Shown one piece after another: positions 1-46,221 of a stretch of DNA of 46,221 bases. Below the pieces are notes generated by a model. The model was not told where the DNA came from. It ran no database searches and was given only the letters and a program-made list of their open reading frames with translations. Positions within the stretch are counted from its first letter, which is position 1. Each line of letters opens with the position of its first letter. This DNA is from a virus. The position numbers and the translations under genes are program-made. Location of the stretch: UHGV virus genome UHGV-0126501; one strand, written 5' to 3'.

Positions 1-10
1 TTAATTTTCT

Positions 11-43
11 CTGCAAAACCTCTGCAAAACTCTTCTGCAAAAC
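11..43. repeat. Three direct repeats of CTGCAAAAC (11-19, 22-30, 35-43) next to the int 3' end; candidate arm-type Int-binding sites of the attL P' arm
   Basis: Repeats read directly; position at the int-proximal prophage end matches the lambda P' arm layout. The core crossover site probably lies left of the window. Confidence 0.45.
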
Positions 44-49
44 TGGTCG

Positions 50-1180
50 TCAAATGACCAGTTTTTTCCACTCCTTACCACGTGCATCGTTGTAAATATC
101 GGTCATTTTTTGATTCGAATGGCCCAGCAAAATTTGGGTGTCGATCCCTTGCTCCCTGAATAAACGCTCCGACAATGATCGCTGTTCATGGAAAGAGGGT
201 GGGGTACCATTAGCGCACCAGTTGTAATCTACAGAATCCCGCGCTTTTTTAAATGCAACTGTTAACGTTGCTGGCTTAACCATCCCGCCGCGCTTGGCTG
301 TCCCTTTCGCATGATGGTGGTGCAATAGCCACGGACTAAGAACGCAATCGCGACAGGATGACACCACATCATCCAGGGTGAGATTTAATTTATTGCAACG
401 CAGAGCAAGAGGGATGGCAATCCGGGTTCCTGTTTTTTGCTGTTCGACATGAAGATAACCATCCCGGATATCCGAAAATTGCATTTTGCAAATATCTGAA
501 AGGCGCTGGCCTGTCATCAGTGCCAGCAGCATGCCGCGCTGTAAAAAGTAACCATCCTTTTCCGCTGCGTTATAAATCATCATCCACTCATCAAAAGTCA
601 GTCGCTGTCTTGATATCCGCACCTGCGGTTTTTTTGCCGATTCTGCAGGGTTAAAGCCTGGCGGAACATCGCCTGTTTGCTGAGCTTCCCGGAAAACATC
701 GATCAGTACCTTCCTGAAAATTTGTCCCATTCTGTTATGTCCTCTGGCCTTGTACTCTTCCAGCACCGATACCACATCTTTTACGGTTATGGCATCTAAC
801 GGTCTGGTGCCAAAACGTTCATCAAATACCCTGAGAGGGGCCGCTTTTTGTTTCAGCGTGTTGAGTTTGATCTCTCCGTTTTCATATCTTTCCTGTTGAA
901 TTTTTCTGTAATTATTCAGAAAAATGGAAACGGTTGATGAACCGCCGGTATCATTAATAATTTTCTCCTGCAGACTGAGCATTTGTTCCATTTGCTGCCT
1001 GGCAAGACGGCTGTTCGCTTCTGCTGCAATAGTTTCTGCCAGTTTCTGGTCAATACTGCCGAGACCGTGATTTTTGCCTGTTATGGGATGCCTGTAACGC
1101 CAGTAAACTTTGTTATTTCTTTTGTCAAAATACGGAGATAATCCCGGAACATCAGTTTTATATTTTCGCGGGCGCGCCAT
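50..1180 (-). CDS. int: Phage integrase, tyrosine recombinase
   Basis: 376-aa ORF at the prophage end, transcribed toward the att arm; C-terminal region has the R..H..R..Y catalytic-domain look of lambda-family integrases; overlaps xis. Confidence 0.85.
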   Translation of the reverse strand: MARPRKYKTDVPGLSPYFDKRNNKVYWRYRHPITGKNHGLGSIDQKLAETIAAEANSRLARQQMEQMLSLQEKIINDTGGSSTVSIFLNNYRKIQQERYENGEIKLNTLKQKAAPLRVFDERFGTRPLDAITVKDVVSVLEEYKARGHNRMGQIFRKVLIDVFREAQQTGDVPPGFNPAESAKKPQVRISRQRLTFDEWMMIYNAAEKDGYFLQRGMLLALMTGQRLSDICKMQFSDIRDGYLHVEQQKTGTRIAIPLALRCNKLNLTLDDVVSSCRDCVLSPWLLHHHHAKGTAKRGGMVKPATLTVAFKKARDSVDYNWCANGTPPSFHEQRSLSERLFREQGIDTQILLGHSNQKMTDIYNDARGKEWKKLVI

Positions 1181-1406
1181 CTTCCAGTATCCTCTTCAAG
1201 GCTGGGTGATCTGTAGCGATCACCTCCGGCTTGTTTACCATTCCGACAAAGCGAGCTCGCGGATCCACTCGCCAGTGTCTTCCAACTTTTTTGGGAAGAG
1301 GAAATATCATTCCGGCTTTAGCGTATTTACTTAACGTGCCCGGAGTAGGGACCGGATCGCTGAATTCCTCTTTTGCCCACTCAGTGAGCAGAATAAGTCT
1401 TGCCAT
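1158..1406 (-). CDS. xis: Excisionase (Xis-like)
   Basis: 82-aa ORF immediately upstream of and overlapping int; motif ...MIFPLPKKVGRHWRV... resembles the lambda Xis winged-helix region. Confidence 0.7.
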   Translation of the reverse strand: MARLILLTEWAKEEFSDPVPTPGTLSKYAKAGMIFPLPKKVGRHWRVDPRARFVGMVNKPEVIATDHPALKRILEDGAPAKI

Positions 1407-1470
1407 GAGCGTCGTTCGCTAATCATGGTCGTCGCCACTATAGCTGGTGGGCGACGACCGGGGTTGAACA

Positions 1471-3927
1471 TTAAAAATCAGCCTGACTCGGGATCAGTTT
1501 TTGCCAGATAGCTGAAACGTATTTTGCCTGGTAACGGGCGTCATCAAGTGCATTATGGCGCTCACCTTCGAATGGAATAGCCGTTCTGGCATCGAAGTCT
1601 ATGGCTTTCCCCAGCTCAACGATTGTGCGTACATCGCGATCGTTGTAGTAACGCCACGGGCAGGGGATCCCCTGCCGTTCGTATGAACGGCGCAAAATCG
1701 TGTTGTCGAAGTTGGCTCCATTTCCCCAGACCTGAACAAAAAATTCACCGGAGTTTTCGTCGATAAATTCTCGTAATTGTAACAGTGCATCATCTAACGG
1801 GATTTCATCGGTCATAATGGCAGATTGCGCTTCGCGTGATTGCTTCAGCCACCATTTAATAGTGTCCCGATCAATGACTCCGCCAGCAGTTTCCAGATCG
1901 ATAGTCTTACTAAATTCCGGTCCCATATCTCCGGTTTGCGGATCGAAAAATATTGCACCTATTGAGATAATCGGGGCATCAGGATTTTTTCCCATGGTTT
2001 CGAGGTCAATCATTAGATGGTCACACGTCCTGCTGGTGGATGTGATTTCGTGATGACCGTTCACCTTAATTGAGTGATCTGCCGCCTCGCCAGTTTTATT
2101 ATCGCTGGCGTGGTCCTGAGCGCTGCCAGCGTTCTCCTTGTGTGGATGTTCAGCGCCTTCCATTTCCTCCGGATCGTTTTCCTGAACTTCAACCTGATTC
2201 TCTTCATCGAATGTTTCCTGGTATGTTGCGTCGCACATCACCGCGCCACAATCAGGGCAGTTGCCGCCACCGCTCTGACCGCAGGCGGTGCAGACTTTTT
2301 CCGGTTCCTGTTGCGCTACTGGCTCAGGTTGTTTCGTTTCTGGCTCGTTTTGTAACTCATTTGGGCTGTTTTGTTCCGCTTTCTGGTCGTTCTGTTCCGT
2401 TTCTTGCTGGTTCTGATTCACTGAATCGCGGGTTTCAATCCCCTTCACCCATTTCGGATCATTCGGGTCGCTAATCCCTGCAACAAATTCACCGCGAGAG
2501 GCCGCAAGCAACTTATCGGCGTCAGGCTGGCTGGTATTGGCTGCCTGCATAATTTTGTTTACTTCGTCAGCGGTAACTTTTACCTGATTAACCGGATCTA
2601 TCTGTGCCTGAGTATCCAGCGATTGCGTGTCCTGGCGATGTTCAGTTGTATCCGGCTCCATTGCTTCAGTCGTTGCCTGTTCATCTGCCATTGCGTCAGA
2701 CGGTTGTGATTTTTCCTCATTATTTTTTTCTTCTTCTGTTTCGCATTCAGCAGCCAGTTCGCGGTTAACTTCTTCCAGGATATCTTTTTCCGGTGTATGT
2801 CGTGCAGCAGCGAGAGTTTCCTCGGTAGGGTTCTCGTGATCAGTCTCCGTTAAATAGGCGTTGATATACCCCTGAAGGCGTCCCGGGTAATGATAAAACT
2901 CAGGGTGTGCGCTCCGGATAAGTGCAAAAATAGCGGCGCGGGAATAATCCAGGATACCCGGGATTGCGCGAAGTGCTGCGGACCATTCTTTGAACGGACT
3001 TTCTTTCTTCCGGACGACTTCTTTTGCGCGACGATAAACGCTGCCCGGAATTTCATAAATATTAAAATCCATCGGAAGTGTGGCCGCTGCAATCTCCACA
3101 TCCAGCGTATCGAAGGTGTGTACTAAATTCGGATTGCGATCGGTTTTGTTCCCTCCACCGGCATTAGCACCGGAAGCCGTGCGGGTGATGCGTGAAACAC
3201 GATTTCCTTTCATCCACTCTTTTGTCAGCAGACCGCGATCGGTGTAGTCAGCGCCCAGGTATGCTTCGAAAAAAGCAGTCATTAGCCCCAGGCCTGAATT
3301 GCCAGGATTAGGGAAAACTTTGTCAGTATCACGCACCAGTTTGTGGAGATCGCGAATTTCCAGTGGATCGAGCAGACTGGTTTTATGCGAAATAGCGAGG
3401 GCAGTAACAGCTGGTAGTTCTTCAGCCCGTGCAATGTGTAATGCCTGGAGTTCGTCGCGTGAAACGTGCGTTACCGGTTTTTCGCTGCCGCGTTGAGCAA
3501 GCCAGCGAATGGGCAGTTCCTGACCGGAAACCGGCAGAAGCATGTTCTCCTCAATCTCAGCCATGTCTTCGCCGTTGACGTTGGTATTGTCAGTGCTGGC
3601 TGGTTTATCCTGAACAGAGGGCGAGGGCGCGATAAGTACCATTGTGATACCATCTTCCCCGCCTTTTTCGTATCGGTTGCAGAATTCGGTATCAAACACG
3701 CCTTCCGGAGGAAGGTCATTCACAACGGGTAAATGGACGCGAACAGGTTTTTTAAAATCCTCTTCGTCAAATCCGGCATCGTCCATTGCGACAACACCGC
3801 GTGATATTGCAACCGATAATTTTTTTGCTGTGCGCCAGTAAAAACCGCCTTTAATCCCAAGACGTTTTCTGACTTTGTCATTTTTGGCTTCGTAATATAG
3901 TGCAATTTCTTCTTTATCAGTGCTCAT
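1471..3927 (-). CDS. Large exonuclease with C-terminal DEDDh (DnaQ-like) 3'-5' exonuclease domain, annotated in prophages as exodeoxyribonuclease VIII-like
   Basis: 818-aa ORF; C-terminus has IDLETMG (Exo I), ...WGNGANFD... and [11 protein letters not shown] (Exo III, H-x4-D) motifs; acidic central linker with a Cys4 cluster ([20 protein letters not shown]). Confidence 0.75.
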
Positions 3928-4004
3928 TGATAAACCTCATAACCATTTTTAGGGTGAACAAGTCCCTGCCATTGCAGGCATATAAAAATGAAACCGGATA
4001 TTAA

Positions 4005-4208
4005 TTACGGTGCTATTTTAAGTCCTGCCGGGACTTCGTTATTATCCATGCGAATAACTTTATCGACCGGATAACAGTTACCGGGAATTTTCTGTTCATC
4101 TGCGGCAGCCATGCATTCTTTCATTGAACTGTATACGCCAGTAACCATGTCAACTGGTTCACCGGAAACAAGAAAAACCGTCAGAACAAGTGCAAATGTG
4201 GTATTCAT
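4005..4208 (-). CDS. Small hypothetical protein with N-terminal hydrophobic signal/TM segment
   Basis: In-frame ATG at 4208 preceded by AGGA; hydrophobic N-terminus MNTTFALVLTVFLVSG; start overlaps the stop of the upstream gene (ATGA). Confidence 0.45.
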   Translation of the reverse strand: MNTTFALVLTVFLVSGEPVDMVTGVYSSMKECMAAADEQKIPGNCYPVDKVIRMDNNEVPAGLKIAP

Positions 4209-4393
4209 TGCCAGTATCCTTTTTGCATCAGACGTAAACGGGCCAGCATTGAAACAATGCATATTTGATTTAATAACTCCCGTTCGTGTTTTCTCTTATT
4301 AATGGCATCTTCAGTAAATGCAGGGTCACTGATACTGACACCAATTTCAAAACAACCTTCAGACGTATTAACGTTTGGTAATAACGTTTCCAT
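4205..4393 (-). CDS. Small hypothetical protein
   Basis: ATG at 4393 with GAGGA 7 nt upstream; stop overlaps the next start. Confidence 0.4.
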   Translation of the reverse strand: METLLPNVNTSEGCFEIGVSISDPAFTEDAINKRKHERELLNQICIVSMLARLRLMQKGYWQ

Positions 4394-4961
4394 TATCGCG
4401 TCCTCAACAATGAATTTTGTGATGCGGTGCCTGGTGCCTCCAGGTGACGTTAACCAGTTAACAATTAACGCCGGAATACAGGGAAACCGACCCATGAAAC
4501 AAATACAGAGTACCGATCATTTTTTTTAACTGTTCCGCGTGCGCTCAGCCGCATTCACCGCATCACAAAATTCACTTTAAAAAGGGCGGACATCAGCCAG
4601 CAATGAAACTGATGCCGCCAAAGGTACAAATCAACATGGAGTGTTGTAGCGGGGTTGTCACTTAAGCGTATGGTCAACCTGACAACCCGGTGCCACTAAT
4701 GGGGTAAGGATAACCCCGCCATACTTACCGCTGCGCCATTTCGCGGATTGCCACAACCGGAAGCGCACGGTCGAATTAAATTTAACGACACCGTACAGTG
4801 AGGCGAACTTCGCCGTGCGCTTTCGCGTTATGCCCTGACTTTTCAGGGATATATCCTTTCAGTAAACTGTCAGTGCCGGATTCTTATCCGTGTCCGGCGC
4901 ACGACAACACGCTGTCACGTGTGGTCTCCATTCTCAACCAGTAACCTCAATGGAGGATAAA

Positions 4962-5171
4962 ATGCCAAACAAGCCAATACATCCGCTTATTGAAAAACAG
5001 ATTGAATGCCTGGTTAATCAACTCAGGCAATCAGGGTTATTAAAAACTCATTCAGAGCTAGGACTCACAGAATCGGCATTCGACGATAAATTAAATAATG
5101 CGCTTTATAATGGCGTCATTGATTACAATCGTGGTGCTGGTCGTCGTGGCCCTGCTGGTACAGCTTTGTAA
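4962..5171 (+). CDS. Small hypothetical protein
   Basis: ATG at 4962 preceded by GGAGGA; 69 aa; convergent with the leftward early operon. Confidence 0.4.
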   Translation: MPNKPIHPLIEKQIECLVNQLRQSGLLKTHSELGLTESAFDDKLNNALYNGVIDYNRGAGRRGPAGTAL

Positions 5172-5810
5172 TTACCAGTTAATCCATAGCGGATAGTGTT
5201 CAGCATAAATATAGCTATACACATCCAGGTTGTATTTGCGGTCTGTCCTTAGCAGGTCGCAAATACACGCCGCAGCTTCCAGGGCGGAAGCTTTGTTGCT
5301 GAATAACCATGTAGCAACATTCCAGCGATTATCTTTATCCCACTCTTTTGCGAGAGCTGACACCACGAAGGAGCCGTTGGTGTTGCCATCAAATACTTCC
5401 GTTTCCAGATTTTTAAGTAATGCCTGGTGAATTTTTGCCAGGTATTCAGTCGGAATTTCGCCACGGATTCGGATAAGGTTGTCATAAACAAACATGTTTC
5501 CCGCATATGGCGATTTTTCTTCCTTGTTTTTTAAACCAGCATCATGAGCAAACTGATCAATTTCTTCTTCCGTTGGTTTCGTGTTGATGTTTTGCGCTGT
5601 CGTTTCTGCAATGAGTTTTGCTTTATTTTCTACACAATGATTGTTTGTGAACGAATATGAATACAGTCCGGTAAAAGAATTGCGGACATGATTTGATAAA
5701 TTTCTGATGAACAGTTTATCTACTAATATCATTGGGTTCCGCGCCAGTTGCGAGCGAATCACATCAGCGGCCATTTCCTGTATTGAAATTGGTAAATCTT
5801 TAAATTCCAT
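5172..5810 (-). CDS. Hypothetical protein in the leftward early (pL-type) operon
   Basis: Long ORF; ATG at 5810 has GAGGT 5 nt upstream (the ORF-track start at 5822 has no SD). No recognisable motifs. Confidence 0.55.
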   Translation of the reverse strand: MEFKDLPISIQEMAADVIRSQLARNPMILVDKLFIRNLSNHVRNSFTGLYSYSFTNNHCVENKAKLIAETTAQNINTKPTEEEIDQFAHDAGLKNKEEKSPYAGNMFVYDNLIRIRGEIPTEYLAKIHQALLKNLETEVFDGNTNGSFVVSALAKEWDKDNRWNVATWLFSNKASALEAAACICDLLRTDRKYNLDVYSYIYAEHYPLWINW

Positions 5811-5821
5811 CGTCAACCTCA

Positions 5822-5974
5822 TCAGTCAGTGTTTCTGGCTAACCAGCGACGCGCGCCAGCTTCGGTTTTAAACGTTTTGCTTTTGGTATATGTCATCGCC
5901 GTGAACGTGCCGTTCTGGTTGGGAAACACGCCGTACACCAGAGATTCGTTGTTGCCAAGATCGATAGTATCCAT
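5822..5974 (-). CDS. Small hypothetical protein, first gene downstream of the leftward operator
   Basis: ATG at 5974 preceded by GAGGT 6 nt upstream; 50 aa. Confidence 0.4.
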   Translation of the reverse strand: MDTIDLGNNESLVYGVFPNQNGTFTAMTYTKSKTFKTEAGARRWLARNTD

Positions 5975-6144
5975 GCTGACCTCATTTCCCCTTAACGCCG
6001 GGGTGGCGGAACAAAAACCTGCTGCATAGTTAAAGTTGAACCCTGCCGTCATGTTCTTACGCCTCGGGCTGGCTACTTAACCCCTGACCACTGCCTGGTA
6101 ACTCGAAGTATTGCCCTGCGTTCTGTGGGACGGGGTGGGTTGGT

Positions 6145-6195
6145 ATTTTTAGTTTAATAAACATTAAACTTAAGTCAAGTAAAAACTAAACCGTG
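6145..6195. promoter_or_regulatory. Left operator/promoter region (OL/pL-like): inverted copy of the right operator motifs; candidate leftward promoter -35 TTGACT (6178..6173) and -10 TAAACT (6156..6151)
   Basis: TTAAGTCAAGT here is the reverse complement of ACTTGACTTAA at 7163-7173, and GTTTAATAAAC mirrors GTTTATTAAAC at 7176-7186; AAACTAAACCG recurs as ACACTAAACCG at 7204-7214. Confidence 0.5.
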
Positions 6196-6261
6196 GGCGT
6201 AACAAACACAACGCTTTTGATAAAGTCGTTGCGGTTGTTATGTTTCTATTGGTAGTGAAAG

Positions 6262-6540
6262 TTAGGGAAACTGGCGTCTTGCGTGGATCACGTTTACTAC
6301 TTCAACGCTTGATGTTGTTACGCGGTATAGAATTATATAGTTAGGGTGGGCTACAATCTCACGCAAGCCAGGTACTCTGTCGCTTGGTGGGTATAAATAC
6401 GGATGTTCGGATAACGGCAGCACACAACCCCTTAATCGCTGCCATAAGCGTTCAGCCGCATCTATGTCGAAACGAGCAATATAACTAGTTATATCATCTA
6501 GGTCGGTATCTGCGTTTTCAAGCCATAACACGGGTAACAT
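6262..6540 (-). CDS. Type II toxin, RelE/ParE superfamily
   Basis: About 92 aa from Met at 6540; C-terminal ...IVAHPNYIILYRVTTSSVEVVNVIHARRQFP matches the RelE/ParE C-terminal pattern; start overlaps the upstream antitoxin stop. Confidence 0.7.
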   Translation of the reverse strand: MLPVLWLENADTDLDDITSYIARFDIDAAERLWQRLRGCVLPLSEHPYLYPPSDRVPGLREIVAHPNYIILYRVTTSSVEVVNVIHARRQFP

Positions 6541-6541
6541 T

Positions 6542-6733
6542 TTACTGCTTGCTCCGTTCCTTGCGCATTTTAGCAAAGCGTTCTGCCATTCTGCGCTCAA
6601 CTTCGTCATGGGGAATTGCTGGGCGCGGATCTGCAAGGCTCGTTGCTACTTTCGCACGCAGCCATTCGTTGTAACTGTTTTCTTGTTCAATGGTTTCAAA
6701 TTCAGAAACCATTGGTGAAAGGGCTCTATTCAT
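6542..6733 (-). CDS. Cognate antitoxin (ParD/RelB-like small protein)
   Basis: 63-aa ORF with strong SD (GGAGG) before the ATG at 6733; immediately upstream of and overlapping the toxin. Confidence 0.6.
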   Translation of the reverse strand: MNRALSPMVSEFETIEQENSYNEWLRAKVATSLADPRPAIPHDEVERRMAERFAKMRKERSKQ

Positions 6734-6753
6734 GTTTCCTCCGGTTTTATAAC

Positions 6754-7125
6754 TCAGGCGCGGCGGCATTTTTGCGCCGCAATCCATCTCGCTATGAGAT
6801 CTTCCATTGATTCTTTTTTCTGCTTTAACTCGCTGATTATCTGGCGTTGCTCATCCTCAGGGAAGGCTGAAAAAATCTGCAATAATTCCAGTTGATTAGA
6901 CGTTAACCCTGCATGTGGTGGAGAAACTTCCGGTTGTTCTGCGTATTCCGCATCCAGATACCCTTCCGGCATCCCGTATGTTTGCTCTATTCTTCTGGCA
7001 GCCTTTTCTCCAAACGAGGCTCTCCCACTCATTAGTTGAGATAGGTAGCTCTTCTCTTTGGGTGGCAGAGTTTTATCTTTAAACCACTCCTTGAGACGTA
7101 AACGGCGAATTTCTTTTTTTTGCAT
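6754..7125 (-). CDS. CI-like prophage repressor (HTH, no S24 peptidase domain; RacR-like)
   Basis: Divergent from the cro-like gene across an operator-rich spacer; HTH-like N-terminal segment (LSQLMSGRASFGEKAARRIEQTYGMPEGYL); ATG at 7125 sits just after a candidate -10, suggesting a leaderless mRNA. Confidence 0.65.
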   Translation of the reverse strand: MQKKEIRRLRLKEWFKDKTLPPKEKSYLSQLMSGRASFGEKAARRIEQTYGMPEGYLDAEYAEQPEVSPPHAGLTSNQLELLQIFSAFPEDEQRQIISELKQKKESMEDLIARWIAAQKCRRA

Positions 7126-7222
7126 GTGGTAATTATCTTTAGTAATCACTAAACAAGCAAATACTTGACTTAATGGTTTATTAAACACTAAACTCGCAAA
7201 AAAACACTAAACCGAGGAAGGT
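7126..7222. promoter_or_regulatory. Right operator/promoter region (OR): candidate pR -35 TTGACT (7165-7170) and -10 TAAACT (7189-7194); candidate leftward pRM-like -35 TTGCTT (7160..7155) and -10 GATAAT (7137..7132)
   Basis: Repeated CACTAAAC motifs; canonical hexamers with 17-18 bp spacers on both strands; mirrored copy at 6150-6195. Confidence 0.5.
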
Positions 7223-7525
7223 ATGACATTAAAAGAGTTTATTAAATCATTGAGGGTTGGTGATGCTAAGAAATTCGCGGCCAGACTTGGCGTATCGCCA
7301 TCTTACTTATCGCAAATGGCGTCTGGACGAGCAGCTATATCTCCAACCCGCGCCCTTATGATCGAATCTGCGACGGAAGGCCAAGTAAGTAGGGCGGAGC
7401 TACGACCCCATGATTGGGAACTTATTTGGCCTGAGTATGCGAGCGGCATTCGTTTGGGGCAAACACATGTAGTTCATGCTGAAGGTGATTGTAGTGCATG
7501 CTTATCTGATGGAGTTGATTCATGA
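7223..7525 (+). CDS. Cro/CI-family HTH regulator (Cro-like, YdaS-type)
   Basis: 100-aa ORF divergent from the repressor; SD GAGGAAGG; HTH segment AKKFAARLGVSPSYLSQMASGRAAIS. Confidence 0.75.
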   Translation: MTLKEFIKSLRVGDAKKFAARLGVSPSYLSQMASGRAAISPTRALMIESATEGQVSRAELRPHDWELIWPEYASGIRLGQTHVVHAEGDCSACLSDGVDS

Positions 7526-7947
7526 AAATCAAGCATGAACACATCCGCATGGCGATGAATGCCTGGGCGCATCCGGACGGCGAGAAAGTACCGGCTGCGA
7601 AAATTACCAAAGCGTATTTCGAACTGGGTATGACGTTCCCGGAATTGTACGACGACAGCCATCCGGAAGCCCTGGGCCGTAACACCCAGAAAATTTTCCG
7701 CTGGGTGGAGAAAGACACTCCTGATGCGGTTAAAAAAATTCAGGCGTTGTTACCAGCGATCGAAAAAGCGATGCCGCCTCCGCTGGTGGCCCGAATGCGC
7801 AGCCACAGTTCCGCTTATTTTCGGGAGTTGGTAGAGACGAAGGAACGGCTGGTGAAAGATATTGATGATTTCGTTGCATCAGCGATCGTTCTGTTCGATC
7901 AGATGAATCGTGGTGGCCCGGCAGGAAACACTCTGGCTGTGCATTAA
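7522..7947 (+). CDS. YdaT-like / CII-like regulatory protein
   Basis: 141-aa ORF overlapping the cro-like stop (ATGA); position equivalent to cII / Rac ydaT. Confidence 0.55.
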   Translation: MKIKHEHIRMAMNAWAHPDGEKVPAAKITKAYFELGMTFPELYDDSHPEALGRNTQKIFRWVEKDTPDAVKKIQALLPAIEKAMPPPLVARMRSHSSAYFRELVETKERLVKDIDDFVASAIVLFDQMNRGGPAGNTLAVH

Positions 7948-7960
7948 TTGGGTAATAAAT

Positions 7961-8470
7961 ATGAGTAATGACAAAAAATTGACACTGAGCGTTTACGAAA
8001 ACAGTCCGCACATCTGGCGTGGCGGTTTATCTGATGTGGAGCTGGCAGAGTGGTTGATACATAAAGCTAATGCGCTGCTCTGGCGTTTGTCAGCCAGAGA
8101 ACAGCGCAAGGAAACCAGAATAAAGCTGGCTGATGCAGAAGCGTGTGCCGGGCTTATTGAGGATTATACAAATCTTGGTATTTCTTCAGCAGAGAGTGAT
8201 CCCATTCAGCCTCTGAGCAGGGAGTCAATCCAGCACGCTGGTTGTATGGCACATCTTGTAACTGCTCGTCAACATGAGGTGGGTATTGGATCACTTCCGG
8301 TGGGATATTCGCTGATTCCAGAGCTGGTTGAAGCAAGAAAATCAGTTCAGAAAAAGAGAGATGACGCACTTCAATTATTGAGAGAGCACTATGGCGCGAT
8401 ACCAGAATGCGAACAGCGTCGATACCCTGAAGGTTATGAATGGATGCAGTCTCTTTTTGAAGTTCGCTAA
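7961..8470 (+). CDS. Hypothetical early protein
   Basis: ATG at 7961 just after the previous stop; same strand as the early right operon. Confidence 0.45.
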   Translation: MSNDKKLTLSVYENSPHIWRGGLSDVELAEWLIHKANALLWRLSAREQRKETRIKLADAEACAGLIEDYTNLGISSAESDPIQPLSRESIQHAGCMAHLVTARQHEVGIGSLPVGYSLIPELVEARKSVQKKRDDALQLLREHYGAIPECEQRRYPEGYEWMQSLFEVR

Positions 8471-8687
8471 TCAATATGTCGAGACGAAGGTATGTTTCGG
8501 CGCGCAGCCAGGCTCTGTAATCCGGGAGCATTTCGGGGCTGTTACACCAGCGGTTTGTTGCTGCAACATTTAATACATGAGCCTGATAAAGGCTTTTCAA
8601 AAAATACATGTCGAACCTCCTCTGGTTCTGTTGATTGGGAACCACAGATTATATCCGGAGGAAGGTTCGGCACCAGATGAGGTAGCC

Positions 8688-9797
8688 ATGCGTGATTACG
8701 CAAAAGTTTCTCCGCGATTCTGGCTGGGAGAAACGGGGAGAGAACTTAGAAAGGCGGGTGCAGAAGCGCAAGTTGTTGCTTTTTACCTGATGACATCCCC
8801 TCACGCAAATATGCTGGGTTTGTATTACCTGCCAGTTTTATACCTTGCTCATGAAACCGGGCTTGGTCTGGAAGGGGCTTCAAAGGGGCTTAAAAGGGCT
8901 GTTGAAGCTGGTTTTTGTAGCTATGACCATGATGCCGAGATGGTCTGGGTCCATGAAATGGCAGCCTGGCAGGTTGGGGAAACGTTGAAGCCTGGCGATA
9001 ACCGTTGTGCAGGTGTCAGGAATGAGTATGCATCATTACCTGAAAACGCTTTTCTGTCAGCGTTTTACGACAGATATAAAACGGATTTCCATCTGGATGT
9101 GAGGCGGAATAATAGCCGAAATTCGGTAAGGGGCTTCGAAGGGGCTTTTAAGGGGCTTCGAAGCCAAGAACAGGAGCAGGAGAAAGAACAGGAACAGGAC
9201 AAAAACACTATGGTTCATGGCGAAAAAAACACCATGAACCAGGCAGGGGATGTTCAGACCGTAAATTCTGGTCAGCCAGCAGGCACGACACCGGAAGCCG
9301 ATTCGGCGTATGCGCTGAAAGCCGATTCGGGCGCTGTGCAGCAGGCGATGACCGCAGGGTCGGAGCAATCACACCAACTGCAGCAGCCTGAAGCCGATTC
9401 CGCCATTCAGCGGGAAGCCGATCGGGTAGTCCCGGAAAACACCGGGCGGCCTGTGGGACGAGTGGATTATCCGGATGCGTTCGAACAGGTCTGGCGGGAA
9501 TACCCGTTGCGTGCCGGGGCAAACCCGAAGAAATCCGCATTCAGTGCCTGGAAGGCCAGATTGCGCGAGGGGGTGCCACCAGAGGCCATGCTGGATGGTG
9601 TGATGCGTTACGCGAGATACCTAGCGGCGACCGGGAAAGCGGGAACGGAATTTGTTCAGCGAGCGACGACGTTTTTTGGACCGGACCGGAATTTTGAAAA
9701 CCCCTGGTTGCTCCCGGTAAGCGGCACGAACAACCAGCGTTGTGTGAATCATATTTCTGAACCGGACACCGAAATTCCGCCTGGGTTCAGGGGGTGA
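8688..9797 (+). CDS. Putative replication initiation protein (O-like / DUF1376-type N-terminus, DnaT-like C-terminus)
   Basis: ATG at 8688 with GAGGT SD; position of a replication gene in a lambdoid early right operon; contains two clusters of 11-bp-spaced direct repeats and a QE-rich linker. Confidence 0.55.
   Translation: MRDYAKVSPRFWLGETGRELRKAGAEAQVVAFYLMTSPHANMLGLYYLPVLYLAHETGLGLEGASKGLKRAVEAGFCSYDHDAEMVWVHEMAAWQVGETLKPGDNRCAGVRNEYASLPENAFLSAFYDRYKTDFHLDVRRNNSRNSVRGFEGAFKGLRSQEQEQEKEQEQDKNTMVHGEKNTMNQAGDVQTVNSGQPAGTTPEADSAYALKADSGAVQQAMTAGSEQSHQLQQPEADSAIQREADRVVPENTGRPVGRVDYPDAFEQVWREYPLRAGANPKKSAFSAWKARLREGVPPEAMLDGVMRYARYLAATGKAGTEFVQRATTFFGPDRNFENPWLLPVSGTNNQRCVNHISEPDTEIPPGFRG
8870..8900. 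repeat. Iteron-like direct repeats, cluster 1 (AAGGGGCTT x3 at 11-bp spacing)
   Basis: AAGGGGCTT at 8872 and 8883, AAGGGCT at 8894. Confidence 0.5.
9128..9165. repeat. Iteron-like direct repeats, cluster 2 (AAGGGGCTT x3 at 11-bp spacing), followed by an A-rich stretch; candidate ori
   Basis: AAGGGGCTT at 9128, 9139 and 9150, inside the replication gene as for lambda ori within O. Confidence 0.5.
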
Positions 9798-9837
9798 GTG
9801 TTTATTTCAGGTCATGAGATAATTTTCAGGAGGAGTT

Positions 9838-10260
9838 GTGGCAAAAGTATTTACACAGGAAGAGCGAGAAAAAATTAAAGGGCAGATTGTTGATCTCGTA
9901 CGCCAGAGCGGGCGAGAGACGTTACGACAACTGGAAGCTAAAACTGGGGCAACAAGATATCTGATGAGCGTTCTGGCCAGAGAACTGGTAGCCAGTGGCG
10001 ATGTATACAACTCCGGCTACGGGTTATTCCCGTCTGAACAGGCCCGTAAGGACTGGCAAAACGCCCGCAAAAAACTCTCAAGGGCAAAGGTGAAGAAAAC
10101 GGCTGTGGTTGATCCGGACCTTATCAGGTCATTACCTGACGGAGAAATACGCCGCTACGACAGGCGTCAGAACATAATCTGTCGCGAGTGCCGGAAGAGT
10201 GAGGTTATGCAGCGAGTGCTGGCGTTCTATCGGGGTAATTTTCAGGAGGTGATGGCGTGA
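9838..10260 (+). CDS. Hypothetical protein
   Basis: GTG start with AGGAGG SD; 140 aa. Confidence 0.45.
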   Translation: MAKVFTQEEREKIKGQIVDLVRQSGRETLRQLEAKTGATRYLMSVLARELVASGDVYNSGYGLFPSEQARKDWQNARKKLSRAKVKKTAVVDPDLIRSLPDGEIRRYDRRQNIICRECRKSEVMQRVLAFYRGNFQEVMA

Positions 10261-10562
10261 GGGTGAGAGTTTATATTGCCGGTCCAATGACCGGATATAA
10301 AAATTTCAACCGTGAGGCGTTCCACAAGGCGGAAGAGGAACTGAAACGGGAAGGGCATACAGTCTTAAACCCGGCAGTACTTCCGGACGGGCTGACACAG
10401 CCGCACTACATGGATATTTGCATGGCAATGATACGCTGCGTGGATGCGATTTACATGCTGAAAGGCTGGCAGCGGTCGGCAGGCGCTAAGGCAGAACTGG
10501 CACTGGCGGAGAAGCTGGGGCATGCAGTTATTTTCCAGGAGGCAACCAGTGAGCAAGATTGA
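10257..10562 (+). CDS. DUF4406-like protein (nucleoside 2-deoxyribosyltransferase-like fold)
   Basis: 101 aa; motif RVYIAGPMTGYKNFNREAFHKAEEELKREGHTVLNP typical of this phage-associated family; overlaps the previous stop (GTGA). Confidence 0.6.
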   Translation: MRVRVYIAGPMTGYKNFNREAFHKAEEELKREGHTVLNPAVLPDGLTQPHYMDICMAMIRCVDAIYMLKGWQRSAGAKAELALAEKLGHAVIFQEATSEQD

Positions 10563-10746
10563 CTACCAGGAATTGATGGCGACACTGTGACGATTAAGGA
10601 AGCGACTGATGCGCTGCTGCACTGTGCGGAACAGCTTCGTGCTCCAGAATAATTAAATTTAGCACTGTAAATAAAATTTAATCCTTAACCGGAGGGATTT
10701 CTGCACCCTCAGAACATCAGGAGGCCGCCCGAAAGGGCGGTAATGA

Positions 10747-10965
10747 ATGGTCACATTATTCAGAAAAAAATATCCACGAAAGAGTAGAACAACAGAATTT
10801 TTGTTTCTCATTCTGTTTATCGTGTTGATGATACCGATATCCCCGCTAATTTTTGTCTGGGCAATCGGGAAAATAATTGAGCCAGTTATTGAATTGTATA
10901 ACGACGTGGTATGGGCGTCGTTCAATACACTGCACAATAAAATTAATCCATATAAGGAAAACTGA
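10747..10965 (+). CDS. Small AT-rich membrane protein (moron-like)
   Basis: 72 aa with a strongly hydrophobic core (FLFLILFIVLMIPISPLIFVWAIG); low GC; stop 1 nt before the HNH start. Confidence 0.35.
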   Translation: MVTLFRKKYPRKSRTTEFLFLILFIVLMIPISPLIFVWAIGKIIEPVIELYNDVVWASFNTLHNKINPYKEN

Positions 10966-10966
10966 A

Positions 10967-11332
10967 ATGGCACTGACGAAAAAACAACGTGCAGAACTGC
11001 GCATGAAGTTCGGTGGTCGCTGCGCTTATTGCGGCTGCGAACTTGGCGAAAAGTGGCATGCAGATCATGTAAAACCGGTCATTCGTTTTGATGGAAATAT
11101 GCTTCACCAGGATCGTGACGATATATCCAACATGGTTCCGGCATGCCACCCATGCAATCTGCACAAGCATTGCAGTAGCCTGGAAGATTATCGGCGAATT
11201 ATCAGTGATGGTCGTCGTGAATTCCTTGCGTCCGGGAAAGGCAAAGCGCTGGTTCGTATGGGATTGGTTGAAATGAAATCTGACCCGGTTGTGTTCTGGT
11301 TTGAAAAATATCAAGAAGGGGCTACGGCATGA
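10967..11332 (+). CDS. HNH endonuclease
   Basis: C-x2-C ... HADH ... C-x2-C-NLHKH pattern (CAYCGCELGEKWHADHVKP...PACHPCNLHKH); ATG preceded by AAGGA. Confidence 0.8.
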   Translation: MALTKKQRAELRMKFGGRCAYCGCELGEKWHADHVKPVIRFDGNMLHQDRDDISNMVPACHPCNLHKHCSSLEDYRRIISDGRREFLASGKGKALVRMGLVEMKSDPVVFWFEKYQEGATA

Positions 11333-12333
11333 CCACTTTTACCAATAGCAAACTAACAGACGAATACGTTTCAAATGCAACGTTGATTCGGCTCATTCTG
11401 TGGGCTGACCAGCACAATAGTCATTATGTTGCAGCGGCTCTGCGCGAGCTACAGGAGCGCCGCAAGGCTGATAGTGTGTCTGTAGAAATCAACGACGACA
11501 TGGCTTACGCATTCCATCACGCATTGTCAGATTCATCGCCAGGCGCTGATGAAGTAGAGGAAATTAAGGCCGGTTTGCGTGCTGCCTTTGCCAACGTCAC
11601 CACCCAACCAGCACCAGTAGTGCCGGAATTTGAAACATGGTTTAACAGCCAGGAGTCAGGGAGGAGTATATGCAGCACACAGATTCGTCGTTCCCTTCAG
11701 GAAATTTCATGGAACGCCTGCTGCGCCGCCATGCTTCAGTGTGTCGAACCTGCAAGTAATCATGAAGAGTTGTCAGAGGAGAACGGATCATCGCTTCAAT
11801 TGCGCAATTTAATCCGGCAGCGCCATGCTGAATGGTCAGATAAGACGTTTGGCTGTGTTGGTCCAGTTGGCCCGCTGAAACATCTCTCAAAAGAGGCACT
11901 GGAAGCCGCAGCCGAACCAGACGATCTTAGCGAGTGGGCTGATATGCAGTTTCTGTTGTGGGATGCACAGCGCCGTGCTGGCATCAGCGATGCTGAAATT
12001 ACCGCTGCTATGGAAGATAAATTGAAGATCAACATGGAGTGCCAGTGGCCTGAGCCAAAAGATGGTGAACCTCGCTTGCACATTAAAGAACACTGCAACT
12101 CTCCGGTAACTCCGGATGGTTGGATAAGCTGTAGTGATGCAGTTCCTGCTGAATATTGCGATGTGATTCTTCTCGATGATCTCGGGAATGTATTCCCCGG
12201 TTCCTGGGATAAGGTTTTTTGCCCCACTCGTGGCGGGAATAAGATGGCTTTTGTGGACAAAGACGGCGTCGAAGTAGAGAGCTCAACTCACTGGATGCCG
12301 CTACCGGAACCACCGCAGGAGGTGAATCAATGA
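11329..12333 (+). CDS. DUF550/DUF551-type protein (MazG-like dNTP pyrophosphohydrolase-like N-terminal part, DUF551 C-terminal part)
   Basis: Recalled family signatures: ...RQRHAEWSDKTFG... and C-terminal ...DGWISCSDAVPAEYCDVILLDDLGNVF...; common in lambdoid nin/ea regions. Confidence 0.5.
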   Translation: MTTFTNSKLTDEYVSNATLIRLILWADQHNSHYVAAALRELQERRKADSVSVEINDDMAYAFHHALSDSSPGADEVEEIKAGLRAAFANVTTQPAPVVPEFETWFNSQESGRSICSTQIRRSLQEISWNACCAAMLQCVEPASNHEELSEENGSSLQLRNLIRQRHAEWSDKTFGCVGPVGPLKHLSKEALEAAAEPDDLSEWADMQFLLWDAQRRAGISDAEITAAMEDKLKINMECQWPEPKDGEPRLHIKEHCNSPVTPDGWISCSDAVPAEYCDVILLDDLGNVFPGSWDKVFCPTRGGNKMAFVDKDGVEVESSTHWMPLPEPPQEVNQ

Positions 12334-12413
12334 CCTGGCCTGAAGCATTCACCACGGTAGGAATTGCGATGGCGGTGGCGCTGGTGGTGTATTCGATTTG
12401 CCGCTGGGGATAA
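12330..12413 (+). CDS. 27-aa hydrophobic peptide (MTWPEAFTTVGIAMAVALVVYSICRWG)
   Basis: ATG overlaps the upstream stop (ATGA); single TM-like segment; followed by an intrinsic terminator. Below the ORF-track length cutoff. Confidence 0.3.
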   Translation: MTWPEAFTTVGIAMAVALVVYSICRWG

Positions 12414-12421
12414 CAAACAAA

Positions 12422-12450
12422 AACCCCGGATTGATGGTCCGGGGTTTTTG
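12422..12450 (+). terminator. Rho-independent terminator
   Basis: CCCCGGA...TCCGGGG stem followed by TTTTT. Confidence 0.75.
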
Positions 12451-12730
12451 AAGGAAACAAAACAGAAACAACAATTGCCGTTATCTGTTGTTACCATGGC
12501 AAGTAAACGTATCTCAGGCGAGCGCATTGCGCCGTTCTGACGCAGATAAACTAGCCTGGATAGATGGTGCTGGCAATAAAAAATAGCGTTTTCTTATCGG
12601 TGTCGGTAAGATTGCTGCGGGTGCTTGAGGCTGTCTGCCTCGGGCATGCCACTGTAAGGCAGACAGAGAAAAGCCCCAGTTAACATTACGCGTCTTGCAG
12701 GACGCTTAACATTAATCTGAGGCCCAATCT

Positions 12731-12943
12731 ATGCCATACAAACATAGGTTAGCCTCTTACGTGCCGAAAGGCAAGGAGAAGCAGGCTATGAAGCAGCAAA
12801 AGGCGATGTTAATCGCCCTGATCGTCATCTGTTTAACCGTCATAGTGACGGCACTGGTAACGAGGAAAGATCTCTGCGAGGTACGAATCCGAACCGGCCA
12901 GACGGAGGTTGCTGTTTTCGTGGACTACGAATCTGAGAAGTAA
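12731..12943 (+). CDS. Mok-like in-frame N-terminal extension of Hok (modulator of killing)
   Basis: Upstream in-frame ATG gives a 70-aa product, analogous to chromosomal MokC/HokC where Mok is an N-terminally extended Hok. Confidence 0.45.
   Translation: MPYKHRLASYVPKGKEKQAMKQQKAMLIALIVICLTVIVTALVTRKDLCEVRIRTGQTEVAVFVDYESEK
12788..12943 (+). CDS. hok: Hok/Gef-family type I toxin (small membrane peptide)
   Basis: MKQQKAMLIALIVICLTVIVTALVTRKDLCEVRIRTGQTEVAVF... matches the Hok/Gef signature (TM helix, LTRKxLCE, periplasmic tail); SD AAGGAGAAG. Confidence 0.9.
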   Translation: MKQQKAMLIALIVICLTVIVTALVTRKDLCEVRIRTGQTEVAVFVDYESEK

Positions 12944-13011
12944 GAGTGACCAGGCGGGAGAGTAATCTCCCGCCACCTCTGATGTGTCGGCATCCTCAAC
13001 GCACCCGCACT

Positions 13012-13036
13012 TAACCCGCTTCGGCGGGTTTTTTCA
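13012..13036 (+). terminator. Rho-independent terminator (ACCCGC-TTCG-GCGGGT + T6)
   Basis: GC stem with UUCG tetraloop and T-run; 3' end of the hok transcript; identical element repeated at 13853-13876. Confidence 0.8.
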
Positions 13037-13154
13037 CGTACTGTGGTTGTGAATACGATTGGTATTAGGCTATGCTAACAACATTAGCCTGACTAATTTT
13101 GTATTGACTTGATTTTTTGTTAAAGAACAGGACGGAGAAGTAAGGGTACACCCA

Positions 13155-13334
13155 ATGAGCTACGCACTAAAAAAACACCCGCGATTGACTATTCCCCCTC
13201 GCGATAAAAGCGTTGTGGCAGCTCCGCGCCCGGCTATTGATGAAAATTGCACACATCGTGAGCAGGTGAAAAATGCTTTCGATTTCGGTTTTTCTCGTTA
13301 CGAGAAGGCAATGGAAGAACTTTCAAAAGTGTAA
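13155..13334 (+). CDS. Small ORF upstream of doc; candidate antitoxin
   Basis: 59-aa ORF (MSYALKKHPRLTIPPRDKSV...EELSKV) ending 18 nt before the Doc start; by position only. Below the ORF-track length cutoff. Confidence 0.35.
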   Translation: MSYALKKHPRLTIPPRDKSVVAAPRPAIDENCTHREQVKNAFDFGFSRYEKAMEELSKV

Positions 13335-13352
13335 TAATGGGTATTGTGCTCT

Positions 13353-13838
13353 ATGGCTGAGATTGTTGAAGGAGTGCACTATCTTTCGGTTGATGATCTT
13401 ACTGAAATCAATCGCCTTTTAATTGAGCTTCAAACACCAGATGAACCTGTAGGTGTGCTGAGTGTTGATAATTTAAGTTCTTCTCAGGCCCGTCCCAGCA
13501 TGGTTCGATGGTATGAACAGACTAATGACATGTTTGTACTGGCATCGGTATTGATTGAAAGTCTGATTCAGAATCATCCGTTTGCTAATGCGAACAAACG
13601 AACAGCTATGATGGCTGGTTACGTCTTCTTGTTGTTGAATGGCTATGAGTTAACAGCACCAGGCGATGAAATCGTGGAAATGGCAGAGGGACTGGCCTGC
13701 AAAACCTATACTCGAGAAGATCTCGAGAACTGGTTGTGTTATTGGTCTCGTGCGTATGACAGTCGGGAATTATGTAAAACAGGCGCAACTATTGTTTTGT
13801 ATGAAACTATCAAGCTTAAAATAGAACAGCAAAACTAA
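13353..13838 (+). CDS. Doc (death-on-curing) / Fic-family toxin
   Basis: Doc-type Fic motif HPFANANKRTA (H-x-F-x-[DN]-[AG]-N-K-R). Confidence 0.8.
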   Translation: MAEIVEGVHYLSVDDLTEINRLLIELQTPDEPVGVLSVDNLSSSQARPSMVRWYEQTNDMFVLASVLIESLIQNHPFANANKRTAMMAGYVFLLLNGYELTAPGDEIVEMAEGLACKTYTREDLENWLCYWSRAYDSRELCKTGATIVLYETIKLKIEQQN

Positions 13839-13852
13839 AGGTGCTTCCAATG

Positions 13853-13876
13853 AAAACCCGCTTCGGCGGGTTTTTT
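13853..13876 (+). terminator. Rho-independent terminator, identical copy of the one at 13012-13036
   Basis: AAAACCCGCTTCGGCGGGTTTTTT. Confidence 0.8.
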
Positions 13877-13951
13877 GTTTTACGTATTCTGGTTTACAAT
13901 CCACAGGCCAGCCTGAACAACTGGCACCTGCTGCGCCAGCAGAGAAAACCG

Positions 13952-14224
13952 ATGGCGCACAATACCAAACATCACAATTCTGATACCGACCTTGCCAGCA
14001 GGCACGGGCGGCGTTCTCATACATTCAAATATGACTGGTACCAGCATGACCCATGCACTGAAGAACAGGCCGAATGGCTGATTCAGAACTACCGCAGACG
14101 TGGCTACGAGTTTCAGAAAGATCTCAGCTTCGATCGTCGTCACTGGATAATCTCCGTCAGGCTCCCTTATTCCGAACGTCCGCCGCGTCCGTCCCGCACA
14201 TTCCAGCAACGGATCTGGAGGTAA
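13952..14224 (+). CDS. Hypothetical small basic protein
   Basis: ORF after the terminator; its last codons contain the GGAGG SD of the next gene, implying translational coupling. Confidence 0.4.
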   Translation: MAHNTKHHNSDTDLASRHGRRSHTFKYDWYQHDPCTEEQAEWLIQNYRRRGYEFQKDLSFDRRHWIISVRLPYSERPPRPSRTFQQRIWR

Positions 14225-14225
14225 C

Positions 14226-15275
14226 GTGCGGGTATTGCTTAGACCTGTTCTGGTACCGGAACTCGGGCTGGTGGTCCTTAAGCCGGGCCGTGAATCCATG
14301 CGGGTATTTCATAATCCCCGGGTGCTGGTGGAGCCGGAACCGAAAAGCATGCGCGGTCTGCCGTCCGGCATTGTCCCTGCCGTTCGCCAGCCGCTGGCGG
14401 AGGATAAATCATTACAGCCATTTTTCAGTGATGAGCGGGTGATTCGTGCTGCCGGCGGCGCTGGTGCACTGTCTGACTGGCTCCTGCGTCATGTTAAATC
14501 CTGCCAGTGGCCTCATGGTGACTATCACCACAGCGAAACCGTCATACATCGTTACGGTACCGGCGCGATGGTGTTGTGCTGGCACTGCGACAACCAGCTG
14601 CGTGACCAGACCTCCGAATCACTCGGGCAGCTTGCTCAACAAAATCTGGCAACCTGGATAATTGACGCCATCCGTCACGCAATAAATGGCGCGCAGGAGC
14701 GGGAGTTATCGCTGGCTGAATTGTACTGCTGGGCTGCTTTAAATAATGTGGTGGATGCCATAACCGAAAATATGGCGCGTCGAATCCTGAAACGTTCGGG
14801 TGAAAAAATCCTTTCCGTATACCGCGAAAGCGACATCATACCGGGAGAGCAGACAGCCACCAGCATACTGAAGCAGCGCACAAAAAATATTGTGCTATCG
14901 CTTCACGTCCACCAGCAACAGAACTCACCGCAGGAAAAGGCGGTGGTCAGCATTGCTGTTGATCCGGAGTCTCCGGAATCTTTCATGAGGCGACCTAAAC
15001 GTCGCCGTTGGATAAATGAGAAATACACTCGCTGGGTAAAGACACAGCCGTGTGCGTGTTGTGGTAAGCCAGCCGACGATCCCCATCACCTGATTGGTCA
15101 TGGTCAGGGCGGAATGGGAACAAAATCCCACGATATTTTCACGCTACCGCTGTGTCGGGAGCATCACAACGAGCTTCATGCGGATCCGCTGGCGTTCGAA
15201 GAAAAGCATGGTTCCCAGGTTGATTTAATTTTTCGTTTTCTTGATCACGCCTTTGCAACTGGCGTGCTTGGGTAA
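14226..15275 (+). CDS. DUF968-type protein with C-terminal HNH-like Cys/His motif (YdfU-like)
   Basis: GTG start 4 nt after GGAGG; C-terminal CACCGKPADDPHHLIGHGQGG...CREHHNELH. Confidence 0.6.
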   Translation: MRVLLRPVLVPELGLVVLKPGRESMRVFHNPRVLVEPEPKSMRGLPSGIVPAVRQPLAEDKSLQPFFSDERVIRAAGGAGALSDWLLRHVKSCQWPHGDYHHSETVIHRYGTGAMVLCWHCDNQLRDQTSESLGQLAQQNLATWIIDAIRHAINGAQERELSLAELYCWAALNNVVDAITENMARRILKRSGEKILSVYRESDIIPGEQTATSILKQRTKNIVLSLHVHQQQNSPQEKAVVSIAVDPESPESFMRRPKRRRWINEKYTRWVKTQPCACCGKPADDPHHLIGHGQGGMGTKSHDIFTLPLCREHHNELHADPLAFEEKHGSQVDLIFRFLDHAFATGVLG

Positions 15276-15287
15276 AAGAGGTGACTG

Positions 15288-15659
15288 ATGCTCATAGATT
15301 TGGTTTTGCCTTACCCGCCGACGGTGAACACCTACTGGCGACGTCGTGGCAGCACATATTTTGTATCAAAAGCCGGTGAGCGTTATCGCCGGGATGTGGC
15401 ACTTATTGTTCGCCAGCAGCGGTTGAAATTAAACCTGTCCGGAAGGCTGGCGATAAAGATCATTGCAGAGCCGCCGGATAAGCGCCGTCGTGACATGGAC
15501 AATATTCTGAAAGCACCACTGGATGCACTGACACATGCGGGGTTGCTTATCGACGACGAGCAGTTTGATGAAATCAATATAGTGCGCGGTAAGGTCGTTC
15601 CTGGTGGTCGGTTGGGCGTGAAGATTTGCGAAATTAGAGGTGATAGTAATGGGGCGTGA
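15288..15659 (+). CDS. rusA: RusA-family Holliday junction resolvase
   Basis: 123 aa; LPYPPTVNTYW...RRRDMDNILKAPLDALTHAGLLIDDEQF matches RusA conserved regions including the catalytic Asp cluster. Confidence 0.85.
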   Translation: MLIDLVLPYPPTVNTYWRRRGSTYFVSKAGERYRRDVALIVRQQRLKLNLSGRLAIKIIAEPPDKRRRDMDNILKAPLDALTHAGLLIDDEQFDEINIVRGKVVPGGRLGVKICEIRGDSNGA

Positions 15660-16005
15660 TATGTATGAGGTTTTAGACCGCTGGGGGGCATGGGCTGCAG
15701 CAGAAAATAGTGGTGTCGATTGGCAGTCGATAGCGGCAGGCTTCAAGGGGCTTCTACCACACGGTAAAAAGTCACGCCTCCAGTGTGATGATGATGAAGG
15801 TATTATGATAGACGGTTGTGTGGCCCGCCTGCGGAAATATAAACCAGAAGAATATGAGCTGATCATTGCCCACTTTGTTATCGGGATTTCACTGAGGACG
15901 ATTGCAAAAAGAAGAAAATGTTGTGATGGAACTATTCGCAAAGAACTTCAAACAGCTATGGGGTTCATATCAGGTGTTTTGTCGCTGTTAAGCGAAGCCC
16001 AATAG
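15649..16005 (+). CDS. Late-gene antiterminator Q-like protein (short Q family)
   Basis: Position after rusA as in DLP12/lambdoid phages; ATG at 15649 with AGAGG SD, overlapping the rusA stop; Cys-containing C-terminal half. Confidence 0.55.
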   Translation: MGRDMYEVLDRWGAWAAAENSGVDWQSIAAGFKGLLPHGKKSRLQCDDDEGIMIDGCVARLRKYKPEEYELIIAHFVIGISLRTIAKRRKCCDGTIRKELQTAMGFISGVLSLLSEAQ

Positions 16006-16017
16006 GGCTTCGCTTAA
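15988..16017. other. 13-bp perfect stem hairpin spanning the convergent stop codons of Q (+) and the C5-methyltransferase (-)
   Basis: TTAAGCGAAGCCC-AATA-GGGCTTCGCTTAA; no U-tract on either side. Confidence 0.6.
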
Positions 16018-17054
16018 ATCGACGAAATTATAGCTCTCCCAAGTGCTTCAGCCATCTTGGGAGGAACCGCATTCCCAATTTGTTTTGCTTTTGATACTAA
16101 CGACCCCGTGAAGGAATAGTCTAATGGGAATGTCTGTAATAACGCAGCCTCTCTAACTGAAATTGCTCGGTCTTGTTCAGGATGCCCGAAACGTCCATTC
16201 GAATAGCTTATACACCTAGTCGTTAAGCCACTTGCAGGTTTGTCCCATGAAAGACGTCCATAAACATCCGTATGCCCTTTATATTTCTTATGGCATTCTA
16301 AGATCAAATTCTCAGGCCAAGACTCCCTTCCTTTTCCCTCTGGGGTAGCTTTTATGCGTTTAATATTCAGTTCGGACAGCCTGGCTGCTGTGTGATCAAT
16401 TATCTCTTTATGAGTTTCACCTGCAGCTATAGGTGGTAAATTACCGATCCAATCTCTTACCGTTGCAAACGGAGTTTCTACTCCGTCATGAGTTTTGGGT
16501 GGGAGCTTAATATGTGTGTGTCTTGACGCCAGCAAAACAAAACGTTCACGGGTCTGAGGAACTCCGAACCACAAAGCAGGAACAACACCAAAATCAACGT
16601 TGTAGTTATGATGAGTTAAAACTTCAAGAAATTTCTGGAAGTTTCCGTTATTGATATCGACGTTTTGGATTCCAGGCACATTTTCTATCAGTACGAAATC
16701 AGGAACATAATAAGATACAAAACGTGCAAATTCAGTCAGGAGATCTTTCCTGGGATCGTCGTTGTTCCGTGTTTTGTTCTGTTTTGAGAATGGTTGACAT
16801 GGGGCACATCCGCAAAACAAAGTCAGGGCTTTACATTTTTTTGAGTCAGAAATTAGATGATTAATATCTTCAACATGTGTATCTTTGATATCACCATTGA
16901 TGAAATGTGCTAATGGATTGTTTTTCTTGAAGGTATTAGACGAGTCTAGATCAATATCTAAACCAAATATAATTTCCATACCCACTGCTTTTAGGCCTGC
17001 ACTAGTGCCTCCGCAGCCGGAAAAAAAATCGTATACATGTATCTTTTTAGTCAT
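16014..17054 (-). CDS. DNA (cytosine-5)-methyltransferase
   Basis: Motif I FSGCGG, motif IV PCQPFS, motif VI ENV, motif VIII QTRERF, motif X GNAVPP. Confidence 0.9.
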   Translation of the reverse strand: MTKKIHVYDFFSGCGGTSAGLKAVGMEIIFGLDIDLDSSNTFKKNNPLAHFINGDIKDTHVEDINHLISDSKKCKALTLFCGCAPCQPFSKQNKTRNNDDPRKDLLTEFARFVSYYVPDFVLIENVPGIQNVDINNGNFQKFLEVLTHHNYNVDFGVVPALWFGVPQTRERFVLLASRHTHIKLPPKTHDGVETPFATVRDWIGNLPPIAAGETHKEIIDHTAARLSELNIKRIKATPEGKGRESWPENLILECHKKYKGHTDVYGRLSWDKPASGLTTRCISYSNGRFGHPEQDRAISVREAALLQTFPLDYSFTGSLVSKAKQIGNAVPPKMAEALGRAIISSI

Positions 17055-17057
17055 TAT

Positions 17058-18848
17058 CTACCTCACTCTTGGTCTGATAGTATCATTATCTAAAAAGATT
17101 TGCAGCAACTCTCGAGTTTTCGTTAACATTTCATGATCATTCGGTATTTTATTTAGCATTCTAATTTGAGTTTCAAAGATATCATCACTAGTAACATTAT
17201 CCAGCCCAGTATCGAGTTTACAAATTTCCTTAGTAATTTGTTTAGCATCTTGAACGTCTTTCGAAATTAATTCTTTATATTCCTTGTAGTCTCCATAGAC
17301 ATTTTCAATAAGAAATATTTCAGGCGTGTAAACAGGAAGGAAACCGATGCTATCGTGAATGAAATCGATGAAATCTCTTTGCATTTTATATTTTTGGCTA
17401 TGATTAGCTACACCTTTAGAGCCATCGCAGTTAAATTTGATGTCTTGGTTTGTTATTGATTTTATAATATCCTGAAGATTAGGGTTCTCGTTTTCTGGTA
17501 TTGAGTCAGAGGTTGGGTAGTTATCAACAATAGATTGATCACCATCTAGCAAAAAAATAACGTTTTTAACGTTAGCAACACATAATGGGGCTGCTAAAGT
17601 TTGAAAAATACTTCCGGCCCCTCCAGGAAAGTGCTTGACTTCAAAGGAGTTTAATAATGCTTCACCACCTGCTTTAAGAGCTTTCTCTACAAACCTCTTA
17701 GCCAAGCGATCTTCTACAATAACTGTTCTCTTCTCGATTCGCTCACCAAGGATGAAGAAAGATTCTTCTGGGCTGACATTTTGCAGAACATCAACTTTTC
17801 CTAATTTATCATTCAGGCAAAATAATTTTATAGCATTTTTCGGTAAGTCTTTTACTATTGTTGATGAATGAGTGGATATCACAATTTGATGTTTCTTTTT
17901 AATTGCTTGTTCAGATAAAAATTCCATTAATTGGCATTGTGCTGAAGGGTGAAGCGATACTTCAGGTTCGTCTAAAAGAATTAGTGATGCGTTTGGACTG
18001 TCTATTAGTTTATGTACTAAAATAGATACGGCGAATTCTCCACTACCAGCGAATGCTTCAGAATATTTTAAGTTTTCTGACTGAAGTATAATTGTTGGAG
18101 CTTTGTCATTCGTAAATAAGCAATGCTCGATAAGTCTAATACTAGTGTATTTTCGCCCTAAAATTTTGCTGATTGCCTCAACTTTATTTTTGCCTAATAA
18201 AGTATTGACAAAGAGTTTATCTTTTTTACCTTTGTGGGGTTGATATTTTTTTAGATCGTTATCGATGATTTCTCTTAGCATTTGACTGCGTTTTCTAAGA
18301 TAATCCTTCTTGGGATATGTATGAAAGTCAGAATGATAAAAGAATTTATCGAATGCACTTATCGTTGCTCTGAAATCTAAATAGATTACATTTTTATCAA
18401 TGGCTTTCCATCGTGTTTTTAATTGGTTATCCGAAAGTATTGTATCAGGCATAGTAGCCATATTATCTGATTTTAGAGGCCTAGAAGGTTCCCAGTAGTC
18501 AGGATCATTTTCTTTAGAAATTCGGGTTTTGATTACTTCAACAATAGAATCAGTAGCTTTATCATAATATCCATAAATGAATCTTGAGCGACCACCGTCT
18601 TTAATTTCATCCACATCTGTAGAAAACCATAGGCTACCTAATGAATAGTTGTTTGGTGAGCCGAAAAGGGCTCTTAAAACTGAGCTTTTATTCGTTCCAT
18701 TTTGACCGACCAACGCCGTGACTGGATAATCAAAATCGATTTTGCTTCCTTCGGCGAGGTTTTTGAAAAATGGGAAACGAATATGTCTAATAAATGGCTC
18801 AATCTGAGCGGATGCCATAATTTGTTTTAGTTTTAAATGGTTGTTCAT
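17058..18848 (-). CDS. OLD-family-like ABC ATPase with C-terminal TOPRIM-like acidic motifs (putative ATP-dependent nuclease)
   Basis: P-loop GQNGTNKSS, Walker B/D-loop LILLDEPEVSLHP, C-terminal VIVEDR and LLDGDQS motifs; 3 nt upstream of the C5-MTase on the same strand; AT-rich. Confidence 0.65.
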   Translation of the reverse strand: MNNHLKLKQIMASAQIEPFIRHIRFPFFKNLAEGSKIDFDYPVTALVGQNGTNKSSVLRALFGSPNNYSLGSLWFSTDVDEIKDGGRSRFIYGYYDKATDSIVEVIKTRISKENDPDYWEPSRPLKSDNMATMPDTILSDNQLKTRWKAIDKNVIYLDFRATISAFDKFFYHSDFHTYPKKDYLRKRSQMLREIIDNDLKKYQPHKGKKDKLFVNTLLGKNKVEAISKILGRKYTSIRLIEHCLFTNDKAPTIILQSENLKYSEAFAGSGEFAVSILVHKLIDSPNASLILLDEPEVSLHPSAQCQLMEFLSEQAIKKKHQIVISTHSSTIVKDLPKNAIKLFCLNDKLGKVDVLQNVSPEESFFILGERIEKRTVIVEDRLAKRFVEKALKAGGEALLNSFEVKHFPGGAGSIFQTLAAPLCVANVKNVIFLLDGDQSIVDNYPTSDSIPENENPNLQDIIKSITNQDIKFNCDGSKGVANHSQKYKMQRDFIDFIHDSIGFLPVYTPEIFLIENVYGDYKEYKELISKDVQDAKQITKEICKLDTGLDNVTSDDIFETQIRMLNKIPNDHEMLTKTRELLQIFLDNDTIRPRVR

Positions 18849-19102
18849 TTTTTCGACTAAAGTGATGTGAAGGTAAGGTATTTTACAAAAATGCTAACGC
18901 GTACGCAAAAGCTACAGTATCGTGTTAAGAGTGGTTACTTCGCCACACAGCTTAAACCCGCCGCCGTGCGGTTTTTTTTTGCCCTGGACGTGGGGGCAGT
19001 ACGGTAAACGTTTCGGTGGTTGTGGATACCAACTTTTCACCTTGCTGGCTTTTTCGACAAGAGTTATTGGTATGTCACGTTAACCAGAAAAGGGAAAAAG
19101 AC

Positions 19103-19300
19103 ATGCTAAAACAGCAGGATATGACCGAAACCGCCAGAGTGGTGTTTAATGAATTAAGCGTCACCGAACCGGCGACCGTCGGGGAAATTGCGCAGAATAC
19201 GTACCTTTCACGCGAACGCTGTCAGTTAATACTGACCCAGCTTGTTATGGCGGGTCTGGCAGATTATCAGTTCGGTTGTTACAGACGCCTTCCTCAGTGA
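19103..19300 (+). CDS. Small putative winged-helix DNA-binding protein
   Basis: 65-aa ORF from ATG at 19103; ...VGEIAQNTYLSRERCQLILTQLVMAGL... looks like a recognition helix/wing; upstream of the adenine MTase. Confidence 0.35.
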   Translation: MLKQQDMTETARVVFNELSVTEPATVGEIAQNTYLSRERCQLILTQLVMAGLADYQFGCYRRLPQ

Positions 19301-19450
19301 AGGCTTTTTTATTTGTGGTAATGGGCGGCTGGTGGGTGTTAGCGGCACCTGCCAGCCATCTGCTCATGCGTTGGGGTCACAAGCAAACCTCAGGCCCATC
19401 TGCTTTGCGCAAAAGCGGAATGAGCCTATCAGAGAAGTGCTTATTGATCT

Positions 19451-20497
19451 ATGGCCAATACTGTAAAAATATCCAGTTGTGAGTTAATCAACGCTGATTG
19501 CCTGGAATTTATCCAGACCTTACCGGAAAACTCTGTCGATCTGATAGTCACAGACCCGCCATACTTTAAAGTGAAGCCTGAGGGCTGGGATAACCAGTGG
19601 AAGGGCGACGATGATTACCTGAAATGGCTGGATCAGTGTCTGGCGCAATTCTGGCGGGTACTGAAACCTGCCGGAAGTCTCTACCTGTTCTGTGGTCATC
19701 GCCTGGCATCTGATATCGAAATCATGATGCGTGAGCGCTTTAATGTGCTGAACCACATTATCTGGGCGAAGCCGTCCGGACGCTGGAACGGATGCAACAA
19801 GGAAAGCCTGCGGGCGTATTTCCCGGCAACAGAACGCATTCTGTTTGCAGAACATTATCAGGGGCCATACCAGCCCAAAAATGACGGCTATGCGGCAAAG
19901 GGGCGCGAGCTTAAGCAGCACGTGATGGCTCCGCTGATTTCTTACTTTCGTGATGCGCGTGAATCACTGGGGATAACGTCAAAACAGATAGCTGAAGCCA
20001 CCGGAAAGAAAAACATGGCTTCGCACTGGTTTGGTACCAGTCAGTGGCAGTTACCGAATGAGGCCGATTACAGTAAACTACAGGCGCTGTTTGCACGTGT
20101 GGCGGCAGAAAAACACCAGCGCGGTGAACTGGAGCAGCCACACCACCAGCTGGTCAGCACATACAGCGAACTGAACCGGCAATATGCCAGCCTGCTGGAG
20201 GAATACAAATCACTGCGGCGTTATTTTTCCGTATCGGCTGTCGTTCCTTATACGGATGTCTGGACGCACAAGCCCGTGCAGTATTATCCGGGCAAACATC
20301 CCTGTGAAAAACCGGCGGATATGTTGCGTCAGATAATTACTGCCAGCAGTCGTCCTGGCGATTTGGTCGCAGATTTTTTTATGGGGTCGGGGTCGACAAT
20401 AAAAGCGGCACTGTCGCTGGGACGCAGGGCGATTGGCGTGGAACTGGAAGAGGAACGTTTTAATCAGACGGTCAGAGAAATAACGAAAGATTTTTAA
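19451..20497 (+). CDS. DNA methyltransferase, beta-class amino-MTase (N6-adenine or N4-cytosine)
   Basis: Motif IV DPPY (LIVTDPPYF) precedes C-terminal motif I FxGxG (DFFMGSGST). Confidence 0.85.
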   Translation: MANTVKISSCELINADCLEFIQTLPENSVDLIVTDPPYFKVKPEGWDNQWKGDDDYLKWLDQCLAQFWRVLKPAGSLYLFCGHRLASDIEIMMRERFNVLNHIIWAKPSGRWNGCNKESLRAYFPATERILFAEHYQGPYQPKNDGYAAKGRELKQHVMAPLISYFRDARESLGITSKQIAEATGKKNMASHWFGTSQWQLPNEADYSKLQALFARVAAEKHQRGELEQPHHQLVSTYSELNRQYASLLEEYKSLRRYFSVSAVVPYTDVWTHKPVQYYPGKHPCEKPADMLRQIITASSRPGDLVADFFMGSGSTIKAALSLGRRAIGVELEEERFNQTVREITKDF

Positions 20498-20715
20498 TTC
20501 AGTGATGATATAAGTTGTATATTTCTGATACAAATGTATACACATATTTAAAACTGAACACCAAATATATTTTTGATGTCTGAAAAACTGTCGTTAGTAT
20601 TCTGACTGGTCCGGAAGGTGGTTGTCTTTATGTTCACAGGGGTGTTGCTTGCCACCGGAAAGACCAGTGCTGGCTTTCCTGGTAATTCGTGTGATTCCGG
20701 AAGCCAGTACAGTAT

Positions 20716-20792
20716 GCGGGTATCGTATAATGGCTATTACCTCAGCTTTCCAGGCTGATGATGTGGGTTCGATTCCCGTCACCCGCTCTCCA
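20716..20792 (+). tRNA. tRNA-Gly(UCC)-like element, probably degenerate
   Basis: Cloverleaf can be drawn: acceptor GCGGGTA, D-arm with GG, anticodon stem TCAGC/GCTGA with loop TTTCCAG (anticodon TCC), T-loop GGTTCGATTCC. But A7-C66 mismatch, two G-U pairs in the T-stem, and a TCTCCA 3' end instead of CCA. Confidence 0.45.
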
Positions 20793-21072
20793 GTAAAACT
20801 GATGAGTTATAGCTTTATTATCAGCACTGGCGAATTTTCGTGAAGAACAGACCTGGCAGGTGGATTTGTTGTTCTTCATTCTGTAGACCTGACCGCCTAC
20901 AGTTTCAGTGCTTTTTTTGTAGCCATCCCTGCATGTTGCAGGGATGAGGTGATACCAGAATGCGTCGTTGTCTGTTTCCGGGCCTACGATTTGCCAGTTT
21001 GCACAGCAGGCTGACGGCGCATTCTTATAACATCTATACAAGTAAACTCTGTTTCATCATTACATTGCGTTA

Positions 21073-21100
21073 GCCCGCCTTATGTGTGGGCATTTTTTTT
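21073..21100 (+). terminator. Terminator-like hairpin with T8 run
   Basis: GCCCGCC...GGGC stem then TTTTTTTT. Confidence 0.5.
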
Positions 21101-21221
21101 ACCTATGCATATGGCTCGCTGCGGCGGGCCTTTTTCATATCCGCGCCACGCCTGGCGCACATCACATCAGATAGCGCCACACAAAAGGTATCTGCGGGTG
21201 CCTTTGACGGGGTGTTTTTTT

Positions 21222-21246
21222 ACGGGCCGACAGAGGCCCTTTTTTA
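21222..21246 (+). terminator. Rho-independent terminator just upstream of the holin gene (tR'-like position)
   Basis: GGGCC-GACAGA-GGCCC + T6, followed by the SD/ATG of the first lysis gene. Confidence 0.65.
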
Positions 21247-21264
21247 TTTACAGGAGAAAAACGT

Positions 21265-21654
21265 ATGTCTGAACCCTTGTCCGGTTCCGGCACGGCTGCG
21301 GCGCTCGGCGGGGCGACGGTATTCGGGCTGTTTACCGGAACGGATTTCGGGATTGTGTTTGGTGCATTCGCAGGGGCGCTGTTTGTGGCCACGATACCAC
21401 AGCAGATTTCTGTCTGGCGTGTGGCAGCGCATTTTCTGGTGTCGTTCATTGTTGGCGTGCTGGGGGCGGATGTGATGGCGTCTTACCTGGTTGAAAAACT
21501 GAATCTCCACAGCACATCTCTCGACGCGCTTTGCGCGGTACTGGTATCGGTGGTGTCGGTGAAGATTCTCTCATTCATCCACCAGCAGGATATCGCATCG
21601 CTGGTATCCGGGCTGTTCTCCCGTCTGCGGGGTGGAGGCGGTAATGTTAAGTAA
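21265..21654 (+). CDS. Putative holin
   Basis: First gene of the lysis cassette; Gly/Ala-rich TM segments (TVFGLFTGTDFGIVFGAFAGALFVATI); SD AGGAG. Confidence 0.6.
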   Translation: MSEPLSGSGTAAALGGATVFGLFTGTDFGIVFGAFAGALFVATIPQQISVWRVAAHFLVSFIVGVLGADVMASYLVEKLNLHSTSLDALCAVLVSVVSVKILSFIHQQDIASLVSGLFSRLRGGGGNVK

Positions 21655-21922
21655 CCTTCCCGGATTACTGAATGTGGTGTTAAGCACGGTTATCGTGCTG
21701 ACGCTCTTTTTTTATCGTCGTGGTGAGTCGAGACATAAACCGCTGATGTCGTGGCTGGCCTGGCTGCTGATGCTGCTTTATGCCTTTGCGCCGCTTTGTT
21801 ATCTGTGTGGTCGCTTTCCACCCGGTAACTGGCTGGTCGTCCTGATTAACCTGGTGTTCTGCGTGCTGGTGATACGAGCACGCGGGAACGTATCAAAAAT
21901 CCTTGTATTACGAAGGCGCTGA
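21644..21922 (+). CDS. Small membrane protein of the lysis cassette (second holin/antiholin-like)
   Basis: ATG at 21644 with GGAGG SD; multiple hydrophobic segments; overlaps the holin 3' end. Confidence 0.5.
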   Translation: MLSNLPGLLNVVLSTVIVLTLFFYRRGESRHKPLMSWLAWLLMLLYAFAPLCYLCGRFPPGNWLVVLINLVFCVLVIRARGNVSKILVLRRR

Positions 21923-21923
21923 T

Positions 21924-22469
21924 ATGAAGTCGAAAGATGAAATTTTTGACGAAATTCTGGGAAAAGAGGGCGGTTACGTCAATCACCCGGATGATAAAGG
22001 TGGTCCGACTAAATGGGGCATCACTGAAAAAGTTGCCCGTGCACACGGTTATCAGGGCGATATGCGTGACCTGACGCGTGGGCAGGCGCTGGAAATACTC
22101 GAGGCGGACTACTGGTACGGACCACGATTCGACCAGGTTGAGGACCTGTCTCCTGATATTGCCGCAGAGTTGTGCGATACGGGCGTGAACATGGGGCCAA
22201 CTGTGGCGTCCAGAATGCTTCAGCGCTGGCTGAACGTTTTCAACCTGCGCGGGAAACTCTATCCGGATATGGATGCAGATGGACGCATCGGGCCGCGTAC
22301 TCTTAATGCATTACGGGCATATCTGAAAAATCGCAGCAGGGATGGTGAACTGGTACTGGTGAAAGCCCTGAACTGTACGCAGGGCGAGCGTTATCTGGAG
22401 CTGGCAGAGAAACGCGAGGCCAATGAGTCGTTTGTCTATGGCTGGATGAAAGAGCGCGTGGTGGTTTAA
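21924..22469 (+). CDS. Endolysin, glycoside hydrolase family 108-like with peptidoglycan-binding domain
   Basis: N-terminal ...EGGYVNHPDDKGGPTKWGIT... is the GH108 signature; lysis-cassette position. Confidence 0.8.
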   Translation: MKSKDEIFDEILGKEGGYVNHPDDKGGPTKWGITEKVARAHGYQGDMRDLTRGQALEILEADYWYGPRFDQVEDLSPDIAAELCDTGVNMGPTVASRMLQRWLNVFNLRGKLYPDMDADGRIGPRTLNALRAYLKNRSRDGELVLVKALNCTQGERYLELAEKREANESFVYGWMKERVVV

Positions 22470-22563
22470 AAACTGACACTGAAGTGCTGAACACCCTCAA
22501 CTCATGCAGGCTCTTTTCTGGGGCTACGATGAGCGAAAGTAAGGGGCATAGCATCAGATAGCA

Positions 22564-22602
22564 AAAACCCCGGCTGCGGTAACAGTCCGGGGTTTTCTGT
22601 TT
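22564..22602. terminator. Hairpin terminator flanked by an A-run and a T-run (potentially bidirectional)
   Basis: AAAAACCCCGG ... CCGGGGTTTTCTGTTT. Confidence 0.6.
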
Positions 22603-22968
22603 CTGGCCCTGGGTAAGGCAAAGGAGAACATGAGGAAGTATAAACTAATTCTGTTGAGGTTGACTATGAAAAACGGCCTTGAATTGAAAGCGCCTGTAAC
22701 TGATGACATCAGCAGAGCGGTGGCTTTTGCCATTAAGTGGGTGGCGGTCGGTATCGCTGTGTCTCCGATGCTGTATGGGATGGCAAAATTGATCATTGCT
22801 GTGAAATCGTAAGTGGGGCAGGGGTAAATATGTCAGATAGCATTATAAAACTGGCGCGAATTCTCTGTGTGGTTGTTGGCCTTTCATTTTCAGCAATGTT
22901 GGTTGCCATTTTCATTTCCACCGCCTGGCGAGTATTGAGCTTATCCGGATTGATTGGTGGATAGTGAG

Positions 22969-23151
22969 ATGAAGCGAAAACACTGGACACACAGAATGCC
23001 GCGAACGGCGGCGAAATGGGCACTGGTAGCGATACTGGTGCCTTTTTTCCTGGTGGGATGCGTCAGCCTGGATAAGGCGCGCCAGCTTTTCGATACAGCT
23101 TCTCAGATCTGTGAAATTGTCGACGGTGTTCGGCAGTGTATGCAGAACTGA
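22969..23151 (+). CDS. Small putative lipoprotein (o-spanin-like position)
   Basis: Signal peptide with lipobox ...FFLVGC after Met at 22969; located after the endolysin. Confidence 0.35.
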   Translation: MKRKHWTHRMPRTAAKWALVAILVPFFLVGCVSLDKARQLFDTASQICEIVDGVRQCMQN

Positions 23152-23313
23152 TCGCCTGTAAGAGCAGAATATTTTGCTGAAAAATGAAGGATGTGCCAGC
23201 GTCCGGAAAGCATGAAATTCTGCTGCGTGTGCCAATTTTATCTTATTCATTCTAAATCTTGCCGAATCAAGCAACTGCCCGGGCGGCAAGGGGCATTTTT
23301 ATCCGGAGGGGAT

Positions 23314-23538
23314 ATGAAGAGATTACTGGTAACCGTAAAGCCCTTTAACGGAACGATTCCATTCAGGGTTTTGCAGCATGGACGTGTTCTGGTTAAGGAT
23401 ATCTTCAGTGGTAAATGCACGGAATGTTATTCCCGGACATATGAAGTGGATGCCACGGATGAAGAAATTTCTGTTGAATGTGATCTTAACGCGAATATGG
23501 CGGAGATTGTAACCGCCACGTTGTTACCTGTTTCATGA
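23314..23538 (+). CDS. Hypothetical protein
   Basis: ATG with GGAGG SD; 74 aa. Confidence 0.4.
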   Translation: MKRLLVTVKPFNGTIPFRVLQHGRVLVKDIFSGKCTECYSRTYEVDATDEEISVECDLNANMAEIVTATLLPVS

Positions 23539-23578
23539 ATGACATAGAATGTCTCCGGGTACCCAAAAGGAGAAAACT

Positions 23579-23794
23579 ATGTTTGTAGAAAATAACCTGA
23601 AGGTCGATCCTGATAATCAGGGATGGGTTCTGGGTTGGGCTGTAGTACGTGACAAACCCTGGCATCTGGTCGGTATTTATGCAACGGAGGATGGCGCAAA
23701 GTCTAAACGCTCTGAATTGAATGGGGAGTATGAAGTTCGTTATGGTTCCCATCGTTTAGGTAGTGATGATTTTATGTCTGTCGGACTTAGCTAA
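23579..23794 (+). CDS. Hypothetical protein
   Basis: ATG with AAAGGAGAAAA SD; 71 aa; followed by a terminator at about 23817-23840. Confidence 0.45.
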   Translation: MFVENNLKVDPDNQGWVLGWAVVRDKPWHLVGIYATEDGAKSKRSELNGEYEVRYGSHRLGSDDFMSVGLS

Positions 23795-23850
23795 CTGGCT
23801 GTGATGCCTGTTTGTAGCCCCGCAAATGCGGGGCTTTTTTATATCTGGAG

Positions 23851-24249
23851 ATGATGATGGAAAAAACAGAAAACAAACCTGTTGCAATTGGTGCTGATGC
23901 TGCTCCGTTTAAGTTTGAGTTGTCTCAACTGGTGGAGATGCGCATCAGTGATGAATGGGGTGAGGTTAAAGCTCGCGCGCAGTATGCGGATGGCGAAAAC
24001 CAGTACTTGATCCACTACAAGGCTGCTGATGGTCGCGCCACAACGGCGTGGTTTGGTGAGTCAATGCTGGAAGCAACAGAAGATGATCGCCATCCGGGCT
24101 GTCCGGTATTTGCCGGTATGAAATTACCGGAAGGTGCAGTTGAACTGCAGCCGGGTGAGGTGTTCGTAATGACAGACATCATTGATGGTAAACCGCAGTA
24201 TTCGCGTATTGAAACTAACGGCAAGGACGTTTGTCTGGTTCGCAAGTAA
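23851..24249 (+). CDS. Hypothetical protein
   Basis: ORF after terminator GCCCCGCAAATGCGGGGCTTTTTT; triple ATG start region. Confidence 0.5.
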   Translation: MMMEKTENKPVAIGADAAPFKFELSQLVEMRISDEWGEVKARAQYADGENQYLIHYKAADGRATTAWFGESMLEATEDDRHPGCPVFAGMKLPEGAVELQPGEVFVMTDIIDGKPQYSRIETNGKDVCLVRK

Positions 24250-24643
24250 CTTGCATTACAGCAGCACTTCAGTGAGGGGCTGCGATAATGTGAGAAATAA
24301 AAAACCGGTCACAGGGAGCAGCTACACAGAACCGGCCGGCGAAGACCGCCAATACCACCCATGCTTCAGTAAAACATACATATGACATTAGCTGGTATTG
24401 ATGTAAATGCAATGTTACGCATCGACAAAAATAAAAAACCGGCAGGGGAAATCCATTGAAGATTTGCCGGTGGCAAAAGAGGGCCATGTTTTTAACCTTA
24501 GTCGCAGAGTTACGGAGTGCAACTACGAATGCTGCCGGTATATGGCTGAATGGCGTTTCAATGATGTACGTCATCTTATCTGTAAATGTTAATGATAAAC
24601 GCTCTCATTTGTGTGGGTCCTTCCGGTGGGGAGACCTGCCACG

Positions 24644-24655
24644 GGGCGGGAGCGG
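24644..24655. other. cosN-like cohesive-end site (GGGCGGGAGCGG) within a lambda-type cos region (about 24600-24830)
   Basis: Flanking sequence ACG|GGGCGG......CGCGGATTTTCGCTATTTATGAAAATTTT closely parallels the recalled phage lambda left end (GGGCGGCGACCTCGCGGGTTTTCGCTATTTATGAAAATTTTCCGG). Confidence 0.75.
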
Positions 24656-24748
24656 CGCGGATTTTCGCTATTTATGAAAATTTTTCGGGAAAAAGCGTGT
24701 CGGTACTTCTCGTGTATAACTCATTGTTTTTTCATCAATCACATCCGT

Positions 24749-24803
24749 AAAAGGTCCGACATGAAAGTGCCCGAAAAAGACGTTTTTGAGCACTTCCATG
24801 TCG
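24749..24803. promoter_or_regulatory. Long inverted repeat (18-bp arms, one mismatch) between cosN and Nu1; cosB-region element
   Basis: GGTCCGACATGAAAGTGC ... GCACTTCCATGTCGGACC; lambda has an analogous inverted repeat upstream of Nu1. Confidence 0.6.
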
Positions 24804-24831
24804 GACCCTGCATTTGATATGGAAATGTTTT

Positions 24832-25380
24832 ATGAAGGTTAATAAAAAGAAGCTCGCGGAAATTTTCAACGTGGATCCACGAACGATTGAACGCTGGCAG
24901 TCTCAGGGGCTCTCTTGTGTCTCTGGTGGTAGTAAGGGGGTTGAATCTGTATTTGATACCGCCATGGCAATTCAGTGGTATGCGCAGCGCGAAGCCGATA
25001 TTGAAAACGAAAAACTCCGCAAAGAGACCGAGGATTTGCGTGCGGCTGCGGAATCAGATTTACAACCCGGCACCATTGACTATGAGCGCTACCGACTCAC
25101 AAAAGCACAGGCTGATGCACAGGAACTGAAAAATGCCCGCGAAGAAGGGCTGGTACTGGAAACGGAATTGTTTACCTTCATTCTGCAACGTGTGGCACAG
25201 GAGATTTCGGGGATACTTGTACGTGTGCCGCTGACATTACAGCGTAAATATCCGGATATTTCACCGTCACACCTTGATGTGGTGAAAACTGAAATCGCAA
25301 AAGCCTCCAACGTTGCAGCTAAAGCTGGTGAGAACGTAGGCGGGTGGATTGATGATTTCAGACGCACAGAAGGCAGCTAA
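24832..25380 (+). CDS. nu1: Terminase small subunit (lambda Nu1-like)
   Basis: [27 protein letters not shown]... and ...[46 protein letters not shown] align closely with recalled lambda Nu1. Confidence 0.92.
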
Positions 25381-27268
25381 TGCAGCCGGTGCGATAGCAA
25401 CAGGGCTTGTATCTCTCAATATTCCGGTACCACTGACGACAGTTCAGTGGGCTGATCAGCATTATTATCTGCCAAAAGAGTCTTCATATACTCCCGGGCA
25501 ATGGGAAACACTGCCGTTTCAGGTTGCCATCATGAACAGCATGGGGAATGACCGGATCCGCACCGTTAATCTGATTAAATCGGCGCGTGTTGGTTACACC
25601 AAAATGCTGTTGGGGGTGGAGGCTTATTTTATTGAACACAAATCCCGTAACAGCCTGCTTTTTCAGCCGACAGATTCTGCGGCAGAAGATTTTATGAAAT
25701 CCCATGTCGAACCAACGATAAGAGACGTTCCTGTATTACTGGAGCTGGCTCCGTGGTTTGGCAGAAAACATCGGGACAACACGCTTACCCTGAAACGTTT
25801 CTCCTCCGGTGTGGGATTCTGGTGTCTGGGCGGAGCTGCTGCCAAAAACTACCGTGAAAAATCTGTGGATGTGGTCTGCTATGACGAACTCTCCTCGTTT
25901 GAACCGGATGTGGAAAAAGAAGGTTCACCAACTCTGCTTGGCGATAAGCGTATCGAAGGTTCGGTATGGCCTAAATCCATACGCGGCTCAACGCCCAAAA
26001 TTAAAGGTTTTTGCCAGATTGAAAAAGCCGCGAACGAATCTGCACATTTTATGCGGTTTTATGTGTCATGCCCTCATTGTGGTGAAGCCCAGTATCTGAA
26101 GTTTGGCGATGATGCGACAACCTTTGGCCTGAAATGGGAGAAGGGCAAGCCGGAGACGGTGTATTACCTGTGTGAACATAATGGCTGCGTGATCCGTCAG
26201 TCGGAACTTGACCAGACCGACGGGCGGTGGATTTGTGACAATACCGGGATGTGGACGCGTGACGGTCTGACATTTTACAGCGCCGGTGATGAGGAAATCC
26301 CGCCACCGCGCTCAATCTCGTATCACATCTGGACGGCATACAGCCCGTTCACCACCTGGGTACAGATTGTTTATGACTGGCTTGATGCACTGAAGGATCC
26401 GAATGGCGTCAAGACGTTCATTAACACCACGCTGGGGGAGCCTTATGAAGAGGCTGTGGCAGAAAAACTGAGCTTTGAGTTGTTGCTGGAAAAAGTCTGC
26501 CACTATGATGCGCAGGTTCCCCTGCGGGTGGTTTACCTGACCGCAGGGATCGACTCTCAGAAAAACCGTTATGAGATTTATGTCTGGGGCTGGGCTCCTG
26601 GCGAAGAAGCTTTTCTGATTGACAAGCAGATCATCATGGGGAGACCGGAAGATGAGGACACCCTTAAACGCGTTGATGCCGTGATCCGGAAAAAATACCG
26701 TCATGCAGATGGCACTGAAATTTCCATTTCCCGCGTCTGCTGGGATACCGGTGGTATTGACCAGGACATTGTGTATCAGCGATCCAGAAAACACGGCACT
26801 TTTTTTGTGCTCCCCATCAAAGGGGCGTCGGTGTACGGCAAGCCGGTGATCACCATGCCAAAAAAGCGAAACCAGCGTGGGGTGTTTTTGTGTGAGGTGG
26901 GTTCCGATACCGTCAAGGAAATGCTGTATGCGCGTTTTGCCCTGCCGGTGGTATCTGCCAGTGAAGTCGCACCGTATACCTTCCGTTTTCCGGATAACCC
27001 GGACATTTTTTCTGATGTTGAAGCTAAACAACTCGTGGCAGAAGAGCTGGTTGAAAAAGTTGTGAACGGGCGGGTGAAACTCCAGTGGGATGCCAGAAAA
27101 CGGCGTAATGAAGCTCTGGACTGTCTGGTGTATGCCTATGCAGCGCTGCGCATTTCCGTTCAGCGGTGGCAACTGGATCTGGATGCACTGGCCCGCGCCA
27201 GAAGAGATGAACAGGACGACGATGAAATGACTATTGAAGAAATCGCGGCTGCTCTGAGTGGAGGATAA
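25349..27268 (+). CDS. A: Terminase large subunit (lambda gpA-like)
   Basis: 639 aa; long colinear similarity to recalled lambda gpA (YYLPKES...WETLPFQ...KSARVGY[ST]KMLLGV.AYFIEHK...ICWDTGGID...). Confidence 0.95.
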
Positions 27269-27481
27269 GTGATGATTTATACGCATGAAATGCTATGCGA
27301 TGCCCGCCGGGCGTTACATGAACTGATGATCGGACGTGCTGTGGTTTCCGTCAGCAAGGACGGGCGTCAGGTTCAGTATTCGCGGGCGACAATTGGTGAA
27401 CTGCGTCAATATATTGAAGAGCTGGAAAGTGCGCTGGGTGTATCCGGACGGCGTCGTGGCCCGGCAGGAGTGGGGCTGTGA
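27269..27481 (+). CDS. W: Head-tail joining protein W
   Basis: 70 aa; C-terminal ...RRRGPAG... and overall similarity to recalled lambda gpW. Confidence 0.85.
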   Translation: MMIYTHEMLCDARRALHELMIGRAVVSVSKDGRQVQYSRATIGELRQYIEELESALGVSGRRRGPAGVGL

Positions 27482-29049
27482 ACGGGGAACTGGTGGATAT
27501 TCATGGGCAGCCTTTACGGCAAAGCATGGGATATTCTGGTGGTGGTTCCGGGTTCGGTGGGCAAATGGCAGAATGGCTGCCTGCACCGGAAAGTGCCGAC
27601 GTGGCGCTCTTACCTTCCATTCAGCTGGGTAACGCCCGTGCGGATGATCTGGTCCGTAACAACGGTATTGCCGCAAATGCTGTGGAAATTCATAAAGACC
27701 ATATCGTCGGCCACATGTTTCGCCTGAGCTACCGACCCAACTGGCGCTGGCTGGGGATGTCGGAAGCTGATTCGCATGCCTTTATTGAAGATGTGGAGGC
27801 GGCGTGGATGGAATATTGCGATCCTGTGTTTGGTTCGATGGATGTGGAGGGACGTCGTTCGTTTACCGAATTTATTCGTGAAGGGGTGGGCGTTCATACG
27901 TTTAACGGTGAAATTTTTGTCCAGCCCGTATGGGATACGGAATCCACGTCATTATTCAGAACAAAATTCAAGACCATCAGTCCGAAGCGCGTCAGCACGC
28001 CCGGTTATGGCATCGGCGATCGTTTTATGCGTGCCGGAGTGGAAATCAACCGTTACGGAAAGGCGATGGCTTATCATGTTCAGAACGATGACTGGCCTGG
28101 CTACGGTGTCAGTAACTGGACACGGATTGCGGCGACGCTGCCCTCCGGGCGGCCGGGAATGATCCATGTGTTTCAGCCACAGGAGGACGGACAGACGCGC
28201 GGGGCCAACCAGTTTTATTCCGTGATGGAGCGCCTCAAGATGCTCGACACACTGCAGGCCACGCAACTGCAGTCGGCGGTGGTGCGGGCGATGTATGCCG
28301 CGACGATTGAATCCACACTGGATTCGGAAAAAGCATTTGAATATATCGCCGGGGTGGGAAATGGCGGTAAAAATCCCCTGAACACCATCATGAAAGGCTA
28401 TGCGCGCTATTACGCCACCAATACGGTAAAGATGGGTGGGGTTCGTATTCCGCATCTTTATCCGGGGGATTCACTGAATCTGCAGACAGCACAGAATGCG
28501 GATAATGGTTTCTCTGAACTGGAAAAGGCGCTGTTACGTTACATTGCTGCCGGACTGGGCATGTCCTATGAGCAGCTTTCCCGTGATTATTCACAGGTCA
28601 GTTATTCCAGTGCCAGGGCATCCGCCAATGAGTCGTGGCGGTATTTTATGGGGAAACGAAAATTTGTGGCCAGCCGACTGGCGTCACAGATGTTTGCCTG
28701 CTGGCTGGAGGAAGCCCTTATTCGCGGTGTGATCCGCCCGCCGAAATCCCGTTTCTCATTCTGGGAGGCCCGTTCCGGGTGGTGTCGTGCCGAGTGGATT
28801 GGTGCCGGCCGCATGGCGATTGATGGCCTTAAGGAGGTGCAGGAGGCGGTGATGCGTATTGAAGGTGGCCTGAGTACATACGAGAAGGAGCTGGCCCTGA
28901 TGGGAGATGACTATCAGGAGATTTTCCGCCAGCAACTGCGTGAAAGCCAGGAGCGACAGGCTGCCGGTCTTCCCCGCCCCATCTGGATAAAGGATACGTT
29001 TCAGCAGCAGATCCGACAGACAACGGGAGGAAAAGGCGATGCGTCGTAA
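27478..29049 (+). CDS. B: Portal protein (lambda gpB-like)
   Basis: Colinear similarity to recalled lambda gpB (GGGxGFGGQMAEWLP..., ...RMAIDGLKEVQEAVM.IE.GLSTYEKE...). Confidence 0.95.
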   Translation: MNGELVDIHGQPLRQSMGYSGGGSGFGGQMAEWLPAPESADVALLPSIQLGNARADDLVRNNGIAANAVEIHKDHIVGHMFRLSYRPNWRWLGMSEADSHAFIEDVEAAWMEYCDPVFGSMDVEGRRSFTEFIREGVGVHTFNGEIFVQPVWDTESTSLFRTKFKTISPKRVSTPGYGIGDRFMRAGVEINRYGKAMAYHVQNDDWPGYGVSNWTRIAATLPSGRPGMIHVFQPQEDGQTRGANQFYSVMERLKMLDTLQATQLQSAVVRAMYAATIESTLDSEKAFEYIAGVGNGGKNPLNTIMKGYARYYATNTVKMGGVRIPHLYPGDSLNLQTAQNADNGFSELEKALLRYIAAGLGMSYEQLSRDYSQVSYSSARASANESWRYFMGKRKFVASRLASQMFACWLEEALIRGVIRPPKSRFSFWEARSGWCRAEWIGAGRMAIDGLKEVQEAVMRIEGGLSTYEKELALMGDDYQEIFRQQLRESQERQAAGLPRPIWIKDTFQQQIRQTTGGKGDAS

Positions 29050-30655
29050 TTTATCGCATATTGCCGCCATGGCATTTAATGAGCCGCTTTTACTGGAACC
29101 CGCCTATGCGCGGGTTTTCTTTTGCGCGCTGGGTAAGGAGATAGGGGCCGGCAGCCTTGCTGTTCCTCAGCAGGCTGTTCAGCTTGATGCTGATGGTATG
29201 CAACTGGCTGTGACTGACTATATGGCGGGTGGTCAGCGTCCGGCAAAGAGTTACCAGGTGAAGAATGGCATCGCCATTCTGCCGGTGAGCGGCACGCTGG
29301 TGCATAAACTGGGTACCCTGCGCCCTTACTCCGGCATGACAGGTTATGACGGCCTGACAGCCCGTCTTCAGATGGCGGTGAATGATCCGGATGTGCGCGG
29401 CATTTTGCTGGATATCGACAGCCCGGGCGGTCAGGCTGCCGGGGCGTTTGACTGTGCTGACATGATTTACCGCCTGCGGGAACAGAAGCCCGTGTGGGCG
29501 CTGTGCAATGACATGGCCTGTTCAGCCGCCATGTTGCTGGCGGCAGCCTGTACGCGTCGGCTGGTCACGCAGACGGCAAAAATTGGTTCGATTGGTGTGA
29601 TGATGGCGCACACCAGTTACGAGAAACAACTGGCACAGGAAGGGGTGGACATCACGCTGATTTACTCCGGGCGGCACAAGGTTGACGGCAACAGTATTCA
29701 GGCATTGCCGGCAGGTGTGCGTGCAGATTTTCAGCGCCGTATTGATGAGGCCCGCCGGATGTTTGTCGACAAGGTGGCGCTTTATACGGGGCTGAGTTCA
29801 GAGGCGGTGATGAATACCGAGGCTGCCGTTTATGACGGTCAGGCAGGCATTGATGCAGGTCTGGCTGATCAACTGATTAATGCTGCAGATGCCGTTGAAG
29901 TGATGGTTTCTGCACTGAATGACTCTGTTACGAAGGAGAATGCAATGACTGTTAAAAATCTCACCGTTGCTGAAGCGGTGGCCCAGGAAAATCAGCGCGT
30001 GATGGGGATCCTGAATTGTCAGGAGGCGAAAGGGCGCGAGCAACTGGCGCAAATGCTGGCAGGTCAGCCTGGAATGACGGTTGAGCAGGCGAAAACGTTG
30101 CTTGCAGCTGCGCCGGTTGCCGGTACTGACAGCACGGGTGATCAGATTATGGCGCTGCCGGAAGCAAAGGGGCGTGAGCAACTGGCACAGATGCTGGCAG
30201 GTCAACCTGGGATGACGGTGGAGCAGGCGAAAGCGTTTCTGGCGGCAGCCCCTGCTGCCAGTGCTGCAGGCACAGGCGATCAGATTATGGCGTTGCCGGA
30301 AGCTAAAGGGCGTGAACAACTCGCGCAGGCGCTGGCTGAACAGCCGGGAATGACCGTTGACCAGGCAAAAACGTTACTGGCGGCGGCACCGGTTGCCGGT
30401 TCTGCAAGTGTCGGCGATCAGATTATGGCGCTGCCGGAGGCGAAAGGGCGCAAGCAACTTGCACAGGCACTGGCAGAACAACCGGGAATGACGGTGGCGC
30501 AGGCGAAAACGTTGCTGGCAGCCGCACCGGCGGCATCGCAACCGTCACAGGAAACACTTTTTGATCGCTTTATGGCACAGCATGCTGCCAGTGCGGTTTC
30601 CGGAGGCGGAACTGCCGGACACGGAGAAGAAGATCTGCTGATGAGTATGCCGTAA
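29039..30655 (+). CDS. C: Head maturation protease / scaffold (lambda gpC/Nu3-like, S49/ClpP-type) with C-terminal tandem repeats
   Basis: S49-peptidase-like core (…DIDSPGGQAAGAF…SIGVMMAH…) followed by four repeats of a 46-aa unit. Confidence 0.85.
   Translation: MRRNLSHIAAMAFNEPLLLEPAYARVFFCALGKEIGAGSLAVPQQAVQLDADGMQLAVTDYMAGGQRPAKSYQVKNGIAILPVSGTLVHKLGTLRPYSGMTGYDGLTARLQMAVNDPDVRGILLDIDSPGGQAAGAFDCADMIYRLREQKPVWALCNDMACSAAMLLAAACTRRLVTQTAKIGSIGVMMAHTSYEKQLAQEGVDITLIYSGRHKVDGNSIQALPAGVRADFQRRIDEARRMFVDKVALYTGLSSEAVMNTEAAVYDGQAGIDAGLADQLINAADAVEVMVSALNDSVTKENAMTVKNLTVAEAVAQENQRVMGILNCQEAKGREQLAQMLAGQPGMTVEQAKTLLAAAPVAGTDSTGDQIMALPEAKGREQLAQMLAGQPGMTVEQAKAFLAAAPAASAAGTGDQIMALPEAKGREQLAQALAEQPGMTVDQAKTLLAAAPVAGSASVGDQIMALPEAKGRKQLAQALAEQPGMTVAQAKTLLAAAPAASQPSQETLFDRFMAQHAASAVSGGGTAGHGEEDLLMSMP
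30023..30550 (+). repeat. Intragenic tandem repeat, about four copies of a 138-bp unit in the 3' part of gene C
   Basis: Units start at 30023, 30161, 30299 and 30437 (EAKGREQLAQ.LA.QPGMTV.QAK..LAAAP......GDQIMALP). Confidence 0.85.
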
Positions 30656-30692
30656 GCGTTATCCGTGATTCAGATAAATCAGGAGACTGAAA

Positions 30693-31028
30693 ATGATTAA
30701 AACCACCACAGAAAAGCGCGCGGACAGGCGCATTTTTGCCGGAAGCGATCCGGTGTATACCGCAACAGGTACCAGTGGTATCAGTGTTGCCACGCCTTCA
30801 CTGACGCCACTGATGCTGGATGACGCCAGCGGAAAACTGGTGGCATGGGATGGTCAGAAAGCCGGAACGGCTGTGGGGGTGCTGGTACTGGCGCTGGCCG
30901 GGACCGAGCCCACACTGACGTACTACAAAAGCGGTACGTTTGCCACCGAATCGCTGGTCTGGCCGGATTCGGTGGATGCGGTGAAAAAAGCCAACGCGTT
31001 TGTGGGAAGTGCCATCAGCCACGCCTGA
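30693..31028 (+). CDS. D: Head decoration protein (lambda gpD-like)
   Basis: 111 aa; ...TPLMLD...KLVAWDG...YKSGTF...WP... matches recalled lambda gpD. Confidence 0.9.
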   Translation: MIKTTTEKRADRRIFAGSDPVYTATGTSGISVATPSLTPLMLDDASGKLVAWDGQKAGTAVGVLVLALAGTEPTLTYYKSGTFATESLVWPDSVDAVKKANAFVGSAISHA

Positions 31029-31097
31029 TGGTGAAGTGATTAACTGAAAAAACGGGTCGTGATGCGGCCCGTTTGTGTTTTTAAAGGAAAGTCAATT

Positions 31098-32126
31098 ATG
31101 GGGTTATTTACCACGCGTCAGTTGCTCGGCTACACCGAGCAGAAAGTGAAATTCCGTGCGCTGTTTCTGGAGCTGTTTTTTCGTCGTACGGTCACTTTCC
31201 ATACTCAGGAAGTGATGCTGGATAAAATCACCGGAAAAACACCGGTTGCGGCATATGTGTCTCCGGTTGTGTCAGGTAAGGTACTGCGCAGTCGTGGTGG
31301 TGAAACCCGCGTGTTACGCCCCGGCTATGTTAAACCAAAACACCGGCTGGATTATCAGCAGGCGGTGGAGCGTCTTCCGGGGGAAGATCCGGCCCGTCTT
31401 AATGACCCGGCCTACCGTCGCCTGCGTATTCTGACTGACAACCTGAAACAGGAAGAGCAGGCGATTGTGCAGGTGGAAGAAATGCAGGCGGTCAGCGCTG
31501 TTCTGCAGGGTAAGTACACCATGAGCGGTGAACAGTTTGAGACGGTGGAAGTGGATTTTGGTCGTTCTGCCGCCAATAACATTACGCAGGCAGGGGGACG
31601 CGAATGGTCAAAACAGAATGCTGACACCTTTGATCCGACGCATGATCTGGATGCGTACTGCGATTTTGCTTCCGGTACCATCAATATTGCGATTATGGAC
31701 GGTACTGTCTGGCGTATGCTGAACGGTTTTAAGCTGTTTCGTGAAAAACTGGATACCCGCCGTGGCTCAAAATCTGAACTGGAAACCGCGCTGAAAGATC
31801 TGGGTTCCGTGGTTTCTTTTAAAGGTTATTACGGTGATCTGGCCATCATGGTGGCGAAAACAACGTATGTTGATGAAAACGGGGATGAGCAGCGTTATCT
31901 GCCGGAAGGCACACTGATTCTTGGAAACACTCAGGTGGAGGGTGTCCGTTGTTATGGCGCAATCCAGGATAACCAGGCGCTGAGTGAAGGGATCACCTCT
32001 GCAATTCGTTATCCGAAACACTGGTTAGAGGTGGGGGACCCGGGGTGCGAATATACCATGACGCAGTCTGCGCCGTTGATGGTGTTGCCGGATCCGGACG
32101 CGTTTGTGGTAGTTCAGGTGAAATAA
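31098..32126 (+). CDS. E: Major capsid protein (lambda gpE-like)
   Basis: Start at ATG 31098 (AAAGGA SD); strong similarity to recalled lambda gpE (YVSP.VSG.V.RSRGG...PGYVKPKH..., QVEEMQAVSAVL.GKYTM.GE.F...). Confidence 0.95.
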   Translation: MGLFTTRQLLGYTEQKVKFRALFLELFFRRTVTFHTQEVMLDKITGKTPVAAYVSPVVSGKVLRSRGGETRVLRPGYVKPKHRLDYQQAVERLPGEDPARLNDPAYRRLRILTDNLKQEEQAIVQVEEMQAVSAVLQGKYTMSGEQFETVEVDFGRSAANNITQAGGREWSKQNADTFDPTHDLDAYCDFASGTINIAIMDGTVWRMLNGFKLFREKLDTRRGSKSELETALKDLGSVVSFKGYYGDLAIMVAKTTYVDENGDEQRYLPEGTLILGNTQVEGVRCYGAIQDNQALSEGITSAIRYPKHWLEVGDPGCEYTMTQSAPLMVLPDPDAFVVVQVK

Positions 32127-32128
32127 GG

Positions 32129-32160
32129 TCAGGCGGGATATTCCCGCCTTTTTCTTTATC
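32129..32160 (+). terminator. Terminator-like hairpin after the capsid gene
   Basis: AGGCGGGA-TAT-TCCCGCCT followed by a T-rich run. Confidence 0.6.
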
Positions 32161-32176
32161 GCACAGGAGAGATGTG

Positions 32177-32557
32177 ATGACAAAAGAAGAAATAACAGCG
32201 CGTCTTCAGGAGCTGGCGGCAGTACTCGGGCGCGATGCCGATATTTCAGGCTCTAAAGCTGATCTTGAACAACGTCTGGCGGAGTGGGAAGAAGAATTAA
32301 GTGATGGTTCAGACGGCCTGTATAAGGATGATGAAGAACCACAACAAAAAAACGAAACACGATCCGAACGTGGGGAGAGTGAGAACCGAAATTCTGTGGA
32401 TATGGTCATGGTCAAAGCTGTGGTGATGTTACATGTCAATGCACTCCACGCCACACGGGATAACCCCGTGGCATTTGTACGTCCGGGAGAAGTGTTTCGT
32501 GTATCTGCCGTGGTGGCAGCCAGCATGGCAGAAAGTGGCCTCGTGAAAATGTGTTGA
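32177..32557 (+). CDS. FI: DNA packaging protein FI
   Basis: MTKEEITARLQEL... and C-terminal ...LHVNALHATRDNPVAFVRPGEVFRVSA.VAA.M.E.GL... match recalled lambda FI. Confidence 0.9.
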   Translation: MTKEEITARLQELAAVLGRDADISGSKADLEQRLAEWEEELSDGSDGLYKDDEEPQQKNETRSERGESENRNSVDMVMVKAVVMLHVNALHATRDNPVAFVRPGEVFRVSAVVAASMAESGLVKMC

Positions 32558-32570
32558 ATGTGGGGGAAAG

Positions 32571-32945
32571 GTGGCAGATTTCGATAATCCGTTTGATGCC
32601 GCCGTCGCCATGGCTGACGAGGTCATTCTTTGTCATATGGGGATTACGGCGGTAATTACGTCCGGTCAGCTTGAAGGAAAAACACTCAGGGGTGTTTTTG
32701 ATGATCCTGAAAAAATTTCGTTCGTTGCCGGAGGAGTACGGTTTGAAGATTCTTCACCGTCTTTGTTTGTGAAAACAGCAGATATTACGGGACTGCGCCG
32801 TCTGGATACGCTGGAGGTTGGTGGGGATCTTTTTCGGGTGGATCGCATTACTCCGGACGACGGGGGATGCTGTTATATCCGCCTGCAACGGTGTGACAGT
32901 TCCCGGGGTGATATCAGTACGGGGCGATATTATGAAAGGTCTTGA
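32571..32945 (+). CDS. FII: Head completion protein FII
   Basis: MADFDNPFDAA... and ...RGVFDDPE.IS...GVR.E.SSPSLFV.T... match recalled lambda FII; GTG start. Confidence 0.9.
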   Translation: MADFDNPFDAAVAMADEVILCHMGITAVITSGQLEGKTLRGVFDDPEKISFVAGGVRFEDSSPSLFVKTADITGLRRLDTLEVGGDLFRVDRITPDDGGCCYIRLQRCDSSRGDISTGRYYERS

Positions 32946-33522
32946 AAACGCCATCCGTAATCTGGACATCCTTGATACCCGTATGGTGCCACAGGCCAGC
33001 GCCTGGGCAATAAATCGTGTGGCACAGAAAGCCATTTCTCAGGCTACCCGACAGGTTGCTCGCGATACCGTAGCCGGTGATAACCAGATGAAGGGGATCC
33101 CCCTGAAACTGGTCAGGGGGCGCGTCAGGATGCTGAGTGCCAGCCCTTCCGGAAAAATGTATGCCAGGATCCGCATTAACCGTGGCAACCTTCCCGCCAT
33201 CAAACTGAACACAACGCGACGGCGTGCCGGTGACGGGCTGAGGGTGGGGAAATATTTTTTCCGTGGCGCGTTTATCCGGCAACTGGCGAATGGTCGCTGG
33301 CATGTTCTGAGACGTCTTCCTGAAGCGCGTTTCGCAACAGGGCGCGACCATCAGGGCAGACCGAAAAAAAATCGCCTGCCTGTGGAGGTTGTGAAAATCC
33401 CGCTGGCCGGAGCGCTGACACAGGCATTTGAGGATGCCCGTAAAAGCGTCATTGATAACGAGATGCCGAAACAGCTGGGGTATGCCCTGAAACACCAACT
33501 GAGGTTATATCTGACCCGATGA
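32932..33522 (+). CDS. Z: Tail completion protein Z
   Basis: Start at ATG 32932; ...GAFI.QL.NGRWHV..R...VVKIP.A..LT.AF...LGYAL.HQLR... matches recalled lambda gpZ. Confidence 0.9.
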   Translation: MKGLENAIRNLDILDTRMVPQASAWAINRVAQKAISQATRQVARDTVAGDNQMKGIPLKLVRGRVRMLSASPSGKMYARIRINRGNLPAIKLNTTRRRAGDGLRVGKYFFRGAFIRQLANGRWHVLRRLPEARFATGRDHQGRPKKNRLPVEVVKIPLAGALTQAFEDARKSVIDNEMPKQLGYALKHQLRLYLTR

Positions 33523-33920
33523 ACCGACACACACAAATTCGTCAGGCCGTATTGTCGCGCCTGAAAACGACGTGCGGGGAGAAGACCGTCCTGTTTGACG
33601 GCCTTCCTGCCTTTATTGATGCGCAGGAGCTGCCTGCCGTGGCGGTGTGGCTGAGTGATGCACAGTACACCGGAAAAATGACGGATGAGGATGACTGGCT
33701 GGCAGTTCTGCATGTCGCCGTCTTTATCCGTGCACAGGCACCGGATTCTGATCTGGATACGTGGATGGACAACATTATTTATCCGGCACTGGAGGATATT
33801 CCGGCGCTTTACGGCCTTATCGATACCATGATCCCACGGGGATTTAACTATCAGCGTGATAACGATATGGCAACATGGGCGATGGCGGAAATCACGTATC
33901 AAATCACATATACAAATTAA
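33519..33920 (+). CDS. U: Tail terminator protein U
   Basis: 133 aa; ...FDG.PA.....PAVAV.L..A.YTG...D.D.W...LH..VF..AQ.PDS.LD.WM... matches recalled lambda gpU. Confidence 0.9.
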   Translation: MNRHTQIRQAVLSRLKTTCGEKTVLFDGLPAFIDAQELPAVAVWLSDAQYTGKMTDEDDWLAVLHVAVFIRAQAPDSDLDTWMDNIIYPALEDIPALYGLIDTMIPRGFNYQRDNDMATWAMAEITYQITYTN

Positions 33921-33930
33921 GGGGTGGGAA

Positions 33931-34671
33931 ATGACGACACCGAATCCACTTGAAAAAATGAAAGGGGCGGGGACGACGTTCTGGATGTATACCGGCAAGG
34001 GCGACGCATTTGCGAATCCTTTGTCAGATACGGACTGGCTGCGCCTCGCGATGGTGAAGGATCTGCAGCCGGGGGAAATGACTGCAGATGCGGAAGATGA
34101 CGATTATCTCGATGATGAAAATGCTGACTGGAAAACGACAACTCAGGGGCAAAAATCTGTTGGTGATACATCCGCGACGCTGGCCTGGCGTCCGGGTGAC
34201 AGCGGACAGAAAAAACTGATTCAGTTGTTTGATTCCGGTGAAGTTCGTGCATTCCGCATTAAATACCCTAACGGTACCGTTGATGTGTTCCGCGGCTGGC
34301 TGAGTTCGCTGGGTAAAACCATTACGTCAAAAGATGTGATGACCCGTACGGTTAAAATCAGCGGTGTGGGGCGTCCGTATCTGGCTGAGGAGGGGACTGA
34401 AATTGTGGGGGTGACCGGGCTGACAGTAATGCCGGTTTCCGCCAGTGTCAGAGTGGGGGCAACGACGACGCTGACATTCAGCACAGTACCGGAAGATGCA
34501 TCTGATAAAACGGTGAGTGTGGCGTCATCATCTCCTGATATCGCCACGGTTACGCTGAGTGGCATGGTGGCCACGGTGAAAGGTGTGAAAGCGGGCAGCA
34601 CCTCGATTGTGGGGATGACTGCGGGTGGTGCGCAGGTTGCTGTGGCCGGTATTACCGTTAATGGTGATTAA
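33931..34671 (+). CDS. V: Major tail protein V with C-terminal Ig-like (Big_2) domain
   Basis: Start ATG 33931 (AAGGGGTGGGAA SD); ...KGAGTT.W.Y.G.GD..ANPLSD.DW.RLA.VKDL.PGE.TA... matches recalled lambda gpV. Confidence 0.95.
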   Translation: MTTPNPLEKMKGAGTTFWMYTGKGDAFANPLSDTDWLRLAMVKDLQPGEMTADAEDDDYLDDENADWKTTTQGQKSVGDTSATLAWRPGDSGQKKLIQLFDSGEVRAFRIKYPNGTVDVFRGWLSSLGKTITSKDVMTRTVKISGVGRPYLAEEGTEIVGVTGLTVMPVSASVRVGATTTLTFSTVPEDASDKTVSVASSSPDIATVTLSGMVATVKGVKAGSTSIVGMTAGGAQVAVAGITVNGD

Positions 34672-34687
34672 TCTGGCAGTCTGTTTT

Positions 34688-34714
34688 TTACCCCGGTATG
34701 CCGGGGTTTTTTGT
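34688..34714 (+). terminator. Rho-independent terminator after V
   Basis: CCCCGG-TATG-CCGGGG + T6. Confidence 0.7.
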
Positions 34715-34727
34715 TTACGGAGGGGAC

Positions 34728-35117
34728 ATGTTTCTGAAACAGGACACATTTAACTACGGTAATCAGTCTGTGGTACTGACGGAATTATCCGGACTTCAGC
34801 GGGTGGAGTATCTGGCGTTTGTTCAGAAACGGACAGCTGAGTTTGACGCCCTGGATGATGCCATGCCGGTGGCGGATCGTCAGATTGAATTTCTGCGTAT
34901 GGGGATGGATATCAATGCCTGGCTGGTTTCCCGGTCAATGTGGAATACGGACCCGTCACAGGATGTGGATGCGCTGAATGAGGATGTAAAAAACACCTGG
35001 TCTTATGACGCGCTTGGCGACGGGGGCAGTCTGGTTTTATCCCTGAGTGGTATGCCGGTCTCCACCGGTGATGTTCAGAACGGTGAACAGGTTCCCCTGA
35101 CACCGGAAAAGTCCTGA
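34728..35117 (+). CDS. G: Tail assembly chaperone G
   Basis: MFLKQDTF...VVLTELSGLQRVEYLAF... resembles recalled lambda gpG; immediately precedes a -1-frame ORF (T). Confidence 0.85.
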   Translation: MFLKQDTFNYGNQSVVLTELSGLQRVEYLAFVQKRTAEFDALDDAMPVADRQIEFLRMGMDINAWLVSRSMWNTDPSQDVDALNEDVKNTWSYDALGDGGSLVLSLSGMPVSTGDVQNGEQVPLTPEKS

Positions 35118-35440
35118 CGCGGGAGATGCAGTTTGTGATGCAGCTTGCCCGTGAGTTCCGGCGGGCAGACTGGCGGCGGATGTTATCAGAAATGTCAGCG
35201 TCAGAACTGGGCGAATGGGGGGATTTCTTCCGGAAGCAGAGTTTCGGGGATATCTGGCTGGATGCACAGATTTCCACACTGAAGTCGCTGATGGTTCAGA
35301 TGGTGTCCGGTGAACGTATTCCGGCGGATGATTTCAGTCTGGTTACGGATGACAGGGTGATCCCTGAACGCACGGATGAAGAGCTGATGCATCTGGGGGA
35401 AGGTATATCGGGAGGAATGAGATTTGGACCAGATTGCTGA
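35087..35440 (+). CDS. T: T portion of the tail assembly chaperone G-T fusion (expressed by programmed -1 frameshift)
   Basis: -1 frame open from 35087 and overlapping the G 3' end; candidate slip region CCGGAAAAG (35103-35111); conserved G/GT arrangement before the tape measure gene. Confidence 0.6.
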   Translation, partial: TGSPDTGKVLTREMQFVMQLAREFRRADWRRMLSEMSASELGEWGDFFRKQSFGDIWLDAQISTLKSLMVQMVSGERIPADDFSLVTDDRVIPERTDEELMHLGEGISGGMRFGPDC

Positions 35441-38400
35441 CCTTGTCATTGATTTAAGCATTGATACCGCCGATTTTAAAGAGCAGCTTCCGCGTGTAAA
35501 AAATCTGCTGAATGGTACAGCAAGGGAGGCGGAGCGGGCCGAAGCCCGTATGAAACGGTTTGAGGAAAGTCAGAAACAGGCTGCCAGCGCGACGGTGATA
35601 CAGACTCAGGCCGTGGTGAAGCATGCGCAGGGGCATGTTTCGCTGGCGGAAGATGTGGAAAGGGCGCGCCTGCGGATGGAGGCCCTGAGTCGTCAGATGC
35701 GGGAGGAGCAGGTTCAGGCGGTTGCGCTGGCTGCGGCGCAGGATAAGATGGCAGCCGCATTTTATCGTCAGATCGACAGCGTAAAACAGGCCAGTGCGGG
35801 GCTGCAGGAGTTACAGCGTATTCAGCAGCAGATCCGACAGGCCAGAAACAGTGGCGGGATTGCTCAGCAGGATTATCTGGCCCTGATTTCTGAGGTGACA
35901 GCGAAAACCCGCGTTCTGACACAGGCAGAGGAAACGGCCACCCGCCAGAAAACCGCATTTATTCGTCAGCTGAAAGAACAGACAAGTCGCCAGAAAATGA
36001 CCACGACGGAACTGCTTCGGGCAAAGGCGGCACAACTTGGGTGCAGCAGTGCCGCGGAGGTGTACATCCGTAAAATGGAGAAAGCCGGAAACACCACACA
36101 TTCGCTGGGACTGAAAAGTGCGGCAGCCCGTCGGGAGCTGGGGGTCATGATTGGTGAACTGGCGCGTGGTAATTTCGGTGCGCTTCGTGGCTCCGGGATC
36201 ACCCTGGCTAACCGTGCCGGCTGGATTGATAAATTAATGACTCCGAAAGGCCTGGCGGTGGGGGGAGTTATCGGAGGGATCACTGCTGCGGTTATTGGTC
36301 TGGGTAAAGCCTGGATGGAGGGGCAGGAAGAAGGCGAAGCCTTTAACCGGCAGCTTGAGCTCACCGGACACTATGCCGGTGTGACAGCCGGGCAGTTGTG
36401 GGCGCTCAGTAAAAATCTTTCCGGTAATGGCATCACGCAACATGCCATGGCGGGGTCACTGGCGCAGGTAGTGGGGAGCGGTGCATTTCACGGTAACGAT
36501 ATTGGTATGGTGGCGAAAGCTGCCGCACAGATGGAACGCTCGGTAGGGCAGTCTGTCAGTGACACCATCAGTCAGTTTAAACGGCTGAAGGATGATTCGG
36601 TCAGTGCTGCGAAGGCGCTGGATGATGAACTGCATTTTCTGACAGCCACCCAGCTTGAACAGATCCGTGTGCTCGGAGAGCAGGGGCGCACCAGTGACGC
36701 CGCCCGGATAGCCATGTCTGCACTGGCAGAGGAAACCGGTAAACGTACGTCGGATATTGATAATAACCTCAATGCGCTGGGCAGTACGCTGCAAACCTTG
36801 TCTGACTGGTGGAAGCAGTTCTGGGATGCGGCCATGAACATTGGTCGGGAAGATTCCCTTGATGCGCAGATTGCGTCGCTGCAGGAAAAAATTCAGCGGG
36901 CGAAGAAATTTCCGTGGACTAAGGCGTCCACCACGGTGGAATACGATCAGCAACAACTGGATGCGCTGCAAGAGCGAAAGCGCCAGCAGGATTTGCAGGA
37001 TGCAAAAGAGCAGGCTGAGCGAAATTATCAGGAGCAGCAGAAACGCCGGAATGCTGAAAATGCCGCGCTGAACCGGATGAACGAAACGGAAGCAGCACGA
37101 CATCAGCGTGAAATTGCGCGTATTAATGCCATGCAGTACGCCGATCAGGCGGTCAGGGACGCAGCGATACAGCGTGAAAATGAACGTTACGAAAAAGCCA
37201 TTAAGAAAAAAACGCCTGTCACCCGTAATGATGAGGCCACCCGGTTATTACTGCAGTACAGCCAGCAACAGGCGCAGGTGGAGGGACAGATTGCCGCCGC
37301 CAGACAGTCAGCGGGCATGGCTACTGAAAGGATGACAGAAGCGCATAAACAGCTTCTGGCCCTTCAGCAGCGTATCAGCGATTTAGCCGGTAAAAAACTG
37401 ACAGCAGATGAAAAAAGTGTACTGGCTCACAAGGATGAGCTGATTCAGGCACTGACGCTGCTGGATGCAAAACAGCAGGAGCTGCAGAAGCAGACGGCGC
37501 TGAATGATTTGAAGAAAAAATCCATTCAGCTTGCCAGCCAGCTGGCGGAAGAGGAGCGGGCTCTGCGTCAGCAACATGACCTGGATATCGCCACGACAGG
37601 GATGGGGGATAAACAGCGTCAGCGATACCAGGCACAGTTCAGTCTGCAACAAAAATATCAGCAGCAGCGGGAACAGCTGGAGCGTGACAGTAAGCAGAAA
37701 GGAACATATGGCACAGATGAATACCGGAATGCTGAGCAGACGCTGACAGACAGTCTTAACCGGCAACTGAACGAAAACAGACGTTACTGGCAGGAACAGG
37801 AACTGATGCAGGCAGACTGGAAAAACGGTGCCATGCGGGCTTTTCAGAATTTCACAGAGAGTGCGGATAACGCGGCAGGTACGGCTGAGCAGATGTTTAC
37901 AGCGGCATTTAACAGCGCAGGTAATGCACTGGCGACGTTCTGTACCACCGGAAAACTGAACTTCAAATCTTTTACCGCCTCGCTCCTTTCTGATCTGGCA
38001 AAAATCATGTCGCAAATGGCCATGATGCAGGCGGTGAAGGGGATTGGTTCGGCGTTTGGCTGGGGGAGTGCAGCAGCTGCCAGCGTGACGCCAAATGCGG
38101 ATGGCGGTGTTTATCAGTCTGCTGATTTGAGTCGCTACAGTGGCACGGTGGTTAACCGTCCGACGTTTTTTGCTTTTGCAAAAGGCGCGGGTGTGATGGG
38201 AGAAGCGGGGCCTGAAGCCATTCTGCCACTGCGTCGTGGTGCTGATGGCAAGCTGGGAGTTGTGGCGGATATTGGTGGTTCAGGTATGGTGATGTTTGCC
38301 CCGCAGTACAACATCGAGATCAATAACGATGGTACGAACGGGCAGATAGGTCCGGCTGCCCTGAAGGTGGTTTATGACCTCGGGAAAAAAGCAGCAGCGG

Positions 38401-38456
38401 ACTTTATGCAACAGCAGTCCCGTGATGGTGGTCAGTTAAGCGGAGCGTATCGGTAA
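35424..38456 (+). CDS. H: Tail tape measure protein H
   Basis: 1010 aa; TTG start with GGGAGGA SD; C-terminal ...INNDGTNGQIGPAALK.VYD... and internal ...KS.LAHKDE... match recalled lambda gpH. Confidence 0.93.
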   Translation: MDQIADLVIDLSIDTADFKEQLPRVKNLLNGTAREAERAEARMKRFEESQKQAASATVIQTQAVVKHAQGHVSLAEDVERARLRMEALSRQMREEQVQAVALAAAQDKMAAAFYRQIDSVKQASAGLQELQRIQQQIRQARNSGGIAQQDYLALISEVTAKTRVLTQAEETATRQKTAFIRQLKEQTSRQKMTTTELLRAKAAQLGCSSAAEVYIRKMEKAGNTTHSLGLKSAAARRELGVMIGELARGNFGALRGSGITLANRAGWIDKLMTPKGLAVGGVIGGITAAVIGLGKAWMEGQEEGEAFNRQLELTGHYAGVTAGQLWALSKNLSGNGITQHAMAGSLAQVVGSGAFHGNDIGMVAKAAAQMERSVGQSVSDTISQFKRLKDDSVSAAKALDDELHFLTATQLEQIRVLGEQGRTSDAARIAMSALAEETGKRTSDIDNNLNALGSTLQTLSDWWKQFWDAAMNIGREDSLDAQIASLQEKIQRAKKFPWTKASTTVEYDQQQLDALQERKRQQDLQDAKEQAERNYQEQQKRRNAENAALNRMNETEAARHQREIARINAMQYADQAVRDAAIQRENERYEKAIKKKTPVTRNDEATRLLLQYSQQQAQVEGQIAAARQSAGMATERMTEAHKQLLALQQRISDLAGKKLTADEKSVLAHKDELIQALTLLDAKQQELQKQTALNDLKKKSIQLASQLAEEERALRQQHDLDIATTGMGDKQRQRYQAQFSLQQKYQQQREQLERDSKQKGTYGTDEYRNAEQTLTDSLNRQLNENRRYWQEQELMQADWKNGAMRAFQNFTESADNAAGTAEQMFTAAFNSAGNALATFCTTGKLNFKSFTASLLSDLAKIMSQMAMMQAVKGIGSAFGWGSAAAASVTPNADGGVYQSADLSRYSGTVVNRPTFFAFAKGAGVMGEAGPEAILPLRRGADGKLGVVADIGGSGMVMFAPQYNIEINNDGTNGQIGPAALKVVYDLGKKAAADFMQQQSRDGGQLSGAYR

Positions 38457-38785
38457 TGGAAACTTTTCACTGGAAAATTCGCCCTGATATGACTGTGGCA
38501 TCGGAGCCGAAGGTGGTGACAGTGAAGCTGGGCGATGGTTATGAACAGCGTCGTGCGGCGGGACTGAATAACCAGTTGTCGACTTACAGCGTGACGATAC
38601 GTGTTCGTAAATGTGAACACCCATCTTTAAAAGCCTTTCTGGAACGGCACGGTGGCGTCCGCGCATTTCAGTGGACGCCACCTTATGACTGGAAGCCGAT
38701 CAGGGTGGTTTGTCGTAAATGGTCGGCAAGCGTGGGGGCGTTGTGGGTAACCATAACGGCAGATTTTGAACAGGTCGTGGCATAG
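38456..38785 (+). CDS. M: Tail tip protein M
   Basis: 109 aa; M.TF.WK..P.M.VAS.P.V..V..GDGY.QR...GLN..L.TYSVT matches recalled lambda gpM. Confidence 0.93.
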   Translation: METFHWKIRPDMTVASEPKVVTVKLGDGYEQRRAAGLNNQLSTYSVTIRVRKCEHPSLKAFLERHGGVRAFQWTPPYDWKPIRVVCRKWSASVGALWVTITADFEQVVA

Positions 38786-38794
38786 GAGGCTCTG

Positions 38795-39493
38795 ATGCAG
38801 GATATTCCACAGGAAACACATCATGAGACGACACGCCTCACTCAGTCAGCCCAGGTGGTGCTCTGGGAAATCGACCTGACAGAGGTCGGTGGTGAACGTT
38901 ATTTTTTCTGTAATGAGCAGAACGAAAAAGGTGAGCCGGTCACCTGGCAGGGGCGACAGTATCAGGCGTATCCCATTCAGGGGAGCGGTTTTGAACTGAA
39001 CGGCAAGGGCAGTGCTGCCCGTCCGACACTGACGGTCTCTAACCTGTACGGCATGGTCACCGGGATGGCGGAAGATCTGCAGAGTCTGGTCGGCGGAACG
39101 GTGGTCCGGCGTAAGGTTTACGCCCGTTTTCTGGATGCGGTGAACTTCGTCAACGGAAACAGCGAAGCCGATCCGGAGCAGGAGATTATCAGCCGCTGGC
39201 GCATCGAGCAGTGTAGCAATTTAACAGCGGTAAGTGCCTCCTTTGTACTGTCCACGCCGACGGAAACGGATGGCGCTGTTTTTCCGGGACGTATCATGCT
39301 GGCCAACACCTGCACCTGGACCTATCGCGGTGACGAGTGCGGTTATAGCGGTCCGGCTGTCGCGGATGAATATGACCAGCCGACGTCCGATATCACGAAG
39401 GATAAATGCAGCAAATGCCTGAGTGGCTGTAAGTTTCGCAATAACGTCGGCAACTTTGGCGGCTTCCTTTCCATTAACAAACTTTCGCAGTAA
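38795..39493 (+). CDS. L: Tail tip protein L
   Basis: 232 aa, nearly identical over long stretches to recalled lambda gpL (VVLWEIDLTEVGGERYFFCNEQNEKGEPVTWQGRQYQ.YPIQGSGFELNGKG...). Confidence 0.96.
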   Translation: MQDIPQETHHETTRLTQSAQVVLWEIDLTEVGGERYFFCNEQNEKGEPVTWQGRQYQAYPIQGSGFELNGKGSAARPTLTVSNLYGMVTGMAEDLQSLVGGTVVRRKVYARFLDAVNFVNGNSEADPEQEIISRWRIEQCSNLTAVSASFVLSTPTETDGAVFPGRIMLANTCTWTYRGDECGYSGPAVADEYDQPTSDITKDKCSKCLSGCKFRNNVGNFGGFLSINKLSQ

Positions 39494-39497
39494 TCCC

Positions 39498-40241
39498 ATG
39501 ACAGAGACAGAATCAGCGATTCTGGCGCACGCCCGGCGATGTGCGCCAGCGGAGTCGTGCGGCTTCGTGGTGAGAACGCCGGAGGGGGAAAGATATTTTC
39601 CCTGCGTGAATATCTCCGGTGAGCCGGAGGCGTATTTCCGTATGTCGCCGGAAGACTGGCTGCAGGCAGAAATGCAGGGTGAGATTGTGGCGCTGGTCCA
39701 CAGCCACCCCGGTGGTCTGCCCTGGCTGAGTGAGGCCGACCGGCGGCTGCAGGTGCAGAGTGATTTGCCGTGGTGGCTGGTCTGCCGGGGTGATATTCAT
39801 AAATTCCGCTGTGTGCCGCATCTCACCGGGCGGCGCTTTGAGCACGGGGTGACGGACTGTTACACGCTGTTCCGGGATGCTTATCATCTGGCGGGGATTG
39901 AGATGCCGGATTTTCATCGCGGGGATGACTGGTGGCGTCACGGTCAGAATCTCTATCTTGACAATATGGAGGCGACTGGTTTTTACCGTGTCGCACTGAC
40001 AGAGGCGCAGCCGGGCGATGTGCTGCTGTGCTGCTTTGGTTCATCAGTGCCGAATCATGCCGCCATTTACTGTGGTGACGGCGAGCTGCTGCACCATATT
40101 CCTGAACAACTGAGCAAACGAGAGAGGTATACCGACAAATGGCAGCGACGCACACACTCCCTCTGGCGTCACCGGGCATGGCACGCATCTGCCTTTACGG
40201 GGATTTACAACGATTTGACCGCCGCATCGACCTTCGTGTGA
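39498..40241 (+). CDS. K: Tail tip assembly protein K (JAMM/MPN plus NlpC/P60-like)
   Basis: MTETESAILAHARRCAPAESCGFVV.TPEGERYFPCVNISGEPEA.FRMSPEDWLQAEMQGEIVALVHSHPGG... matches recalled lambda gpK. Confidence 0.95.
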   Translation: MTETESAILAHARRCAPAESCGFVVRTPEGERYFPCVNISGEPEAYFRMSPEDWLQAEMQGEIVALVHSHPGGLPWLSEADRRLQVQSDLPWWLVCRGDIHKFRCVPHLTGRRFEHGVTDCYTLFRDAYHLAGIEMPDFHRGDDWWRHGQNLYLDNMEATGFYRVALTEAQPGDVLLCCFGSSVPNHAAIYCGDGELLHHIPEQLSKRERYTDKWQRRTHSLWRHRAWHASAFTGIYNDLTAASTFV

Positions 40242-40786
40242 AAACGGGGGCCGAAGCCATCCGGGCGCTGGCCATGCAGATCCCGGCGTTTCGTCAGAAG
40301 CTGAGCGACGGCTGGTATCAGGTACGCATTGCCGGGCGGGATACAGGCGAAAACGAATTATCTGCCCGTCTTAATGAGCCGCTGGCAAATGGTGCCGTGA
40401 TCCACATCGTACCGCGTCTGGCGGGTGCCAAAAGTGGTGGTGTGTTTCAGGCAGTGCTGGGGGCTGCGCTGATTGCGGTGGCATGGTGGAACCCTGTGGG
40501 CTGGCTGGGTGCCGCGGCTGTATCGGGCATGTATGCGGCAGGGGCCAGTATGATCCTGGGCGGTGTGGCGCAGATGCTGGCACCGAAAGCCAGAACTCCC
40601 CGCACACAGGCAACAGATAACGGCAAACAGAACACCTATTTTTCTTCACTGGATAATATGGTTGCCCAGGGTAATGCTCTGCCTGTTCTGTACGGTGAAA
40701 TGCGCGTGGGGTCGCGGGTGGTTTCTCAGGAGATCAGCACGGCAGATGAAGGGGACGGTGGTCAGGTTGTGGTGATTGGCCGCTGA
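40139..40786 (+). CDS. I: Tail tip assembly protein I
   Basis: MAATHTLPLASPGMARICLYGDLQRF.RRIDLRVKTGAEAIRALA.Q.PAFRQKLSDGWYQVRIAGRD... matches recalled lambda gpI. Confidence 0.95.
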   Translation: MAATHTLPLASPGMARICLYGDLQRFDRRIDLRVKTGAEAIRALAMQIPAFRQKLSDGWYQVRIAGRDTGENELSARLNEPLANGAVIHIVPRLAGAKSGGVFQAVLGAALIAVAWWNPVGWLGAAAVSGMYAAGASMILGGVAQMLAPKARTPRTQATDNGKQNTYFSSLDNMVAQGNALPVLYGEMRVGSRVVSQEISTADEGDGGQVVVIGR

Positions 40787-40846
40787 TGCAAAATGTTTTA
40801 TGTGAAACCGCCTCCGGGCGGTTTTGTCGTTTATGGAGCGTGAGGA

Positions 40847-43800
40847 ATGGGTAAAGGCAGCAGTAAGGGGCATACTCCGCGCGAAGCGAAGGACAACCTG
40901 AAGTCCACGCAGTTGCTGAGTGTGATCGATGCCATCAGCGAAGGGCCGGTTGAAGGTCCGGTGGATGGATTAAAAAGCGTGCTGCTGAACAGTACGCCGG
41001 TGCTGGACACTGAGGGGAATACCAACATATCCGGTGTCACGGTGGTGTTCCGGGCCGGTGAGCAGGAGCAGACACCGCCGGAGGGATTTGAATCCTCCGG
41101 ATCCGAGACGGTGCTGGGTACGGAAGTGAAATACGACACGCCGATCACCCGGACCATCACGTCGGCAAACATTGACCGACTGCGTTTTACCTTCGGCGTG
41201 CAGGCACTGGTGGAAACCACCTCAAAGGGGGACCGGAATCCGTCGGAAGTCCGCCTGCTGGTTCAGATCCAGCGTAATGGTGGCTGGGTGACGGAAAAAG
41301 ACATCACCATTAAGGGCAAAACCACCTCGCAGTATCTGGCCTCGGTGGTGGTGGGTAACCTGCCGCCGCGCCCGTTCAATATACGGATGCGCAGGATGAC
41401 GCCGGACAGCACCACAGACCAGCTGCAGAACAAAACGCTCTGGTCGTCATACACCGAAATCATCGATGTGAAACAGTGCTACCCGAACACGGCACTGGTC
41501 GGTGTGCAGGTGGACTCGGAGCAGTTCGGCAGCCAGCAGGTGAGCCGTAATTATCATCTGCGCGGGCGTATTCTGCAGGTGCCGTCGAACTATAACCCGC
41601 AGACACGGCAATACAGCGGTATCTGGGACGGAACGTTCAGGCCAGCGTACAGCGACAACATGGCCTGGTGTCTGTGGGATATGCTGACCCATCCGCGCTA
41701 CGGCATGGGGAAACGTCTTGGTGCGGCGGATGTGGACAAATGGGCGCTGTATGTCATCGGCCAGCATTGCGATCAGTCGGTGCCGGACGGTTTTGGCGGC
41801 ACGGAGCCGCGCATCACCTGTAATGCGTACCTGACCACACAGCGCAAGGCGTGGGATGTGCTCAGTGATTTCTGCTCTGCGATGCGCTGTATGCCGGTAT
41901 GGAACGGGCAGACGCTGACGTTCGTGCAGGACCGACCGTCGGATAAGGTGTGGACCTATAACCGCAGTAATGTGGTGATGCCGGATGATGGTGCGCCGTT
42001 CCGCTACAGCTTCAGCGCCCTGAAGGACCGCCATAATGCCGTTGAGGTGAACTGGATTGACCCGAATAACGGCTGGGAGACGGCGACAGAGCTTGTGGAG
42101 GACACGCAGGCCATTGCCCGTTACGGTCGTAACGTCACGAAGATGGATGCTTTTGGCTGTACCAGCCGGGGGCAGGCACACCGCGCCGGGCTGTGGCTGA
42201 TTAAAACAGAACTGCTGGAAACGCAGACCGTGGACTTCAGCGTGGGTGCCGAAGGGCTTCGCCATGTACCGGGCGATGTCATTGAAATCTGCGATGATGA
42301 CTATGCCGGTATCCGCACCGGCGGGCGCGTGCTGGCGGTAAACAGCCAGACCCGGACGCTGACGCTCGACCGTGAAATCACGCTGCCATCTTCCGGCACC
42401 ACGCTGATAAGCCTGGTTGACGGGCAGGGGAGTCCGGTCAGCGTGGAGGTTCAGTCCGTCACCGACGGCGTGAAGGTGAAAGTGAGCCGTGTTCCTGACG
42501 GCGTTGCAGAATACAGCGTATGGGGACTGAAGCTGCCGACGTTGCGCCAGCGCCTGTTCCGCTGCGTGAGTATCCGTGAGAACGATGACGGCACGTATGC
42601 CATCACTGCCGTGCAGCATGTACCGGAAAAAGAGGCCATCGTGGATAACGGGGCGCACTTTGACGGCGATTTGAGCGGCACGGTGAATGGTGTCACGCCG
42701 CCAGCGGTACAGCACCTGACAGCCGAAGTCTCCGCAGACAGCGGGGAATATCAGGTGCTGGCGCGCTGGGACACACCGAAGGTGGTGAAGGGGGTGAGCT
42801 TTATGCTTCGCCTGACCGTGACAGCGGACGATGGCAGTGAGCGGCTGGTCAGCACAGCCCGGACGACGGAAACCACATACCGCTTCAGGCAGCTGGCGCT
42901 GGGAAACTACAGGCTGACAGTCCGGGCGGTAAATGCGTGGGGACAGCAGGGCGATCCGGCGTCGGTATTGTTCCGGATTGCCGCACCGGCGACGCCGTCG
43001 CGGATTGAGCTGACGCCGGGCTATTTTCAGATAACCGCCACGCCGCATCTTGCAGTTTACGATCCGACGGTACAGTTTGAGTTCTGGTTCTCGGAAACGC
43101 GGATTACCGATATCAGGCAGGTTGAAACCACAGCCCGCTACCTTGGCACGGGGCTGTACTGGATAGCCGCCAGTATCAATATCAAACCGGGCCATGATTA
43201 TTACTTTTATATCCGCAGTGTGAACACCGTTGGCAAATCGGCATTCGTGGAGGCCGTCGGTCGGGCGAGCGATGATGCGGAAGGTTACCTGGATTTTTTC
43301 AAAGGCAAGATAACCGAATCCCATCTCGGCAAGGAGCTGCTGGAAAAAGTCGAGCTGACGGAGGATAACGCCAGCAGACTGGAGGAGTTTTCGAAAGAGT
43401 GGAAGGACGCCAGTGATAAGTGGAATGCCATGTGGGGCGTCAAAATTGAGCAGACCAAAGACGGCAAACATTATGTCGCGGGTATTGGCCTCAGCATGGA
43501 GGACACGGAGGAAGGCAAACTGAGCCAGTTTCTGGTTGCCGCTAACCGTATCGCGTTTATTGATCCGTCTAATGGCAACACAAGACCAATGTTTGTTGGT
43601 CAGGGCGATCAGATATTCATGAACGACGTGTTCCTGAAACGCCTGACGGCTCCGACCATTACCAGCGGCGGTAATCCTCCGGCATTTTCCCTGACACCGG
43701 ACGGGCGGCTGACGGCGAAAAATGCCGATATCAGCGGTAACGTGAATGCGAACTCCGGGACGCTCAACAACGTCACGATTAACGAGAACTGTCGGGTTCT

Positions 43801-44242
43801 GGGAAAATTGTCCGCCAACCAGATTGAAGGCGATCTCGTTAAAACAGTGGGCAAAGCTTTCCCCCGGGACTCCCGTGCACCGGAACGGTGGCCATCAGGG
43901 ACCATCACCGTCAGGGTTTATGACGATCAGCCGTTTGACCGGCAGATTGTTATTCCGGCGGTGGCATTCAGTGGCGCTAAACACAGGGGAGAGAGTAATG
44001 ATTTTTACTCCTCATGCCGTCTGATAGTGCGGAAAAACGGCGTTGCAATTTATGACCTTACCGCGCAGGGTAATACGCGGATTTACAGTGGCGTTATTGA
44101 TATGCCGGCTGGTCACGGTCACATGACGCTGGAGTTTTCGGTGTCAGCATGGTACATAAATGACTACTATCCCACAGCAACTATCAGCGATTTGCTGGTT
44201 GTGGTGATGAAGAAAGCCACTGCAGGCATCACGATTAGCTGA
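40847..44242 (+). CDS. J: Host specificity / central tail fibre protein J
   Basis: 1131 aa; N-terminal about 950 aa closely colinear with recalled lambda gpJ; the C-terminal about 150 aa diverges. Confidence 0.96.
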
Positions 44243-44260
44243 ATTTTATAACCCATATAC

Positions 44261-44286
44261 GGGCGCCAGAAATGGCGCCTTTTTTA
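44261..44286 (+). terminator. Rho-independent terminator after J
   Basis: GGCGCC-AGAAAT-GGCGCC + T6-7. Confidence 0.8.
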
Positions 44287-44309
44287 TTGCAGAAAAGCGA
44301 GAGGTAATT

Positions 44310-44909
44310 ATGCGTAAATTATGTGCTGTTATTTTGTCCGCAGCAGTCTGGCAGGTCGCCGCTGCTACGCCAGCGAGTGCAGCAGAACATCAGTCCACGC
44401 TGAGCGCGGGGTATCTCCATGCCTCGACGAACGTTCCCGGCAGCGATGCTCTGAACGGGATTAACGTGAAATACCGTTATGAGTTTACGGACATGCTGGG
44501 TGTTGTGACGTCATTCAGTTATGCCAATGCCAAAGATGAGCAAAAAACGCATTACAGCGATACCCGCTGGCATGAGGATTCCGTTCGTAACCGCGGGTTC
44601 AGCGTAATGGCGGGGCCGTCTGTGCGCGTGAATGAATGGTTCAGCGCGTATGCGATGGCGGGTGTGGCTTACAGCCGTGTTTCGACTTTCTCCGGGGATT
44701 ATCTGCAGGTGACCGACAATACGGGGAAAACGCATGATGTGCTGACCGGAAGTGATGACGGTCGCCACAGCAACACGTCTCTGGCGTGGGGGGCTGGCGT
44801 GCAGTTTAACCCGACCGAATCCGTGGCCATTGATATTGCTTATGAAGGCTCCGGCAGTGGTGACTGGCGCACTGACGGTTTCATCGTGGGTGTCGGTTAT
44901 AAATTCTGA
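44310..44909 (+). CDS. lom: Lom-like outer membrane beta-barrel protein (Ail/Lom/PagC/OmpX family)
   Basis: Signal peptide (MRKLCAVILSAAVWQVAAA); alternating beta-strand pattern; C-terminal ...GVGYKF; position after J as for lambda lom. Confidence 0.85.
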   Translation: MRKLCAVILSAAVWQVAAATPASAAEHQSTLSAGYLHASTNVPGSDALNGINVKYRYEFTDMLGVVTSFSYANAKDEQKTHYSDTRWHEDSVRNRGFSVMAGPSVRVNEWFSAYAMAGVAYSRVSTFSGDYLQVTDNTGKTHDVLTGSDDGRHSNTSLAWGAGVQFNPTESVAIDIAYEGSGSGDWRTDGFIVGVGYKF

Positions 44910-44936
44910 TTAGCCAGGGAATATCGCGTTATGACA

Positions 44937-44960
44937 GCCCGCAGTTTTGCGGGCCTTTTG
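44937..44960 (+). terminator. Rho-independent terminator after lom
   Basis: GCCCGCA-GTTT-TGCGGGC + T4. Confidence 0.7.
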
Positions 44961-44971
44961 GTGGAGGACAT

Positions 44972-46171
44972 ATGTCTGTTCTGATTTCCGGTGTGCTGAA
45001 GGATGGCACAGGAAAACCTGTTCAGGGGTGTACGATCGTTCTGAAGGCAAAAAGAACGACCGATACCGTGATAGTGAATACCCTTGCCTCAGAAAATCCG
45101 GATGAAGCCGGGCGTTACAGCATGAATGTTGAGCCGGGGCGGTATGCCGTTTCGCTTTTTATTGAGGGGTATCCACCGTCATATGCCGGTGACATTACTG
45201 TGTATGCGGATTCGCCGCCGGGCACGCTGAATTATTTCCTGGGAACGGTAAGTGAAGATGATTTGCGGCCAGATGTGCTTAAGCGTTTTGAAGAAATAGC
45301 GTCTGAAATTAATCGTCTGGCGGAAGAAGTAAGAAAAAAACAGCAACAGGTCAGTGCTGATACTGAAAAAGTAAGCAATGCAGCCAGTAAAGTACAGCAG
45401 GCTGAGAGAAGCGCTTCAGAGCATGCGGAGTCCGCCAGAAACAGCGCCATATCTTCTGCGACCAGTGAAAGGGATGCGGCATTGCATGCGAAGAATGCAC
45501 AAAAATCTGCGCAAGACGCGGAAAGGAATGCGCAGCAAACCGGGCAACATCTGCAGGCTGCTAAAACTGCAAGCGAAGAGGCAAAGGAATATGCACGACA
45601 GGCCGGGGCATCAAAAGATACAGCCGGGGAGCATGCAGAGAAAGCAAAAAAATATGCAGAAGAAATCAAGTCTCAGGGCGAAAAAGCCAATATATCGGCC
45701 GATAAAAAAAACATACTGGTGCGACTGGGCGATGGTCTGTTTGTGAATGGCACCCACCCACTGATCCCCAAGATGGGGGTGCACAATTATACAACCACAC
45801 TGAATAATTTCCGGAGTCTGCCAGACGGAACCCGCGTATATTCACTTTCTGTTGGCGTCAGCAATCCGTTGAATACGGGCGTAATTGGCGGATATGGTAT
45901 AGCGATTGCTCCCATAATTACCCCTGGTTATCTTTATCTTGATGAGCAAAAGAAATGCATACCGGCGCAGTATCTGATGGACTCGGTTACAGCCACAGCC
46001 AGTGAAATAAAAATAGCGCTGAAGGTTGTGCTGACAGGAAAACCACAGTATGCAGTAGATGTGTCGGATCTGGAAACACGGGAGGAGGGGGATGGCAGCG
46101 GCAATATTGGTTGCAAACTTTCCATCCGCATACTGACCGGAACAACATTACGACAAAACGGAATAAGCTGA
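44972..46171 (+). CDS. stf: Side tail fibre-like protein (Stf N-terminal domain homolog) with central coiled-coil/Ala-Lys-rich region
   Basis: MSVLISGVLKDGTGKPVQGCTIVLKAKRTTDTVIVNTLASENPDEAGRYSMNVEPGRYAV... parallels the recalled lambda Stf N-terminus. Confidence 0.8.
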   Translation: MSVLISGVLKDGTGKPVQGCTIVLKAKRTTDTVIVNTLASENPDEAGRYSMNVEPGRYAVSLFIEGYPPSYAGDITVYADSPPGTLNYFLGTVSEDDLRPDVLKRFEEIASEINRLAEEVRKKQQQVSADTEKVSNAASKVQQAERSASEHAESARNSAISSATSERDAALHAKNAQKSAQDAERNAQQTGQHLQAAKTASEEAKEYARQAGASKDTAGEHAEKAKKYAEEIKSQGEKANISADKKNILVRLGDGLFVNGTHPLIPKMGVHNYTTTLNNFRSLPDGTRVYSLSVGVSNPLNTGVIGGYGIAIAPIITPGYLYLDEQKKCIPAQYLMDSVTATASEIKIALKVVLTGKPQYAVDVSDLETREEGDGSGNIGCKLSIRILTGTTLRQNGIS

Positions 46172-46172
46172 G

Positions 46173-46209
46173 AAAAAAGCGTGCTTCGCAAATCCAGGGC
46201 GAAGCACGT
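46173..46209 (-). terminator. Intrinsic terminator oriented for the minus strand
   Basis: A6 run, then GCGTGCTTCGC ... GCGAAGCACGT hairpin; reads as hairpin + U-run on the minus strand. Confidence 0.5.
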
Positions 46210-46221
46210 CTGAATGACACC

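Follow-up and report, generated by a model that had tools for sequence, protein, structure and literature searches.

Two neighbouring genes of the virus genome UHGV-0126501, analysed here over a stretch of 46,221 nucleotides (the window), encode a C5-cytosine DNA methyltransferase (MTase) and a predicted ATP-dependent nuclease that combines an ABC-type ATPase with a TOPRIM domain. The pair is probably an undescribed defence unit of the restriction-modification (R-M) kind. That this defence is gated by methylation and driven by ATP, the MTase marking self and probably supplying site recognition, we regard as an evenly balanced proposition. The domains of both proteins are identifiable and their catalytic residues intact. 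The genes are linked almost obligatorily, in hundreds of lineages of bacteria and prophages, partners have been swapped, and decay affects the two genes asymmetrically.

An antisense cassette behind the antiterminator gene

ORF calling places the ATPase gene at 17058..18848 (596 aa) and the MTase gene at 16014..17054 (346 aa), both on the minus strand. At their junction (17055..17064, minus strand), as read from the letters, a ribosome-binding site GAGG (17064-17061) falls within the 3' end of the ATPase gene and is followed by the TAG stop codon (17060-17058), an ATA spacer and the ATG of the MTase gene at 17054. The two reading frames and the 3-nt gap of the preliminary description are thereby borne out. 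Homologous loci show similarly tight junctions, overlapping or nearly abutting (gaps from -45 to +43 nt), with one exception at -141 (L016). The cassette is AT-rich, as had been noticed; its GC content is 0.33-0.38, that of the flanks about 0.5.

The cassette lies directly after the antiterminator Q gene (15640..16005, plus strand; PF06530, 3e-45), whose stop is 8 nt away from that of the convergent MTase gene. Holins and endolysin begin at 21265, and the cassette is oriented opposite to both Q and the lysis genes. Its right edge is a phage leader with a terminator-like hairpin and T-run (18923..18981, plus strand). The conserved leader/terminator block (18923-18978) recurs without change in phiP27, mEp460 and E. 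coli C4, and the terminator-like site at 18960-18972 is followed by T9. This block is probably the leader of the late operon downstream of pR'. In phages that lack the cassette, matches to the window begin at about 18879-18923. The location between Q and the lysis genes, as first described, is thus correct, but its equation with the stx slot of Stx phages was imprecise. Being antisense and upstream of the late leader, the cassette is not in the stx position and occupies a separate sub-slot 5' of that leader. In phiP27, stx follows farther downstream, behind a DNA methylase gene and tRNA genes; the equivalent position in the window, after tRNA-Gly (20716-20788), is empty. A second, orphan MTase gene is present in the window at 19451-20497, and the slot after Q holds unrelated genes in other phages.

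A candidate sigma-70 promoter of the operon is seen at 18880..18908 (minus strand), with a -35 element TTGCGT (18908-18903), a 17-nt spacer and a -10 element TAAAAT (18885-18880). The assignment builds on conserved geometry: the -35 element, the spacing and a -10-like hexamer are common to eight cassettes in lambdoid context, the ATPases of which are 58-91% identical. A scan of the window with a stricter consensus did not pick it up.

Two proteins with intact active sites

The 346-aa protein matches PF00145 over residues 6-343 (2.2e-59), as the preliminary description had led one to expect, and likewise TIGR00675 (6e-42) and the PADLOC model MTase_II (3.6e-91). The motifs I (FxGxGG), IV (PCQ), VI (ENV), VIII (QxRxR) and X (GNAVPP) appear in canonical order and are invariant in an alignment of seven orthologues (57-89% identity). 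They include the catalytic motif IV, P85-C86-Q87 (16794..16802, minus strand), which reads PC[Q/E/P/T] in 57/57 partner MTases. Judged by profiles and motifs, the protein is a C5-cytosine DNA methyltransferase of the PF00145/Dcm superfamily. One source gives the name M.HgiDII to a homologue with 69% identity. An identity of the pair with the HgiDII system was nevertheless rejected, as R.HgiDII is a GHKL protein and not an ABC-TOPRIM protein (PMC2441816). The sequence GTCGAC occurs 4 times in the window against 8.3 ± 2.8 expected, a depletion that is not significant.

The 596-aa protein consists of an ABC ATPase (about residues 1-355) and a TOPRIM domain with a helical subdomain (about residues 360-596). 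All its motifs quoted in the preliminary description are found, as are those of the MTase. Both suggested Pfam families, AAA_15 (1.6e-15) and AAA_21 (1e-13), match residues 28-332. Walker A, G48-Q-N-G-T-N-K-S-S56 (GQNGTNKSS; 18681..18707, minus strand), has G48, N50, G51, N53, K54, S55 and S56 invariant in 44 homologues of 43-91% identity. The stretch LILLDEPEVSLHP (residues 289-301) comprises the Walker B/D-loop L289-I-L-L-D-E-P295 (17964..17984, minus strand). Its L289, D293, E294 and P295 are invariant in the same homologues, and it aligns with Walker B of Thermus OLD (6p74). Equally invariant in the 44 sequences are a signature-like Y262xEAFAGSGEF and the H-loop H327. An ABC ATPase with all these elements at the N-terminus is characteristic of the OLD family, and so is a TOPRIM fold at the C-terminus in which a Glu and a DxD are conserved. 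The latter is also there. The acidic pair E379-D380 (17709..17714, minus strand), part of VIVEDR (residues 376-381), is located where the first strand of a TOPRIM-like sheet ends in the AlphaFold2 model; D435-G-D437 (17538..17546, minus strand), part of LLDGDQS (residues 433-439), is the putative metal-binding motif. Neither varies in any of 44 full-length sequences or 25 sequences of the C-terminal domain. D435-G-D437 is the counterpart of the DxD in HEC-04, mutation of which abolishes defence (Payne et al. 2024 preprint).

The TOPRIM domain is detectable by fold comparison and PADLOC models only; neither a Pfam search of 25 C-terminal domains nor a profile run against PDB sequences gave any match, and Pfam did not detect DUF4435, the TOPRIM of AriB, in the 596-aa protein. 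The AlphaFold2 model (pLDDT 88.9) has Thermus OLD (6p74) and GajA as its top whole-length Foldseek matches, its ATPase part resembles OLD, GajA, PtuA and SMC heads, and the isolated C-terminal domain, for which structure prediction had been proposed as a check, indeed finds its best fold matches in OLD-family nucleases, PARIS AriB being among the top ones. Sequence identity to the OLD-family matches is only 12-14%. PADLOC yields HEC-04 (2.7e-35), the retron I-B ATPase-Toprim (1.2e-23) and AriA (3e-16, ATPase part only). The HEC-04 match is limited to residues 210-457, i.e., profile positions 156-397 of 494, and spans the end of the ATPase together with the TOPRIM metal site. RefSeq homologues are named 'ATP-dependent nuclease'. 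The protein is predicted, on the strength of modelled fold and conserved residues, to be an OLD-like ATP-dependent nuclease.

Linkage, changing partners and uneven decay

At E ≤ 1e-30, as many as 564 clusters (50% identity) make up the nuclease family. In each of four distant homologues looked up, a C5-MTase gene follows immediately 3', and two of these pairs are two-gene islands among housekeeping genes. In a set of 71 family loci, each from a different species, a C5-MTase closely accompanies the ATPase in 65: the two genes abut on one strand in 44, are neighbours on opposite strands in 2 and lie within about 4.6 kb of each other in 19. The six others are three members of a divergent outgroup (27-31% identity), the sole group without MTase, and three loci whose upstream flank is short or missing. 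Among viral loci, 58 of the 59 informative ones (62 in total) have the MTase, 56/62 have it directly abutting, and 47/62 show the arrangement of the window. The linkage extends over Proteobacteria, Bacillota, Actinomycetota, Bacteroidota, Nitrospirota, Planctomycetota and further phyla, inside and outside prophages. In a systematic scan for C5-MTases, the association appears specific to this partner type; an N6 MTase was seen only beside one outgroup member (L077). The module occurs in prophages and IMG/VR contigs, while tblastn against 50,697 records of isolated phage genomes gave no match. Plasmids contributed only one distant full-length relative, from Clostridium (25.6% identity); its gene table is incomplete, and that no adjacent MTase is listed there is uninformative. 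No MTase-ATPase fusion was seen among the best 150 family representatives, the longest of which has 699 aa.

Motifs IV, VI, VIII and X are retained in 57/57 partner MTases, and Walker A/B and DGD in 57/57 ATPases, a conservation which suggests that both activities are under selection. In the clade of the window type, ATPase and MTase co-diverge. Across the family, however, pairwise identities of ATPases and MTases hardly correlate (Spearman 0.15), and loci L060 and L066 have ATPases that are 68% identical with MTases that are 26% identical. By these comparisons, the ATPase has swapped between unrelated C5-MTases, which speaks against the nuclease as the seat of specificity.

Decay is uneven. 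A 99%-identical prophage relative, found on seven contigs, has the nuclease gene split by a frameshift at the D435-G-D437 motif and the MTase gene intact. The same combination of frameshifted nuclease and intact MTase is seen in Klebsiella quasipneumoniae. The reverse, an intact nuclease with a broken MTase, was not seen among the loci examined. To judge from these sequences, the asymmetry is R-M-like.

Further genes accompany the pair at some loci. Vsr genes are found in 19 of them, in one case in the order ATPase-MTase-Vsr with the ATPase at the R position (L054), a company that by analogy resembles genuine m5C R-M operons. A complete HpaII-type R-M pair is situated between MTase and ATPase in seven loci. 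The order Vsr-M-R.HpaII-ATPase is seen in L053 and L060; a SmaI-like restriction endonuclease (REase) is present in L047, and BsaWI-like or HNH nucleases in others. GHKL genes lie between MTase and ATPase in L026, L036, L059 and L074. HEF_HK/Response_reg_2 genes, confirmed by Pfam, take this place in L031, and the same layout is seen in L032, L039 and L040.

Known systems, possible mechanism and competing explanations

The pair shares with the OLD family (P2 Old and Thermus OLD, class 1; GajA, class 2; the retron Eco8 effector, class 3; PARIS AriA/AriB, class 4) the N-terminal ABC ATPase with inserts and the C-terminal TOPRIM with conserved Glu and DxD plus helical subdomain, and with P2 Old also the residence in a prophage. 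It differs in its partner. The known classes are solitary (1), or go with the UvrD-like helicase GajB (2), with a retron reverse transcriptase and ncRNA (3) or with a split AriA/AriB (4) (PMC10568477; PARIS papers), and none of these contexts fits a family with a C5-MTase in 65/71 genome and 58/62 viral loci. The review of OLD nucleases names no MTase-linked class (PMC10568477). HEC-04/IbfA (Payne et al. 2024 preprint; plasmid R64 ibfA), the best PADLOC match, acts alone, without a methyltransferase, whereas the family of the window forms a clade of its own, in which an MTase partner is almost always present. In PARIS, which responds to anti-restriction proteins, AriA and AriB (a DUF4435 TOPRIM) are two separate proteins and there is no MTase; here, one fused polypeptide is found.

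As to R-M systems, the likeness to Type III (Mod + Res) is confined to the proposed logic that an MTase marks self and may recognise, while a separate NTPase-nuclease cuts. Type III combines an N6A/N4C Mod with an SF2-helicase Res that has a PD-(D/E)xK nuclease; the window has a C5 MTase and an ABC-TOPRIM protein. The Type II-like CglI/NgoAVII and BsuMI are ATP-dependent R-M systems with m5C MTases, and CglI and BsuMI show that such a partnering is possible. In Type III, CglI/NgoAVII and BsuMI, however, PD-(D/E)xK or PLD nucleases go together with SF2-helicase or other NTPases, whereas the protein of the window combines an ABC ATPase as its motor with a TOPRIM as its nuclease. A classical Type II system has an ATP-independent cognate REase of a recognised fold (PD-(D/E)xK, HNH, GIY-YIG, PLD, half-pipe), and TOPRIM is not one of these (PMC2441816). 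The single nuclease neighbouring the MTase of the window is the ABC ATPase-TOPRIM protein, and the best 25 PADLOC matches (all E ≤ 3.6e-11) include no REase model. Classical Type II traits are nevertheless recognised in the tight, conserved nuclease-MTase linkage and in the survival of the MTase when the nuclease decays. The GHKL/paraMORC partners (R.HgiDII, R.NmeAIP-like; Iyer 2008; HEF_HK/Response_reg_2, PMC8011034) are likewise C5-MTase-linked ATPases, often with Vsr, but belong to the GHKL instead of the ABC superfamily and have no TOPRIM. Term searches in the pertinent papers (PMC2292703, PMC8011034, PMC2441816) turned up no ABC-TOPRIM partner. PADLOC, the suggested check for both proteins, returned single-protein matches but no system model for the pair, and a full-text search of the searchable literature found no description of the pairing. 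The judgement that this is not a textbook R-M architecture stands.

If the pair works as we propose, the C5-MTase would methylate a specific cytosine-containing site on resident DNA, i.e., host chromosome and prophage, and the ABC-ATPase/TOPRIM protein would be an ATP-dependent effector responding to the absence of this mark in incoming DNA. Unmethylated DNA would be the trigger, DNA also the substrate. Since no domain for reading sequence is evident in the nuclease, which has switched from one C5-MTase to other, unrelated ones, specificity would most likely come from the MTase, as it comes from Mod in Type III. For this, the two proteins would have to interact: the MTase would recognise the site in a complex or while dwelling on unmethylated sites, and the ABC ATPase would couple the signal to cleavage by the TOPRIM domain. 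In a lysogen, a promoter of its own may drive the operon, in antisense orientation to those of the phage; the operon would there exclude superinfecting phages and stabilise the prophage.

In favour of this R-M-like mechanism, the nearest relatives by HMM are nucleases with a validated role in defence: HEC-04, which no longer protects when Walker A or the E/D/D residues of its TOPRIM are mutated (Payne et al. 2024 preprint), and the effector of retron I-B/Eco8, which is reported to cleave dsDNA. Against it, P2 Old and PARIS AriB do not restrict DNA but are tRNases of abortive infection that are switched on by sensing; in HpaII-type loci a second nuclease acting on the same mark would be partly redundant; and a simple enzyme that cuts every unmethylated site, encoded first in an operon without controller, would make the entry into an unmethylated host dangerous. 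The lack of MTase-nuclease fusions among the 150 representatives was also counted on this side. The original idea that the nuclease may be the restriction partner of the MTase is partly supported: the linkage is real, but a role of the nuclease as simply a restriction partner is called into question by the classical R-M and GHKL neighbours, the swapping of MTases and the tRNase relatives. More far-reaching, and offered tentatively as a possibility that we doubt more than we believe, is the reading of the pair as a new ATP-dependent R-M type and a fifth, methyltransferase-linked OLD class, in which the C5-MTase marks self and recognises DNA for the ABC-ATPase/TOPRIM protein. A variant of it has unmethylated sites license an abortive tRNase instead of DNA cleavage.

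Abortive infection of the guard type, as with PrrC and EcoprrI or in PARIS, would make different use of the same proteins. The ATPase would monitor the C5-MTase, its R-M system or the methylation itself, and a phage interfering with methylation or restriction would unleash the TOPRIM domain, possibly on tRNA; the cell would be killed or arrested, and foreign DNA would not be cut site-specifically. An ABC ATPase with a nuclease is the usual sensor-effector layout of abortive systems, PARIS AriB, a top fold match of the C-terminal domain, cleaves tRNA as P2 Old does, and the safe entry of a nuclease-first, controller-less operon into a new host would be explained. In the complete classical R-M operons with HpaII- or SmaI-like enzymes (L053/L060; L047), moreover, the ATPase is an extra gene, just as PrrC characteristically is in type I loci. 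PrrC and PARIS, too, join an ABC ATPase sensor to a nuclease effector within or beside R-M genes, but PrrC lies inside a type I locus and has an anticodon nuclease domain. The window, however, offers no restriction enzyme to guard; in both loci with all neighbours identified, the two genes stand by themselves as an island, and the MTase directly abuts the ATPase in 46/71 genome loci and 56/62 viral loci. An orphan MTase provides no defence worth guarding, its catalytic motifs, invariant as they are, would not be needed in a mere bait or scaffold, and we know of no phage inhibitors of C5-MTases. We consider a guarding role rather unlikely, though it is the main contender to the R-M-like mechanism.

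Two further proposals fare worse. An accessory for the repair of lesions made by m5C methylation, i.e., an ATP-dependent analogue of Vsr or MutS/MutL for T:G mismatches or other products of the MTase, would account for the C5-MTase-specific association, which is typical of Vsr, and for GHKL/MutL-like ATPases in the same neighbourhoods (PMC2292703). The nearest characterised relatives are, however, toxic defence nucleases, and prophage moron slots and frameshift loss with the MTase kept fit a costly nuclease better; we think such a function very improbable. A role as substitute for Vsr was rejected: canonical Vsr stands alongside the ATPase in 19 loci and leaves no vacancy. Even less credit is due to the idea that two independent morons, an orphan phage C5-MTase that counters host restriction and a stand-alone exclusion nuclease of the class 1 OLD/HEC-04 type, just happen to be neighbours. 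Either gene type does occur by itself in other settings: HEC-04/IbfA needs no second gene for defence, and phages often carry orphan MTases, of which the window has another one. The post-Q slot, too, is known for unrelated cargo in other phages. But a linkage that spans many phyla, in and out of prophages and usually with overlapping or abutting frames, co-divergence in the window-type clade and an MTase that is missing only from the divergent outgroup leave this view strongly disfavoured.

At present, members of the family are annotated only as 'ATP-dependent nuclease' or 'AAA family ATPase', in PHROGs as 'unknown function', and defence-system finders would call the MTase an orphan and the ATPase a stray match to Gabija, PARIS or Septu. 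The pair also bears on a question from Type II classification, the role of ATPase genes beside C5-MTases (R.HgiDII-like GHKL proteins, paraMORCs), since such genes co-occur with the ATPase-TOPRIM gene in several lineages. Were the pair a new R-M type, TOPRIM would join the catalytic folds of restriction, as a portable effector that plugs onto unrelated m5C methyltransferases. If the R-M-like proposal is true, the OLD nucleases would gain a further class, and restriction systems would turn out to be built in a way not seen before. Many 'orphan' m5C methyltransferases, some of them in prophages of E. coli, Klebsiella and Yersinia, would have to be re-classified, and a simple two-gene model would be at hand for how ABC-ATPase sensors read the state of DNA.

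The two proteins and their operon

The cassette comprises two minus-strand genes, one for an ATPase-TOPRIM protein (18848..17058, an ORF of 596 aa) and one for a C5-methyltransferase (C5-MTase; 17054..16014, 346 aa). Direct reading of their junction reveals the order GAGG, TAG stop, ATA and ATG. The MTase gene thus starts 3 nt past the ATPase stop and has its ribosome-binding site within the end of the ATPase gene, which implies an operon. The GC content is 0.33-0.38 over the cassette versus about 0.5 in both flanks. The preliminary description had been right about the two ORFs, their common strand, their spacing, their AT-richness and the motifs it cited, all of which were found in the two proteins. 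Upstream of the ATPase gene lies a candidate promoter (TTGCGT, 17 nt, TAAAAT; 18908-18880, minus strand), the -35, spacing and -10-like hexamer of which are common to eight lambdoid-context cassettes with ATPases 58-91% identical. Because it fails a stricter consensus scan of the window, it stays a putative promoter of the operon.

The smaller protein is, judged by its sequence, a canonical C5-MTase, as had been proposed; it matches PF00145 at 2.2e-59 and displays every catalytic motif. The larger one is predicted to have an OLD-like architecture. Its residues 28-332 match Pfam AAA_15 (1.6e-15) and AAA_21 (1e-13), while the last 240 match neither a Pfam family nor a PDB sequence, even with a 25-sequence profile. 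The AlphaFold model of the protein is confident (pLDDT 88.9), and its top Foldseek matches, Thermus OLD and GajA, align over the full length. In 44 full-length homologues (43-91% identity) the P-loop, a signature-like YxEAFAGSGEF, Walker B (DEP) and H327 are invariant, as are E379/D380, D435-G-D437, P509/E510 and K536. The proposed C-terminal TOPRIM nuclease domain, although undetected by Pfam, is therefore supported by the predicted fold and the invariant acidic residues. PADLOC models for HEC-04 (2.7e-35, residues 210-457) and for the retron type I-B 'ATPase-Toprim' effector (1.2e-23, residues 43-467) also match. In PHROGs the protein is phrog_3940, 'unknown function'.

Linkage, accompanying genes and decay

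An exhaustive profile search (E <= 1e-30) yielded 564 family clusters at 50% identity; full-length members have about 580-650 aa, and the best 150 members contain no MTase-ATPase fusion. Scanning one genome per species yielded 71 loci with a family member, from many phyla. The nearest C5-MTase abuts the ATPase on the same strand downstream in 29 loci and upstream in 15, is adjacent on the opposite strand in 2, lies one or two genes away in 15 and within about 4.6 kb in 4. No C5-MTase was found near the ATPase in the remaining 6; three of these form a divergent outgroup (identity 27-31%) whose defence contexts are different, the other three have scant or zero upstream flank. Among IMG/VR viruses the exact arrangement of the window recurs in 47 of 62 loci, and of the 59 loci whose flanks are usable, 58 have an MTase. 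The viral locus L131 (IMGVR_UViG_3300032155_000022; ATPase score 629) has no detected C5-MTase within its flanks of about 3.8 kb and is the sole such viral locus with ample flanks on both sides; possibly it is an exception to the linkage, or its MTase is too divergent for the profile used. Typical genomes have only a few C5-MTase genes. By that general expectation, chance adjacency at the observed rate can be excluded.

The pair is not confined to phages of this type. RefSeq E. coli genomes carry it between Q and holin in two diverged versions (about 84% and 70% DNA identity), labelled 'ATP-dependent nuclease' and 'DNA cytosine methyltransferase'. Homologues from Duganella, Oceanospirillum, Arsenophonus and Tolumonas (42-52% identity) all have a C5-MTase directly downstream; in the first two genera the pair forms a two-gene island amid housekeeping genes.

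Both partners retain their catalytic motifs: Walker A/B and DGD are kept in 57/57 ATPases, motifs IV, VI, VIII and X in 57/57 partner MTases. In the clade of the window the partners diverge in step, MTase identity being 57-89% where that of the ATPase is 43-91%, and the target-recognition region of the MTase is highly conserved. Family-wide, the rank correlation between pairwise ATPase and MTase identities is 0.15, and the genome loci L060 and L066 have ATPases 68% identical but MTases only 26%. By these identities, the ATPase has switched MTase partners across the family.

Decay is asymmetric: the nuclease gene breaks down and the MTase is kept. In a prophage seen in seven contigs (L156/L157; L156 is of the window's type, with 99% protein identity) the ATPase gene is split into 436+174 aa at DGD, the 346-aa MTase being intact. 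A Klebsiella quasipneumoniae prophage likewise has a broken nuclease gene and an intact MTase; the natural frameshift variants are L156/L157 and L158, the last split into 381+164 aa, again with the MTase intact. An intact nuclease with a broken MTase was not seen among the loci examined.

In 19 loci the pair comes with canonical Vsr, e.g., in the order ATPase-MTase-Vsr (L054) or Vsr-M-R.HpaII-ATPase (L053, L060). An R.HpaII-family enzyme stands between MTase and ATPase in seven loci (L019, L034, L043, L053, L058, L060, L065; two of them tested with Pfam, at 2e-144 and 5e-117), which represent a classical Type II system with ATPase-TOPRIM as an extra component. This operon, C5-MTase to endonuclease to ATPase-TOPRIM, recurs in Bacteroidota, Bacillota and Verrucomicrobiota; L034, L043, L053 and L060 have a Vsr homologue, directly upstream of the MTase in the latter two. 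Other intervening genes encode a SmaI-like, BsaWI-like or HNH nuclease, a GHKL ATPase or a HEF_HK/Response_reg_2 pair. The GHKL proteins (HATPase_c_3, some with Hypoth_Ymh), of the R.HgiDII/R.NmeAIP kind, occur at L026, L036, L059 and L074; the 'two-component-like' genes are Pfam-confirmed at L031, the layout of which is shared by L032, L039 and L040.

The prophage and its insertion slot

By domain annotation the window is a lambdoid prophage that looks complete, with lambda-type integrase, RecE-like exonuclease, DUF968, RusA, Q, holins, GH108 endolysin, gpA terminase, J tail tip and tail fibre. Q (PF06530) and the MTase gene converge; Q terminates at 16005, leaving 8 nt to the MTase stop. On the other side, right of the ATPase start, a block at 18923-18978 closes with a terminator-like hairpin and a T-run. 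phiP27, mEp460 and one E. coli prophage share this block without change, and it is probably the late-operon leader. phiP27 has Q followed by L22 (a T5orf172/MUG113-domain gene), the block, a small ORF, a DNA methylase, tRNAs and stx2e; an unrelated antisense gene of 308 aa occupies the place of L22 in mEp460. From these gene orders, the cassette is antisense cargo in a variable slot, bounded by Q and the late leader, whose content differs among the three phages. The regions compared were 18880-18981 of the window, about 1440-1640 of L155, about 2440-2620 of L154 and 8942-9130 of L001 (comparison loci). The block TTTTTGCGTACGCGTTAG is kept beside both antisense cargoes; it may be a shared divergent promoter or a piece of the Q-dependent late promoter.

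The Q-to-lysis location noted in the preliminary description thus stands, but the position is not that of stx, since stx2e of phiP27 lies further downstream, past methylase and tRNAs. An N6_N4_Mtase gene (19451-20497, plus strand; 6.3e-45), unrelated to the cassette C5-MTase, and a tRNA-Gly(UCC) downstream of it (20716-20788, plus strand) follow the late leader in the window, like the L24 methylase and tRNAs ahead of stx2e in phiP27. The stx-equivalent position is vacant: beyond the tRNA-Gly there is, unlike in phiP27, neither a toxin nor other cargo. Phage tRNAs rescue cells from the PARIS and P2 Old tRNases, which makes it worth mentioning that the tRNA gene and the OLD-like nuclease gene lie about 2 kb apart.

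Elsewhere in the prophage, the nin region has what may be a toxin-antitoxin pair of Phd/Doc type (13155-13838, plus strand), made up of a 164-aa Fic/DOC-family protein (PF02661, 8.6e-12; motif HPFANANKRTA of the Doc type) and a 59-aa ORF ending 10 nt upstream. Near the integrase end lies an unusual 818-aa fusion (1471-3927, minus strand), in which a C-terminal Rv2179c-like 3'-5' exoribonuclease domain (1.7e-67) follows an Exonuclease VIII (RecE-like) region. In the early-right region, a 334-aa protein (11329-12333, plus strand) combines a dATP/dGTP pyrophosphohydrolase domain (2.1e-41) with DUF551.

Known systems and possible mechanism

By architecture the large protein belongs to the OLD family, yet the cassette fits none of the classes described (solitary, helicase-linked, retron-linked, split PARIS; PMC10568477 and the PARIS papers). 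Its PADLOC match to HEC-04 is only partial, and HEC-04/IbfA act alone, whereas the cassette nuclease comes with a C5-MTase. Classical Type II is ruled out by the intact ATPase and the lack of a recognised REase fold, Type III by differing MTase and motor classes; the architecture is indeed not a textbook one, as had been suspected. CglI/NgoAVII and BsuMI, ATP-dependent systems built around m5C MTases, are the nearest conceptual relatives. GHKL-type partners of C5-MTases such as R.HgiDII are close too, and paraMORC and two-component-like systems belong to the same conceptual group. The C-terminal domain of R.HgiDII was left unassigned in the Type II classification (PMC2441816). A term search of the papers on GHKL, paraMORC (including PMC2292703) and two-component-like systems (PMC8011034) gave no mention of an ABC-TOPRIM partner. 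A description of the pair was not found in the full-text literature searched, though REBASE may hold a putative-enzyme entry.

The near-obligatory linkage, the catalysis kept in both partners, the company of Vsr and the asymmetric decay are most simply accounted for by restriction-modification logic; together with site recognition by the MTase, this is the reading to which we give an even chance. The m5C would mark self DNA, and the ATPase-TOPRIM would be the effector against unmarked DNA. Since no DNA-reading domain is evident in the effector, which pairs with unrelated C5-MTases, recognition would fall to the MTase, by analogy with Mod of Type III systems. The idea that the OLD nuclease is the restriction partner of the MTase is partly supported; it gains from linkage, kept motifs and decay, but suffers from the presence of the ATPase as an extra gene in complete R-M operons.

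There it resembles PrrC in type I loci, which leads to the strongest rival, a guard-type abortive system. Both the prototype, P2 Old, and PARIS AriB have turned out to be tRNases that a sensing step sets off, and a guard would also account for the safe entry of a nuclease-first, controller-less operon into a new host. Yet most loci lack a restriction enzyme to be guarded and the catalytic residues of the MTase are invariant; we regard a guard as rather unlikely. A Vsr-like repair role of the ATPase-TOPRIM is disfavoured because canonical Vsr itself occurs with the pair, and two independent morons, neighbours by accident, are strongly disfavoured by the linkage.

The ATPase/C5-MTase pair is widespread, yet unannotated as a system. 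From its sequence it would be an OLD-type nuclease partnered by a C5-MTase or, put the other way round, a restriction-modification-like system with a TOPRIM effector, for which the frameshifted L156, L157 and L158 strains would serve as ready-made nuclease-null controls.

Follow-up and report, generated by a model that had tools for sequence, protein, structure and literature searches.

A small winged-helix (wH) protein gene, a leader RNA of about 140 nt and the gene of an M.EcoGII-family DNA methyltransferase (MTase) form, in our reading, a self-contained late module of a lambdoid phage in the viral genome UHGV-0126501, and we give this reading, together with the regulation proposed below for the module as a whole, a probability of about 0.7. 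The leader and the small wH protein probably keep a toxic MTase off until the lytic phase. The window, i.e., the whole stretch of DNA that was analyzed, is 46,221 nt long, and the features discussed here are collected in Table 1. M.EcoGII itself is a widely used reagent for m6A footprinting and RNA methylation tools, and to our knowledge its natural regulation has been described no further than that the gene is silent in lysogens and its expression toxic. The finding of the MTase is routine; what is new is the conserved structured leader, which may help control the expression of M.EcoGII-type enzymes and which, with or without the small protein, offers a concrete and testable mechanism for MTase silence. 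Both the membership in the M.EcoGII family and the nature of the spacer between the two genes, a conserved structured RNA, are additions to the original prediction.

Table 1. Features of the wH-MTase module and its surroundings (positions refer to the window)
Feature	Position (nt)	Strand	Description or basis
Candidate late promoter pR'	18895..18923	+	TAACGC-17 nt-TATCGT; alignment; overlaps conserved block CTAACGCGTACGCAAAA
tR'-like intrinsic terminator	18955..18981	+	AAACCCGCCGCCGUGCGG then U9; terminator scan
5' UTR and start region of wH gene	19030..19125	+	structured; inverted repeats, folding energy
wH gene	19103..19300	+	65 aa, phrog_331; SD-like AAGGGAAAAAG upstream
Hairpin P0 and U-rich tract	19287..19313	+	GCCUUC-CUCAGU-GAAGGC; terminator scan; terminator-like; overlaps wH stop codon
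MTase leader RNA	19311..19453	+	conserved structure, covariance model, folding
Fold A, P1	19322-19326 / 19394-19398	+	
Fold A, P2	19327-19338 / 19346-19357	+	
Fold A, P3	19361-19368 / 19378-19385	+	
Fold A, P4	19400-19406 / 19412-19418	+	
Fold A, P5	19421-19425 / 19439-19443	+	
Fold B, re-paired P1 5' arm	with 19362-19366	+	
Fold B, start-proximal helix	19375-19379 / 19445-19449	+	GGUCA with UGAUC, adjoining AUG 19451
MTase gene	19451..20497	+	348 aa, M.EcoGII-family beta-class N6-adenine DNA methyltransferase
DPPY motif IV	19553-19564	+	aa 35-38; read directly from MTase ORF
MTase TRD	19928-20161	+	~aa 160-237
FMGSG (FxGxG, motif I)	20378-20392	+	aa 310-314; read directly from MTase ORF

The downstream gene had been predicted to encode a beta-class amino-MTase, and this proved correct. 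Motif IV lies N-terminal and motif I C-terminal of the TRD, and this order places the enzyme in the beta class. Its match to the Pfam model PF01555 (N6_N4_Mtase) covers aa 29 to 340 and scores 154 bits (E=6.3e-45; cut-off, 26.7 bits), and its matches among PDB sequences are beta-class amino-MTases only, including RsrI, CcrM, MboIIA, and PvuII. Judged by sequence, the enzyme is an ordinary member of the known M.EcoGII family of phage adenine DNA methyltransferases: 298 of 345 residues are identical to M.EcoGII (86%, E=0) in an alignment that spans the TRD four-helix bundle region and for which the M.EcoGII sequence came from the supplement of PMC11551740, in a machine-read copy with a few OCR errors. 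The two proteins share the beta-class motif order, their length (348 versus 349 aa) and a prophage location, but several of the differing residues in the window match the reconstructed "SUPREM-clade" ancestors instead. The MTase of phage 1720a-02, named a close M.EcoGII relative in PMC5778455, is 87% identical to that of the window; it is likewise preceded by the leader, and the wH gene there is identical at 63 of 63 aa. The same source describes M.EcoGII and M.EcoGI as adenine MTases of E. coli O104:H4 prophages that modify DNA and RNA without sequence specificity, and reports that both are silent in the lysogen and deleterious on expression (PMC5778455).

The wH ORF had been placed directly upstream of the MTase gene. 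It does lie upstream on the same strand, but the two ORFs are separated by a conserved non-coding spacer of 150 nt, whose length varies only between 142 and 154 nt in 23 of 24 loci (the window and its relatives). Most of this spacer is the leader RNA, which was found ahead of essentially every member of the MTase family examined (299 loci), with scores of 79.6 to 168 bits for our covariance model R1 in each related locus. Its end always lies at the MTase AUG with unvarying spacing, and in a locus where the MTase has been lost (L022) the leader is missing or degenerate as well. Among the 269 leader loci with enough flanking sequence, 257 carry the wH gene co-directionally ahead of the MTase gene, at a constant distance of ~150 nt, which is the gene order of com-mom systems; the MTase is absent from 2 and the wH gene from 10. 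The latter retain the leader together with the MTase, and the wH protein is therefore not obligatory for MTase expression. The leader is preceded by P0, a hairpin that folds with a minimum free energy (MFE) of -8.9 kcal/mol (z=-2.1), whose arms covary across genera (GCCUCC/GGGGGC, GCUGCC/GGCAG, CCUCC/GGAGG) and which is also retained in loci without the wH gene. At the gathering threshold, Rfam matched nothing in the whole window except sok and tRNA, and at E<=10, across 18850-19520, it gave nothing beyond chance-level matches, with no riboswitch, leader or sRNA family among them. A conserved upstream ORF was considered and rejected: translation from an invariant AUG in the leader yields 3 to 58 codons across 91 unique leaders, and the conservation of the leader is therefore not coding. 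Keyword searches brought up no publication on either the small ORF or the leader, which does not prove that none exists; neither the upstream wH gene nor a structured leader appeared in the keyword-retrieved passages of the M.EcoGII papers.

Two alternative secondary structures of the leader, referred to here as Fold A and Fold B, were compared. The folding energy is -61.4 kcal/mol (z=-3.8) on the + strand versus -46.1 kcal/mol (z=-2.0) on the - strand, and both this asymmetry and the G-U pairs point to the + strand as the one that acts. Covariation supports Fold A, a three-way junction with invariant junction nucleotides that would leave the start region of the MTase free: 89.8% of alignment cells are paired versus 24 to 44% in slid controls, and 12 pairs change on both sides versus 4.4 +/- 1.4 in shuffles. 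At the P3 pair 58-84, for instance, U-A, C-G, and A-U are all seen, and P1 was recovered in 71 of 71 sequences by RNAalifold from an unfitted MAFFT alignment. Fold B is more stable than Fold A by a mean of 5.5 kcal/mol, and a structure of its type is the single-sequence MFE structure in 74 of 90 leaders; here 95.1% of cells are paired, with 10 pairs changing on both sides versus 4.0 in shuffles. The MTase start codon lacks a Shine-Dalgarno (SD) sequence (the region reads CUUAUUGAUCUAUG), and Fold B is predicted to pair positions -6 to -2 of this AUG. The leader sequences form two main clades, so that relatedness confounds some of the covariation, chiefly that of the helices specific to Fold B. 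The same two-clade split dominated a blind mutual-information scan, in which many non-pairing column pairs scored equally high, so that the scan could not tell the folds apart. The P2 tip and P4 were omitted from the fold comparison because model-fitted alignments mis-register them between leader types. A further helix considered beside the start codon, ATCAG/CTGAT, was rejected on reading the alignment by eye, in which a frequent U-to-C change, which was not counted, is uncompensated.

The suggestion that the small upstream protein has a wHTH fold was borne out by modeling. An ORF of 63 to 67 aa occupies this position in 23 of 24 species-representative genomes, and in a collection of 5.8 billion proteins the family comprises 334 clusters, exclusively from Enterobacterales, with a nearly invariant recognition helix (RCQLILTQLVMAGL). 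The AlphaFold2 model (pLDDT 89.4) has the topology H1-b-H2-H3-beta-hairpin wing and, in Foldseek searches, matches winged-helix domains with TMq values up to 0.84, its nearest structural neighbors being IclR and MarR regulators (their DNA-binding wH domains) and O-methyltransferases (their wH dimerization domains). The 65-aa product is a real and conserved winged-helix protein. NCBI names it "TrmB family transcriptional regulator," and its Pfam TrmB match is weak (E=0.0026, under the cut-off); NCBIfam and PADLOC contained no matching model. With a net charge of about -1, the window protein would be an unusual nucleic-acid binder. The 5' region of the wH gene is itself predicted to fold (MFE -23.7 kcal/mol, z=-2.65), with CUUGCUG complementary to CAGCAGG at codons 4 to 6 and GGUAUGUC complementary to GACAUGCU at the wH start codon; these inverted repeats are also found in the SfV, Salmonella, and 1720a-02 loci. 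In a comparison of the region upstream of the wH gene with the leader, shared operator-like motifs amounted to short and inconsistent matches, e.g., GCTGGTGGTTGT / GCTGGTGGGTGT in 1720a-02, and C-box repeats were not found.

The genes around the module are those of a lambdoid late region, with Q, RusA, and NinG-like genes upstream and tRNA, holin, and lysozyme genes downstream. The putative late promoter pR' overlaps the CTAACGCGTACGCAAAA block, a candidate Q-binding element, and the block and the TAnnnT hexamer are both conserved in loci of the same Q type (L003, L017, L028, L045, L050, L052, and L093). Its -35 element is poor, and a sigma-70 consensus scan left it uncalled and found no promoter within 18849-19102 or in the wH-MTase spacer. 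At the equivalent, aligned place SfV has a promoter nearer to consensus (TTGCAT-17-TAAGAT), and an unaligned comparison shows TTGCAA-17-TAGGAT in similar context in a locus that lacks the wH gene (L138). The tR'-like terminator, ~50 nt 3' of the putative transcription start, is kept in phiP27, SfV, 1720a-02, and other loci, and the homologous site after Q in SfV is annotated as a rho-independent terminator. In these three phages the order is Q, terminator, small ORF, MTase, and then tRNAs, stx, or lysis genes. SfV orf47/orf48 and phiP27 L23/L24 are direct orthologues of the wH/MTase pair at the same place after Q and the terminator, with identities of 94 to 100% for the wH protein and 84 to 94% for the MTase, and they are annotated merely as hypothetical protein, TrmB family regulator, or DNA methyltransferase. 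The pair also occurs in many Stx phages, and a large share of the prophages of E. coli and other enterobacteria have MTase genes of the M.EcoGII type behind Q.

What sets the window apart from SfV and phiP27 is a cassette encoding an OLD-like protein and a C5-MTase, which is inserted between Q and the putative late promoter and terminator (~18895-18981), while the module lies downstream of the terminator. The original prediction had joined cassette and module into one island with two modification activities around a nuclease, and had offered the present MTase as a possible second specificity component of the same system. Such an enzyme would be the second modification subunit of a single defense island and would shield host or prophage DNA from the OLD-like nuclease; cassette and module are indeed adjacent and divergently oriented in the window, and the 596-aa protein matches defense ATPase models (PADLOC HEC-04, E=2.7e-35; ATPase-Toprim_I-B, E=1.2e-23). 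However, the two are found apart far more often. The cassette is absent from all 80 related IMG/VR viral loci, from phiP27, SfV, 1720a-02, and other Stx phages that carry the module, and from most of the 2914 E. coli genomes matching a 5.2-kb query running from Q to tRNA-Gly. Conversely, E. coli G6/7 and relatives retain it next to a truncated remnant of the MTase, with the wH gene missing. Its DNA identity to E. coli relatives is ~84% versus 92 to 96% for the module, which indicates separate histories, and in phiP27 the same slot is occupied by a gene for a GIY-YIG nuclease. This distribution largely refutes the single-island reading, which we regard as very improbable: the MTase is unrelated to the neighboring nuclease cassette, with which it does not consistently co-occur, and the island should be split into the wH-MTase module and a cassette that was inserted independently, at a hot spot for cargo genes that lies between Q and the late promoter. 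The divergent orientation that had been noted is correct, but the 254-nt gap is not a simple shared control region, because the putative late promoter and terminator lie inside it. As the cassette is separate and upstream of both, we infer that the Q-dependent late operon carries the module as its first cargo. The other option that had been raised, an orphan self-protecting phage MTase, fits an enzyme of the M.EcoGII family that occurs without the cassette, and the most likely role is that of an orphan anti-restriction MTase. Site-specific orphan MTases do exist, e.g., Dam in P1 pac-site methylation and CcrM, and the enzyme might instead be of this kind, with an epigenetic, replication, or packaging role and no promiscuous anti-restriction activity. 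Among the orphan MTases of phages, site-specific regulators are numerous (review PMC12707154), a GATC at -5 to -2 of the MTase start codon is invariant, and M.EcoGII and a few engineered relatives are the only ones assayed so far; the divergence from M.EcoGII, 14% overall and ~18% within the TRD, could in principle alter specificity. The 86% full-length identity to M.EcoGII, TRD bundle region included, nonetheless makes a sequence-specific enzyme unlikely, as do the two main sources, in which neither any tested clade member nor any reconstructed ancestor shows sequence specificity (PMC5778455, PMC11551740) and all reconstructed ancestors retain adenine methylation of DNA and RNA (PMC11551740). 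Homologues with ~93% amino acid similarity are also labeled "nonspecific" in a REBASE-based annotation (PMC6602927), and the window MTase would by this kinship have little or no sequence specificity.

The wH protein and the spacer may also be read separately, the former as a DNA-binding transcription factor or as a partner or inhibitor of the MTase, and the latter, e.g., as an element of RNA processing or RNA stability, an sRNA, or a SAM/SAH riboswitch. The NCBI label and the nearest folds of the wH protein point in this direction, as do the loci that keep the leader without the wH gene, the riboswitch-like look of a three-way junction with invariant junction nucleotides, and the Hfq-bound sRNAs that EHEC prophages encode between the late promoter and the lysis genes (PMC7873438). 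Against it, the leader has no match to an Rfam riboswitch or sRNA family even at E<=10, always abuts the MTase AUG and decays along with the MTase; it is precisely the bases adjoining the SD-less start codon that are paired in the predicted stable fold, and no obvious operator repeats are common to the wH upstream region and the leader. We consider this family of explanations rather unlikely and prefer a leader that acts on translation of the MTase.

According to the preferred reading, transcription from pR' would halt at tR' (and at hairpin P0) in a lysogen, and hence no enzyme would be made; after induction, RNA polymerase modified by Q would pass through the terminators. The MTase would then methylate adenines, with little sequence specificity or none, in the phage DNA as it replicates, and progeny DNA would thereby be shielded from many restriction systems of the next host. 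Because such methylation is toxic, a second lock may operate on the mRNA. Its OFF state would be the stable Fold B, which pairs the bases beside the SD-less start codon, and its ON state the three-way-junction Fold A, which frees them. The module would have a translational gate on the MTase like that of com-mom in phage Mu, and this analogy makes the wH protein the leading candidate for what shifts the balance between the two states. The wH domains of SelB bind RNA. In its strongest form, the proposal is that the leader belongs to a new class of bistable cis-regulatory RNAs gating translation of a toxic MTase, with the wH protein as a trans switch that binds RNA in the manner of SelB; this version is tentative, and we hold the odds to be against it. 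If true, the bistable leader and its wH switch would be the counterpart of com-mom in a lambdoid phage, made of unrelated components. Another possibility is that a small molecule, e.g., SAM or SAH, is sensed by the three-way junction.

In Mu, Com binds the mRNA of mom and turns on its translation (PMC6483171), and in Mu-like prophages com homologues lie ahead of Hin1523, Hia5, and Nme1821, adenine MTases without sequence specificity (PMC3299994). The module resembles com-mom in that a small-protein gene stands directly 5' of the gene for what would be an anti-restriction enzyme that modifies adenines promiscuously and is toxic to the host, and in that this enzyme would be a late phage function, silent in lysogens; in FluMu and its relatives, the modifier is itself a non-specific adenine MTase. 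In Mu, the small protein opens an mRNA structure at the start of the modifier gene, and in the window pairing of the start region is predicted. The components differ, however. Com is a zinc finger, whereas the window protein is modeled as a winged helix, has no Com family match and contains just two conserved cysteines (C40 and C59); it is missing from 4% of loci, and its RNA binding is hypothetical. The Mu RNA element is a single stem-loop, whereas the leader comprises ~140 nt with a three-way junction, and control by C activation and Dam/OxyR in Mu contrasts with Q antitermination in the lambdoid window phage. Hia5 is Dam-like and belongs to a class unrelated to the beta class of the window MTase. 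The C-protein genes of restriction-modification systems are also similar in encoding a small HTH-type protein just upstream of and co-oriented with a modification gene, with a presumed role in timing. These systems have a restriction endonuclease partner and C-box repeats, whereas the wH-MTase module has no such partner and C-box repeats were not found in it; C proteins have an Xre-type HTH fold compared to the TrmB/IclR-type winged helix of the window protein, and the 150-nt structured RNA is without counterpart in C-protein systems.

The ORF of the adenine methyltransferase (MTase) encodes 348 residues, with DPPY at residues 35-38 preceding FMGSG at 310-314, the order of motifs in the beta class. 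It matches Pfam N6_N4_Mtase (E=6.3e-45), and its structurally solved relatives are beta-class amino-methyltransferases without exception, so that the class assignment of the original prediction holds. The protein shares 86% identity over its full length with M.EcoGII, an enzyme of an E. coli prophage, and 87% with the phage 1720a-02 enzyme, described as a close relative in the M.EcoGII paper (PMC5778455). According to that paper and a review, M.EcoGII methylates adenine in any context and is silent in the lysogen but harmful once expressed (PMC5778455; PMC12707154). Homologues with about 93% similarity carry a "non-specific" annotation (PMC6602927), and activity is described as retained in reconstructed ancestors of the clade (PMC11551740). 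The MTase gene and the small winged-helix gene (wH) upstream of it correspond to orf47/orf48 in SfV and to L23/L24 in phiP27; the pair also occurs in dozens of Stx2 phages. Of 5,426 complete E. coli genomes, 2,914 (more than half) matched a 5.2-kb query running from Q to tRNA-Gly, a count that refers to the whole query and is not specific to the wH-MTase module. Because of this M.EcoGII-like sequence and the wide distribution of the same gene pair in phages, the MTase is, judged by its sequence, an ordinary new member of a well-known family.

Coordinates of features in the window
Feature	Position	Strand	Remarks
sok antitoxin RNA	12619-12793	+	Rfam RF01794, 117 bits
NinG-like gene	14226-15275	+	
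rusA	15288-15659	+	
Q antiterminator	15640-16005	+	PF06530, E=3e-45
OLD-like/C5-MTase cassette	16014-18848	-	
C5-cytosine MTase	16014-17054	-	
ABC-ATPase protein	17058-18848	-	596 aa
Putative late promoter and terminator, element 1	within 18895-18981		block CTAACGCGTACGCAAAA
Element 2	within 18895-18981		TAnnnT hexamer, 17 nt past TAACGC
Element 3	within 18895-18981		conserved TGTTAAGAGTGG
Element 4	within 18895-18981		GC hairpin and U-run
wH 5' UTR	19030-19125		
wH	19103-19300	+	65 aa
P0 hairpin and U-rich tract	19287-19313		overlaps wH stop codon
Leader RNA	19311-19453		single R1 match, 167 bits
Direct repeats CCATCTGCT	19356-19364 and 19396-19404		9 nt, either side of P3
GATC (Dam site)	19446-19449		-5 to -2 of MTase start codon
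MTase	19451-20497	+	
tRNA-Gly(UCC)	20716-20788		downstream of wH-MTase module

The small protein predicted upstream of the MTase also proved to be a genuine gene, retained at 63 to 67 residues in Escherichia, Salmonella, Klebsiella, Citrobacter, Kluyvera, Buttiauxella, Mixta, Mangrovibacter, and Providencia, with a nearly invariant third helix (RCQLILTQLVMAGL). Its AlphaFold2 model (pLDDT 89.4) adopts a canonical winged helix, for which the best structural matches are the winged-helix domains of IclR and MarR regulators, the dimerization winged helix of O-methyltransferases, and the RNA-binding winged-helix domains of SelB. The corresponding PHROGs entry (phrog_331) is of unknown function, and the protein of the window is slightly acidic. 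In the predicted structure of the wH 5' UTR (z=-2.65), the pairings CUUGCUG:CAGCAGG and GGUAUGUC:GACAUGCU involve the gene's own start codon and codons 4 to 6. Translation of wH may itself be controlled. Matching inverted repeats were seen in SfV, Salmonella, and 1720a-02 loci.

It had been proposed that the MTase was either an orphan phage enzyme or a second component of the system formed by the neighboring cassette, which encodes an OLD-like ABC-ATPase protein and a C5-MTase. The 80 nearest viral relatives of the MTase all lack the cassette, while the wH gene lies at a constant 348-nt offset in all 77 viral relatives with sufficient upstream sequence. In E. coli G6/7 and its relatives, this Q gene and cassette recur (about 84% DNA identity) next to an MTase remnant that has lost its N terminus and the wH gene. 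The module and the cassette are therefore not one system, and the orphan alternative is the one supported. Alignment of the 270 nt upstream of wH in loci with the same Q type revealed four conserved elements in a fixed order. Since these align with the better-consensus promoter of SfV (TTGCAT-17-TAAGAT) and its annotated post-Q terminator, we infer a late promoter (pR') and its terminator (tR') at this position; a generic promoter scan did not call this promoter. On this placement, the cassette would be inserted between Q and pR', and the late transcript would carry the module as its first cargo. In phiP27, a GIY-YIG nuclease gene occupies the slot after Q, which looks like a cargo hot spot. 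Other inserts of 1.3 to 3 kb were observed there in six numbered loci (L005, L017, L028, L045, L050, and L093). The ABC-ATPase protein of the cassette matches PADLOC HEC-04, ATPase-Toprim_I-B.

The distance from the wH stop to the MTase start is 142 to 154 nt in 23 of 24 loci (the window and relatives), and this spacer is more conserved than the genes on either side. It encodes no conserved peptide and matched no Rfam family. R1, a covariance model of this spacer (142 positions, 35 pairs), matched one copy in the window and one in every related locus, with the lowest score (79.6 bits) in Providencia-type phages. Pattern scans of IMG/VR brought the sample to 134 distinct leaders from 299 loci. 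Keyword searches of the literature gave no description of this leader RNA, with its P0 hairpin; the conserved leader and its tight linkage to the MTase gene are what the analysis adds.

Two folds are predicted for the leader. Fold A is a three-way junction formed by P1 (UGGGC/GCCCA), P2 (a 12-bp stem), and P3, followed by two hairpins (P4 and P5). Among 85 distinct sequences, 89.8% of cells are paired, compared to 24 to 44% with slid partners, and both sides changed in 12 pairs versus 4.4 ± 1.4 in shuffles. The outer P3 pair varies between U-A (33), C-G (31), and A-U (11), Watson-Crick pairs replace the P3 internal loop in some phages (TCGCCCGT/ACGGGCGA), and P2 is completely recoded in Providencia-type leaders (GACUGUAAAGGUG/CACCCUUACAGUC). 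P1 was recovered by RNAalifold in 71 of 71 diverse leaders from an unfitted MAFFT alignment. The G-U pairs and the folding energies (-61.4 kcal/mol, z=-3.8, for the + strand versus -46.1 kcal/mol, z=-2.0, for the other) point to the + strand as the functional one. P0 likewise shows compensatory changes and is kept in loci without wH. In locus L049 from IMG/VR, a natural deletion lies exactly between the CCATCTGCT repeats, removing P3 and the P1 3' arm.

Single-sequence folding gave Fold B, not Fold A, in 74 of 90 leaders, and Fold B is the more stable of the two by a mean of 5.5 kcal/mol. It joins the P1 5' arm to GCUCA of the P3 5' arm, GCCCA to UGAGC, AAGCx to yGCUU, and GGUCA to UGAUC, which occupies -6 to -2 relative to the MTase start codon. 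Fold B is 95.1% paired across sequences, 10 pairs changed on both sides versus 4.0 in shuffles, and pair 92-128 went from G-C to A-U in two separate lineages. The leaders split into two main clades, a division that dominated a blind mutual-information scan. We consider Fold B a plausible predicted structure, though not an established one. No Shine-Dalgarno sequence precedes the MTase start (CUUAUUGAUCUAUG). The GATC preceding it is nearly invariant, and several lineages carry a second GATC in place of GGTC in the pairing partner. Control of Mu mom is Dam dependent, and the site near the MTase start is possibly relevant for that reason.

Taken as a working model, a toxic MTase would be kept off by two locks: tR', perhaps together with P0, would end transcription without Q, and the default Fold B would hide the start region, which Fold A would open. 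This arrangement of small protein, structured mRNA, and toxic adenine modifier recalls com-mom of phage Mu, where binding of the small protein Com to mom mRNA opens a stem-loop and allows translation of Mom (PMC6483171); in Mu-like prophages, com homologues lie upstream of non-specific adenine methyltransferases (PMC3299994). By analogy, wH, which is not a Com homologue, is the obvious candidate for a comparable factor at the leader. Roles as a DNA-binding regulator or as a partner of the MTase are equally possible, and 10 of 269 loci have the leader and MTase without wH, the leader sitting right behind tR'. In these wH-less loci (about 4%; L205, L222, L256, L135, L138, L151, and four more), the leader that follows the late terminator carries a P0-like hairpin. 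The known silence and toxicity of the M.EcoGII family might be explained by the leader, a proposal open to testing.

Several further variants were noted. Locus L022 (5168-5302) keeps wH and a degenerate leader, with an unrelated 62-aa ORF in place of the MTase. The P1 5' arm contains an invariant AUG (19321-19344 and relatives) that opens a uORF of 3 to 58 codons with no Shine-Dalgarno sequence upstream, beginning MGGWWVL in most leaders, with MGD and MSG variants; in many E. coli-type leaders, its stop lies just past an overlap with the MTase AUG. In a divergent leader type (L237, L239, L251, L234, L259, and L222), the P1 3' arm motif AAGGCCCA recurs 9 to 16 nt before the MTase AUG, where it replaces the usual P5 3' arm. 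Finally, L005 (JBJEFM010000100.1), a 2.5-kb contig of a MAG labeled "Bacillus sp.", carries this enterobacterial module (wH gene 98% identical; first 120 MTase residues 100% identical) and is probably a binning or contamination artifact.

The window is a lambdoid prophage, and as the best-matching E. coli chromosomes are just 84 to 96% identical, its host is probably a near relative rather than a typical E. coli. Presence of the sok RNA implies that the early/nin region of the prophage has a toxin-antitoxin locus of the hok/sok type. Downstream of the module, tRNA-Gly is followed by holin and lysozyme genes and was the sole tRNA detected in 20600-20788. The same position holds annotated tRNA-Thr and tRNA-Gly in E. 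coli relatives and Ile/Arg tRNAs in Stx phages, and 20600-20715 may be a decayed tRNA.

What the first reader, a model, noticed from the sequence alone, without database searches (positions are those of the whole stretch)
20716..20792. Degenerate glyT-like tRNA-Gly(UCC) element in the Q-to-lysis moron region
Seen: a full cloverleaf can be drawn with anticodon loop TTTCCAG and T-loop GGTTCGATTCC, strongly resembling recalled E. coli tRNA-Gly(UCC), but with an acceptor mismatch, weakened T-stem and TCTCCA instead of CCA. Established: lambdoid and Stx phages carry tRNA genes at this position (ileZ-argN-argO in 933W). It could be a decaying phage tRNA, a non-canonical tRNA, or a tRNA-derived regulatory element.
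Basis: partly seen in the sequence, partly recalled or inferred. Interest (0 to 1): 0.5.

Follow-up and report, generated by a model that had tools for sequence, protein, structure and literature searches.

The report
Worn prophage copy of glycine tRNA
This is a real tRNA-Gly(UCC) gene that a lambda-like prophage copied from its host's glyT gene, a known and routinely annotated kind of phage cargo, and this copy belongs to a rare lineage that has collected damaging-looking mutations and is probably losing function.

Summary
ARAGORN calls tRNA-Gly(UCC) at 20716-20788, and Rfam's tRNA model scores it 49.7 bits (threshold 29). It lies between Q/DNA methylase and the holin-endolysin genes of a lambdoid prophage. 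It is a captured copy of host glyT. 336 of 5,426 complete E. coli genomes carry such a prophage copy, and PGAP annotates them as tRNA-Gly.

The common form ("type A") differs from glyT only by a compensated pair (U6-A67). It keeps its CCA and is identical across diverged flanks. The window's copy belongs to a rare lineage ("type B": 13 genomes, 10 viral contigs). Type B has C32U, A38G, an A7·C66 mismatch and a CT insertion that displaces CCA. The window adds C50U and a private C65U.

Model scores fall in steps: 65.6, 54.3, 51.6, then 49.7 bits. Sister alleles carry G53A or a broken acceptor stem. Type B is no better conserved than its adjacent spacers.

My best reading (about 0.6) is a decaying rare-codon tRNA gene. 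A working, retuned tRNA matured by trimming plus CCA addition is not excluded (about 0.3). It is a new member of a known kind and of low interest.

The parts
20716..20787 (+). tRNA-Gly(UCC) body from G1 to discriminator U73. It is glyT-derived and of the 'type B' allele class, with additional C50U and a private C65U.
   Evidence: ARAGORN. Rfam RF00005 at 49.7 bits. Pair-by-pair layout. Allele comparison.
20788..20792 (+). CUCCA tail. A CT insertion pushes the encoded CCA 2 nt away from the discriminator.
   Evidence: Direct reading. Present in all type-B copies from independent assemblies and absent from all 120 type-A copies.
20747..20753 (+). Anticodon loop UUUCCAG (U32, G38), where host glyT and type A have CUUCCAA.
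   Evidence: The MFE fold pairs U32·G38 and U33-A37, leaving a 3-nt loop.
20669..20715 (+). Remnant of a thrU-like tRNA directly upstream. Intact tRNA-Thr(UGU) or tRNA-Arg(UCU) occupies this position in related prophages.
   Evidence: 19 of 27 positions identical to the 3' end of the prophage tRNA-Thr when anchored on the tRNA-Gly start (p about 2e-5). Alignment. Not called by ARAGORN or Rfam.
20604..20670 (+). Conserved leader hairpin upstream of the tRNA cassette. Function unknown.
   Evidence: RNAalifold on 8 distinct haplotypes gives 19 pairs, 4 of them with compensatory double changes.
20573..20600 (+). Weak sigma-70-like promoter candidate (TTGATG, 16 nt, TAGTAT). This is an inference only.
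   Evidence: Read from the sequence. It falls below the scan threshold. Related prophages have TTGAAA or TTGCGA, 16 nt, then TATTAT, TATCAT or TAATAT at a comparable position.
21073..21140 (+). Two tandem intrinsic-terminator-like hairpins between the tRNA and the holin gene. A third lies at 21224-21249.
   Evidence: Terminator scan found 3, against 0.9 expected from shuffles.

Best explanation
The element is a phage-borne tRNA-Gly(UCC) gene, copied from the host thrU-(tyrU)-glyT tRNA cluster. It sits in the late-region cargo slot of a lambdoid prophage, between Q/DNA methylase and the lysis genes.

The family's role is inferred from the standard model for phage tRNAs in this slot: it supplies the scarce tRNA that reads GGA/GGG while the phage's late genes are expressed.

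The window's copy belongs to a rare derived lineage (type B). In that lineage the anticodon loop is altered (U32, G38), the last acceptor pair is broken (A7·C66), and a CT insertion moves the encoded CCA 2 nt out of register. The window has further weakened the T stem (C50U, and C65U found only here).

The most likely reading is a copy under relaxed selection that is decaying. It is probably still transcribed and cut by RNase P, but it is likely to be poorly matured at the 3' end and poorly charged, or not charged at all, so it contributes little as a tRNA.

Shown here: identity, origin, position, the allele series and the lack of excess conservation. Inferred: transcription, processing and loss of activity.
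For: Identity:
- ARAGORN and Rfam both call it.
- PGAP annotates tRNA-Gly at the same spot in 336 of 5,426 complete E. coli genomes.
- GenBank annotates tRNA-Gly in phage SerU-LTIIb.

Origin:
- Type A equals MG1655 glyT except for a compensated C6-G67 to U6-A67 change.
- In many prophages it lies 3 nt after a thrU-identical tRNA-Thr.

The intact form is constrained:
- 107 of 120 IMG/VR type-A copies have the canonical 3' half, and all that are fully read encode CCA, across 23 downstream contexts.
- Type A is 100% identical across three diverged upstream haplotypes.

Rare-codon rationale:
- GGA is 16.8% of Gly codons in the window's ORFs against 7.8% in 42 K-12 genes. GGA+GGG is 41% against 20% (p = 1e-25).

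Decay of type B:
- Rfam bits fall stepwise: glyT 64.9, type A 65.6, type B 54.3, B+C50U 51.6, window 49.7, B+C62U 46.8, B+G53A 45.6.
- L013 has lost the near-universal G53-C61 pair.
- L194 has a broken acceptor 3' strand and ARAGORN no longer calls it.
- 9 of 10 IMG/VR type-B copies depart from the lineage's founding allele, against 13 of 120 for type A (Fisher p = 2e-7; p = 0.005 if the modal B allele is the reference). These sequences are not independent.
- Inside the conserved block that carries type B, the tRNA has 4 variable sites in 77 nt, against about 8 in the 109 nt of adjacent spacers.
- The neighbouring thrU-like tRNA has already decayed in this lineage.
- The window's exact allele was found in no other sequence.
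- MFE folds put the type-B anticodon arm into a 7-bp stem with a 3-nt loop and misfold the window's T arm.
- E. coli tRNA genes other than selC all encode CCA directly (PMC3439896).
Against: - The gene is still called as a tRNA by every predictor, well above threshold, and PGAP does not flag it as a pseudogene.
- All E. coli GlyRS identity elements listed in PMC9976931 are intact: U73, G1-C72, C2-G71, C35 and C36. So are U8, G18-G19, U33, G53-C61 and the T loop.
- The three later C-to-U changes all keep pairing as G·U.
- G38 also occurs in perfectly paired phage tRNA-Gly genes that show compensatory changes (L212 and L201), so G38 alone is not damage.
- Loss of an in-register CCA need not be fatal. 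Buchnera tRNAs without an encoded CCA are all matured by CCA addition (PMC3439896). From my own knowledge, phage T4 CCA-less tRNAs are matured in E. coli by RNase BN plus the CCA-adding enzyme.
- Nucleotides 1-49 are invariant in all type-B copies, and the type-B block has spread onto two upstream and two downstream haplotypes.
- The samples are small and phylogenetically non-independent.
- There are no expression data.
Confidence: 0.6

Rival explanations
1. The allele is a fully functional but retuned tRNA-Gly(UCC). The CUCCA tail is removed (RNase BN/Z or exonucleases) and CCA is added by the CCA-adding enzyme. The U32·G38 pair and the weakened 49-65 and 50-64 T-stem pairs change decoding range, EF-Tu affinity or ribosome affinity, or make the tRNA insensitive to a host tRNA-targeting nuclease.
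For: - All GlyRS identity elements and tertiary-fold nucleotides are intact (PMC9976931).
- The gene is still a confident tRNA call.
[quoted passage not shown] These are the same positions changed here.
- C32·A38 to U32·G38 changes both members of the 32-38 pair.
- A38G recurs on at least 5 phage tRNA-Gly backbones, some of them perfectly paired.
- Anticodon-loop substitutions in phage tRNAs have been proposed as a way to evade nucleases (PMC10264068).
- CCA-less genes can be matured (PMC3439896).
- The type-B block persists on several flanking haplotypes in mostly bovine E. coli from several countries.
Against: - Type B is rare (about 4% of prophage tRNA-Gly-bearing genomes) and has not displaced type A.
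- G38 is a minority everywhere: 2 of 99 in one lineage and 1 on the type-A backbone.
- The lineage also yields clearly damaged alleles, G53A and a broken acceptor stem.
- It is no more conserved than its flanks.
- No nuclease specific for tRNA-Gly(UCC) turned up in the papers searched.
- The CT insertion and A7·C66 have no obvious benefit.
- C-to-U changes opposite G always give G·U, so kept pairing is not evidence of selection.
Confidence: 0.3
2. The element no longer acts in decoding but is kept as a tRNA-shaped RNA or DNA element. It could be an RNase P/RNase E processing site that segments or stabilises the late transcript, a decoy for tRNA-binding toxins, or a conserved sequence that serves as a crossover point for exchange of phage modules.
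For: - Module boundaries fall at the tRNA. Type A and type B share upstream haplotypes but have different downstream flanks starting right after the tRNA.
- Nucleotides 1-49 are invariant, while all five later changes lie in nt 50-72 (p about 0.006 if sites were equally likely).
- A conserved, covarying leader hairpin and tandem terminators frame the cassette.
Against: - Recombination at a conserved sequence is a side effect of conservation and needs no selected function.
- The invariant 5' part is identical to type A and can be refreshed by recombination with the many type-A copies (up to 5 places per genome).
- There is no evidence for a processing or decoy role, and nothing distinguishes type B from type A in this respect.
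Confidence: 0.08
3. It is a chance cloverleaf or an assembly artefact.
For: None.
Against: - Rfam E = 8.5e-08 over the window.
- 90% identity to glyT.
- The same allele family, including the CT insertion, appears in over 20 independent assemblies.
Confidence: 0.01

Closest known systems
E. coli glyT (tRNA-Gly2, anticodon UCC) in the thrU-tyrU-glyT-thrT-tufB cluster
   Same: The length class, D arm, anticodon stem, anticodon UCC, T loop, variable loop, discriminator U73 and positions 1-5/68-72 are all identical. 65 of 72 positions match.
   Different: The window has C6U/G67A (compensated and shared with all prophage copies), C32U, A38G, C50U, C65U, U66C (which creates A7·C66), and a CT insertion that gives U73-CUCCA instead of U73-CCA. 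It also lies in a prophage late region rather than in the tufB operon.
Prophage tRNA-Gly 'type A', as annotated in Escherichia phage SerU-LTIIb (KU052038) and by PGAP in about 320 complete E. coli genomes
   Same: The gene family, the U6-A67 signature and the position upstream of the holin genes are the same. Some copies also share the same methylase and the same upstream leader and thrU remnant.
   Different: Type A keeps the glyT anticodon loop, a fully paired acceptor stem and an in-register CCA. It is nearly invariant. The window's allele has six further changes and scores 16 bits lower.
ileZ-argN-argO tRNA genes of Stx phages such as 933W
   Same: They occupy the same slot (Q, DNA methylase, tRNA genes, cargo/lysis genes; figure legend in PMC3491183). 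The rationale, tRNAs for codons rare in E. coli, is the same and comes from my own knowledge of the 933W literature.
   Different: The tRNA species is different (Gly UCC, derived from glyT) and there is a single gene. No toxin gene lies downstream in this window.
tRNA genes without an encoded CCA that are matured by trimming plus CCA addition (Buchnera tRNAs; phage T4 tRNAs)
   Same: There is no CCA directly after the discriminator, so a working product would need 3' trimming and the CCA-adding enzyme (PMC3439896; the T4/RNase BN case is from my own knowledge).
   Different: Here a CCA is still present 2 nt out of register. That could stall exonucleolytic trimming at the wrong place. The state is a recent 2-nt insertion in a lineage whose relatives all encode CCA.
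[quoted passage not shown]
   Same: Both have the C65U substitution and a change at the 50-64 pair in the same tRNA species. In that study these changes altered which GGN codons the tRNA could decode.
   Different: M. mycoides has A50-U64 and C32, whereas the window has U50·G64 and U32·G38. No functional data exist for the window's combination.

Membership tests
tRNA (Rfam RF00005) / bacterial-type tRNA gene | Cloverleaf that scores above the curated covariance-model threshold | tested here: met
   49.7 bits against a gathering score of 29, with a full-length match to model positions 1-71.
tRNA (Rfam RF00005) / bacterial-type tRNA gene | Call by an independent tRNA predictor | tested here: met
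   ARAGORN reports tRNA-Gly(tcc) at 20716-20788. PGAP annotates the near-identical alleles in L002, L005 and L006 as tRNA-Gly without a pseudogene flag. tRNAscan-SE itself could not be run here.
tRNA (Rfam RF00005) / bacterial-type tRNA gene | Conserved tertiary-fold nucleotides (U8, G18-G19, U33, G53-C61, T-loop UUCRAUU) | tested here: met
   All are present by direct reading.
tRNA (Rfam RF00005) / bacterial-type tRNA gene | Seven fully paired acceptor-stem pairs and a stable T stem | tested here: not met
   A7·C66 is a mismatch, and G49·U65 and U50·G64 are wobble pairs. The MFE fold of the window allele misfolds the T arm.
tRNA (Rfam RF00005) / bacterial-type tRNA gene | Open 7-nt anticodon loop | tested here: inconclusive
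   The sequence allows a 7-nt loop. The MFE fold instead pairs U32·G38 and U33-A37, leaving 3 nt. Folding in the cell cannot be tested here.
E. coli-type tRNA gene | CCA encoded directly after the discriminator | tested here: not met
   The sequence is U73-CUCCA. All E. coli tRNA genes except selC encode CCA (PMC3439896), as do all fully read type-A copies.
tRNA-Gly accepted by E. coli GlyRS | Identity set U73, G1-C72, C2-G71, C35, C36 | tested here: met
   All are present. The identity set is taken from PMC9976931. Charging itself cannot be tested here.
glyT-derived prophage tRNA-Gly family | Sequence homology to glyT with the prophage signature U6-A67 | tested here: met
   65 of 72 positions identical to MG1655 glyT, with U6-A67 present.
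glyT-derived prophage tRNA-Gly family | Purifying selection on the gene (more conserved than its flanks) | tested here: not met
   Type A has 0 differences across three diverged upstream haplotypes. Type B has 4 variable sites in 77 nt against about 8 in 109 nt of adjacent spacers, and it includes damaged sister alleles. The sample is small.
Late-region tRNA cargo of lambdoid phages (Stx-phage type) | Located between Q/methylase and the lysis genes, on the late-gene strand | tested here: met
   Pfam assignments of the neighbouring genes. The layout matches the figure legend in PMC3491183.
Late-region tRNA cargo of lambdoid phages (Stx-phage type) | Reads a codon that is rare in the host and enriched in phage genes | tested here: met
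   GGA is 16.8% of Gly codons in the window against 7.8% in 42 K-12 genes, p = 5e-10.
Nuclease-evading phage tRNA (van den Berg et al. 2023 hypothesis) | Anticodon-loop substitutions relative to the host's cognate tRNA | tested here: met
   C32U and A38G relative to glyT.
Nuclease-evading phage tRNA (van den Berg et al. 2023 hypothesis) | A host nuclease known to cut that tRNA at or near the changed positions | tested here: inconclusive
   The papers found and read report no nuclease specific for tRNA-Gly(UCC). This is absence of evidence only.
Functional tRNA (any) | Transcribed, processed to a CCA-ended product of about 75 nt, and aminoacylated | not testable with these tools
   No expression data were available.

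The most novel reading that the evidence does not exclude
Type-B alleles, including the window's, may be selected, working variants of tRNA-Gly(UCC). Their paired change at 32-38 (C·A to U·G) and weakened 49-65 and 50-64 T-stem pairs fall at positions shown experimentally to set the decoding range of this very tRNA. Under this reading those changes retune GGN decoding or EF-Tu affinity during late gene expression, or they protect the tRNA from an as yet unknown tRNA-Gly-targeting nuclease. The out-of-register CCA would be handled by the trimming plus CCA-addition route. The recurrence of A38G on at least five independent phage tRNA-Gly backbones would then be convergent adaptation.
Probability: 0.12. 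Interest if true: 0.55.

Novelty: new member of a known kind. Interest (0 to 1): 0.22.

Why it matters
In practice it matters little. Phage-borne tRNAs in the late region of lambdoid prophages are well known, and this tRNA-Gly is already annotated in hundreds of E. coli genomes.

The comparative picture has modest value. It shows a captured host tRNA gene at several stages side by side: intact and strongly conserved (type A), progressively damaged (type B through to the window's allele), and dead (L194, and the neighbouring thrU-like remnant). That makes it a clean natural series for studying how prophage tRNA cargo is gained and lost.

If the minority reading is right, and the variant is a retuned or nuclease-resistant tRNA, it would add a temperate-coliphage example to the current debate on why phages carry tRNAs.

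Tried and rejected
- Link to the lambda-type G/GT tail-chaperone frameshift. That frameshift uses the slippery site G GGA AAG, whose GGA codon is read by this tRNA species. The seven GGGAAAG sites in the window do not fall at the end of the G-like ORF (34698-35117) upstream of the tape-measure gene, so I dropped the idea.
- glyT frameshift-suppressor (sufS) alleles as a precedent for the altered positions. The relevant paper is not in the searchable library, so this remains only a recollection and was not used.
- An alternative acceptor-stem register that would put the displaced CCA in frame. It would need upstream bases A(-2) and U(-1) to pair with C and U, and they do not. Rejected by direct reading.
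- Whether U6-A67 points to a foreign donor. It is the native chromosomal form in Pseudidiomarina and relatives, but those have U50-A64 T stems, so this says nothing about origin.
- Search for intermediates linked to the type-B downstream flank. In viral contigs and metagenomes that flank is only ever linked to type-B alleles. The nearest intermediate is L208/L215 (G38 + C66 with CCA intact) in another flank context.
- Rfam at a permissive E-value on 20480-21280 found no second tRNA and no other credible family.
- A free local alignment of the upstream element to thrU was not significant (48 of 500 shuffles scored as well). Only the position-anchored comparison was significant.
- An association between type B and the defence-like reverse gene pair at 16014-18848. 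Other type-B prophages carry different genes there, so there is no link.

Full report

Yes. ARAGORN finds one tRNA in the window, tRNA-Gly with anticodon UCC, at 20716-20788 on the + strand. Rfam's tRNA model matches 20716-20787 end to end at 49.7 bits, against a gathering score of 29, with E = 8.5e-08 for the whole window.

- The anticodon loop is UUUCCAG (20747-20753).
- The T loop is UUCGAUU, closed by G53-C61.
- There is one acceptor mismatch, A7·C66.
- There are two wobble pairs in the T stem, G49·U65 and U50·G64.
- Discriminator U73 (20787) is followed by CUCCA (20788-20792) rather than CCA.

In order they are: Q antiterminator (15640-16005), a reverse-strand pair of C5 methylase and ATPase, an N6/N4 DNA methylase (19451-20497), the tRNA, two holins, a GH108 endolysin, and Nu1/gpA terminase.

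**2. What is it?**

It is a copy of the host gene glyT carried by a lambdoid prophage. I compared it with MG1655 glyT and with prophage copies from RefSeq genomes, a GenBank phage record and IMG/VR contigs. The comparison shows three layers.

- **Type A, the common prophage form.** It equals glyT except for C6-G67 changed to U6-A67, a compensated pair. It keeps the glyT anticodon loop (CUUCCAA) and an in-register CCA. In many prophages it lies 3 nt downstream of a tRNA-Thr(UGU) that scores the same as host thrU (73.8 bits). The cassette therefore derives from the host thrU-tyrU-glyT cluster.
- **Type B, a rare lineage.** It adds C32U, A38G, U66C (which makes A7·C66) and a CT insertion that turns U73-CCA into U73-CUCCA.
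- **Further changes within type B.** Some copies add C50U. On top of that, individual copies add C62U, G53A or, in the window only, C65U. One more relative, L194, has a broken acceptor 3' strand (CACCGTT), and ARAGORN no longer calls it.

In frequency terms:
- 336 of 5,426 complete E. coli genomes carry a prophage tRNA-Gly.
- 13 of those carry the type-B block, mostly isolates from cattle.
- None has the window's exact allele. The best match is 98.7% over 151 nt.

**3. Evidence on function**

The intact family looks like an ordinary working phage tRNA.
- 107 of 120 type-A copies have the canonical 3' half, and every copy that is fully read encodes CCA, across 23 different downstream contexts.
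- Type A is 100% identical on three upstream haplotypes that differ from each other at many sites.
- The codon it reads is used more by the phage than by the host. GGA is 16.8% of Gly codons in the window's ORFs against 7.8% in 42 K-12 core genes, and GGA+GGG is 41% against 20%. This fits the standard rare-codon supply model for tRNAs in this slot.

Type B looks different.
- Covariance-model scores fall in steps: glyT 64.9, type A 65.6, type B 54.3, B+C50U 51.6, the window 49.7, B+C62U 46.8 and B+G53A 45.6 bits.
- 9 of 10 IMG/VR type-B copies depart from the lineage's founding allele, against 13 of 120 for type A. Fisher's test gives p = 2e-7, or p = 0.005 against the modal B allele. The sequences are related, so these are not true probabilities.
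- In the block of near-identity that carries type B (about -55 to +131), the tRNA has 4 variable sites in 77 nt and the adjacent spacers have about 8 in 109 nt. The tRNA is therefore no better conserved than non-coding DNA next to it.
- The downstream flank of type B is about 62% identical to the flank of a type-A copy in L195/L196. The type-B changes are therefore derived within a module that once carried a canonical gene.
- Predicted folds put the type-B anticodon arm into a 7-bp stem with a 3-nt loop (U32·G38, U33-A37), and the window's T arm misfolds.
- The neighbouring thrU-like tRNA in this lineage is already a remnant (20669-20715). It matches 19 of 27 anchored positions, p about 2e-5, and no predictor calls it.
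- The displaced CCA is the most serious defect. E. coli tRNA genes other than selC all encode CCA directly (PMC3439896), and I could not find an alternative acceptor register that would restore one.

**4. Evidence against simple decay**

- The gene is still a confident tRNA call, and PGAP does not flag its near-identical relatives as pseudogenes.
- All GlyRS identity elements (U73, G1-C72, C2-G71, C35, C36; PMC9976931) and the tertiary-fold nucleotides are intact.
- G38 is not damage in itself. It recurs on at least five phage tRNA-Gly backbones, including perfectly paired genes with compensatory 5-68 and 50-64 changes (L212 and L201). It is a minority everywhere, though: 2 of 99 in one lineage.
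- Loss of an in-register CCA can be repaired in principle. Buchnera tRNAs without an encoded CCA are all matured by CCA addition (PMC3439896). From my own knowledge, T4 CCA-less tRNAs are matured in E. coli.
- A study of E. coli tRNA-Gly(UCC) found that the M. mycoides T arm (C65U plus the 50-64 pair) widened decoding and that C32U restricted it (PMC10853795). Those are the positions changed here. I treat this as a lead only. The three later changes are all C-to-U at C residues paired with G, the commonest kind of mutation, and such changes give G·U automatically.
- All five later changes lie in nt 50-72, while nt 1-49 never vary (p about 0.006 under equal rates). The invariant 5' part is identical to type A. 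Type B occurs on two upstream haplotypes that are shared with type A, so recombination with the abundant type-A copies explains this without selection.

**5. Verdict on mechanism**

Most likely (about 0.6), this is a rare-codon tRNA gene in a lineage under relaxed selection. It is probably still transcribed with the late operon, and possibly also from a weak promoter of its own (TTGATG-16-TAGTAT at 20573-20600, which is below the scan threshold). It is probably still recognised by RNase P. Its 3' end is likely to be poorly matured, and it is likely to be poorly charged or not charged at all.

A working, retuned or nuclease-resistant tRNA is the main rival (about 0.3). No nuclease specific for tRNA-Gly(UCC) appeared in the papers I searched. 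A non-decoding role, as a processing site, a decoy or a recombination joint, has no specific support (about 0.08).

**6. Comparison with what is known, and novelty**

Phage tRNAs between Q/methylase and the lysis or toxin genes are a known feature of lambdoid and Stx phages (layout in PMC3491183). This tRNA-Gly family is already annotated in GenBank (phage SerU-LTIIb) and in RefSeq. The window's allele is an undescribed, damaged member of that family, so I rate it a new member of a known kind and of low interest.

**7. Limits**

There are no expression, processing or charging data. tRNAscan-SE's pseudogene test could not be run. The allele samples are small and related by descent. The type-A sample from IMG/VR was ascertained with a pattern that fixed nt 1-48, so only nt 49-76 are comparable between the two lineages.

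Noticed in passing
window 20604-20670: There is a conserved hairpin in the leader upstream of the tRNA cassette: an outer helix, a purine-rich internal loop (GGAAG / GGAAA) and an inner helix. Across 8 distinct haplotypes, 4 of the 19 predicted pairs show compensatory double changes, for example GGTGG/CCACC against GACGG/CCGTC. Its function is unknown and it has no Rfam match.
   Followed up: partly
window 20669-20715: This is the remnant of a thrU-like tRNA directly upstream of the tRNA-Gly. It matches 19 of 27 anchored positions at the 3' end of the prophage tRNA-Thr and forms its own 9-bp hairpin (CTGGCTTTC/GGAAGCCAG). Related prophages have an intact tRNA-Thr(UGU) or tRNA-Arg(UCU) at this position.
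   Followed up: partly
L001 (phage SerU-LTIIb) 1122-1194 and 3028-3100: Two nearly identical thrU-derived tRNA genes differ in the anticodon. One is UGU (Thr) and the other UCU (annotated Arg, which reads the rare AGA codon). This is an apparent anticodon switch on a tRNA-Thr body. Which synthetase charges it is unknown.
   Followed up: no
L195 (E. coli A10) 1425-3015: This prophage tRNA cluster has tRNA-Thr, tRNA-Gly, an ARAGORN 'tRNA-Tyr' with the unnatural anticodon ATA (2185-2266), and a second, degenerate tRNA-Gly with G38 and two stem mismatches (2941-3015). This suggests the whole thrU-tyrU-glyT cluster was captured and then partly decayed.
   Followed up: no
L198-L216 and L201/L212 (IMG/VR contigs): [quoted passage not shown] It is always a minority: 29 G38 loci against more than 217 A38 loci. 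It could be a mutational hotspot or a weakly favoured variant.
   Followed up: partly
window 16014-18848 (- strand): A reverse-oriented gene pair is inserted between Q and the late region. It consists of a C5 cytosine DNA methylase (346 aa) and a 596-aa ATPase. The ATPase matches PADLOC HEC-04 (120 bits) and ATPase-Toprim_I-B (82 bits), with weaker OLD/AriA/GajA-like hits. It is a candidate defence cargo. Other type-B prophages carry different genes at this spot.
   Followed up: partly
window 12619-12793: Rfam finds a full-length sok antitoxin RNA (117 bits), which implies a hok/sok-type toxin-antitoxin locus in the prophage early region.
   Followed up: no
window 21073-21249 and 20924-20946: Three intrinsic-terminator-like hairpins lie between the tRNA and the holin gene (21073-21100, 21113-21140 and 21224-21249), and a strong 10-bp hairpin without a T run lies at 20924-20946. 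Together with the weak promoter candidate, this gives the tRNA cassette a promoter-gene-terminator layout.
   Followed up: partly
RefSeq hits H32-H44: Genomes carrying the type-B tRNA block come almost entirely from cattle (cow, calf, bovine faeces, in Japan and the USA), plus one from a baboon. Type A is common in pig, human, mouse and poultry isolates.
   Followed up: no

Follow-up and report, generated by a model that had tools for sequence, protein, structure and literature searches.

What kind of cos site does this virus carry, and does its unusual cohesive end matter for packaging? The window, by which we mean the whole 46,221-nucleotide stretch of the virus genome UHGV-0126501, had been described in a sequence-only reading as holding a lambda-type cos region with a variant 12-nt cohesive end, changed at five of its last six positions, that may affect packaging compatibility with lambda terminase. 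The variant itself was found as described. The string ACG-GGGCGGGAGCGG-CGCGGATTTTCGCTATTTATGAAAATTTT lies at 24641-24686, and the 12-mer GGGCGGGAGCGG, the predicted cohesive end, occupies 24644-24655; compared with GGGCGGCGACCT of lambda and phage 21, it carries mismatches at bp 7, 8, 9, 11 and 12, leaving 7 of 12 bases the same as in lambda. The features of a lambda-like cosN, GGGCGG and the flanking CG dinucleotides, are present at 24642-24657, and the exact pattern GGGCGG-N6-CGCGG has one site in the whole window, cosN itself.

Positions of the ends were taken from related phages. Megablast of the region 24400-25400 against phage 21 returned 88% identity over about 755 bp (E=0), a homology far above chance, and aligned bp 1 of the linear phage 21 record to 24644. 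The cdtI and Tritos records open at the homologous G, with GGGCGGGAGCGT, and the cdtI record ends in ...GGGTCCTTCCGGTGGGGTGGCCTGCCACG, at the homologous ...CCACG. We predict nicks at 24643/24644 on the top strand and at 24655/24656 on the bottom strand. Upstream lies a cosQ-like heptamer (Table 1); lambda cosQ we take to be GGGTCCT at lambda bp 48473-48479, and a G(G)GTCCT block stands 5' of cosN in every cos site sampled. The spacer from cosQ to the top-strand nick measures 22 bp (24622-24643), against 23 bp in lambda and phage 21, and the 22-bp spacing is also found in mEp460, cdtI and the Escherichia coli strain HS13-1.

To the right of the nick, subsites were assigned using the phage 21 annotation of records OL657228 and M81255, which places the cohesive end at bp 1-12, I2 at bp 30-44 (196-210 in M81255), R3 at bp 50-65, R2 at bp 107-122 in opposite orientation and R1 at bp 150-166; I1 is annotated at bp 74-86 in OL657228 and at 238-252, equivalent to bp 72-86, in M81255. 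The window shares I2, R3, I1, the inverted R2 and R1 with phage 21 in the same order and with the same spacing. Its R boxes stand at 21-type offsets from bp 1, and the cores of R3 and R2 are identical to those of phage 21. A complete lambda-like cos layout results, running from R3 through an IHF site, the inverted R2 and R1 to a Nu1-family terS and a gpA-family terL. Among the differences from phage 21, bp 7-12 read CGACCT in phage 21 and GAGCGG in the window, bp 18 is A rather than T, R1 has three substitutions, and left of the nick the homology is gone except for the cosQ heptamer.

Table 1. Predicted features of the cos region and terminase genes (window coordinates).
Feature	Position	Strand	Basis or remark
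cosQ-like heptamer GGGTCCT	24615-24621	+	Read from sequence
cosN	24642-24657	+	GGGCGGGAGCGG with conserved CG dinucleotide on either side; phage 21 bp 1-12 (annotated cohesive end) aligns here
I2-equivalent (IHF-site region)	24673-24687	+	Inside CGCGGATTTTCGCTATTTATGAAAATTTTTC, a block conserved in lambda-like phages; aligned to M81255 I2
cosB R3, AAGCGTGTCGGTACTT	24693-24708	+	bp 50-65 from left end, same as phage 21; 15/16 identical
I1-equivalent IHF site	~24715-24729	+	Between R3 and R2; aligned to phage 21 I1
cosB R2, AAGGTCCGACATGAAA (+ strand letters)	24751-24766	-	Opposite to R3 and R1; 16/16 identical to phage 21 R2
cosB R1, TTCCATGTCGGACCCT	24794-24809	+	Aligned to phage 21 R1 bp 150-166; 13/16 identical
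terS (phage 21 gene 1 / Nu1 family), 182 aa	24832-25380	+	Pfam Phage_Nu1, E=2e-83; ATG at 24832
terL (gpA family), 638 aa	25352-27268	+	Pfam GpA_ATPase and GpA_nuclease, both full length; ATPase and endonuclease domains intact

The window site and lambda cos share GGGCGG, the CG flanks, the I2-region block, the arrangement cosQ-cosN-cosB with R3, I1, R2 and R1, and the Nu1 and gpA families; they differ in 5 of 12 overhang bases, in the spacer (1 bp shorter in the window) and in R-box sequence, the last being the lambda/21 specificity difference. The R boxes of the window read 21-type GTGTCGGTAC / GGTCCGACATG, and the lambda R-box sequence (CGTTTCC...TTCTTC; GCGTTTCCGTTCTTC) is absent at window R3, R2 and R1. 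At the positions of the 21-type R-box letters, the lambda-type loci sampled show GGCGTTTCCGTTCTTCTTCG. The label 'lambda-type' should consequently give way to 'phage-21-type', given that the true cosB (R3/R2/R1) is of phage 21 type and accompanied by a 21-like TerS, and what had been taken for conserved cosB-side sequence (CGCGGATTTTCGCTATTTATGAAAATTTT) is the right flank of cosN plus the I2 region, common to nearly all sampled lambda-like cos sites.

An inverted repeat had also been noted before the Nu1-family terS, at 24749-24803. The repeat is real and has 18-nt arms, with one mismatch, but its true coordinates are 24753-24807, 4 nt further right. The arms can be extended to 25 nt at 88% (24753-24777 on the left, 24783-24807 on the right), where the left arm corresponds to R2 and the right arm to R1. 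It is thus not an additional feature: it consists of the two TerS-binding boxes in opposite orientation, which are annotated so in phage 21, and the repeat finder also picks up the relationship between R3 and R2. A role as terminator or RNA element was considered and rejected, since the hairpin flagged at 24794-24824 is R1 plus downstream sequence with only three G-C pairs and Rfam gave no match there. Between the lysis genes and cos, at 23816-23835 (+), there is a strong terminator-like hairpin, in which AGCCCCGC-AAAT-GCGGGGCT runs into a stretch of T; it lies just 5' of an unannotated 132-aa ORF (23851-24249).

The terminase genes agree with the subsites. TerS is 94% identical to 21 gp1, and its residues 1-27 are those of 21 gp1 save for K7R, with E20 and S24 included. 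TerL is 82% identical to 21 gp2, its C-terminal (nuclease) half being visibly more diverged than the N-terminal half when read off the alignment, and terL is followed by gpW and then a lambda-family portal. Residues 20 and 24 of TerS are named as lambda/21 discrimination determinants by Feiss et al. (2015; PMC4669245). Taken together, the 21-type R boxes and a 21-like TerS that includes these two residues indicate a cosB and TerS of phage 21 specificity, not of lambda specificity. Packaging specificity of the window is thereby predicted to be 21-type and set by cosB and TerS, and a packaging incompatibility with lambda would stem from these elements, not from the overhang.

Published work on lambda-like phages bears directly on the overhang. 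According to Feiss et al. (2015; PMC4669245), differences at bp 7-12 are common among such phages: N15 and phiD326 differ from lambda at 9 and 12, and Gifsy-1 at 8, 9 and 11. The variants documented there, like that of the window, retain the left half, the CG flanks and cosQ and vary only at bp 7-12; the examples quoted there (N15, phiD326, Gifsy-1, mEp213) have two to three changes relative to lambda, compared with five in the window allele. The paper also reports a yield about 10-fold lower with G2C but no phenotype with the symmetric C11G, an asymmetry that depends on proximity to cosB: R3-bound TerS anchors and positions TerL for the bottom-strand nick, so that right-half changes leave nicking intact. 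An effect of the overhang variant on compatibility with lambda terminase, as originally proposed, is therefore unlikely, bp 7-12 changes including C11G being without measurable effect in cos cleavage and lambda as well as N15-hybrid terminases having shown no cosN specificity (PMC4669245). The overhang variant can instead affect annealing with the ends of other alleles in mixed chromosomes; according to the same study (PMC4669245), a 2-nt end mismatch reduced the yield of viable phage by only a factor of about 4 and can survive replication.

By homology with lambda and phage 21, cleavage of the window site would proceed as follows. TerS dimers would occupy R3, R2 and R1, with the DNA bent at I1 by IHF. 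R3-bound TerS would then place one TerL endonuclease for a bottom-strand nick between bp 12 and 13, and a second TerL would nick the top strand, each at the position predicted above, yielding 12-nt 5' ends that read GGGCGGGAGCGG. Since the bottom-strand nick would be set by the TerS-R3 anchor and not by sequence, bp 7-12 would be free to vary, and the overhang need only be self-complementary for cyclisation.

The left side of the site has a different affinity. The 29-mer at 24633-24661 (GACCTGCCACG-GGGCGGGAGCGG-CGCGGA) was found exactly in 58 complete E. coli genomes by short-query search, and phage mEp460 matches its 27 central bases (24635-24661), the complete overhang among them, without a difference; in that phage a Gifsy-2-like terS follows about 150 bp downstream of the site. 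With the cos sites of mEp460, cdtI and Tritos, the Gifsy-2-like terminase group, the window shares the cosQ heptamer, the 22-bp spacer type ...CCTGCCACG and the CGCGGA that follows the overhang; mEp460 has the 12-mer of the window, while cdtI and Tritos carry GAGCGT. From bp 19 rightwards the sequences are unrelated: in mEp460-type contexts the right flank reads AAAAGGCTAG..., TerS is unrelated and TerL is 25% identical to that of the window. Conversely, the cdtI/mEp460 (Gifsy-2-like) right flank CGCGGAAAAAGGCT... and Gifsy-2-like terS/terL are absent in the window. Among cdtI-type sites of the IMG/VR sample, GAGCGT occurs at least 92 times, GAGCGG at least 24, GAGCAT at least 11 and CAGCGG at least twice, and the overhang of Salmonella phage Fels-1 is GGGCGGCAGCGG, the CAGCGG allele. 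The window overhang is thus an allele that occurs naturally and commonly in the cdtI/mEp460 group; in the window, a 21-type initiation side takes over from about bp 18.

We consider it very probable that this is the functional cos of a phage-21-like E. coli lambdoid prophage, and that the site is a mosaic of a left part of cdtI/mEp460 (Gifsy-like) type and a right part of phage 21 type. As judged from sequence comparison, the termination side (cosQ, the 22-bp spacer and the 12-bp end through CGCGGA) would be of cdtI/mEp460 type, and the initiation side (I2, R3, I1, R2, R1, terS and terL) of phage 21 type. The cosQ-to-nick spacing, 1 bp below that of phage 21, was counted against this reading.

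How freely overhangs vary could be read from collections. Natural cosN variation is reportedly the subject of a dedicated survey by Vahanian et al. in 2017. In an IMG/VR sample that was anchored on the right and made no assumption on the overhang (lambda/21-type contexts, 234 sites), the left half GGGCGG was present in 233 sites and the preceding ACG was invariant, whereas bp 7-12 took at least nine forms. With the lambda/21-type right flank fixed, IMG/VR held 114 sites in which bp 12 is not T; their alleles were AAGGCG (82), CAGCGG (21), CAGGCG (4), CAGACG (3) and four singletons, and GAGCGG was found in none of them. The JGI metagenomes held no GAGCG[G/T] with a window-type flank, the 89-bp cos core had no exact match among complete E. 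coli genomes, and GAGCGG with a 21-type flank was in none of the eight E. coli sites read in detail. A scan of genome contigs gave 17 matches, 16 of which, in GC-rich MAGs, were due to chance or to coding sequence, with one conserved coding stretch recurring; the sole real cos, from Escherichia sp. E1V33, carries AAGGCG. Phages mEp213 and LLS have GGGCGGCGCGCT. A literature search for the 12-mer, related alleles and their reverse complements retrieved only unrelated papers on G-quadruplexes, i-motifs and cloning. Only the particular mosaic, this overhang with a 21-type cosB, appears to be unreported in the collections searched.

Several IMG/VR contigs carry two cos sites. On two of them, L010 and L091, the sites are lambda-type and face opposite ways; on L010 they lie about 0.5 kb apart (4189-4214 + and 4705-4730 -). 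Three others (L264, L270 and L333) have two cdtI-type sites each in direct orientation, 2.5-10.7 kb apart. Such pairs may reflect tandem elements, adjacent satellites or repeats from assembly.

The distribution of alleles bears on a reading in line with the original proposal, according to which the overhang marks a change in nuclease specificity, terminase and cosN having co-evolved into a packaging-compatibility barrier. The greater divergence of the TerL nuclease half from 21 gp2 would fit such a history. We nevertheless regard it as very unlikely and rejected it, for the cosQ-cosN module of mEp460 is identical and serves an unrelated TerS and a TerL of only 25% identity, and single alleles span cosB types: in IMG/VR, AAGGCG is joined to three kinds of cosB, those of lambda and 21 and one other, and to several left flanks. 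The same cosN module with unrelated terminases, and one allele with several cosB types, imply that allele and terminase type are uncoupled, and the several left flanks of AAGGCG imply in addition that allele, cosQ side and cosB side reassort. The absence of cosN specificity in lambda and N15-hybrid terminases, cited above, also speaks against co-evolution.

A second alternative is that the cos is crippled, the right-half changes blocking efficient nicking by the 21-like TerL so that the prophage cannot package itself. This would be in keeping with the failure to find the exact combination of cosN and 21-type cosB in IMG/VR, JGI metagenomes and the complete E. coli genomes inspected, with G at bp 7 where the closest relatives have C, and with a loss of symmetry: three of the six symmetric pairs within and flanking the overhang remain, the 6/7 and 2/11 pairs being lost. 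Yet the same 12-mer occurs in an isolated phage, mEp460, and is a common allele, as the IMG/VR and E. coli counts given above attest; lambda right-half mutations including C11G were without measurable effect in the work cited (PMC4669245); and the left half, CG flanks, R boxes and both terminase genes are intact. We find a crippled site distinctly improbable. That the window TerL cuts the GAGCGG allele efficiently is something we infer, because neither IMG/VR nor JGI metagenomes nor the inspected E. coli genomes yielded this allele next to a 21-type right flank and the closest relatives have C at bp 7.

These closest relatives, mostly cattle isolates (among them OkiPb01716, C311, C5, EC11, RM8082 and NS-NP030), carry CAGCGG between the same flanks, and strain TW10690 combines GAGCGT with a 21-type cosB. 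Between the window and OkiPb01716 there are eight differences in 689 bp, five of which fall within 24614-24650 (the cosQ-cosN spacer and bp 7) and none within 24651-25000; in other relatives, homology ends just left of cosQ, at about 24603. Both the cluster of differences and the loss of homology suggest that cos acts as a mosaic boundary or exchange hotspot. The window would seem to be a bp-7 C-to-G derivative of a common haplotype, and the change may have been acquired by a short exchange with a cos of the GACC...GAGCGG type. Another explanation, in which the site is really of CAGCGG type and an error of sequencing or assembly has put G at bp 7, accords with C in all nearest relatives and is nonetheless extremely unlikely: most cdtI/mEp460-type sites have G at bp 7, TW10690 shows it together with a 21-type cosB, and in the window two further spacer differences are linked to it, the three together giving 29 bp of exact identity to a different natural cos type.

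The overhang of the window recurs outside phages of the cdtI/mEp460 group. E. coli HS13-1 (NZ_CP026491.1, 2123233-2130261) has the identical 12-mer and flanks, with cos at 3512-3523 of the extracted locus (L255), in a satellite-like element in the order Icd-like, DUF4222, primase, SSB, cos, a ClpP-like protease/major-capsid fusion and a DUF1441 protein. The element looks like a phage-inducible island that encodes its own capsid protein and has its cohesive ends in common with cdtI/mEp460-type phages. More far-reaching, and in our judgement unlikely, is the view that the window represents a rare natural chimera, in which a 21-type packaging machine has the cohesive end of cdtI/mEp460-type phages and of capsid-encoding satellite-like islands. 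If so, the exact 29-bp patch at 24633-24661 and the concentration of five of eight differences in 24614-24650 would be the trace of unrelated elements having recently exchanged sequence at cos. A chromosome that begins at the cos of one element and finishes at that of another could then, having matched ends, be fully viable, and this would allow recombination or transduction across families.

Other parts of the window carry accessory genes. A C5 cytosine DNA methylase and a 596-aa AAA_15/AAA_21 (AbiEii-like) ATPase adjoin at 16014-17054 (-) and 17058-18848 (-), on the strand opposite to the late genes, with a DUF968 gene on one side and the lysis region on the other; the two could be a moron or a pair that defends against phages. 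Another DNA methylase, of N6/N4 type, lies at 19451-20497 (+), just upstream of the tRNA and lysis genes, and tRNA-Gly(UCC) at 20716-20788 (+) separates it from the lysis cassette. Rfam detected a sok antitoxin RNA at 12619-12793 (+) with 117 bits against a gathering score of 59, a strong match that implies a hok/sok-type toxin-antitoxin locus in the prophage. We also noted a small Fic/DOC-family protein (13344-13838, +) and an 818-aa protein (1471-3927, -) with Exonuclease VIII (RecE-like) and Rv2179c-like 3'-5' exoribonuclease domains.

Returning to the mosaic cos of a phage-21-like prophage, the variant is not new: it is an existing natural allele inside documented and mechanistically explained variation, real but ordinary. 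It matters little beyond annotation, where it fixes the packaging type of this genome (cos, 21 specificity, predicted ends) and in that way helps to predict helper/satellite relationships and to orient the genome. Differing from lambda at five positions of bp 7-12, it is a further natural case of the published rule that nothing constrains the right half of cosN, and of the independent reassortment of overhang alleles, cosQ-side modules and cosB/terminase modules in E. coli prophages.

Follow-up and report, generated by a model that had tools for sequence, protein, structure and literature searches.

The prohead protease gene of the virus genome UHGV-0126501, analysed over a stretch of 46,221 nucleotides (the window), carries four tandem modules of about 40 amino acids, predicted to be helical, in the C-terminal part common to both products of a lambda-type nested gene pair. 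These modules are likely to act in assembly, a function assigned to them from lambda biology, and would render multivalent both the scaffold protein and the scaffold-like tail of the protease. The repeat principle itself is already on record in the head-gene annotation of phage 21 (M81255), and about 100 RefSeq genomes contain the gene, labelled generically. What is new is the description of four- and five-copy forms, the selection acting on each unit, the single copy as the widespread state and a preserved unequal crossover from four to five copies.

Table 1. Coordinates in the window of the protease/scaffold gene, its repeat modules and the neighbouring head genes.
Feature	Position	Strand	Basis
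Lambda-family portal gene	27478..29049	+	Pfam PF05136, 1.6e-95; 11-nt overlap with the start of the protease gene
gpC-like prohead protease/scaffold ORF, 538 aa plus stop	29039..30655	+	ORF list; Pfam; PHROG; alignment
S49 peptidase domain, aa 146–290	29474..29908	+	Pfam; alignment
Shine-Dalgarno sequence AAGGAG	29933..29938	+	6 nt 5′ of the internal ATG; sequence
Nested in-frame Nu3-like scaffold ORF (predicted), 236 aa plus stop	29945..30655	+	Conserved Shine-Dalgarno sequence and ATG; PHROG matches
Module 1	29996..30115	+	aa 320–359, RVMGILNCQEAKGREQLAQMLAGQPGMTVEQAKTLLAAAP; AlphaFold pLDDT ~90
Module 2	30134..30253	+	aa 366–405
Module 3	30272..30391	+	aa 412–451
Module 4	30410..30529	+	aa 458–497
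Single-copy C-terminal tail	30530..30652	+	AASQPSQETLFDRFMAQHAASAVSGGGTAGHGEEDLLMSMP; alignment with lambda and phage 21
Head decoration protein, lambda D-like	30693..31028	+	Pfam PF02924, 2.7e-21
Major capsid protein, lambda E-like	31098..32126	+	Pfam PF03864, 6.8e-65; ATG read from the sequence

The 538-aa protein matched the Pfam family Peptidase_S49 (PF01343; aa 146–290, E 3e-33, 115 bits against a cut-off of 24.9) and PHROG 53, “head maturation protease” (3.8e-142), and its alignment with lambda C and phage 21 gp5 extended over the full length of the proteins. In this alignment, Ser162 (ACSAAM) corresponds to lambda Ser166 (NCSAGQ), reportedly the catalytic serine of lambda C, and Lys214 (RHKVDGN) corresponds to lambda Lys218 (SHKVDGN). 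The order of the head module is that of lambda (terminase, W, portal, C/Nu3, D and E), as judged from the ORFs, the Pfam matches and the PGAP annotation of a 99.7%-identical copy in E. coli 503025. The prophage that carries this copy is lambdoid and complete, and the PGAP label of the gene there is only “S49 family peptidase”. By homology and gene order, the ORF is assigned to the lambda gpC-type S49 prohead proteases, within a lambda-like head module. The original prediction, which had recognised a head protease/scaffold gene at this site, was borne out by the Peptidase_S49 match and by the placement of the gene between a lambda-family portal gene and D- and E-like genes. Identity as a bacterial SppA was rejected, with scores below the equivalog cut-offs (107.7 against 155.45 bits for TIGR00706 and 82.1 against 311.45 bits for TIGR00705); the protein is placed by its sequence in the SppA fold family without being SppA itself.

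The 3′ part of this ORF very probably constitutes a nested Nu3-type scaffold gene, with expression predicted from the ATG at 29945. A motif of the AGGAG, GGAG or GAGG type was kept 5–7 nt 5′ of this ATG in seven lineages (the window, four diverged E. coli alleles, phage 21 and lambda), and the residues encoded at the Shine-Dalgarno stretch varied among lineages (KENA, QEET, REVN, RGGT and GGR). That the ribosome-binding signal and start codon are conserved across a stretch with variable residues suggests that an mRNA signal, and not the protein, is constrained here. In the phage 21 records, a ribosome-binding site and the start of gene 6 are annotated at the equivalent position. In lambda, nu3 is annotated in frame within the 3′ part of C, in agreement with the earlier statement that the C-terminal part of lambda C overlaps the scaffold Nu3; the RefSeq start of lambda nu3 lies at 5132, 70 codons 5′ of the conserved ATG. 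The scaffold part of the window protein matched PHROG 8399, “head scaffolding protein” (8e-52), and PHROG 8940, “capsid assembly protein” (1e-43), each in four stretches, and searches of this part with Pfam and NCBIfam yielded only sub-threshold noise (HU N-terminus, DUF732, T2SSK and YmfL). All four modules are contained in the nested 236-aa ORF, which has no PGAP annotation in the homologous genomes and is overlooked when the whole gene is named “S49 family peptidase”.

Tandem Repeats Finder identified an array with a period of 138 bp at positions 30022–30530 (3.7 copies, 80% matches, score 578), the only long-period tandem array in the window. In the frame of the protease ORF, the EAKGR motif recurs at aa 329, 375, 421 and 467 (nt 30023, 30161, 30299 and 30437), with a spacing of exactly 46 codons. 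The GDQIMALP motif ends three of the four 46-aa units, and the fourth unit passes into a unique C-terminal tail (QETLFDRFM...). The repeat is better described in another register, as a 40-aa unit present in four full copies, in which a first helix (RVMGILNCQ in unit 1, xGDQIMALP in units 2–4) is followed by EAKGREQLAQxLAxQPGMTVxQAKTLLAAAP. In these 40-aa units, 26 of the 40 columns are invariant and amino-acid identity ranges from 70 to 93% in pairwise comparisons; at the nucleotide level, the units are only 68–82% identical, and the longest exact repeat inside the array is 23 nt. The description of the units in the original prediction as near-identical is thus correct for the protein, but not for the DNA, and the interval given for the array (30023–30550) was correctly placed, although its end lies about 20 nt past the conserved part. 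The linkers between the units are VAGTDS, AASAAG and VAGSAS, and the net charge of the 40-aa module is roughly zero. An HMM built for the module scored 68–84 bits on every unit of the window gene, lambda and phage 21. The C-terminal tail is also kept, by alignment, in lambda (DTALDRLM...DLLNTPV) and phage 21. The first helix of the tail (residues 205–213 of the AlphaFold model) resembles a fifth, partial first-helix element.

The structure of the scaffold was predicted with AlphaFold2 on the basis of a 57-sequence alignment (mean pLDDT of 70.5, pTM of 0.29). The pLDDT values were about 90 for the N-terminal helix and module 1, about 80–86 for modules 2 and 3 and about 55–63 for module 4, with low values for the tail. 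The predicted module consists of three short helices (DQIMAL, REQLAQMLA and VEQAKTLLAA). Confidence falls at the linkers, most clearly in a single-sequence run (all three linkers below 50), which had a pLDDT of 54 and was used for secondary structure only. The pTM of 0.29 indicates that the modules have no fixed mutual orientation, and they are predicted to be arranged like beads on a string, separated by flexible Ala/Pro/Gly-rich linkers. A sequence search of the PDB returned nothing below an E value of 0.07, the best match being a chance-level resemblance to the hinge and C-terminal domain of ribosomal bL12. The best Foldseek match of the AlphaFold model against the PDB had an E value of 1.5 and a TM score of 0.12, but a multi-module chain with a pTM of 0.29 is a poor query, and a whole-chain model with no fixed domain arrangement makes this a weak test of fold.

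Genes 5 and 6 of phage 21, the analogues of gpC and Nu3 (M81255, also OL657228), resemble the window gene in their position, in the nesting of protease and scaffold (predicted for the window) with a ribosome-binding site at the equivalent site, and in the presence of a homologous module repeated in tandem and in frame. The M81255 record annotates in gene 6 a “Tri1 box”, a “Tri box” and a “Tri3 box”, with the note “function unknown; putative”, and neither the Tri boxes of phage 21 nor repeated scaffold modules were treated in any text found by a search of the open literature. The protease parts are 73.7% identical at the nucleotide level, and unit 1 of the window is 80% identical to Tri1 at the amino-acid level. 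However, phage 21 has three units rather than four, and these units are 47–53% identical to one another, whereas units 2–4 of the window are 82–93% identical to one another and 53–65% identical to any phage 21 unit. The units of the window did not show one-to-one orthology with Tri1-3, unit 1 alone pairing clearly with a counterpart (Tri1). The greater similarity of units 2–4 to each other than to the phage 21 units suggests further amplification or homogenisation in the window lineage. The lambda C/Nu3 pair likewise comprises an S49 protease with the conserved Ser and Lys residues and an in-frame nested scaffold with a common C-terminus (the scaffold being predicted in the window), flanked by the B (portal), D and E genes, and it has a homologous module (65% amino-acid identity to unit 1 of the window) and a homologous tail. 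It differs from the window gene in having a single module, located after a low-complexity stretch of about 60 aa, and in the size of the product from the conserved ATG (131 aa, versus 236 aa in the window).

The 1617-nt four-copy gene type was present in 105 of the 5,426 complete E. coli genomes in RefSeq. Unit number was viewed in about 60 genomes (a spread sample) and in the top 30 of the 105, a scope within which a rare three-copy deletion allele could be missed; every sampled four-copy record was collinear with the window, at 86–99.8% identity. The expectation that repeat number could vary between isolates holds for relatives in the broad sense, with one copy in lambda, three in phage 21, four in the window and five in nine STEC genomes, but such variation is rare among close isolates, the records sampled at 86–99.8% identity all keeping four copies with the exception of one five-copy allele. 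A search with the module profile against 1.84 billion representative proteins (E ≤ 0.001) retrieved 357 proteins. Nearly all of the best 150 of these 357 matches were single-module proteins, with the module near the C-terminus of S49 peptidases of 430–550 aa or in stand-alone proteins of 80–230 aa. When 235 retrieved and three reference proteins were rescanned with the HMM, 234 matched, with one module in 154, two in 42, three in 36 and four in only two, the protein of the window and a close relative (P0001). In species-representative genomes, 35 of the 40 module-bearing ORFs had one module, one had two (Bradyrhizobium) and four had three (E. coli, Shigella, E. albertii and Providencia). The single-copy ORFs in these genomes came from Alpha- and Gammaproteobacteria, Bdellovibrionota, Desulfarculus, Bryobacter and Leptospira. 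No record in a collection of 50,697 phage records covered 80% of the four-copy scaffold. From these distributions, the single copy is seen as the widespread state, in Proteobacteria and beyond, with three to five copies found only in Enterobacterales. The window gene is accordingly classified, from sequence comparison, in the lambda C/Nu3 family and the phage 21 “Tri box” type; this gene and the five-copy allele represent the highest copy numbers of an expansion restricted to Enterobacterales.

The five-copy allele encodes a protein of 584 aa, 100% identical among the nine STEC genomes (e.g. NZ_CP041437, “S49 family peptidase”). It belongs to the same gene lineage as the window (92–93% nucleotide identity over the array), from which it differs by one extra, hybrid unit. 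This third unit has a 5′ part of the unit-3 type (…QLAQALA) and a 3′ part of the unit-2 type (GQPGMTVEQAKTLLAAAPVAGTDSTG). Units 1, 2, 4 and 5 correspond to units 1–4 of a four-copy allele of the L006 type, in which homogenisation has brought units 1 and 2 to 93% nucleotide identity. A hybrid unit of this structure is what an unequal crossover between units 2 and 3 of an L006-type allele would be expected to yield. In two of the genomes, STEC316 and STEC719, one prophage carries a four-copy gene and another a five-copy gene. Units 1–3 of the five-copy allele are 92–96% identical to each other at the nucleotide level, which makes this array more recombination-prone than that of the window. Copy number thus does change between isolates, but such change is rare, and it arose in a sub-lineage whose units had already become more alike.

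Pairwise comparisons of the 31-codon cores of the four paralogous units gave dS values of 0.63–1.59 and dN values of 0.03–0.12, with dN/dS ratios of 0.02–0.14. Units differing mostly at synonymous sites carry the signature of real, old paralogues, and the combination of a dS near saturation with such low dN/dS ratios indicates that conservation acts on the protein, each copy being kept for its protein sequence. By these estimates, the units diverged long ago and have been subject to purifying selection. In the comparison of the window with its 86%-identity orthologue (L005), the dN/dS ratio was 0.08 for the module cores, 0.10 for the protease domain and 0.29 for the linkers. In the same comparison, synonymous divergence was 0.66 for the orthologous cores and 0.25 for the protease domain, a 2.6-fold difference, and the positional orthology of the units was weak. 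These two features suggest occasional exchange within the array.

The main rival to the reading of the array as a multivalent scaffold is that of a nearly neutral spacer, in which a largely disordered segment of the scaffold has been duplicated without harm, the number of copies is immaterial and one module and/or the tail does the work. Lambda Nu3 is reportedly intrinsically disordered, according to the title of a 2011 paper by Medina et al. Most relatives have one module (154 of the 234 proteins and 35 of the 40 species-level loci), indicating that multiplicity is not needed for basic function and could be nearly neutral. Furthermore, four- and five-copy alleles coexist, even in one genome, and the length of the scaffold from the conserved ATG ranges from 131 aa in lambda to 282 aa in the five-copy allele, in head modules that are otherwise similar. 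However, purifying selection on each core equals that on the protease domain in strength, with the linkers evolving faster, and four copies have been retained across lineages with a synonymous divergence of 0.25–0.66. The modules are, in addition, predicted to be folded helices, with pLDDT values of about 80–90 for modules 1–3 (about 55–63 for module 4). Taking both sides together, we consider a passive spacer unlikely and retain the multivalent scaffold as the preferred reading.

Far less probable still is a role of the repeat at the level of DNA or RNA, for instance as protein-binding sites, a hotspot of recombination or an RNA structure, with its location in a coding region being incidental. 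Units 2–4 share an identical stretch of 15–23 nt (GATCAGATTATGGCG..., with a Dam GATC site) despite saturated synonymous sites elsewhere, as might be expected of such an element, but the 86%-identity orthologue has not retained the 15-mer and varies there in the residues themselves (DQIVAL, EQIMAL and DQIIAL), and a DNA-level role for it was rejected. The near-saturated dS and low dN/dS ratios between units also argue against this explanation, as do the absence of Chi sites from the array and the shrinkage of a long antisense ORF (191 stop-free codons) to 92–107 codons in L005 and a second orthologue, L009. Two ORFs on the minus strand, at 29798–30319 and 30374–30541, were discarded as genes, their Cys/Arg/His-rich translations not being kept open in L005 and L009. 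There is almost no prospect that the four copies are an assembly artefact, either a mis-assembled expansion or the collapse of another true number: assemblies are well known to go wrong at tandem repeats, and 18 of 89 module-bearing database proteins end inside the array at contig ends, but the 1617-nt gene is collinear in about 100 RefSeq complete-genome assemblies from many strain series, hosts and countries (86–99.8% identity), and the units differ at 18–32% of nucleotides, mostly synonymously, with no exact repeat longer than 23 nt. The artefact envisaged in the original prediction is ruled out by these independent genomes and by the saturated synonymous divergence between units. Nor did its expectation of repeat collapse in assemblies prove justified, since an array with such a short exact repeat and units only 68–82% identical is a poor candidate for collapse. 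The 18 proteins that stop within the array indicate that related arrays, or genomes with multiple prophages, do break draft assemblies, and often, which speaks to a lesser degree for the original prediction.

In the multivalent-scaffold reading, translation of the full ORF would yield the S49 prohead protease (gpC homologue), and internal initiation at the Shine-Dalgarno sequence and ATG (29933–38/29945) would yield the 236-aa Nu3-type scaffold. The latter would consist of an N-terminal helix, four modules, flexible Ala/Pro/Gly/Ser/Thr linkers and the conserved tail. Lambda Nu3 is reported to self-associate and also to interact with C, E (the capsid protein) and B (the portal) (PMC3224144). 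By analogy with lambda, the module may be a scaffold interaction unit, involved in self-association and/or capsid-protein binding, and its repetition would make each scaffold chain multivalent. The protease, because it carries the same C-terminal region, would co-assemble with the scaffold into the procapsid interior, and would afterwards digest it. The conserved tail, rather than the module, might be the capsid-binding element.

Other phages provide functional analogies only. The P22 gp8 and phi29 gp7 proteins are internal scaffolds with a small helical element near the C-terminus, and P2 gpO is a protease-scaffold fusion that resembles the window protein in carrying both functions on one polypeptide. 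The helix-turn-helix of the P22 and phi29 scaffolds has a coat-binding role (PMC11922011). No sequence or fold relation to the P22 gp8 type was detectable, the fold test being weak, and the module of the window differs from it in being repeated and in its net charge of approximately zero; capsid binding is known for P22 gp8, whereas it is putative here. A P22 gp8-like helix-turn-helix coat-binding domain is not supported for the module, the PDB sequence and Foldseek searches having revealed no similarity, albeit with a weak fold query.

These results refine current understanding and overturn nothing; we regard them as sound but ordinary. A discrete, individually selected helical module in the region common to protease and scaffold nevertheless provides a concrete unit to mutate, delete or visualise. 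More speculatively, the number of modules could be an evolvable valency setting for lambdoid scaffolds, with each extra helical module adding an independent binding site for the capsid protein or for other scaffold chains; we put this forward as a tentative idea, which may well prove wrong. If it is true, valency would alter nucleation efficiency, scaffold-to-capsid stoichiometry or robustness to competitors, such as capsid-redirecting satellites, and the natural series from one to five copies, including the unequal crossover from four to five, would constitute a ready-made allelic series relating scaffold valency to procapsid assembly.

In the six RefSeq E. coli loci carrying a homologous gene (L004-L009), the entire ORF is annotated by PGAP as an 'S49 family peptidase'. 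No PGAP annotation was found in these loci for the nested Nu3-like scaffold ORF (equivalent to window positions 29945-30655), and the scaffolding gene of the corresponding prophages is therefore absent from the annotation. The Shine-Dalgarno sequence and ATG retained in all seven of the lineages compared correspond to position 5342 of lambda (locus position 2543), from which a 131-aa product would result. This conserved start is that of gene 6 of phage 21, but differs from that of lambda nu3 in RefSeq (NC_001416), which is placed at position 5132 (locus position 2333; 201 aa).

One of the alleles, L007 (NZ_AP042480), has a scaffold N-terminus (MSQTNVSIIEAV...) and preceding linker (locus 975-1060) very unlike those of the window, whereas its protease and array remain similar; one of its linkers is 3 aa shorter. 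This pattern suggests a mosaic recombination junction located exactly at the nested start.

Chi sites (GCTGGTGG) were present in excess in the window, with 11 occurrences versus 1.6 expected from shuffled sequences, seven on the plus strand and four on the minus strand. All 11 fall between positions 1443 and 21586, which places them in the prophage's early/regulatory half; the structural genes contain none. Chi-rich lambdoid phages are reportedly the subject of a 2025 Genome Research paper. The late-regulatory region also differs in tRNA content from that of the prophage of E. coli 503025, the head gene of which is 99.7% identical: three tRNAs (Ile, Thr and Gly) occupy the corresponding place in that prophage, versus a single gene in the window. 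Two strong terminator-like hairpins were identified close to the capsid gene (see the table). The hairpin between the D-like and E-like genes, which lies within the late operon, could serve as an attenuator or an mRNA-stabilising element.

Features of the window and chromosomal positions of co-resident alleles
Feature	Sequence	Position	Context
tRNA-Gly(TCC), single gene	window	20716-20788	prophage late-regulatory region
Strong terminator-like hairpin, T-run, 11-bp stem	window	31050-31074	between D-like and E-like head genes
Strong terminator-like hairpin, T-run, bidirectional	window	32131-32149	directly 3' of capsid gene
Both alleles, STEC316	NZ_CP041431	2069709 and 4821306
Both alleles, STEC719	NZ_CP041411	3143214 and 2833141

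Most of the database proteins matched to the gene (P0001-P0088) are 'partial' S49 peptidases on short contigs, and 18 of the 89 module-bearing proteins end within the array, including P0070, which stands for 2,623 member sequences. Draft assemblies frequently break at this protease/scaffold gene, through related arrays or the presence of several prophages per genome. Two strains, STEC316 and STEC719, carry both the four-copy and the five-copy allele, in separate prophages of the same chromosome, an arrangement that leaves room for inter-prophage recombination.

What the first reader, a model, noticed from the sequence alone, without database searches (positions are those of the whole stretch)
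35087..35126. G-T programmed frameshift region lacks a canonical X XXY YYZ heptamer
Seen: the -1 frame (T) is open from 35087 and overlaps the last 10 codons of G, but no canonical slippery heptamer is present; the best candidate is CCG-GAA-AAG slipping to GGA-AAA. Established: lambda uses G-GGA-AAG at this position. A non-canonical slip site would be unusual in this conserved expression mechanism.
Basis: partly seen in the sequence, partly recalled or inferred. Interest (0 to 1): 0.4.

Follow-up and report, generated by a model that had tools for sequence, protein, structure and literature searches.

The report
Known G-GAA-AAG tail chaperone frameshift site
The tail-chaperone genes G and T of this E. 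coli lambda-like prophage overlap at the sequence G-GAA-AAG, which breaks the textbook slippery-site rule but is the most common, already annotated frameshift site in this phage gene family, so the finding is ordinary.

Summary
G (34728-35117) is followed by T in the -1 frame. That frame opens at 35087, after a TGA at 35084-86. No X_XXY_YYZ heptamer lies in the 31-nt overlap in any phase. The only shift-prone element is G_GAA_AAG (35105-35111), at the position homologous to lambda's G_GGA_AAG and one G-to-A change away from it.

The reading "unusual" is not supported. Among 89 distinct G/T junctions from Enterobacterales phages and prophages, 75 carry GGAAAAG and only 5 carry lambda's GGGAAAG. 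All 89 keep an in-phase A_AAR. GenBank already marks GGAAAAG as the -1 slippery sequence in phage N15 and, with a joined CDS, in phage LLS.

In Proteus and Providencia relatives the -1 overlap shrinks to 16 nt (TCA TTG GAA AAG TAA), leaving no other site. Heptamer base 1 stays G while the codon holding it changes among Pro, Ala, Val, Leu, Thr, Met and Lys. The ATG at 35126, which RefSeq uses as the T start, is present in only 19 of 77 relatives.

Most likely mechanism: low-level -1 slippage, with tRNA-Lys moving AAG to AAA and tRNA-Glu moving GAA to GGA through one G·U pair. This yields a 237-aa G-T fusion. No conserved stimulator was found. Verdict: already known, low interest.

The parts
34728..35117 (+). 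Gene G, the tail assembly chaperone (129 aa plus stop), read in the zero frame
   Evidence: Pfam PF06894 Phage_TAC_2, E = 3.6e-38. RefSeq names the 99.7% identical E. coli R1 locus 'phage tail assembly chaperone G'.
35087..35117 (+). G/T overlap: the part of G's 3' end where the -1 frame is open (31 nt, bounded upstream by TGA at 35084-86)
   Evidence: No X_XXY_YYZ heptamer in any phase.
35105..35111 (+). Slip site G_GAA_AAG. Zero frame: P-site GAA (Glu), A-site AAG (Lys). -1 frame: GGA, AAA.
   Evidence: It is the only in-phase Z_ZZN element in the overlap. It aligns with lambda's G_GGA_AAG. GGAAAAG occurs in 75 of 89 distinct related junctions. The same string is annotated as the slippery sequence in N15 and LLS.
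35111..35440 (+). T-frame coding sequence read after the slip: VLTREMQFVMQLAREF... to the stop at 35438-40. With G residues 1-128 it gives a predicted 237-aa G-T fusion.
   Evidence: Pfam PF06223 Phage_tail_T, E = 1.5e-13. Fusion built. It aligns end to end with the fused GT proteins of lambda, phi80, HK225 and Gifsy-1.
35126..35128 (+). ATG that RefSeq/PGAP uses as an independent T start. It is probably just an internal Met codon of G-T.
   Evidence: RefSeq annotates T as a separate CDS. The homologous codon is ATG in only 19 of 77 distinct relatives and CTG in 35, and 34 of 77 have no ATG in the first 20 T-frame codons. GGGAG abuts the ATG with no spacer.
35118..35153 (+). Predicted hairpin 6 nt downstream of the heptamer (CGCGGG...CCCGUG). 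It is specific to this sequence and probably fortuitous.
   Evidence: MFE -14.9 kcal/mol, z = -2.27, 3 of 200 shuffles as good. The stem picks up mismatches in close relatives (sequences). The family consensus shows no structure here.
33931..34671 (+). Major tail protein V homologue, upstream neighbour of G
   Evidence: PF16461 E = 7.3e-68 plus Big_2.
34690..34717 (+). Intrinsic-terminator-like hairpin and T tract between V and G
   Evidence: Relatives mEp460 and N15 carry an annotated terminator at the same place.
35424..38456 (+). Tape measure protein H homologue. Its TTG start overlaps the end of T.
   Evidence: PF06791, PF09718 and PF24622. ORF list.

Best explanation
This is the ordinary lambda-type G/G-T tail assembly chaperone cassette. 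Most ribosomes translate G and stop at the TGA at 35115-17. A small fraction slips back one nucleotide on G_GAA_AAG (35105-35111) and continues in the T frame. The product is a 237-aa G-T fusion, ...PLTPEK-VLTREMQFVMQLAREF.... tRNA-Lys (anticodon mnm5s2UUU) leaves AAG and re-pairs perfectly with AAA, the well-known A_AAG shift. tRNA-Glu (mnm5s2UUC) moves from GAA to GGA, keeping G:C at position 1 and A:U at position 3 and accepting a G·U pair in the middle. The site is lambda's G_GGA_AAG with one G changed to A. It is the commonest form in this gene family and is already annotated as such in phages N15 and LLS. Shown here: the anatomy, the homology, the conservation and the prior annotation. 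Inferred: that the slip involves both tRNAs rather than tRNA-Lys alone, and that the efficiency is a few per cent as in lambda.
For: 1) Cassette identity. G is PF06894, T is PF06223 in the -1 frame, and the pair sits between the major tail protein and the tape measure protein.

2) Homologous position. Fused GT proteins of the window, Gifsy-1, phi80, HK225 and lambda align through the junction (TPEK|VL against SAGK|VF). The junction Lys is invariant.

3) Conservation. 'CCGGAAAAGTCCTGA' is invariant in 80 related loci with 55-100% G identity that keep the -1 overlap, while the codons just upstream vary. Of 89 distinct junctions, 75 are GGAAAAG and all 89 keep an in-phase A_AAR. By cluster, 16 of 23 are GGAAAAG.

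4) Pinning of the site. In Proteus penneri L128 and Providencia L130 the -1 overlap is only 16 nt, TCA TTG/CTG GAA AAG TAA/TAG.

5) Constraint at a silent position. Heptamer base 1 is G in 22 of 23 cluster representatives, against 31% G at four-fold sites in the same genes. The codon holding it varies: CCG, GCG, GTG, CTG, TTG, ACG, ATG, AAG. That base is not translated in the T frame, so the constraint points to P-site re-pairing.

6) T is not an independent gene. The ATG is not conserved, yet the T-frame residues upstream of it (V/A-x-x-x-E) are.

7) Prior annotation. N15 misc_feature 10027..10033 'slippery sequence for -1 translational frameshift' is GGAAAAG. LLS has 'minus-one programmed translational frameshift site GGAAAAG' with a joined CDS. 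The Gifsy-1 and HK225 notes describe T as part of a frameshift product.

8) Literature. A_AAG is the most shift-prone tetramer in E. coli (PMC4066793). G_GA first halves and NNA_AAG motifs are recognised intermediates between hexamer and heptamer sites (PMC5009743). Single -1-frame mismatches, G·U especially, are tolerated in dnaX variants (PMC6787027).
Against: There is no direct protein evidence for this prophage or, within what I could read, for any GGAAAAG-type G/T site. All support is comparative or from annotation. In a reporter without stimulators, bare tetramers including A_AAG were barely above background (about 0.15% against 0.11%; PMC4066793), and I found no conserved stimulator. 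The alifold consensus over 27 diverse sequences is -0.87 kcal/mol with no covariation. The upstream anti-SD pairing in the window is -3.7 kcal/mol, against a background median of -3.2. The efficiency could therefore be lower than lambda's roughly 4%. Morganella relatives have A_GAA_AAG, and Pantoea, Ewingella and Kluyvera have G_GTA_AAG or G_GCA_AAA. P-site re-pairing is thus not strictly required, which leaves the single-tRNA model open. My sample was seeded from this window's protein and from a five-sequence alignment, so the 75 of 89 is not an unbiased census. Stx phages use A_AAA_AAG and a Vibrio phage uses C_CCA_AAA.
Confidence: 0.9

Rival explanations
1. T is made on its own from the ATG at 35126, as RefSeq annotates it, and no frameshift is needed.
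For: An ATG exists at 35126 and a GGGAG lies just before it. PGAP calls a separate 104-aa 'phage tail assembly protein T'.
Against: The homologous codon is ATG in only 19 of 77 distinct relatives and CTG in 35, and 34 of 77 have no ATG in the first 20 T-frame codons. Lambda, phi80, N15/HK225 and Gifsy-1 all lack it. T-frame residues upstream of the ATG are conserved, including the Glu at fusion residue 133, which is invariant in the five-protein alignment. The -1 frame always reopens just upstream of the heptamer. The GGGAG abuts the ATG with no spacer, which from general knowledge of E. coli initiation is too close. In lambda the functional species is the G-T fusion (PMC5009743).
Confidence: 0.05
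2. The -1 shift occurs at GGAAAAG but by tRNA-Lys alone. Either the A-site tRNA shifts on the A_AAG tetramer, or the P-site tRNA shifts while TCC or a stop codon waits in the A site. tRNA-Glu re-pairing plays no part. The product is the same; only the mechanism differs.
For: A_AAR is the only element kept in all 89 junctions. P-site codons that re-pair poorly (GTA, GCA, and GAA after an A) occur in some lineages. In 13 of 89 junctions a stop codon follows the heptamer directly, which would favour a P-site slip during slow termination. A_AAG single-tRNA shifts are documented for IS1222 and B. subtilis cdd (PMC5009743).
Against: Heptamer base 1 is G in 22 of 23 clusters despite repeated changes of the codon that carries it. 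A tetramer-only model does not explain that. Bare tetramers are very inefficient without stimulators, and no stimulator is conserved here.
Confidence: 0.35
3. The shift happens elsewhere in the 35087-35117 overlap, or the extra base register comes from RNA polymerase slippage on the A run.
For: The T frame is open from 35087, so in principle any of nine codons could host the shift.
Against: No other shift-prone motif exists in the overlap. The upstream overlap sequence is not conserved, and in some relatives it is closed down to 16 nt. From general knowledge, four A's are too few for productive transcriptional slippage, which needs runs of about seven or more.
Confidence: 0.02

Closest known systems
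Phage lambda G/G-T programmed -1 frameshift (slip site G_GGA_AAG)
   Same: The gene families are the same (PF06894 and PF06223). The order V-G-T-H is the same, T is in the -1 frame in both, and the slip position matches in the protein alignment. The A-site codon AAG shifts to AAA in both.
   Different: Heptamer base 3 is A, not G. The P-site tRNA is therefore tRNA-Glu (GAA to GGA, G·U in the middle position) rather than tRNA-Gly (GGA to GGG, G·U at the wobble position). G ends two codons after the site instead of six.
Phage N15 genes 14/15 and phage LLS genes 11/12 (annotated -1 slippery sequence GGAAAAG); also phi80, HK225, Gifsy-1, cdtI and mEp460
   Same: The heptamer G_GAA_AAG is identical, in the same phase and at the same position. 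The annotators of N15 and LLS mark it explicitly as the frameshift site.
   Different: Only the flanks differ: CCG rather than GCG or GTG before the site, and TCC TGA directly after it. N15, phi80 and LLS continue for five more codons. G-T identity to the phi80 and HK225 fusions is about 36%, and N15 is of the HK225 type.
Near-canonical -1 sites: A_AAG tetramers, NNA_AAG hexamers (IS1222 G_CGA_AAG, B. subtilis cdd A_CGA_AAG) and G_GA-type heptamers of RNA viruses
   Same: The shift is driven by tRNA-Lys on A_AAG. The P-site tRNA re-pairs only partly (PMC5009743).
   Different: Those examples are in IS elements, a cellular gene or eukaryotic viruses, and several depend on strong downstream structures. 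No conserved stimulator was detected here.
E. coli dnaX A_AAA_AAG and the Stx-phage G/T site A_AAA_AAG
   Same: The A-site event is the same, AAG to AAA. Stx phages use it at the homologous G/T position.
   Different: Those heptamers are fully canonical. dnaX adds an upstream SD-like element and a downstream stem-loop (PMC6787027).

Membership tests
Lambda-type G/G-T tail assembly chaperone frameshift cassette | The upstream ORF is a gpG-family chaperone | tested here: met
   PF06894, E = 3.6e-38, covering 1-119 of 129 aa.
Lambda-type G/G-T tail assembly chaperone frameshift cassette | The downstream ORF is a gpT-family domain in the -1 frame, overlapping the 3' end of G | tested here: met
   PF06223, E = 1.5e-13. 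The T frame is -1 relative to G and open from 35087.
Lambda-type G/G-T tail assembly chaperone frameshift cassette | The cassette lies between the major tail protein and the tape measure protein | tested here: met
   V homologue at 33931-34671 and H homologue at 35424-38456.
Lambda-type G/G-T tail assembly chaperone frameshift cassette | A shift-prone sequence sits at the conserved junction position | tested here: met
   G_GAA_AAG aligns with lambda's G_GGA_AAG. An in-phase A_AAR is present in all 89 junctions.
Lambda-type G/G-T tail assembly chaperone frameshift cassette | A G-T fusion protein is made at a low, fixed ratio to G | not testable with these tools
   This needs protein analysis. 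The only support here is inference from conservation and from lambda (PMC5009743; PMC3296357).
Canonical X_XXY_YYZ slippery heptamer | Bases 1-3 are identical and bases 4-6 are identical, in the zero-frame phase | tested here: not met
   G_GAA_AAG has G,G,A at positions 1-3. No canonical heptamer occurs in 35081-35117 in any phase.
Near-canonical G_GA / NNA_AAG -1 shift sites | An in-phase A_AAG that allows cognate re-pairing of tRNA-Lys | tested here: met
   GAA AAG in the G phase at 35106-35111.
Near-canonical G_GA / NNA_AAG -1 shift sites | The P-site codon can re-pair in the -1 frame with a single non-Watson-Crick pair | tested here: met
   GAA to GGA keeps positions 1 and 3 and puts G opposite U35, read from the sequence and the known tRNA-Glu anticodon. 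Base 1 is G in 22 of 23 clusters.
Near-canonical G_GA / NNA_AAG -1 shift sites | A stimulatory element: an upstream SD-like sequence or a downstream structure | tested here: inconclusive
   No conserved downstream structure. A hairpin specific to this window has z = -2.27. Upstream SD-like pairing shows only a weak family-level enrichment and none in the window. Lambda-type sites may not need one.

The most novel reading that the evidence does not exclude
The G_GAA_AAG form may not be a neutral variant of lambda's site. Both slipping tRNAs, Glu and Lys, carry mnm5s2U34, whereas to my knowledge lambda's P-site tRNA-Gly lacks the 2-thio group. The G:G-T ratio of these prophages could therefore be more tightly coupled to the host's tRNA thiolation and sulfur-relay state (TusA-E/MnmA). 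That pathway is already shown to tune lambda's G-T frameshifting (PMC3296357). Such coupling could explain why this form predominates among enterobacterial prophages.
Probability: 0.15. Interest if true: 0.4.

Novelty: already known. Interest (0 to 1): 0.12.

Why it matters
There is little new biology here. The site is the standard one for this family and was annotated in N15 and LLS. The practical point concerns annotation. RefSeq/PGAP calls T as a free-standing ATG-initiated gene at this locus. T is listed the same way, as a separate 'phage tail assembly protein T', in the E. coli matches shown, and homologues occur in about a third of complete E. coli genomes (1,843 of 5,426). Tools that look only for X_XXY_YYZ will miss the G-T fusion. 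The family-wide table of P-site variants (GAA, GGA, AAA, CCA, GTA, GCA before A_AAR) is a useful natural series for testing how much P-site re-pairing matters in bacterial -1 frameshifting.

Tried and rejected
1) Downstream stimulatory structure. Folding 35112-35211 gave unremarkable z-scores (-0.75, -1.19). A 40-nt hairpin at 35118-35153 reached z = -2.27. Its stem is mismatched in close relatives, and RNAalifold on 27 diverse sequences found no consensus structure (-0.87 kcal/mol, no compensatory pairs). Rejected as a conserved stimulator.

2) Upstream SD-like stimulator, as in dnaX. GAGG lies 10 nt upstream in the mEp460 clade. Anti-SD duplex energies are only slightly better than background across the family (mean -4.95 against -3.77 kcal/mol), the sequences are not independent, and the window itself scores -3.7. 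Not convincing.

3) Motif rarity. GGAAAAG occurs 8 times against 7.86 expected. Three other copies are in the G_GAA_AAG phase of long ORFs. Presence alone means nothing.

4) Literature searches for the exact heptamer returned only unrelated papers or primer sequences. Xu et al. 2004 and Licznar et al. 2003 are not held. The claim of prior knowledge therefore rests on GenBank annotations and reviews.

5) Independent T initiation and transcriptional slippage were considered and rejected; see the rival explanations.

Full report
What is there. The window is a lambda-like prophage of E. coli. The 771-nt G-T region is 99.7% identical to a prophage next to potABCD/pepT/phoPQ in E. coli R1, and homologues occur in 1,843 of 5,426 complete E. 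coli genomes. Around the finding the gene order is: major tail protein V (33931-34671), an intrinsic-terminator-like hairpin (34690-34707), G (34728-35117), T, and the tape measure protein H (35424-38456). G matches PF06894 (E = 3.6e-38). The -1 frame ORF matches PF06223, Phage_tail_T (E = 1.5e-13).

Checking the observation. G ends ACA CCG GAA AAG TCC TGA, at 35100-35117. The -1 frame has a TGA at 35084-86 and is open from 35087 to 35440. A programmatic scan found no X_XXY_YYZ heptamer in 35081-35117 in any phase. The only in-phase Z_ZZN element is the A_AAG within G_GAA_AAG at 35105-35111. GGAAAAG as a bare string is not rare, with 8 copies against 7.86 expected.

Homology to lambda's site. 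Lambda reads GCG GGA AAG TGT ... TGA. After the shift it reads GGG AAA GTG TTC GAC GGT GAG CTG. The window's -1 frame reads GGA AAA GTC CTG ACG CGG GAG ATG. Fused GT proteins from the window, Gifsy-1, phi80, HK225 and lambda align straight through the junction (TPEK|VL.. against SAGK|VF..), and the junction Lys is invariant. The window's heptamer is lambda's with base 3 changed from G to A.

How common it is. In 80 loci related to the window that keep the -1 overlap (55-100% G identity, including mEp460 and Gifsy-1), 'CCGGAAAAGTCCTGA' is invariant while the codons just upstream vary freely. A scan of one genome per bacterial species, seeded with the five-protein alignment, added diverse Enterobacterales: Citrobacter, Kluyvera, Enterobacter, Proteus, Providencia, Morganella, Pantoea, Edwardsiella, Sodalis and others.

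Over all 89 distinct junctions the heptamer at the homologous position is distributed as follows:
- GGAAAAG: 75
- GGGAAAG: 5
- AGAAAAG: 3
- GGTAAAG: 3
- GGCAAAA: 2
- GGGAAAA: 1

Every junction has an in-phase A_AAR. Clustered at 15% nucleotide divergence, 16 of 23 clusters are GGAAAAG. Stx-converting phages use A_AAA_AAG and Vibrio phage K245 uses C_CCA_AAA at the same position. In Proteus penneri and Providencia heimbachae prophages the -1 overlap is only 16 nt (TCA TTG/CTG GAA AAG TAA/TAG), which leaves no alternative site.

Already annotated. The N15 GenBank record has a misc_feature at 10027..10033, 'slippery sequence for -1 translational frameshift', whose sequence is GGAAAAG. The phage LLS record has 'minus-one programmed translational frameshift site GGAAAAG' and a joined CDS. 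The Gifsy-1 and HK225 notes describe T as part of a frameshift product. By contrast, RefSeq/PGAP annotates T at this locus as a separate CDS starting at the ATG.

Mechanism. The invariant element is A_AAR. In E. coli, A_AAG is the most shift-prone tetramer, because the single tRNA-Lys (mnm5s2UUU) pairs weakly with AAG and perfectly with AAA (PMC4066793; PMC5009743). For the P site, GAA to GGA keeps G:C36 and A:U34 and replaces A:U35 with G·U35. Lambda's GGA to GGG likewise introduces one G·U, but at the wobble position. The recoding review lists G_GA among the recognised intermediates between NNA_AAG hexamers and full heptamers. In dnaX variants, single -1-frame mismatches, A·U to G·U especially, carry modest penalties (PMC6787027). 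The PRFect authors list 'twofour' among non-canonical motifs in annotated phage chaperone frameshifts, and they note tRNA-Glu re-pairing on GGA through G:U.

A comparative argument that the P-site tRNA matters comes from heptamer base 1. It is a silent third-codon base in G and is not translated in T. It is G in 22 of 23 cluster representatives, against 31% G at four-fold sites in the same genes (nominal binomial P about 1e-10). The codon that carries it has changed among CCG, GCG, GTG, CTG, TTG, ACG, ATG and AAG. The clusters are related by descent, so that P value overstates the significance. Morganella (A_GAA_AAG), Pantoea (G_GTA_AAG), and Ewingella and Kluyvera (G_GCA_AAA) show that good P-site re-pairing is not obligatory. 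I rate two-tRNA slippage as more likely than tRNA-Lys-only slippage, but not by much. Both give the same protein.

Stimulators. None is conserved. RNAalifold on 27 diverse sequences from the heptamer to +73 gave -0.87 kcal/mol and no compensatory pairs. A hairpin at 35118-35153, 6 nt after the site, has z = -2.27 but is mismatched in close relatives. Upstream anti-SD pairing is only weakly enriched across the family, and in the window it is at background level. Bare tetramers were barely shifty in reporters, so efficiency here is uncertain. Lambda's own site gives about 4% (PMC3296357), or a 30:1 ratio of G to G-T (PMC5009743).

Rival: independent T initiation. The codon homologous to ATG 35126 is ATG in only 19 of 77 distinct relatives and CTG in 35. 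In 34 of 77 there is no ATG within the first 20 T-frame codons. Residues upstream of it (V/A-x-x-x-E) are conserved; in the five-protein alignment the Glu at fusion residue 133 is invariant. The GGGAG abuts the ATG with no spacer. This rival is unlikely as the main route.

Verdict. The site is non-canonical only in the textbook sense. It is the prevailing, previously annotated slip sequence of this gene family, so I score the novelty 'already known' and the interest low. The residual novel possibility concerns host tRNA thiolation. Both slipping tRNAs here carry s2U34, so the G:G-T ratio could be coupled more tightly to that host state than in lambda. This is untested.

Noticed in passing
window 34690-34717 (+): A strong intrinsic-terminator-like hairpin (ACCCCGG-TATG-CCGGGGT followed by a T run) sits between the major tail gene V and G. 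mEp460 and N15 have an annotated terminator at the same place. It could lower G/T/H expression relative to V.
   Followed up: partly
L003 20437-20751 (= window 35126-35440); E. coli genomes: RefSeq/PGAP annotates T as a separate ATG-initiated CDS (WP_001161001.1) with no ribosomal-slippage join. The matches listed from 1,843 E. coli genomes likewise show T as a separate 'phage tail assembly protein T'. This looks like a systematic annotation gap.
   Followed up: partly
L146-L152 and L154-L158 (genome contigs): Loci with the same match statistics as lambda (the full-length ones carry a G-T overlap identical to lambda's) sit on short contigs, several at about 1x coverage, in assemblies labelled Neobacillus, Oceanobacillus, Kitasatospora, Shewanella, Pseudomonas, Leeuwenhoekiella, Chromatium and others. 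This is almost certainly lambda DNA contamination or spike-in.
   Followed up: no
L101, L102, L104 (Morganella); L124, L126, L135 (Pantoea and an Enterobacterales MAG); L096, L099 (Ewingella, Kluyvera): These are natural variants of the P-site half of the heptamer: A_GAA_AAG, G_GTA_AAG and G_GCA_AAA. In the Morganella, Ewingella and Kluyvera forms a stop codon follows directly. P-site re-pairing would be poor in all of them, so they form a natural test set for one-tRNA against two-tRNA slippage.
   Followed up: partly
L005, L006, L022 (viral contigs): In these relatives my tblastn-based parsing placed the T match in the same frame as G, without the usual -1 overlap. In L005 and L022 the G frame also ends early. 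The cause could be indels, pseudogenes, assembly errors or a parsing artefact. Not resolved.
   Followed up: no
window 29029-29035 (+): Another GGAAAAG lies where two long open frames overlap, at the portal/S49 protease junction by coordinate mapping to L003. It is in the GGA_AAA_G phase of the portal frame, so it is not a -1 site for that gene. Probably coincidence.
   Followed up: partly
window 35410-35426 (+): The tape measure gene appears to start at TTG 35424, inside the last codons of T. GGGAGG at 35410-35415 serves as its likely Shine-Dalgarno sequence, so H initiation is embedded in T coding sequence.
   Followed up: no
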